IMG/VR virus record: IMGVR_UViG_2778261349_000009
Coordinates: 1 to 14,711 of that record
Strand: one strand, 5' to 3'
From: a virus
Taxonomy: Duplodnaviria; Heunggongvirae; Uroviricota; Caudoviricetes
Length of the DNA stretch: 14,711 bases
Shown here: one piece after another, positions 1 to 14,711 of the stretch
How positions within the stretch are numbered: the stretch's first letter is position 1
Layout of the letters: the number at the start of each line of letters is the position of its first letter
Program-made: the position numbers and the translations under genes
Notes under the pieces: model-generated
The model's input: the letters and a program-made list of their open reading frames with translations, nothing else
Told to the model about the DNA's origin: nothing
Databases searched by the model: none

Positions 1-6165: not shown

Positions 6166-6266
6166 ATACACATAAATATTAACTTGATTTTAGTGTATTC
6201 GATCCTTTTGAAACTTGCATGTTAATTTATTCTTGATGTATTCTTGATTTGTAAAGTTAATATTGG
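6166..6266. promoter_or_regulatory. Immunity-region operator/promoter cluster (OR/PR/PRM-like)
   Basis: Roughly 130-bp A/T-rich divergent intergenic region containing AACTTGATTTT (6181..6191), the direct repeat TATTCTTGAT twice (6228..6237 and 6239..6248, 11-bp period), inverted repeat TACAC…GTGTA (6166..6197) and several -10-like hexamers (TAATAT at 6258..6263). Exact PR and PRM hexamers could not be assigned unambiguously. Confidence 0.5.
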
Positions 6267-6275
6267 AGCTGTGCT

Positions 6276-6533
6276 GTGATAAAACTGAATGATTACGACA
6301 TGTTGCGTAAATTGATTCCTCAAAACGCCATAGCAAGATACATCGGTGTTACGCCACAAGCGGTGAACCTGTGGTTTTCTAAAAACTCCGTTCCTTCTCG
6401 TTTTGTTTTACGGGTGTGTGAATTAGTTGAATGGAAGGTTACTCCGCATGGGTTAAGACCTGATCTATACCCTTATCCCGAAGATGGAATTCCTGATTCG
6501 TTACGAAAATCAAACGGTATTACCAGAGATTAA
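6276..6533 (+). CDS. cro: Cro-like regulator (YdaS/Cro-type HTH)
   Basis: 85-aa ORF divergent from cI, GTG start with SD GGAG 7 nt upstream. Motif …AIARYIGVTPQAVNLWFSKNSVP…LRPDLYPYP is characteristic of the YdaS/Cro-type small HTH proteins of enterobacterial prophages. Confidence 0.7.
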   Translation: MIKLNDYDMLRKLIPQNAIARYIGVTPQAVNLWFSKNSVPSRFVLRVCELVEWKVTPHGLRPDLYPYPEDGIPDSLRKSNGITRD

Positions 6534-6555
6534 AGACTGACTGTCACGAGCAGTA

Positions 6556-6588
6556 ACTCACGATGCATACGTTTTGGCGTGAGTTTTG
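6556..6588 (+). terminator. Terminator/attenuator-like hairpin downstream of cro (tR1-like position)
   Basis: Inverted repeat ACTCACG…CGTGAGT followed by TTTT. The loop is long (15 nt), so strength is uncertain. Confidence 0.3.
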
Positions 6589-6614
6589 AAATGTCATCCT
6601 CAAGGAGCAATCAG

Positions 6615-7322
6615 ATGAATACCGCAATTTTTACCGATAAAGCATCCATGACCAGTATTGAGATAGCTGAGCTGGTGGGAAGCAGACCAGATAGTGTTAA
6701 GAGAACTATTGAAACACTGGCTAAAAAGGGAATCATCCAATTTCCACAGTCTGTGGAAATTGAGAATAAACAATCACTTGGCCCTCGCCGATTTTCTAGC
6801 GCGTATGTATTCGAAGGTGAACGAGGCAAACGCGACAGCATTATTGTTGTCGCACAGCTTTGCCCTGAATTCACTGCCCGCTTGGTAGATCGCTGGCGTG
6901 AACTGGAAGAACAAATCCGTAAACCGATGAGCCAGATCGAAATGGTTGCTGCAATGGCACTTGAAGCCGTTCGTCAACAAAGACGTCTTGAGCAGGTGGA
7001 AGAGAAAGTCACCCACGTTACTGAAACCGTCGAGAAAATCAAAAGAGGCACCATACGCGATGGTTATGCAGGCTACCGTCAGCTGGTGGCGAAAACGGGT
7101 ATGTCAGATGCGAAATGCCGCAATCTGGTGAACGCATATCAGATCCCTACCGATACCCATGAATTTATGACGCCGGATGGATTGTTGTCTCGTCGAGCGA
7201 TTGTTGCAGTAGAACCTTTCATGGCTGCTTTTCATCGCATGATGAGTGAAGCAGAGCCACGAGGTGCACGCTGGTATCACCCGAAAATGGGGTTGTTCCA
7301 GGCGCTGGGCTGGCAGGGGTAA
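6615..7322 (+). CDS. Putative phage regulatory protein with Rha/antirepressor-like N-terminal DNA-binding domain and coiled-coil middle
   Basis: Track ORF 6579..7322 trimmed to the ATG at 6615 (SD AAGGAG 7 nt upstream). N-terminus …ASMTSIEIAELVGSRPDSVKRTIETLAKKGIIQ… resembles the DNA-binding part of Rha/antirepressor-type proteins. Family assignment is tentative. Confidence 0.45.
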   Translation: MNTAIFTDKASMTSIEIAELVGSRPDSVKRTIETLAKKGIIQFPQSVEIENKQSLGPRRFSSAYVFEGERGKRDSIIVVAQLCPEFTARLVDRWRELEEQIRKPMSQIEMVAAMALEAVRQQRRLEQVEEKVTHVTETVEKIKRGTIRDGYAGYRQLVAKTGMSDAKCRNLVNAYQIPTDTHEFMTPDGLLSRRAIVAVEPFMAAFHRMMSEAEPRGARWYHPKMGLFQALGWQG

Positions 7323-7341
7323 TTATGCTCACAGGTAACAC

Positions 7342-7518
7342 ATGCAAGTACTCAATCGCTGGTTCCGTGATGGAAGGGGGCGTCGCGTCCACATTATACG
7401 CTGGGAGCCTGAAACACAGCGGGTTATTTACCTGCGTGATGGTTATCCGCATGAATGCTTCAGCCCGCTGTGGTTGTTTCGTCGTGATTTTGTTGAGTGC
7501 GAAGCGCCACCAACATAG
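7342..7518 (+). CDS. Small Trp/Arg-rich hypothetical protein (58 aa)
   Basis: Below the ORF-track cutoff; hand-translated: MQVLNRWFRDGRGRRVHIIRWEPETQRVIYLRDGYPHECFSPLWLFRRDFVECEAPPT. Composition is protein-like. SD weak (AGGT). Lies in a different frame from the overlapping 285-aa track ORF. Confidence 0.35.
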   Translation: MQVLNRWFRDGRGRRVHIIRWEPETQRVIYLRDGYPHECFSPLWLFRRDFVECEAPPT

Positions 7519-7630
7519 CGACTCTATATTTAACCTCGTTGACAACATTCAATTCTGGCGGCACACTTTACATATAGTGGCAAAATCCACTATCGGGAGT
7601 GAGACCCCGGAATTGATCGAGGCGACAAAC

Positions 7631-7650
7631 GACGCGCCAGCGTCTTTTTT
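7631..7650 (+). terminator. Candidate intrinsic terminator
   Basis: Stem gacgc / gcgtc with loop gcca, followed by TTTTTT. Confidence 0.35.
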
Positions 7651-7819
7651 GTTGTCAGTGCCTGCGCACGCCAAAATTATGGTGGGCTGGGCAGGGGAAC
7701 CGAAAGGTTCGCCGGTTTCCTTGATCGCCGGTAGTCTCAACCCTGTCCAGTCCGCCACCAGCGAGATTGAGACCTCCTGTGGTGGATATTGTCATTCACC
7801 GATCAAGGAGGCTGTCTTA

Positions 7820-8182
7820 ATGGCTACGATCCCCGCACATCCATATCTCAAAATCGAGGTCGTCAACGGCAGAGCCGTTATATTCTCCCTGTATGTCGCC
7901 TGTCACTTTAAGCGCATGCATAAGAATATCATCGATCGAATCGAATATCTCAACTGCTCACGCGAATTTCTCACCCGCAACTTTATTCCCGGCACTTATC
8001 GCGCCTATGGCGATTCAGTGCGTGGTTATTACATCACCCGTGATGGTCTGATGATGCTACAGCTTGGGTTAAGTCTGCGCACCATGCGGTACTACGAGAG
8101 CTGTATTGACGCACTCCATGAGGTTGAAACCGTCCAGGGTCACTCCGTGTCCCGTCGTAATCAACGGGAGGTACGCCCATGA
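7820..8182 (+). CDS. Rha family phage regulatory protein (120 aa)
   Basis: Internal ATG at 7820 of the 285-aa track ORF, with excellent SD AAGGAGG 8 nt upstream. Sequence …HFKRMHKNIIDRIEYLNCSREFLTRNFIPGTYRAYGDSVRGYYITRDGLMMLQLGLS… matches the conserved Rha-domain pattern (K.H.NVL.DI..L.CS.EF...NF....Y.D..G...Y.ITRDGF..L). Confidence 0.7.
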   Translation: MATIPAHPYLKIEVVNGRAVIFSLYVACHFKRMHKNIIDRIEYLNCSREFLTRNFIPGTYRAYGDSVRGYYITRDGLMMLQLGLSLRTMRYYESCIDALHEVETVQGHSVSRRNQREVRP

Positions 8183-8373
8183 TTAGTTACGAAATCATCA
8201 TCTCCACTGCGGAATACAGAAACGATGTATCAGTTCGCACGGATGTATCTGTCTGGCACCGTCGCTATAAATCCAGAAAAACGGCAGAACTGAAAGCGGC
8301 AGAGATGTGTGAAACCATCTCAATGAAAGGTAGCCCGGTTAAATACGTAACTACGGCGGAGGTGCGTCCATGA
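8179..8373 (+). CDS. Hypothetical small protein (64 aa)
   Basis: Start overlaps the stop of the Rha gene (ATGA), implying translational coupling. No recognisable motif. Confidence 0.45.
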   Translation: MISYEIIISTAEYRNDVSVRTDVSVWHRRYKSRKTAELKAAEMCETISMKGSPVKYVTTAEVRP

Positions 8374-8594
8374 TCCGCCACATCGTTAATTTCCTGTATC
8401 ACCGATACAACCATTGCCCCCGTGTGGGGCAGTGGTTCACCACCAGCAATGGACACGTTCTGCGGGTTTGCCTGGTCAATACAGAAAGCCAGAAGGTTGT
8501 CTGCCAGGTTCAGGGACGTACTCATACCCTGAGTTATCCGCTGGTGGCGTTTCAGTCCGGAAAAATGTTTAAGCGTCTGGGAGGTGCCGTGTGA
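8370..8594 (+). CDS. Hypothetical small protein (74 aa), Cys/His-containing
   Basis: ATGA overlap with the upstream ORF. Contains H..H.C…C…C spacing that could bind zinc. No family recognised. Confidence 0.45.
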   Translation: MIRHIVNFLYHRYNHCPRVGQWFTTSNGHVLRVCLVNTESQKVVCQVQGRTHTLSYPLVAFQSGKMFKRLGGAV

Positions 8595-8917
8595 TTTGTA
8601 AATTAACGCCTGAAAAAAAAGCGCTCAATAAGAGTTCAAGGCTGCTTTTATCTTATTTGCAAAATGCTTCAGGTGAGCAGGGTTTTGTGGAAATTTCTCT
8701 TCTGGAATTGTCCGCAGCTCTTGGCTTATGCCGTAACACAATCACAAACGCTACGGCATTACTCGAAGATCTTGGCGTTGTCACTGTTTCCAGGGGGAGA
8801 AGGAATAAAACGAAAAGTGGAAAGGAAAGTGCAGGGAAAAATATTTACAGGTTGATCCAGTCAGCGACCAATAATAAGGACTACGCCATAGTCATGCCGC
8901 GTAAGGAGGTCGTATGA
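8591..8917 (+). CDS. Putative HTH/winged-helix DNA-binding protein (108 aa)
   Basis: GTG start overlapping the upstream stop (GTGA). HTH-like segment …FVEISLLELSAALGLCRNTITNATALLEDLGVVTV… Contains an A8 homopolymer at 8616..8623 within codons 8-10. Confidence 0.5.
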   Translation: MICKLTPEKKALNKSSRLLLSYLQNASGEQGFVEISLLELSAALGLCRNTITNATALLEDLGVVTVSRGRRNKTKSGKESAGKNIYRLIQSATNNKDYAIVMPRKEVV

Positions 8918-9906
8918 GTCGTTACGCTCCTACACCGGAGGTTATGGCTATTGGTCAAATTAATATTTCCGGCAATGTCACACCGCCATCCTGGTGGAAA
9001 CATATCCAGCTACCCAGTGGGCGTCCAGATGCGACTGCCATTGCGCTGCTTTCAGAGATTGTTTACTGGTATCGCCCGACAGAAGTCAGGGATGAGCATA
9101 CAGGGGCTTTACTGGGATATCGCAAGCGTTTTCAGAGTGACAAGCTGCAAAGAAGCTATCAGGCGTTTGCTGAGCAGTTTGGCTTTGGGAAAAGGGAAAC
9201 CGCAGATGCGCTGAAGCGTCTTCGTGATGCCGGGTTTATTACTCTGGATTTACGCACGGTGGAAATGCTCGATGGGGTGAAATGCAGCAATATTTTGTTT
9301 GTCGGGATCAACCCACAGGCAATTGCTGCCATCACCACACCTTCTTCTGTTTCGCCAGAAAGTAACAGCAATAATGCAATCAGCGATACAGCTATTACGT
9401 TAAAACGGAACACCCCCCAACGTCATAACGGAACAGGGGATACGCCGAATGTTGATACAAATACAGAGATTACTACAGAGATTACAACGGAGACTAAAAA
9501 CACTATTGGCGCATCCGCTGACGCGTCTGCACCAGCGCGTTCTGCCAGACAGGAATATTCACCGGAATTTGAGCAGGCCTGGCAGGAATACCCCAAACGT
9601 GCTGGTGGTAATTCCAAGTCAGCAGCTTTCAAAGCCTGGAAAGCCCGAATCAGGGAAGGTGTGACACCAGAAACCATGCTCAACGGTGTGAAACGCTATG
9701 CCGCCTGGGTGCGTGTCTCAGGAAATATCGGCACCCAGTTTGTGAAGCAGGCGTCGACGTTCTTTGGCCCCGATCGACACTTTGACGAATCCTGGCAACA
9801 GCCTGCCGTTCCCGGAGGTGGGCGGCAAAGACAGGTCGATGTTCTGTCTGGCCTTGGTGCCATGTCTGACAAATTCGGTAAATCCAGCGACAAACTGACA
9901 TTCTGA
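8914..9906 (+). CDS. Replication initiation protein (lambda O-like role; N-terminal winged-helix, C-terminal domain, linker with tandem repeats)
   Basis: 330-aa ORF immediately upstream of and coupled to the DnaC-like gene. N-terminal DNA-binding-like domain, low-complexity linker (…DTNTEITTEITTETKNT…), conserved-looking C-terminal domain (…EYSPEFEQAWQEYPKRAGGNSKSAAFKAWKARI…FDESWQ). Function inferred from position and architecture. Confidence 0.6.
   Translation: MSRYAPTPEVMAIGQINISGNVTPPSWWKHIQLPSGRPDATAIALLSEIVYWYRPTEVRDEHTGALLGYRKRFQSDKLQRSYQAFAEQFGFGKRETADALKRLRDAGFITLDLRTVEMLDGVKCSNILFVGINPQAIAAITTPSSVSPESNSNNAISDTAITLKRNTPQRHNGTGDTPNVDTNTEITTEITTETKNTIGASADASAPARSARQEYSPEFEQAWQEYPKRAGGNSKSAAFKAWKARIREGVTPETMLNGVKRYAAWVRVSGNIGTQFVKQASTFFGPDRHFDESWQQPAVPGGGRQRQVDVLSGLGAMSDKFGKSSDKLTF
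9461..9496. repeat. Iteron-like tandem repeats inside the initiator gene (candidate ori)
   Basis: Imperfect 12-bp tandem repeats starting at 9462 (acagagattact, acagagattaca, acggagact), in the interdomain linker of the initiator gene, the same location as ori-lambda iterons within gene O. Confidence 0.4.
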
Positions 9907-9916
9907 GGTGACAGCG

Positions 9917-10795
9917 ATGATGACGTTTAACCTGCGTGAACAACAAACAAGACTACAGGCGCGGATGGATGAGTTACGGGCAGAGATTGCATTTGCTCAG
10001 AAGGGCGAAAAACCATGGCCTTATCGTTCCTGCTGGATGCGTGAAGGGCGCGGGTGTTGCGAAAAACATGGCGAATACCACACACATATTCTGGTGTGGA
10101 GCGATCGTAATGGCGAGGACAGAGAAAAAATTTCATGCTGCCCTGACTGCTTGATAGCTGAGGCCAACGATTTGACCATGGAGCTGTCGTCCCTCAAGGC
10201 GGAAGAACTGACTGATAACGCCGGAATTGCTCTGCGTTTTCGGGACTGCGAGTTTGATAATTATCTGGAGGTTAATCCTGACGCAGCCAGAAATCTTGCG
10301 GCCTGTCGCCGCTATGCGGAGAACTGGCCAGATATGCTGGAGAACGGTACCAGTCTTGTTATGACCGGCAGTTGCGGTACCGGGAAAAATCATCTGGCGG
10401 TATCAATGGCAAAACACATCATCCGTAACTATCTGGCCAGTGTGGAGATCACCGACGTGATGCGCCTTACCCGTGCTGTGAAAAACTGCTGGCGGAATGA
10501 CAGTGAAAAAACAGCGGATGACGTCATTGAGCATTATGCGTCACTGGATTTGCTGATCATCGACGAAGTCGGCGTTCAGTTTGGCAGTGCGGCTGAAATG
10601 GCCATTTTGCAGGAAATTATCAATGCCCGGTATGAGGGTATTTTGCCAACTATCTTGATCAGCAACCTTTCACCGGAAGAATTGTGGGCGTTCATCAGTC
10701 CCCGGATTGCCGACAGGATCACCAATGGCGGGCGCAACTGGTTGTCGTTTAACTGGCCCAGCTACCGTTCTCGTATCGGAGGTGTTGCCGCATGA
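9917..10795 (+). CDS. DnaC/IstB-like AAA+ helicase loader with N-terminal Cys/His cluster
   Basis: Walker A (GSCGTGKNHLAVSMAKH) and Walker B (LLIIDEVG). N-terminal CWMREGRGCCEKHGEYHTHILVW…CCPDC is zinc-ribbon-like. Start set to the ATG at 9917 (SD GAGGTG 7 nt upstream) rather than the GTG at 9908. Confidence 0.85.
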   Translation: MMTFNLREQQTRLQARMDELRAEIAFAQKGEKPWPYRSCWMREGRGCCEKHGEYHTHILVWSDRNGEDREKISCCPDCLIAEANDLTMELSSLKAEELTDNAGIALRFRDCEFDNYLEVNPDAARNLAACRRYAENWPDMLENGTSLVMTGSCGTGKNHLAVSMAKHIIRNYLASVEITDVMRLTRAVKNCWRNDSEKTADDVIEHYASLDLLIIDEVGVQFGSAAEMAILQEIINARYEGILPTILISNLSPEELWAFISPRIADRITNGGRNWLSFNWPSYRSRIGGVAA

Positions 10796-12192
10796 CCAGC
10801 CAGAACACCCCGGCATGGCGTAACGATGACCTGGAAGGCGCTGTCATTGGCGCGTTTTTTCTGCGTGGGGCTGATCCGGAAGTGATGGATATTCTGGCCA
10901 CATTGTCGGCGGACGTTTTTTCTGCACGACAGTACCGGGATATTTACGCGGGAATTTGCAGACAGGCCCGTGTATCCGGCGTCATTGACCCCGTACTGCT
11001 GTGCAATGAGATGCCGGAACTTGCCCCGGTGATTACCGACACCGGACGCAAAACCTGGGTGAAGTCTTCACTGGAGCACTATGTCGCAGCGTTGCGGCGT
11101 AATGCCGCACTGCGCGATGCAGAAAAAACACTGACTGAAGCATTACAGAATTTACGTGATGCGTATACCTGTGAAGCAGCCGAGGATGCCCTGAAGGATG
11201 CGCAGAACATGATGGCCTCACTGTCGACCGGAAAGGGCGTCATTCAGCCGGTTCACATTGATGATGTCCTTCCGGAAGTGGTCGACCGTGTTGAATGCCG
11301 CAATCAGGGACTGGAGAAATCCAGGGCGCTGATGACCGGTATTGATGAACTGGACGCAAAAACGGGCGGTATGGAGCCAGGCGACCTGGTATTCATTGCG
11401 GCTCGTCCTTCGATGGGGAAAACCGAACTTGCGCTGGATATCATCGACAAGGTGACTGAGCAGGGGCATGGCGTGCTTCTGTTCACCATGGAGATGGCGA
11501 ACATCCAGATTGGTGAACGTATGGTGTCTGCAGCAGGGGGAATGCCGGTATCCCGTCTTAAGTCTGTTGCCCGTTTTGAAGACGAAGACTGGGCACGTTT
11601 CTCACAGGGCGTGGGACGAATGACGGGGCGTAATATCTGGATGGTGGACCAGGCAAACCTGACCATTGATGAGATATGTGCAACCACGAGGCACCACCGG
11701 ATGAAACACCCGGAAACGGCGCTGGTGGTGGTCGATTACCTCGGCCTGATTAAAACCCGCAGCACGGGGCGTCACGACCTTGCTGTGGGGGAAATCTCAA
11801 AGGGACTAAAAAGCCTGGCAAAATCCGGCGGTTTTCCGCTGATTGCTCTGAGCCAGCTCTCCCGCGGTGTGGAATCCAGACCCAATAAACGCCCCATGAA
11901 CTCGGACCTGAAAAACTCAGGGGAAATAGAGGCGGATGCAGACATCATTCTGATGCTTTACAGGGATGAGGTGTACAACCCGGAGACACAGGCGAGAGGC
12001 ATAGCAGAAATCAACATCACGAAACAGCGTAATGGCACGCTGGGTACCATTTACCGGCGTTTTCATAACGGGCATTTTCTGCCTGTGGACCAGGAGAGTG
12101 CCCGGATTCTTTCCACTCCCATGACGCCGGGCAATCCGCGCAGATACAGCAATAACCGCATGTCGGGTAGTAAAACGGAGCGTTTATTTTGA
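10792..12192 (+). CDS. DnaB-type replicative DNA helicase (phage-encoded)
   Basis: 466-aa ORF. Walker A (IAARPSMGKTELALDI), Walker B (VVVDYLGLI), RecA-like C-terminal motifs (SQLSRGVESRPNKRPMNSDLKNSGEIEADADIILMLYRDEVY; ITKQRNGTLG). ATGA overlap with the loader gene. Confidence 0.9.
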   Translation: MTSQNTPAWRNDDLEGAVIGAFFLRGADPEVMDILATLSADVFSARQYRDIYAGICRQARVSGVIDPVLLCNEMPELAPVITDTGRKTWVKSSLEHYVAALRRNAALRDAEKTLTEALQNLRDAYTCEAAEDALKDAQNMMASLSTGKGVIQPVHIDDVLPEVVDRVECRNQGLEKSRALMTGIDELDAKTGGMEPGDLVFIAARPSMGKTELALDIIDKVTEQGHGVLLFTMEMANIQIGERMVSAAGGMPVSRLKSVARFEDEDWARFSQGVGRMTGRNIWMVDQANLTIDEICATTRHHRMKHPETALVVVDYLGLIKTRSTGRHDLAVGEISKGLKSLAKSGGFPLIALSQLSRGVESRPNKRPMNSDLKNSGEIEADADIILMLYRDEVYNPETQARGIAEINITKQRNGTLGTIYRRFHNGHFLPVDQESARILSTPMTPGNPRRYSNNRMSGSKTERLF

Positions 12193-12446
12193 ACAACAGA
12201 ACAACCACTGTTTCACCGGAACAACTTCGTCGGCAGGCGCAGGAGATGCTTCGTTGTGCTGAACAGATGGAAAAAACGAGCGTGGCAAAAGATACGCTCC
12301 GCAAGCAGCTTACTCCGGCGCTTCGTGATCTGCTGCAGGCAAAACACCGCACACAAAAGGCGGTGGATGAGCTGGTGGATTGCGTGGCGGAACTGGAAGG
12401 CCAGGTAAGCCAGTTTGAAACGCTGGTGAAGGAGTTTACTGCGTGA
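12189..12446 (+). CDS. Hypothetical coiled-coil protein (85 aa)
   Basis: ORF beginning with TTG overlapping the helicase stop (TTGA). Predicted helical/coiled-coil composition. Start codon uncertain. Confidence 0.4.
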   Translation: MNNRTTTVSPEQLRRQAQEMLRCAEQMEKTSVAKDTLRKQLTPALRDLLQAKHRTQKAVDELVDCVAELEGQVSQFETLVKEFTA

Positions 12447-12492
12447 TGGCTGAATTTTTTTCTCCTGCGTTCATGCAATACCGTTCGCTGAG

Positions 12493-13488
12493 GTGACCGT
12501 GAGAGCACTGCTGACCCCTGAAATTGCCCCGCGTATGGGGATCGTCTTGTTCAGACCAGGTTCAGAGCTGATGCCCCTGTTTATGCAGGGACGTGTCCTG
12601 CTGGAGCCTGAGCCGGAACGCTATTCATCTTTTGCCAGTGGTGCCGTTCCGGCGGCATCACAACCGTTAGCGGATGATCCTGCCGTTCGGGCCGTGTTCC
12701 GCAATGAGGCAGTTATTCGTCGTGCTGGTGGCGTGGAATGTCTTGAAAGCTGGTTACTTCGTGAAAAGGGCTGTCAGTGGCCTCATTCCGGATGGCACAG
12801 CGAGAACATGACCACAATGCGGCACGCGCCGGGCGCAATCCGTCTGTGCTGGCACTGCGATAACCAGCTGCGCGATCAGTTCACGGAACGGCTGGAATCA
12901 ATGGCAACGGATAACTGTGCCCGCTGGGTGTTGTCTGTTGTGCGCCGTGATCTTGGTTTTGATGACAGTCACGTTGTGACAATGCCAGAACTGTGCTGGT
13001 GGCTGGTTCGTAATGACCTGGCGGATGCCTTACCGGAAAGTGCAGCCCGTAAGGCCCTGAGATTACCGAAGCCTGTTTTGCCGTCTGTCACCCGGGAGAG
13101 TGACCTTGTGCCTTCGGTTCCTGCCACCAGCATTATCCAGGATAAAGCGAAAAAGGTGCTGGCGCTGAAAGTGGATCCGGAGTCGCCGGAGTCTTTTATG
13201 TTACGCCCCAAACGTCGTCGCTGGGTTAATGAAAAGTACACGCGCTGGGTTAAGACGCAGCCGTGTGCATGTTGTGGTAAGCCAGCCGACGATCCGCATC
13301 ACCTGATTGGTCATGGTCAGGGTGGAATGGGTACAAAAGCGCATGACCTTTTTGTGTTGCCTTTGTGCAGAAAACACCATGACGAACTGCATGCGGATAC
13401 CGTGGCATTTGAAGAGAAGTATGGTTCCCAACTGGAGCTGATATTTCGTTTTATCGATCGCGCACTGGCGATTGGTGTGCTGTCCTGA
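12493..13488 (+). CDS. DUF968-like protein with C-terminal HNH-like zinc-binding motif (nin-region protein)
   Basis: C-terminal …WVKTQPCACCGKPADDPHHLIGHGQGGMGTKAHDLFVLPLCRKHHDELH… (CxCC…HH…H…C..HH), as seen in DUF968 proteins encoded just upstream of Q in enterobacterial prophages. GTG start without a clear SD; true start uncertain. Confidence 0.55.
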   Translation: MTVRALLTPEIAPRMGIVLFRPGSELMPLFMQGRVLLEPEPERYSSFASGAVPAASQPLADDPAVRAVFRNEAVIRRAGGVECLESWLLREKGCQWPHSGWHSENMTTMRHAPGAIRLCWHCDNQLRDQFTERLESMATDNCARWVLSVVRRDLGFDDSHVVTMPELCWWLVRNDLADALPESAARKALRLPKPVLPSVTRESDLVPSVPATSIIQDKAKKVLALKVDPESPESFMLRPKRRRWVNEKYTRWVKTQPCACCGKPADDPHHLIGHGQGGMGTKAHDLFVLPLCRKHHDELHADTVAFEEKYGSQLELIFRFIDRALAIGVLS

Positions 13489-13506
13489 TTTTTGTGGAGA
13501 AAGTTG

Positions 13507-13887
13507 ATGCGTGATATTCAGATGGTTCTTGAACGCTGGGGGGCATGGGCGGCAAGTGGTAACACCGGGGTGGACTATTCTCCGATCGCTGCCGGATTCA
13601 AAGGCCTTTTACCATCTACCACTAAACCACGTCCAGCCTGCTGCGATGATGACGGACTTATCATTGAAAACTGTCTTGCACGTCTGAAGCAGAAAAAACC
13701 TGAGGAGTATTCGCTTCTCATTGCTCATTATTTGTTGCGAATATCAAAAAGACAGATAGCCAGGACGAGAAAGAAAAGCGAAAAAGCAATACGAATTGAG
13801 ATGCAGATAGCCGAAGGGTTTATTGACGGATGTTTGTCTGTGCTGGGGGTAAGACTGGAGATGGACGACTGGCTGCTAAAAAAGTAA
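13507..13887 (+). CDS. Late-gene antitermination protein Q (phage 82/QuuD-like type)
   Basis: Track ORF 13492..13887 trimmed to the ATG at 13507 (SD GGAGA upstream). N-terminus MRDIQMVLERWGAWAA…AGFKGL…CCDDD resembles Q antiterminators of the phage 82/DLP12 type, recalled from memory rather than searched. Followed by an intrinsic terminator at the expected tR' position. Confidence 0.7.
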   Translation: MRDIQMVLERWGAWAASGNTGVDYSPIAAGFKGLLPSTTKPRPACCDDDGLIIENCLARLKQKKPEEYSLLIAHYLLRISKRQIARTRKKSEKAIRIEMQIAEGFIDGCLSVLGVRLEMDDWLLKK

Positions 13888-13955
13888 AAAATGATTAGTG
13901 CGGTCCGCAAAAAGTATGTCAGTATGTTAAGAGTGGTTACTTTGCCACACAGCTT

Positions 13956-13982
13956 AAACCCGCCGCGAGCGGGTTTTTTTAT
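13956..13982 (+). terminator. Rho-independent terminator (candidate tR' downstream of the late promoter)
   Basis: aaacccgc-cgcga-gcgggttt stem-loop followed by a long T-run (…gcgggttttttt at 13969..13980), about 70 nt downstream of the Q stop. Confidence 0.65.
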
Positions 13983-14102
13983 GGCTGAAATCGGTCCTGT
14001 ACAGTAAACGCGCTGGTGGCGGTGAATACCGGTCTTTCAGCTTGCTGGCTTTTTTGACAAGAGTTATTGGTGTGTCACGTTAACCGGAAAAGGGAAAAAG
14101 AC

Positions 14103-14300
14103 ATGCTGAAACAGCAGGATATGACCGAAACCGCCAGAGTGGTGTTTAATGAATTAAGTGCCACCGCACCGGCGACAGTCGGGGAGATTGCACAGAATAC
14201 TTACCTTTCACGCGAACGCTGTCAGTTAATACTGACCCAGCTTGTTATGGCGGGTCTGGCAGACTATCAGTTCGGTTGTTACAGACGCCTTCAGTCCTGA
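14103..14300 (+). CDS. Small winged-helix protein, possibly FaeA/PapI-like regulator (65 aa)
   Basis: Track ORF 14067..14300 trimmed to the ATG at 14103 (purine-rich AAGGGAAAAAG upstream). Segment …TVGEIAQNTYLSRERCQLILTQLVMAGL… has a winged-helix character similar to PapI/FaeA-type small regulators. Assignment is tentative. Confidence 0.4.
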   Translation: MLKQQDMTETARVVFNELSATAPATVGEIAQNTYLSRERCQLILTQLVMAGLADYQFGCYRRLQS

Positions 14301-14313
14301 AGGCTTTTTTATT
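14287..14313 (+). terminator. Rho-independent terminator overlapping the stop of the small winged-helix gene
   Basis: Stem gccttca / tgaaggc with loop gtcc, followed by TTTTTT (14305..14310). Confidence 0.6.
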
Positions 14314-14399
14314 TGTGGTAAATGGGCGGCTGGTGGGTGTTAGGGGCACTCACCAGCCATCTGCTCATGCGTTGGGGTCACAAGCAAACCTCAGGCCCA

Positions 14400-14418
14400 C
14401 TGCTTTGCGCAAAAGCAG
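14400..14418. promoter_or_regulatory. Palindrome upstream of the methyltransferase start (candidate operator)
   Basis: ctgcttt-gcgca-aaagcag: 7-bp arms with a 5-nt centre, ending 32 nt upstream of the ATG at 14451. No T-run, so not a terminator. Confidence 0.3.
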
Positions 14419-14450
14419 AATGAGCCTATCAGAGACAGGCTTAATGATCC

Positions 14451-14711
14451 ATGCTTAATACTGTAAAAATATCCAGTTGTGAGTTAATCAACGCTGATTG
14501 CCTGGAATTTATCCAGACCTTACCGGAAAACTCTGTCGATCTGATAGTCACAGACCCGCCATACTTTAAAGTGAAGCCCGAGGGCTGGGATAACCAGTGG
14601 AAGGGCGACGATGATTACCTGAAGTGGCTGGACCAGTGTCTGGCGCAGTTCTGGCGGGTGCTGAAACCTGCCGGAAGTCTTTACCTGTTCTGTGGCCATC
14701 GCCTGGCATCT
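14451..14711 (+). CDS. DNA methyltransferase, beta-class N6-adenine/N4-cytosine type (5' partial, continues beyond window)
   Basis: Hand-translated open frame to the window end: MLNTVKISSCELINADCLEFIQTLPENSVDLIVTDPPYFKVKPEGWDNQW…LKPAGSLYLFCGHRLAS. Motif IV (TDPPY) near the N-terminus is typical of beta-class amino-methyltransferases. Absent from the ORF track because there is no stop in the window. Confidence 0.8.
   Translation, partial: MLNTVKISSCELINADCLEFIQTLPENSVDLIVTDPPYFKVKPEGWDNQWKGDDDYLKWLDQCLAQFWRVLKPAGSLYLFCGHRLAS

What the first reader, a model, noticed from the sequence alone, without database searches (positions are those of the whole stretch)
6534..7819. No cII-like gene between cro and the replication genes; two terminator-like hairpins, a hidden 58-aa W/R-rich ORF and about 300 bp without an obvious gene
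After cro there is a hairpin plus T-run (6556..6588), a 235-aa Rha/antirepressor-like gene, an unannotated 58-aa Trp/Arg-rich ORF (7342..7518), a second terminator-like hairpin (7631..7650), and then about 170 bp before the next SD-preceded gene. The 285-aa track ORF covering 7325..7819 looks like an artefact. The stretch 7519..7819 could hold a promoter, a small RNA or an antitermination site (nut-like), since no N gene is evident elsewhere.
Basis: partly seen in the sequence, partly recalled or inferred. Interest (0 to 1): 0.4.

Follow-up and report, generated by a model that had tools for sequence, protein, structure and literature searches.

The report
Known phage immunity RNAs, misannotated as protein
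The "empty" 300 bp after the 58-aa gene holds two known phage regulatory RNAs (IsrK and C4) that most likely gate the next gene and the replication genes, so the stretch is ordinary apart from being annotated as an "Ash" protein.

Summary
The sequence features exist, but most are already explained. Window 7519..7819 is not empty. It holds a sigma-70 promoter (-35 at 7539-7544, -10 at 7562-7567). A C4-family antisense RNA follows (7675-7762, 83.4 bits, fold z = -7.3).

Two single-stranded C4 segments (one in its second hairpin loop, one just 3' of it) pair with sites downstream: 7767-7773, and 7800-7809 over the Shine-Dalgarno of the 120-aa Rha-family gene (ATG 7820). They also pair with decoy copies inside IsrK. 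These three sets of sites co-vary across 39 lineages.

The layout matches the immunity modules of phage P1 (c4-icd-ant), satellite phage P4 (seqA-CI-seqC) and Gifsy-1 (isrK-STnc1160-anrP). It is present in 250 phage records, and one record annotates both RNAs.

The 58-aa ORF is a real, annotated DUF4222 gene. The first hairpin (6555-6588) is weak. No cII-like gene lies between cro and the replication genes.

Verdict: a new member of a known kind. Interest is low, apart from the annotation point.

The parts
7539..7567 (+). Sigma-70 promoter of the module (-35 TTGACA 7539-7544, 17-nt spacer, -10 CACACT 7562-7567). The predicted start is about 7574.
   Evidence: It aligns column for column with the annotated P1 promoter P1c4/P51b (TTGACC / TATAGT) and with TTGAC/TTGAT and TAnnnT in most of 39 lineages. 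The simple promoter scan did not call it, because the -10 is weak.
7574..7650 (+). IsrK-family sRNA (the equivalent of P4 seqA and the P1 a1/b1 leader). It has two 5' hairpins, a linker and an intrinsic terminator (7631-7644 plus U-run 7645-7650).
   Evidence: Rfam RF01394 scores 61.4 bits (GA 50), E 2.4e-11, full length. 10 of 12 consensus pairs show compensatory changes. The terminator was called.
7600..7605 (+). a1 decoy site (UGAGAC) in the loop of IsrK hairpin 2, complementary to C4 a'.
   Evidence: The equivalent pairing was proven by compensatory mutations in Gifsy-1 (G28A/C162U and G31A/C159U; PMC4825925).
7615..7622 (+). b1 decoy site (GAUCGAGG), complementary to C4 b' (8 bp including one G.U).
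   Evidence: Read from the sequence. The cognate duplex is -29.6 kcal/mol and ranks best of 39.
7675..7762 (+). C4-family antisense RNA (the equivalent of P1/P7 C4, P4 CI and Salmonella STnc1160). A 17-bp closing stem encloses two hairpins.
   Evidence: Rfam RF01695 scores 83.4 bits (GA 45), E 1.5e-15. MFE is -49.4 kcal/mol, z = -7.3. 18 of 25 pairs show compensatory changes.
7718..7727 (+). b' recognition loop of C4 (UCCUUGAUCG).
   Evidence: It is perfectly complementary to 7800-7809.
7734..7740 (+). a' recognition segment of C4 (GUCUCAA).
   Evidence: It is perfectly complementary to 7767-7773 and matches 7600-7605 over 6 nt.
7767..7773 (+). a2 target site (UUGAGAC).
   Evidence: It aligns with the annotated a2 of P1.
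7800..7811 (+). b2 target site (CGAUCAAGGA, 7800-7809), overlapping the Shine-Dalgarno AAGGAGG (7805-7811).
   Evidence: It aligns with the annotated b2 of P1, which overlaps the icd ribosome-binding site.
7820..8182 (+). Regulated gene: a 120-aa Rha-domain protein. It is the first cistron of a tightly packed operon that runs into the replication genes.
   Evidence: Pfam Phage_pRha scores 31 bits (GA 29.9) and phrog_995 gives E 9.6e-51. Third-position substitution excess is 58 of 106. The next four start codons each overlap the preceding stop by 4 nt.
7342..7518 (+). DUF4222 gene (58 aa), a real gene directly upstream of the module. It is not part of the RNA mechanism.
   Evidence: PF13973 gives E 1.6e-15, phrog_1343 gives E 3.3e-33, and RefSeq annotates it.
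7325..7819 (+). N-terminal extension of the 285-aa ORF (RefSeq 'ash family protein' starts at 7451). The reading frame is open but not coding.
   Evidence: The Pfam Phage_ASH match covers nt 7577..7843, that is the RNAs. There is no codon-position bias and no enrichment of the open frame.
6555..6588 (+). Weak hairpin plus UUUU after cro; function not supported.
   Evidence: -11 kcal/mol, z = -1.7, not called by the terminator scan.

Best explanation
The stretch is a P1 immI / P4-type antisense-RNA immunity module, placed in a lambdoid early-right operon between cro and the replication genes.

Proposed mechanism:
1. A promoter at 7539-7567 starts transcription at about 7574.
2. Most transcripts stop at the intrinsic terminator (7631-7650) and give the IsrK sRNA.
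3. Read-through transcripts carry the C4 RNA (7675-7762), which is cut out of the precursor. In P1 the 5' cut is made by RNase P.
4. C4 pairs through its b' loop and a' segment with a2 (7767-7773) and b2 (7800-7809). This covers the ribosome-binding site of the 120-aa Rha-family gene.
5. The untranslated mRNA is then open to Rho, so the translationally coupled downstream genes stay silent. These include the O-like initiator, the DnaC-like loader and the DnaB helicase.
6. IsrK carries copies of the same sites (a1, b1). It competes for C4 and tips the switch towards expression when transcription rises.
7. The co-varying a/b sequences set the immunity specificity.

Shown here: the RNA family memberships, the folds, the covariation, the complementarities and the gene order.
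Inferred by homology: processing of C4, the translational block, Rho polarity, and the promoter being active in the lysogen.
For: - Rfam hits lie above the gathering score for isrK (61.4 against 50) and C4 (83.4 against 45).
- The C4 fold has z = -7.3.
- Compensatory changes occur in 18 of 25 C4 pairs and 10 of 12 IsrK pairs.
- Exact complementarity: 10 nt for b'/b2 over the SD and 7 nt for a'/a2, plus upstream copies.
- Across 39 lineages, cognate C4-target duplexes average -29.7 kcal/mol against -22.0 for non-cognate pairs. Cognate C4-IsrK duplexes average -28.3 against -19.1. No permutation out of 5000 reached either value, and the window's own sites rank first of 39.
- The module is colinear, base for base, with P1, where the promoter, a1, b1, c4, a2, b2 and icd are all annotated. 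It is also colinear with Gifsy-1, SfV, phiP27, D6 and P4.
- The Gifsy-1 IsrK-to-C4-region pairing was proven by compensatory mutations (PMC4825925).
- Genes from 7820 to 12446 overlap or abut.
- One GenBank phage record annotates the same RNA pair in the same arrangement.
Against: - There are no expression data for this prophage.
- The -10 (CACACT) is poorer than in relatives, and the promoter scan missed it.
- The regulated protein is a 120-aa Rha domain alone, not an Ant or Icd homologue, so 'antirepressor' is unproven.
- No CI-operator-like repeat lies near the promoter, so its link to the main switch is unknown.
- In Gifsy-1 the published net effect of IsrK is activation through an upstream ORF (orf45), and the role of the C4-like STnc1160 was left open. 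The sign and detail of the regulation may therefore differ.
- The lineages compared are related, so the permutation values overstate independence.
Confidence: 0.8

Rival explanations
1. The long ORF is real. An 'Ash-Rha' fusion protein (243-285 aa, or 167 aa from AUG 7679) is made, and the Ash domain is a true protein domain that happens to overlap the RNA genes.
For: - Pfam Phage_ASH scores 48 bits (GA 26).
- RefSeq annotates it in this and related prophages.
- The frame is open in many relatives.
- In Gifsy-1 the AUG at the 5' end of C4 starts a translated 45-codon ORF (PMC4825925). In the window that AUG (7679) is in frame with the Rha gene, with no stop between.
Against: - Substitutions at codon positions 1/2/3 in 7574-7819 are 40/44/32, against 23/25/58 in the Rha gene and 67/57/148 in the upstream Rha235 gene (p = 4e-5 and 1e-6).
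- Across 39 lineages the gene's frame is open through C4 in 18, and the other two frames in 18 and 17.
- The distance from C4 to the ATG varies from 119 to 170 nt and is not held to multiples of three; in P1 and D6 the frame stops.
- The 'ORF' contains a promoter and an intrinsic terminator.
- The annotated start (7451) lies upstream of the module's own transcription start and overlaps DUF4222 by 68 nt.
- The P4 ORF that matches the Pfam model covers the CI RNA, which is an RNA factor processed from an untranslated transcript (PMC4825925).
- AUG 7679 lies at the base of a 17-bp stem and has no SD.
Confidence: 0.1
2. It is a lambda-like tR1/nut region: the hairpins are terminators overcome by an antiterminator, and the conserved RNA acts in cis as a put/nut-type antitermination element.
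For: - It sits between cro and the replication genes.
- An intrinsic terminator lies at 7631-7650.
- No N gene was recognised.
Against: - There is no boxA consensus in the window.
- The only Rfam matches are isrK and C4.
- The conserved loops are complementary to a ribosome-binding site and co-vary with it. That fits trans or cis antisense pairing, not polymerase modification.
- The element has its own promoter, conserved with P1.
Confidence: 0.05
3. It is a decayed remnant: the RNAs are recognisable but inactive in this prophage, because the -10 is weakened and the effector is a truncated Rha protein.
For: - The -10 CACACT is unique to this cluster.
- The 120-aa protein lacks the C-terminal part of phrog_995 (it matches positions 101-221 of 307).
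Against: - All pairing sites are intact and cognate, ranking first of 39.
- The RNA region is identical in a relative whose neighbouring Rha235 gene differs at 94 sites (L244).
- The SD, the ATG and the downstream operon are intact.
Confidence: 0.05

Closest known systems
Phage P1/P7 immI: c4 antisense RNA - icd - ant1/2 (Citron and Schuster 1990; annotated in NC_005856)
   Same: Same order of promoter, a1, b1, terminator-like hairpin, C4 RNA, a2, and b2 over the first ribosome-binding site, alignable base for base. C4 belongs to the same Rfam family.
   Different: - The downstream gene is a Rha-domain protein, not Icd plus Ant. Only the first 5-7 codons resemble the Icd-like start.
- No repressor operator was found at the promoter.
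- The module sits in a lambdoid early-right operon ahead of replication genes.
Satellite phage P4 immunity: seqA - CI RNA (seqB) - seqC - eta/kil, controlling the alpha replication operon by premature termination
   Same: An RNA repressor is flanked by two complementary sites, the downstream one at the start of the first ORF, with replication genes further down the same operon (PMC4825925, PMC10111431).
   Different: P4 has no cI/cro protein switch. Here the module coexists with an S24-type CI repressor and a Cro. The Rho-dependent terminator has not been identified here.
Salmonella Gifsy-1 isrK - orf45/STnc1160 - anrP - isrJ (Hershko-Shalev 2016, PMC4825925)
   Same: - It has an IsrK sRNA with its own promoter and a leaky terminator.
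- A processed C4-like RNA lies downstream.
- The IsrK middle part pairs with the C4 a'/b' region.
- An antirepressor-type gene follows.
   Different: - In Gifsy-1 the module lies after the Q gene, and the effector is an ORF6N protein.
- orf45 ends with a stop that overlaps the anrP AUG. In the window the same frame runs into the Rha gene without a stop.
SfV, phiP27, APSE and 'Eru6/7/9' Stx phages with 'Rha/Ash' genes after cro
   Same: Same layout of cI - cro - gene(s) - module - replication genes. The isrK plus C4 pair was noted in APSE (PMC7313666) and is annotated in LC710660.
   Different: They carry other a/b specificities and other effector proteins. Published descriptions mostly treat 'Ash' as a protein domain of unknown function (PMC8951638).

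Membership tests
Rfam C4 antisense RNA (RF01695) | Covariance-model score at or above the gathering score, full length | tested here: met
   83.4 bits against 45, model positions 1-87 of 87, E 1.5e-15.
Rfam C4 antisense RNA (RF01695) | Long closing stem enclosing two hairpins, supported by covariation | tested here: met
   MFE -49.4 kcal/mol, z = -7.3. 18 of 25 pairs show double changes in 30 sequences.
Rfam C4 antisense RNA (RF01695) | Loop sequences a' and b' complementary to sites in the co-transcribed target, with b2 over the ribosome-binding site | tested here: met
   10-nt and 7-nt perfect matches. The cognate pair ranks first of 39.
Rfam C4 antisense RNA (RF01695) | Mature RNA processed from a longer precursor (RNase P at the 5' end) | not testable with these tools
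   Needs RNA end mapping.
Rfam isrK (RF01394) | Covariance-model score at or above the gathering score, with a terminal intrinsic terminator | tested here: met
   61.4 bits against 50, positions 1-77 of 77. The terminator was called.
Rfam isrK (RF01394) | Own promoter directly upstream | tested here: met
   TTGACA, 17 nt, CACACT, aligned with the annotated P1 promoter P1c4 and conserved across lineages. Promoter activity was not measured.
Rfam isrK (RF01394) | Hfq binding | not testable with these tools
   Needs an experiment.
P1-type immI system | Downstream icd-like ORF coupled to an Ant antirepressor | tested here: not met
   The downstream gene is a 120-aa Rha-domain protein. Only the MATIP start resembles the Icd-like start of phage D6 (P1 Icd itself begins MVNAN).
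P1-type immI system | Primary-repressor operator at the module promoter (Op51 in P1) | tested here: not met
   No copy (up to 2 mismatches) of the cI-cro inverted repeats lies near 7519-7575. The real operators are unknown, so this test is weak.
P4-type immunity | RNA repressor with complementary sites on both sides, and replication genes downstream in the same operon | tested here: met
P4-type immunity | Rho-dependent premature termination caused by the RNA | not testable with these tools
   Needs transcript mapping with and without Rho inhibition.
Pfam Phage_ASH (PF10554) protein domain | HMM score above the gathering score | tested here: met
   48 bits against 26, on aa 85-173 of the 285-aa ORF, which is nt 7577-7843.
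Pfam Phage_ASH (PF10554) protein domain | The region evolves as protein-coding sequence (frame kept, third-position bias) | tested here: not met
Lambda cII between cro and O | A cII-family protein encoded between cro and the replication genes | tested here: not met
   No Pfam or PHROG cII match for the ORFs in 6615-8917. A 'CII-like regulator' PHROG match lies left of cI instead (4614-5342, minus strand).
Lambda N/nut antitermination | boxA/boxB site after cro | tested here: inconclusive
   No exact boxA consensus in the window. boxB was not modelled.

The most novel reading that the evidence does not exclude
In this lineage the reading frame that starts at the AUG forming the 5' end of C4 (7679) is fused in frame to the Rha gene. 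Unprocessed read-through transcripts could therefore yield a 167-aa N-terminally extended Rha protein whose first 47 codons are the C4 RNA and its target. The same 140 nt would then act both as an antisense repressor and as coding sequence. Choosing between processing and translation would decide between repression and an alternative protein isoform.
Probability: 0.07. Interest if true: 0.55.

Novelty: new member of a known kind. Interest (0 to 1): 0.25.

Why it matters
There are two practical points.

First, this prophage family includes many Shiga-toxin phages, where the 'Rha/Ash' genes lie directly after the cI-cro switch. Its replication genes sit behind an RNA-based gate of the P1/P4 type rather than behind lambda-style N/nut and cII. 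This bears on lysogen stability and on cross-immunity between co-resident prophages.

Second, the 'Ash' protein domain (Pfam PF10554, RefSeq 'ash family protein') is here, and in P4, the translation of the IsrK/C4 RNA module. Papers that list it as a protein domain of unknown function, or use it as a protein marker, are probably tracking an RNA element. Annotation pipelines should call the two RNAs and start the protein at the SD-preceded ATG.

Neither point is a new kind of biology.

Tried and rejected
- A genome-contig scan with a 17-base C4 core pattern was too unspecific, giving roughly the number of hits expected by chance in 596 Gb. I did not use it. A longer pattern on viral contigs gave 115 usable loci.
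- A first look at how far the downstream gene's frame stays open seemed to favour a real long ORF. A control with the other two frames removed that impression.
- I searched for copies of the cI-cro inverted repeats near the module promoter and found none.
- I searched for a boxA consensus and found none.
- The first hairpin (6555-6588) was folded and is not distinguishable from shuffles.
- I did not run structure prediction or the large protein searches, because the codon-position and frame tests already answered the coding question.
- I rejected cII or N functions for the small ORFs at 8179-8917. They match PHROGs of unknown function or the N-terminal part of replication initiators.
Full report
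**Context**

The window is identical over the 2.2 kb compared (6200-8400) to a lambdoid prophage beside mlrA in E. coli strains 00-3076 and RM9245. The genes run in this order:
- integrase and xis;
- leftward early genes;
- an S24-type CI repressor (5454-6173, minus strand);
- a Cro/YdaS-like gene (6276-6533);
- a 235-aa Rha/Ant-like gene (6615-7322);
- a 58-aa gene (7342-7518);
- a 301-bp gap;
- a 120-aa Rha-domain gene (7820-8182);
- three small ORFs;
- an O-like initiator, a DnaC-like loader and a DnaB helicase;
- further on, a Q-family antiterminator.

**Checking the observation**

Most of the listed features are in the sequence.
- The hairpin GACGC/GCGTC plus six T at 7631-7650 is called by the terminator scan.
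- It is followed by 169 nt, then AAGGAGG and an ATG at 7820.
- The 58-aa ORF is real but not hidden. It matches DUF4222 (E 1.6e-15) and phrog_1343 (E 3.3e-33), and RefSeq annotates it.
- The first hairpin (6555-6588) has an 8-bp stem, a 15-nt loop and only four U. It folds no better than 9 of 200 shuffles (z = -1.7) and the scan did not call it. I would not call it a terminator.

**What the gap contains**

Rfam gives two full-length matches above the curated thresholds. Both lie on the + strand.
- isrK (RF01394) at 7574-7650: 61.4 bits, E 2.4e-11.
- C4 antisense RNA (RF01695) at 7675-7762: 83.4 bits, E 1.5e-15.

C4 folds into a 17-bp closing stem around two hairpins at -49.4 kcal/mol, z = -7.3.

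I fetched 115 viral contigs with a C4 core pattern and reduced them to 34 lineages at 90% identity. To these I added Gifsy-1, P1, D6, F039 and P4. In that set, 18 of 25 C4 pairs and 10 of 12 IsrK pairs show compensatory double changes.

**Anatomy of the module**

An alignment of the window with Gifsy-1, SfV, phiP27, Stx phage F039, D6 and P1 is colinear from promoter to start codon.
- The window's TTGACA (7539-7544) and CACACT (7562-7567), 17 nt apart, align with the annotated P1 promoter P1c4/P51b. They also align with TTGAC/TTGAT and TAnnnT in most lineages. The predicted start at 7574 coincides with the first position of the Rfam isrK match.
- The C4 b' loop UCCUUGAUCG (7718-7727) is perfectly complementary to CGAUCAAGGA (7800-7809). 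That site overlaps the Shine-Dalgarno of the 7820 gene.
- The C4 a' segment GUCUCAA (7734-7740) is complementary to UUGAGAC (7767-7773).
- IsrK carries a second copy of each site. UGAGAC (7600-7605) sits in the loop of hairpin 2, and GAUCGAGG (7615-7622) pairs over 8 bp with one G.U.
- These correspond to the sites annotated in P1 as a1, b1, a2 and b2.

The three sets of sites change together from lineage to lineage. Examples are UGAGAC, UGGCGU, UGGAAC, UGACAG and UAGGAC.
- Cognate C4-to-downstream duplexes average -29.7 kcal/mol, against -22.0 for non-cognate pairs.
- Cognate C4-to-IsrK duplexes average -28.3, against -19.1.
- No permutation out of 5000 reached either value, and the window's own sites rank first of 39.

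The lineages are related, so these numbers overstate independence. The pattern of distinct specificities is nevertheless clear.

**Is the long ORF real?**

- RefSeq annotates an 'ash family protein' from 7451 to 8182.
- Pfam Phage_ASH matches aa 85-173 of the 285-aa ORF (48 bits, GA 26).
- The frame is open in many relatives.

However, the Pfam match covers nt 7577-7843, which is exactly IsrK, C4 and the target. Several tests speak against coding.

1. Codon positions. I compared the window with three related E. coli prophages.

| Region | Substitutions at codon position 1 / 2 / 3 |
|---|---|
| 7574-7819 (the 'Ash' stretch) | 40 / 44 / 32 |
| 120-aa Rha gene | 23 / 25 / 58 |
| 235-aa Rha gene | 67 / 57 / 148 |

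Fisher tests give p = 4e-5 and p = 1e-6.

2. Frame openness. Across 39 lineages, the frame continuous with the downstream gene is open from C4 to the ATG in 18. The other two frames are open in 18 and 17. Through both RNA segments the counts are 14, 15 and 11. Stops are simply rare in this G+C-rich structured sequence.

3. Spacing. The distance from the 5' end of C4 to the start codon ranges from 119 to 170 nt, and its remainder mod 3 is 0, 1 or 2 in 13, 8 and 18 lineages. In P1 and D6 the frame stops before the gene.

4. Contents. The putative coding region contains a conserved promoter and an intrinsic terminator. The annotated start (7451) lies upstream of the module's own transcription start and overlaps DUF4222 by 68 nt.

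5. The P4 precedent. The P4 ORF that matches the same Pfam model (the historical 'cI gene product') matches over nt 8521-8330. The CI RNA homologue lies at 8507-8420. CI is an RNA factor processed from an untranslated transcript (PMC4825925, section 21; PMC10111431).

The start at 7820 has support of its own. It has a strong SD 8 nt upstream, and that SD coincides with b2. The aligned ATGGCTAC start is conserved in many lineages. The Rha domain begins within the first 10-23 residues, and codon bias begins there.

One caveat remains. In Gifsy-1 the AUG that forms the 5' end of the C4-like RNA starts a translated 45-codon ORF (orf45), whose stop overlaps the anrP start (PMC4825925). In the window the same AUG (7679) is in frame with the Rha gene and no stop intervenes. 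A 167-aa isoform therefore cannot be excluded. Against it, this AUG has no SD and sits at the base of the 17-bp stem.

**How it most likely works**

By homology with P1, P4 and Gifsy-1:
- The promoter gives mostly terminated IsrK.
- Read-through transcripts are processed to release C4.
- C4 masks the ribosome-binding site of the 7820 gene.
- The next four start codons each overlap the preceding stop by 4 nt, and the genes stay tightly packed down to 12446. A translational block at the first cistron should therefore expose the RNA to Rho. That would silence the O-like, DnaC-like and DnaB genes, as CI RNA does for the P4 alpha operon.
- IsrK carries a1 and b1 and can compete for C4. The corresponding pairing was demonstrated by compensatory mutations in Gifsy-1.

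The family memberships, folds, complementarities and gene order are shown here. Processing, the translational block, Rho polarity and promoter activity in the lysogen are inferred. The protein under control has only a Rha domain (phrog_995 positions 101-221 of 307), so calling it an antirepressor would be a guess.

**What was not found**

- None of the ORFs between cro and the initiator matches cII. A 242-aa two-HTH protein to the left of cI (4614-5342, minus strand) matches a PHROG named 'CII-like regulator' (E 4.7e-92).
- There is no boxA consensus in the window.
- No copy of the cI-cro inverted repeats lies near the module promoter.
- Rfam finds nothing else in the window.

**Novelty**

- The module occurs in 250 phage records, including phiP27, SfV ('immunity region'), many Stx phages, D6, APSE-1 and phiKO2.
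- One record annotates both RNAs in the same arrangement.
- The isrK plus C4 pair has been noted in APSE phages (PMC7313666), and as detectors of seqA and CI relatives in satellites (PMC10111431).

This is therefore a new, unannotated member of a known kind. The one point that seems under-appreciated is that the 'Ash domain' is the translated RNA module. The Stx-phage literature lists it as a domain of unknown function (PMC8951638), and it has been used as a protein marker for P4-like elements (PMC8628076).

Noticed in passing
window 4614..5342 (-): A 242-aa protein with two HTH regions sits immediately left of cI, where lambda has N. It matches phrog_4836 'CII-like regulator' at E 4.7e-92. 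If the PHROG name is right, the cII-type function may lie on the other side of the switch.
   Followed up: no
window 7577..7843; L007 (P4) 8521..8330: Pfam Phage_ASH (PF10554) aligns exactly to the translated isrK/C4/target RNA module, both here and on the obsolete P4 'cI protein' ORF. PGAP names such ORFs 'ash family protein'. Published work treats Ash as a protein domain or marker (PMC8951638, PMC8628076).
   Followed up: partly
L246 (NZ_CP046539) 1352..2919; L003 (phiP27) 606..2086: Close relatives seem to carry two modules in tandem, each apparently followed by its own Rha-type gene. That would give two RNA specificities in one phage.
   Followed up: no
window 7820..7840: The first 5-7 codons (MATIPAH) are conserved at the DNA level with phage D6 Icd-like, the P4 eta/kil-type ORF, SfV and F039, although the rest of the proteins are unrelated. 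Either the recombination joint lies just inside the gene, or these bases are part of the RNA target.
   Followed up: partly
window 7773..7777 and 7807..7811: A CCUCC next to a2 pairs with the GGAGG of the Shine-Dalgarno in the minimum-energy fold of 7574-7830. It is conserved in several lineages. This could be a second, intramolecular layer of RBS masking.
   Followed up: no
window 7562..7567: The -10 of the module promoter is CACACT only in this cluster; relatives have TACACT, TATATT or TATTCT. The promoter may be weaker here.
   Followed up: no
window ~1705..1809 (-): RefSeq annotates a truncated second DUF4222 copy (pseudogene) near xis.
   Followed up: no
window ~6603: A mosaic boundary: Stx1 phages share 6603-7517 at 95.6%, while other phages share 6200-7302. 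The cro module (with the weak hairpin) and the Rha235/DUF4222 module therefore seem to recombine separately.
   Followed up: no

Follow-up and report, generated by a model that had tools for sequence, protein, structure and literature searches.

A candidate bipartite replication origin within the initiator gene of an Stx2a prophage of Escherichia coli

Positions 9397-9498 of the window (the whole stretch of DNA that was analysed, 14,711 nucleotides) form a candidate replication origin of the phage, an assignment that comparison of sequences makes probable. The origin is quite probably bipartite, with phased 15-mer iterons followed by an array of 12-mers, and both parts lie in the linker-coding part of the initiator gene. 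These elements are regularly phased, are conserved at the level of the DNA and are tied exclusively to one superfamily of initiators; from them we infer that the initiator would bind and unwind 9397-9498 and that replication would start there. In the proposed mechanism two to three 15-mers, 22-23 bp apart, would be the likely double-strand sites (iterons) of the winged-helix N-domain of the initiator, and the 12-mer array would be the site of duplex opening by the bound initiator, whether or not this involves sequence-specific contacts; alternatively, the array may be a second class of initiator site. The C-domain of the initiator would recruit the products of the two genes that follow, the DnaC-like loader and the DnaB-like helicase. 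The segment thus offers a precise candidate origin of ~100 bp for a replication module common in Shiga-toxin phages, in which phage replication drives toxin gene dosage.

Replication genes and the initiator protein

The window is 100% identical to the Stx2a prophage of E. coli 00-3076, the integration site of which adjoins mlrA; the 330 aa initiator is likewise 100% identical in that strain. An integrase gene is followed by a cI-like repressor, a cro-like gene, and Rha/Ash regulators with small ORFs, and then by the genes for initiator, loader and helicase; this cro-Rha-Ash layout resembles the Eru7/Eru9 classes. The repressor and the replication genes are placed as follows:

5454-6173, minus strand: cI-like repressor
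8914..9906, plus strand: replication initiator, 330 aa (PHROG family phrog_270, E 1.9e-78)
9908..10795, plus strand: DnaC-like helicase loader (phrog_50, E 1.6e-88; IstB_IS21 and Bac_DnaA domains)
10792..12192, plus strand: DnaB-like replicative helicase (DnaB_C, E 3.2e-74; phrog_19)

The DnaC-like loader is presumed to be the partner of the initiator C-domain. A 108-aa ORF upstream was considered as a paralogue of the initiator N-domain and rejected, its similarity being of a generic HTH kind only (hhalign probability 1.7%). According to the paper that defined the Eru types, nothing is known of the replication of these phages (PMC8951638); iterons and origins are not mentioned in the two papers on Eru types, literature string searches for the motif and the peptide returned unrelated primers only, and neither the motif nor an origin for this Stx-phage replication module is described in the searchable literature.

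The initiator is divided into a winged-helix N-domain (aa 1-144), a linker (aa 145-212) and a helical C-domain (aa 213-297) in an AlphaFold2 model with 25 relatives; pLDDT is 84-97 in the N-domain and below 35 in the linker, which is predicted to be disordered. The winged-helix fold of the N-domain is clear in the model, and a Foldseek search of the PDB with it returned generic winged-helix matches, none significant, with the N-domain of DnaD (PDB 2V79, 2v79_B) among the top fold matches (E 0.14, TM 0.19/0.47). By sequence, the initiator has no Pfam family at E <= 0.01, no NCBIfam family and no PDB sequence match; 25 members of its family matched only generic HTH models of Pfam, all sub-threshold. 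Membership of Phage_rep_O (PF04492) is not indicated for the window protein, which lacks a significant Pfam match, and its O-like matches in PHROG are weak (E 1e-6); the RepA_N and Phage_rep_org_N models (PF06970, PF09681) matched neither the window protein nor the 25 family members. Residues K93, R94, R102 and R114, in the recognition helix and wing of the N-domain, are invariant across the family, and the whole recognition helix (K93-G107) is nearly invariant within the window-type N-domain family, in which the 'YW' helix spans aa 40-53 of the window protein; such invariance fits a conserved DNA target, without saying which target.

Tandem 12-mers and phased 15-mers in the window

Two classes of direct repeat are found in the linker-coding part of the initiator gene, all on the plus strand; offsets are counted from the first 12-mer:

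9397..9411, plus strand: 15-mer ACGTTAAAACGGAAC, candidate iteron 1 (0 mismatches to the consensus; offset -66; read as TLKRN)
9420..9434, plus strand: 15-mer ACGTCATAACGGAAC, candidate iteron 2 (2 mismatches to the consensus; offset -43; read as QRHNG)
9442..9456, plus strand: third 15-mer ACGCCGAATGTTGAT, degenerate, weak and sub-threshold, at the -21 position
9463..9474, plus strand: 12-mer unit 1, ACAGAGATTACT (19.0 bits against the cross-species matrix, the maximum being 19.1)
9475..9486, plus strand: 12-mer unit 2, ACAGAGATTACA (17.5 bits)
9487..9498, plus strand: 12-mer unit 3, ACGGAGACTAAA, degenerate (9.7 bits; invariant in 41 unique close relatives)

The sequence-only reading had described head-to-tail 12-bp repeats that encode TEITTEITTET between the two domains of the initiator. 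The repeats are real, with a start at 9463, one base later than the 9462 first given, and the AlphaFold model places the peptide in the interdomain linker. The array (9463-9498) runs head to tail and encodes T184-T194 of the linker; Tandem Repeats Finder reports 9462-9493 with period 12, 2.7 copies, 90% matches and a score of 50. The window was scored with a matrix built from the 12-mer units of other species, and the next-best score anywhere in the window is 13.3 bits, against 19.0 and 17.5 at 9463 and 9475. A perfect adjacent duplication of a 12-mer is expected ~0.001 times in 14.7 kb (14711 x 4^-12), while matches to the 12-mer with at most two mismatches number two in the window against 0.85 expected, a count not significant by itself; the repeat is significant because its units are adjacent and because of the comparative data, not through the raw number of matches.

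The array is also the least stable 40-mer within 8591-12192 (dG -44.5, the next being -47.1). It is 11.6 points richer in A+T than its surroundings (61 loci), yet only ~65% A+T, and a consistent A/T-rich tract downstream of the array was sought across the same number of loci and not found. Between 8000 and 10600 there are no DnaA boxes with up to one mismatch and no clustering of GATC sites, and no other repeat cluster in or adjoining the replication genes was seen in a scan of 8100-10100.

Upstream of the array, the repeat pair ACGTTAAAACGGAACA (9397) and ACGTCATAACGGAACA (9420) is spaced 23 bp apart and is therefore read in different frames, as TLKRNT and QRHNGT. The consensus from other species, ACGTTnAAACGKAAC, matches the window at 9397 and 9420 only (0.13 expected), and the sole common polymorphism within the 9420 copy, 9425 A/G, falls at the 'n' position of that consensus. 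These 15-mers lie outside the stretch that the sequence-only reading had flagged.

Their offsets of -66 and -43 are as in relatives, across which the 15-mer ACGTTnAAACGKrAs occurs at -21, -43/-44, -65 to -67, -87/-88 and -110 from the first 12-mer. The -21 position, degenerate in the window, is occupied by a strong copy in 20 relatives; in Rosenbergiella (L090) and Marinomonas (L097) a similar ACGCCGAAA... stands there. The 200 nt preceding the array contain 84 sites, and two control windows contain none. Of 52 gaps between successive 15-mers, 34 measure 22 bp and 11 measure 23 bp, and this recurrence every 22-23 bp therefore changes the reading frame. Up to six 15-mers occur per locus, in Gammaproteobacteria, Brevibacillus, Bacillaceae, Thermoanaerobacterales and others; the matrix detects them in 32 of 62 loci, about half of the family. 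Good copies in the window number two for the 15-mer and two for the 12-mer, a smaller set than classical origins have.

Conservation of the repeats as DNA and association with initiator N-domains

The sequence-only reading had asked whether the repeat number varies among related prophages, and it does: ~80 close relatives in IMG/VR carry one to four TEIT units, with two in the majority and three in 11 loci. Absence of the repeats from related initiator genes, which would speak against a cis element, was never seen in these ~80 loci. When 41 unique E. coli-type genes are compared, substitutions in 9388-9508 affect only four sites; each is nonsynonymous and falls at codon position 1 or 2. The sole length changes of this stretch are gains or losses of whole 12-nt units, and the flanking domains of these genes vary mostly at codon position 3. 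Other Stx phages have 'replication protein O' genes to which Megablast homology sets in precisely at 9463, or else just past the array at 9502/9504, and the array therefore coincides with a mosaic junction.

A protein search with aa 1-205 returned relatives in Escherichia, Salmonella, Citrobacter, Yersinia, Serratia, Pectobacterium, Proteus, Morganella, Providencia, Arsenophonus and Marinomonas; essentially all full-length matches contain the linker end ...T(Y/N)TE(I/N/T)TTE(I/T)TTE..., after which at least four unrelated C-domains follow. In a wider scan with one genome per species (80 loci with the N-domain), the N-domain was found at 34-60% identity in Bacillota, Chloroflexota, Cyanobacteria, Rickettsiales, Atribacterota and Thermodesulfobacteriota. 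The linker peptide follows the N-domain in 60 of the 80 species representatives, spanning at least seven phyla with Gammaproteobacteria included, and at least one copy of the 12-mer is detected by the DNA matrix in 76 of these more distant loci. The unit consensus across species is ACARAGAnTACt. As counted with a matrix trained on the same loci that it scanned, a property shared by the 15-mer matrix, 173 copies fall within the 330 nt that follow the N-domain, a density of 6.6 per kb compared with 0.22 per kb outside this stretch; the 15-mer phasing, the control windows and the peptide-anchored counts below are independent of this training. All 173 linker copies are on the gene strand and 23 of them are read in another frame, examples being TAC AGA GAA TAC AAC AGA GAT in L162 and ACA CAG AGA CTT in Herpetosiphon. 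Plasmid homologues from Protochlamydia and Deinococcus are without a clear array; a 16-kb Vagococcus plasmid, considered as a replicon with this initiator alone, proved uninformative as it carries another Rep gene.

With codon columns anchored on the peptide alone (n=60 loci), third codon positions are near-fixed (T 59/60, A 57/60, G 53/60, T 57/60, A 48/60, T 51/60), and the least conserved column is the second position of the I/N/T codon (A30 C10 G2 T18). Codon choice departs from the background of the same genes: GAG is used in 66 of 77 cases against 0.38 (p 1e-17), ACA/ACT in 241 of 273 against 0.55 (p 2e-32), AAG in 29 of 32 against 0.34, ATT in 50 of 56 against 0.44, and AAT in 74 of 78 against 0.62. 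As judged from these alignments, selection on the array is on the DNA and not on the peptide, because third positions are fixed, the second position is free, some copies are out of frame and no synonymous change is seen. The array would accordingly be read as a cis element that overrides the genetic code, with the same DNA in different frames, synonymous sites frozen and amino acids left to drift; this part of the sequence-only reading is supported, the repeats being a DNA-level cis element tied to the initiator N-domain.

These data also bear on two readings that need no DNA site. The repeats could be an ordinary low-complexity linker that arose by replication slippage, with any retention due to the peptide or to use as a convenient homology patch in module exchange; the one to four copies among close relatives, the mosaic junction at 9463 or 9502/9504 and the predicted disorder of the peptide agree with this. 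Third-position conservation, second-position freedom and out-of-frame copies across phyla, together with the lack of synonymous variation in the population sample, largely refute it and leave it very improbable; an origin could well undergo slippage and serve as a junction, and neither process takes its place as an explanation. The conserved sequence could otherwise function at the level of the mRNA, by forming a structure, by binding a protein or as a signal for translation, in keeping with its constant position on the coding strand. The array has no Rfam match at E up to 1, the direct repeats are without self-complementarity, and the 15-mers recur at intervals of 22-23 nt, or two turns of duplex DNA, all of which make a role in mRNA hardly credible.

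The association with the initiator was also approached from the motif. IMG/VR was searched by DNA pattern alone (two 12-mer units preceded by AT), which gave at least 120 loci, of which 117 have enough upstream sequence. Directly upstream on the same strand there is a window-type N-domain in 90 and an EH2201-type N-domain in 19; the remaining eight have a third winged-helix type with an 'HYW' motif just upstream. In all 117 usable loci sampled, the motif lies just downstream of a 'YW' winged-helix initiator N-domain. Its signature is ACARAGAnTACt repeated at 12 nt and preceded by phased repeats of 22-23 bp; since the 12-mers pointed to an initiator gene in 117 of 117 usable viral loci, they could help to annotate candidate prophage origins across phyla.

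An operator through which the initiator controls its own operon or downstream genes (roadblock, autoregulation) would likewise be tied to the initiator family and lie inside a transcribed early operon, and the comparative data show that a function linked to the N-domain resides in the DNA, but do not tell what that function is. The element is gene-internal and always between the DNA-binding and the partner-recruiting domains, its phased two-turn repeats adjoin the least stable DNA and it is colinear with ori-lambda; moreover, the phage needs an origin and no second repeat cluster was seen in 8100-10100. An operator in place of an origin is for these reasons considered unlikely.

Within the origin reading, the probable roles of the two repeat classes are distinguished by the N-domain types. 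The EH2201-type 'O' protein (L001 and other Stx phages) shares the C-domain and the 12-mers with the window; its N-domain has no BLAST similarity to the window type, and hhalign aligns the 'FYW' helix and HTH weakly. EH2201-type relatives from Proteus, Providencia and other taxa always have TE(I/N)TTE after the N-domain, with various C-domains. Their phased repeats differ in sequence (GAAAGCGCATTTCGGG three times in L172, CGCGGAnnnGGGAAA three times in L001), are also phased at 23 bp and end ~20 bp before the 12-mer array. The EH2201-type 12-mers were considered as evidence against N-domain specificity and rejected as such, as this family carries the array everywhere, with its own phased repeats. 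The 12-mer is absent from the phiP27 L17, SfV/mEp460 and ST64B sb42 initiators, which have unrelated N-domains and the same C-domain; these carry linker repeats of their own, and one P27 repeat copy is read in another frame (FDPSDSG against LTLQNLD). From these comparisons the phased repeats appear to change with the DNA-binding domain, as iterons do, and the 12-mer array appears common to at least three N-domain subfamilies.

The 15-mers are accordingly suggested to be better candidates than the 12-mers for the winged-helix binding sites. The sequence-only reading had instead proposed the 12-mers themselves as iterons bound by the N-domain, which would make the 15-mers auxiliary. The 12-mers are the most conserved and most widespread element (76/80 loci, and 117/117 motif-first loci with a YW-type domain), their copies are head to tail in a single orientation, and the near-invariant recognition helix of the window-type family fits an invariant target. 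This remains a tentative alternative, since the same 12-mer follows three N-domain subfamilies whose HTHs are not alike by BLAST and align weakly by hhalign, while the phased repeats, by contrast, change with the subfamily; a 12-bp head-to-tail spacing is also tight for one winged helix per unit, and the position of the array matches the A/T-rich segment of lambda.

A broader reading of the preferred bipartite arrangement is speculative and less likely than not: the 12-mer array would be a sequence-specific, pan-bacterial origin module that 'YW' winged-helix initiators recognise, perhaps in single-stranded form, through a conserved surface other than the HTH, working with fast-evolving, type-specific phased iterons; it would be common to phages and prophages, and to some plasmids, of hosts that range from Proteobacteria to Bacillota, Chloroflexota and Cyanobacteria, and the A/T-rich segment of the lambda origin would be its decayed relative. 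If the 12-mers are a shared unwinding or second-site module, they would give general insight into DNA opening by winged-helix initiators.

Comparison with known origins

In lambda, the N-domain of O binds the iterons and the C-domain recruits P-DnaB. The four annotated iterons of the lambda origin have spacings of 20, 24 and 23 bp; after them come an A/T-rich segment and the hybrid crossover points at 39157 and 39165. The A/T-rich segment contains one weak 12-mer-like match, TCAGAGAATTCT, of 11.5 bits. The parallel with lambda drawn by the sequence-only reading holds in that the repeats occupy the interdomain linker, the very place that ori-lambda takes within gene O. Both have repeats in the linker-coding part of the initiator gene at a spacing of about two turns (22-23 bp here), and the window repeats at 9397, 9420 and the degenerate 9442, with gaps of 23 and 22 bp, show the lambda type of spacing. 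The order is also the same, with iterons (candidate iterons here), the least stable DNA and a domain-exchange junction (9463 here), as is the combination of a winged-helix N-domain with a partner-binding C-domain in the initiator. By position, the 12-mer array corresponds to the A/T-rich segment of lambda rather than to its iterons. The two differ in that the iteron sequence of the window is unrelated and the initiator is not a Phage_rep_O member; here there is an ordered tandem array of 12-mers, conserved across phyla and N-domain subfamilies, in place of the plain A/T-rich tract of lambda, and a DnaC-like protein with the phage's own DnaB-like helicase in place of P.

The unwinding elements of E. 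coli oriC and RK2 oriV are tandem 13-mers that adjoin DnaA boxes or iterons. Like these, the 12-mers are short A/T-rich units, head to tail in three to four copies and one orientation, that flank double-strand sites; the resemblance is one of position, tandem arrangement and low stability only. The unit here is 12 nt, unrelated in sequence, inside a coding region and ~65% A+T, and its opening is hypothetical.

In RepA_N plasmids (pAD1, pSK41) and in the 'replisome organiser' genes of lactococcal phages (rep2009 of Tuc2009), origin repeats lie in the middle of the rep gene. As in the window, the repeats are in a central, poorly conserved part, between a conserved N-domain and a C-domain that is host- or partner-specific; the repeat sequences and architecture differ, and the initiator does not match RepA_N or Phage_rep_org_N. 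DnaD-N (2V79) is among the top fold matches of the initiator N-domain, and 'DnaD' is the annotation given to relatives in several sources; the fold similarity lacks significance, there is no sequence match, and DnaD is not known to carry an origin within its gene. An origin inside the linker of an initiator gene is classical, being seen in lambda, P22, SPP1 and RepA_N plasmids; the unusual part here, as far as the sequence comparisons indicate, would be an ordered 12-mer array whose nucleotide sequence is conserved across phyla and initiator subfamilies.

Linker repeats in other initiator types

Repeats in the linker-coding part of the initiator gene are found with several kinds of N-domain, at the following positions:

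L002, 2327-2499: linker repeats of phage phiP27 gene L17
L085, 2287-2445: linker repeats of the mEp460/SfV-type initiator, with those of ST64B sb42 in L086

The L17 initiator of phiP27 has a C-domain as in the window protein and a different N-domain; its linker carries five copies of TGACCCKTCAGAWTCTG, the fifth of them read in another frame, at successive spacings of 15, 15, 33 and 32 nt, together with two tandem 24-bp units TTYAAAACATGATCCGCAAG. These repeats are probably phiP27's own origin. The mEp460/SfV-type and ST64B sb42 linkers hold four to five GGTGCAGGAGATTCAC-like repeats and a short 12-nt tandem array (GAACCAGTCAAA / GAACCAGTCAAT) directly before the common C-domain; the architecture is therefore the same, although the sequences differ.

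A third N-domain type (...LQQ(V/L)HYWL...WVYNT...FPFWS...) is present in L203, L205, L218, L222, L276, L282, L288 and L290, and is followed by HTE(S/N/T)TTE(S/T)T as well as by the 12-mers that also occur in the window; this suggests a 'YW' winged-helix initiator superfamily wider than the window and EH2201 types. The proteins with a DUF6017-type C-domain (P0017-P0019 and Lachnospiraceae L129, L138, L156, L161, L162 and L165) have a conserved '(R/K)(D/E)Y' after TNTEN.., which corresponds to the next 12-mer unit in a shifted frame; part of this apparent protein motif may thus be putative origin DNA.

Sequences flanking the array and repeats elsewhere

Further features of the window are as follows:

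6228-6248: 11-bp tandem repeat TATTCTTGATG, 1.9 copies, 100% match
8591-8917, + strand: 108-aa ORF with a winged HTH, overlapping the initiator start (ATGA at 8914-8917)
9530-9541 / 9596-9607: 12-nt inverted repeat CACCAGCGCGTT / AACGTGCTGGTG, 92% complementary, 54-nt spacer
9544-9557 and 9577-9590: GCCAGACAGGAATA and GCCTGGCAGGAATA, 33 nt apart, in frame, at the C-domain start
14623-14656: 12-bp tandem repeat AGTGTCTGGCGC, 2.9 copies, 82% matches

Against PHROG, the 108-aa ORF weakly matches the N-terminal part of phrog_270, the replication-initiator family (E 3e-8), and its similarity to the initiator family profile is that of a generic HTH only; the EH2201-type module lacks this ORF. GCCAGACAGGAATA and GCCTGGCAGGAATA encode RQEY and WQEY; the pair is seen in the examined window-, EH2201- and P27-type genes, and is absent from the mEp460 and ST64B genes. 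The TATTCTTGATG repeat is located where the window's DNA is least stable, between the cI-like gene and the cro-like gene, and probably represents operator sites. AGTGTCTGGCGC falls within the 5' part of a DNA methyltransferase gene (source-genome annotation).

Comparison with the lambda origin

About 30 bp separate the 12-mer array from the inverted repeat downstream of it; in lambda, a palindrome is likewise found on the right-hand side of the A/T-rich region.

L294, 522-575 (lambda 39121-39174): A/T-rich segment of the lambda origin, directly after iteron 4

This segment contains faint matches to the 12-mer (TCAGAGAATTCT, 11.5 bits; ACAAAAGACACT; GAAAAGATTATT), and its encoded peptide, DTITKEKRKDYSSEN, recalls TNTEITTE..KDY. 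The lambda segment may be a decayed relative of the 12-mer array, or the likeness may be due to chance.
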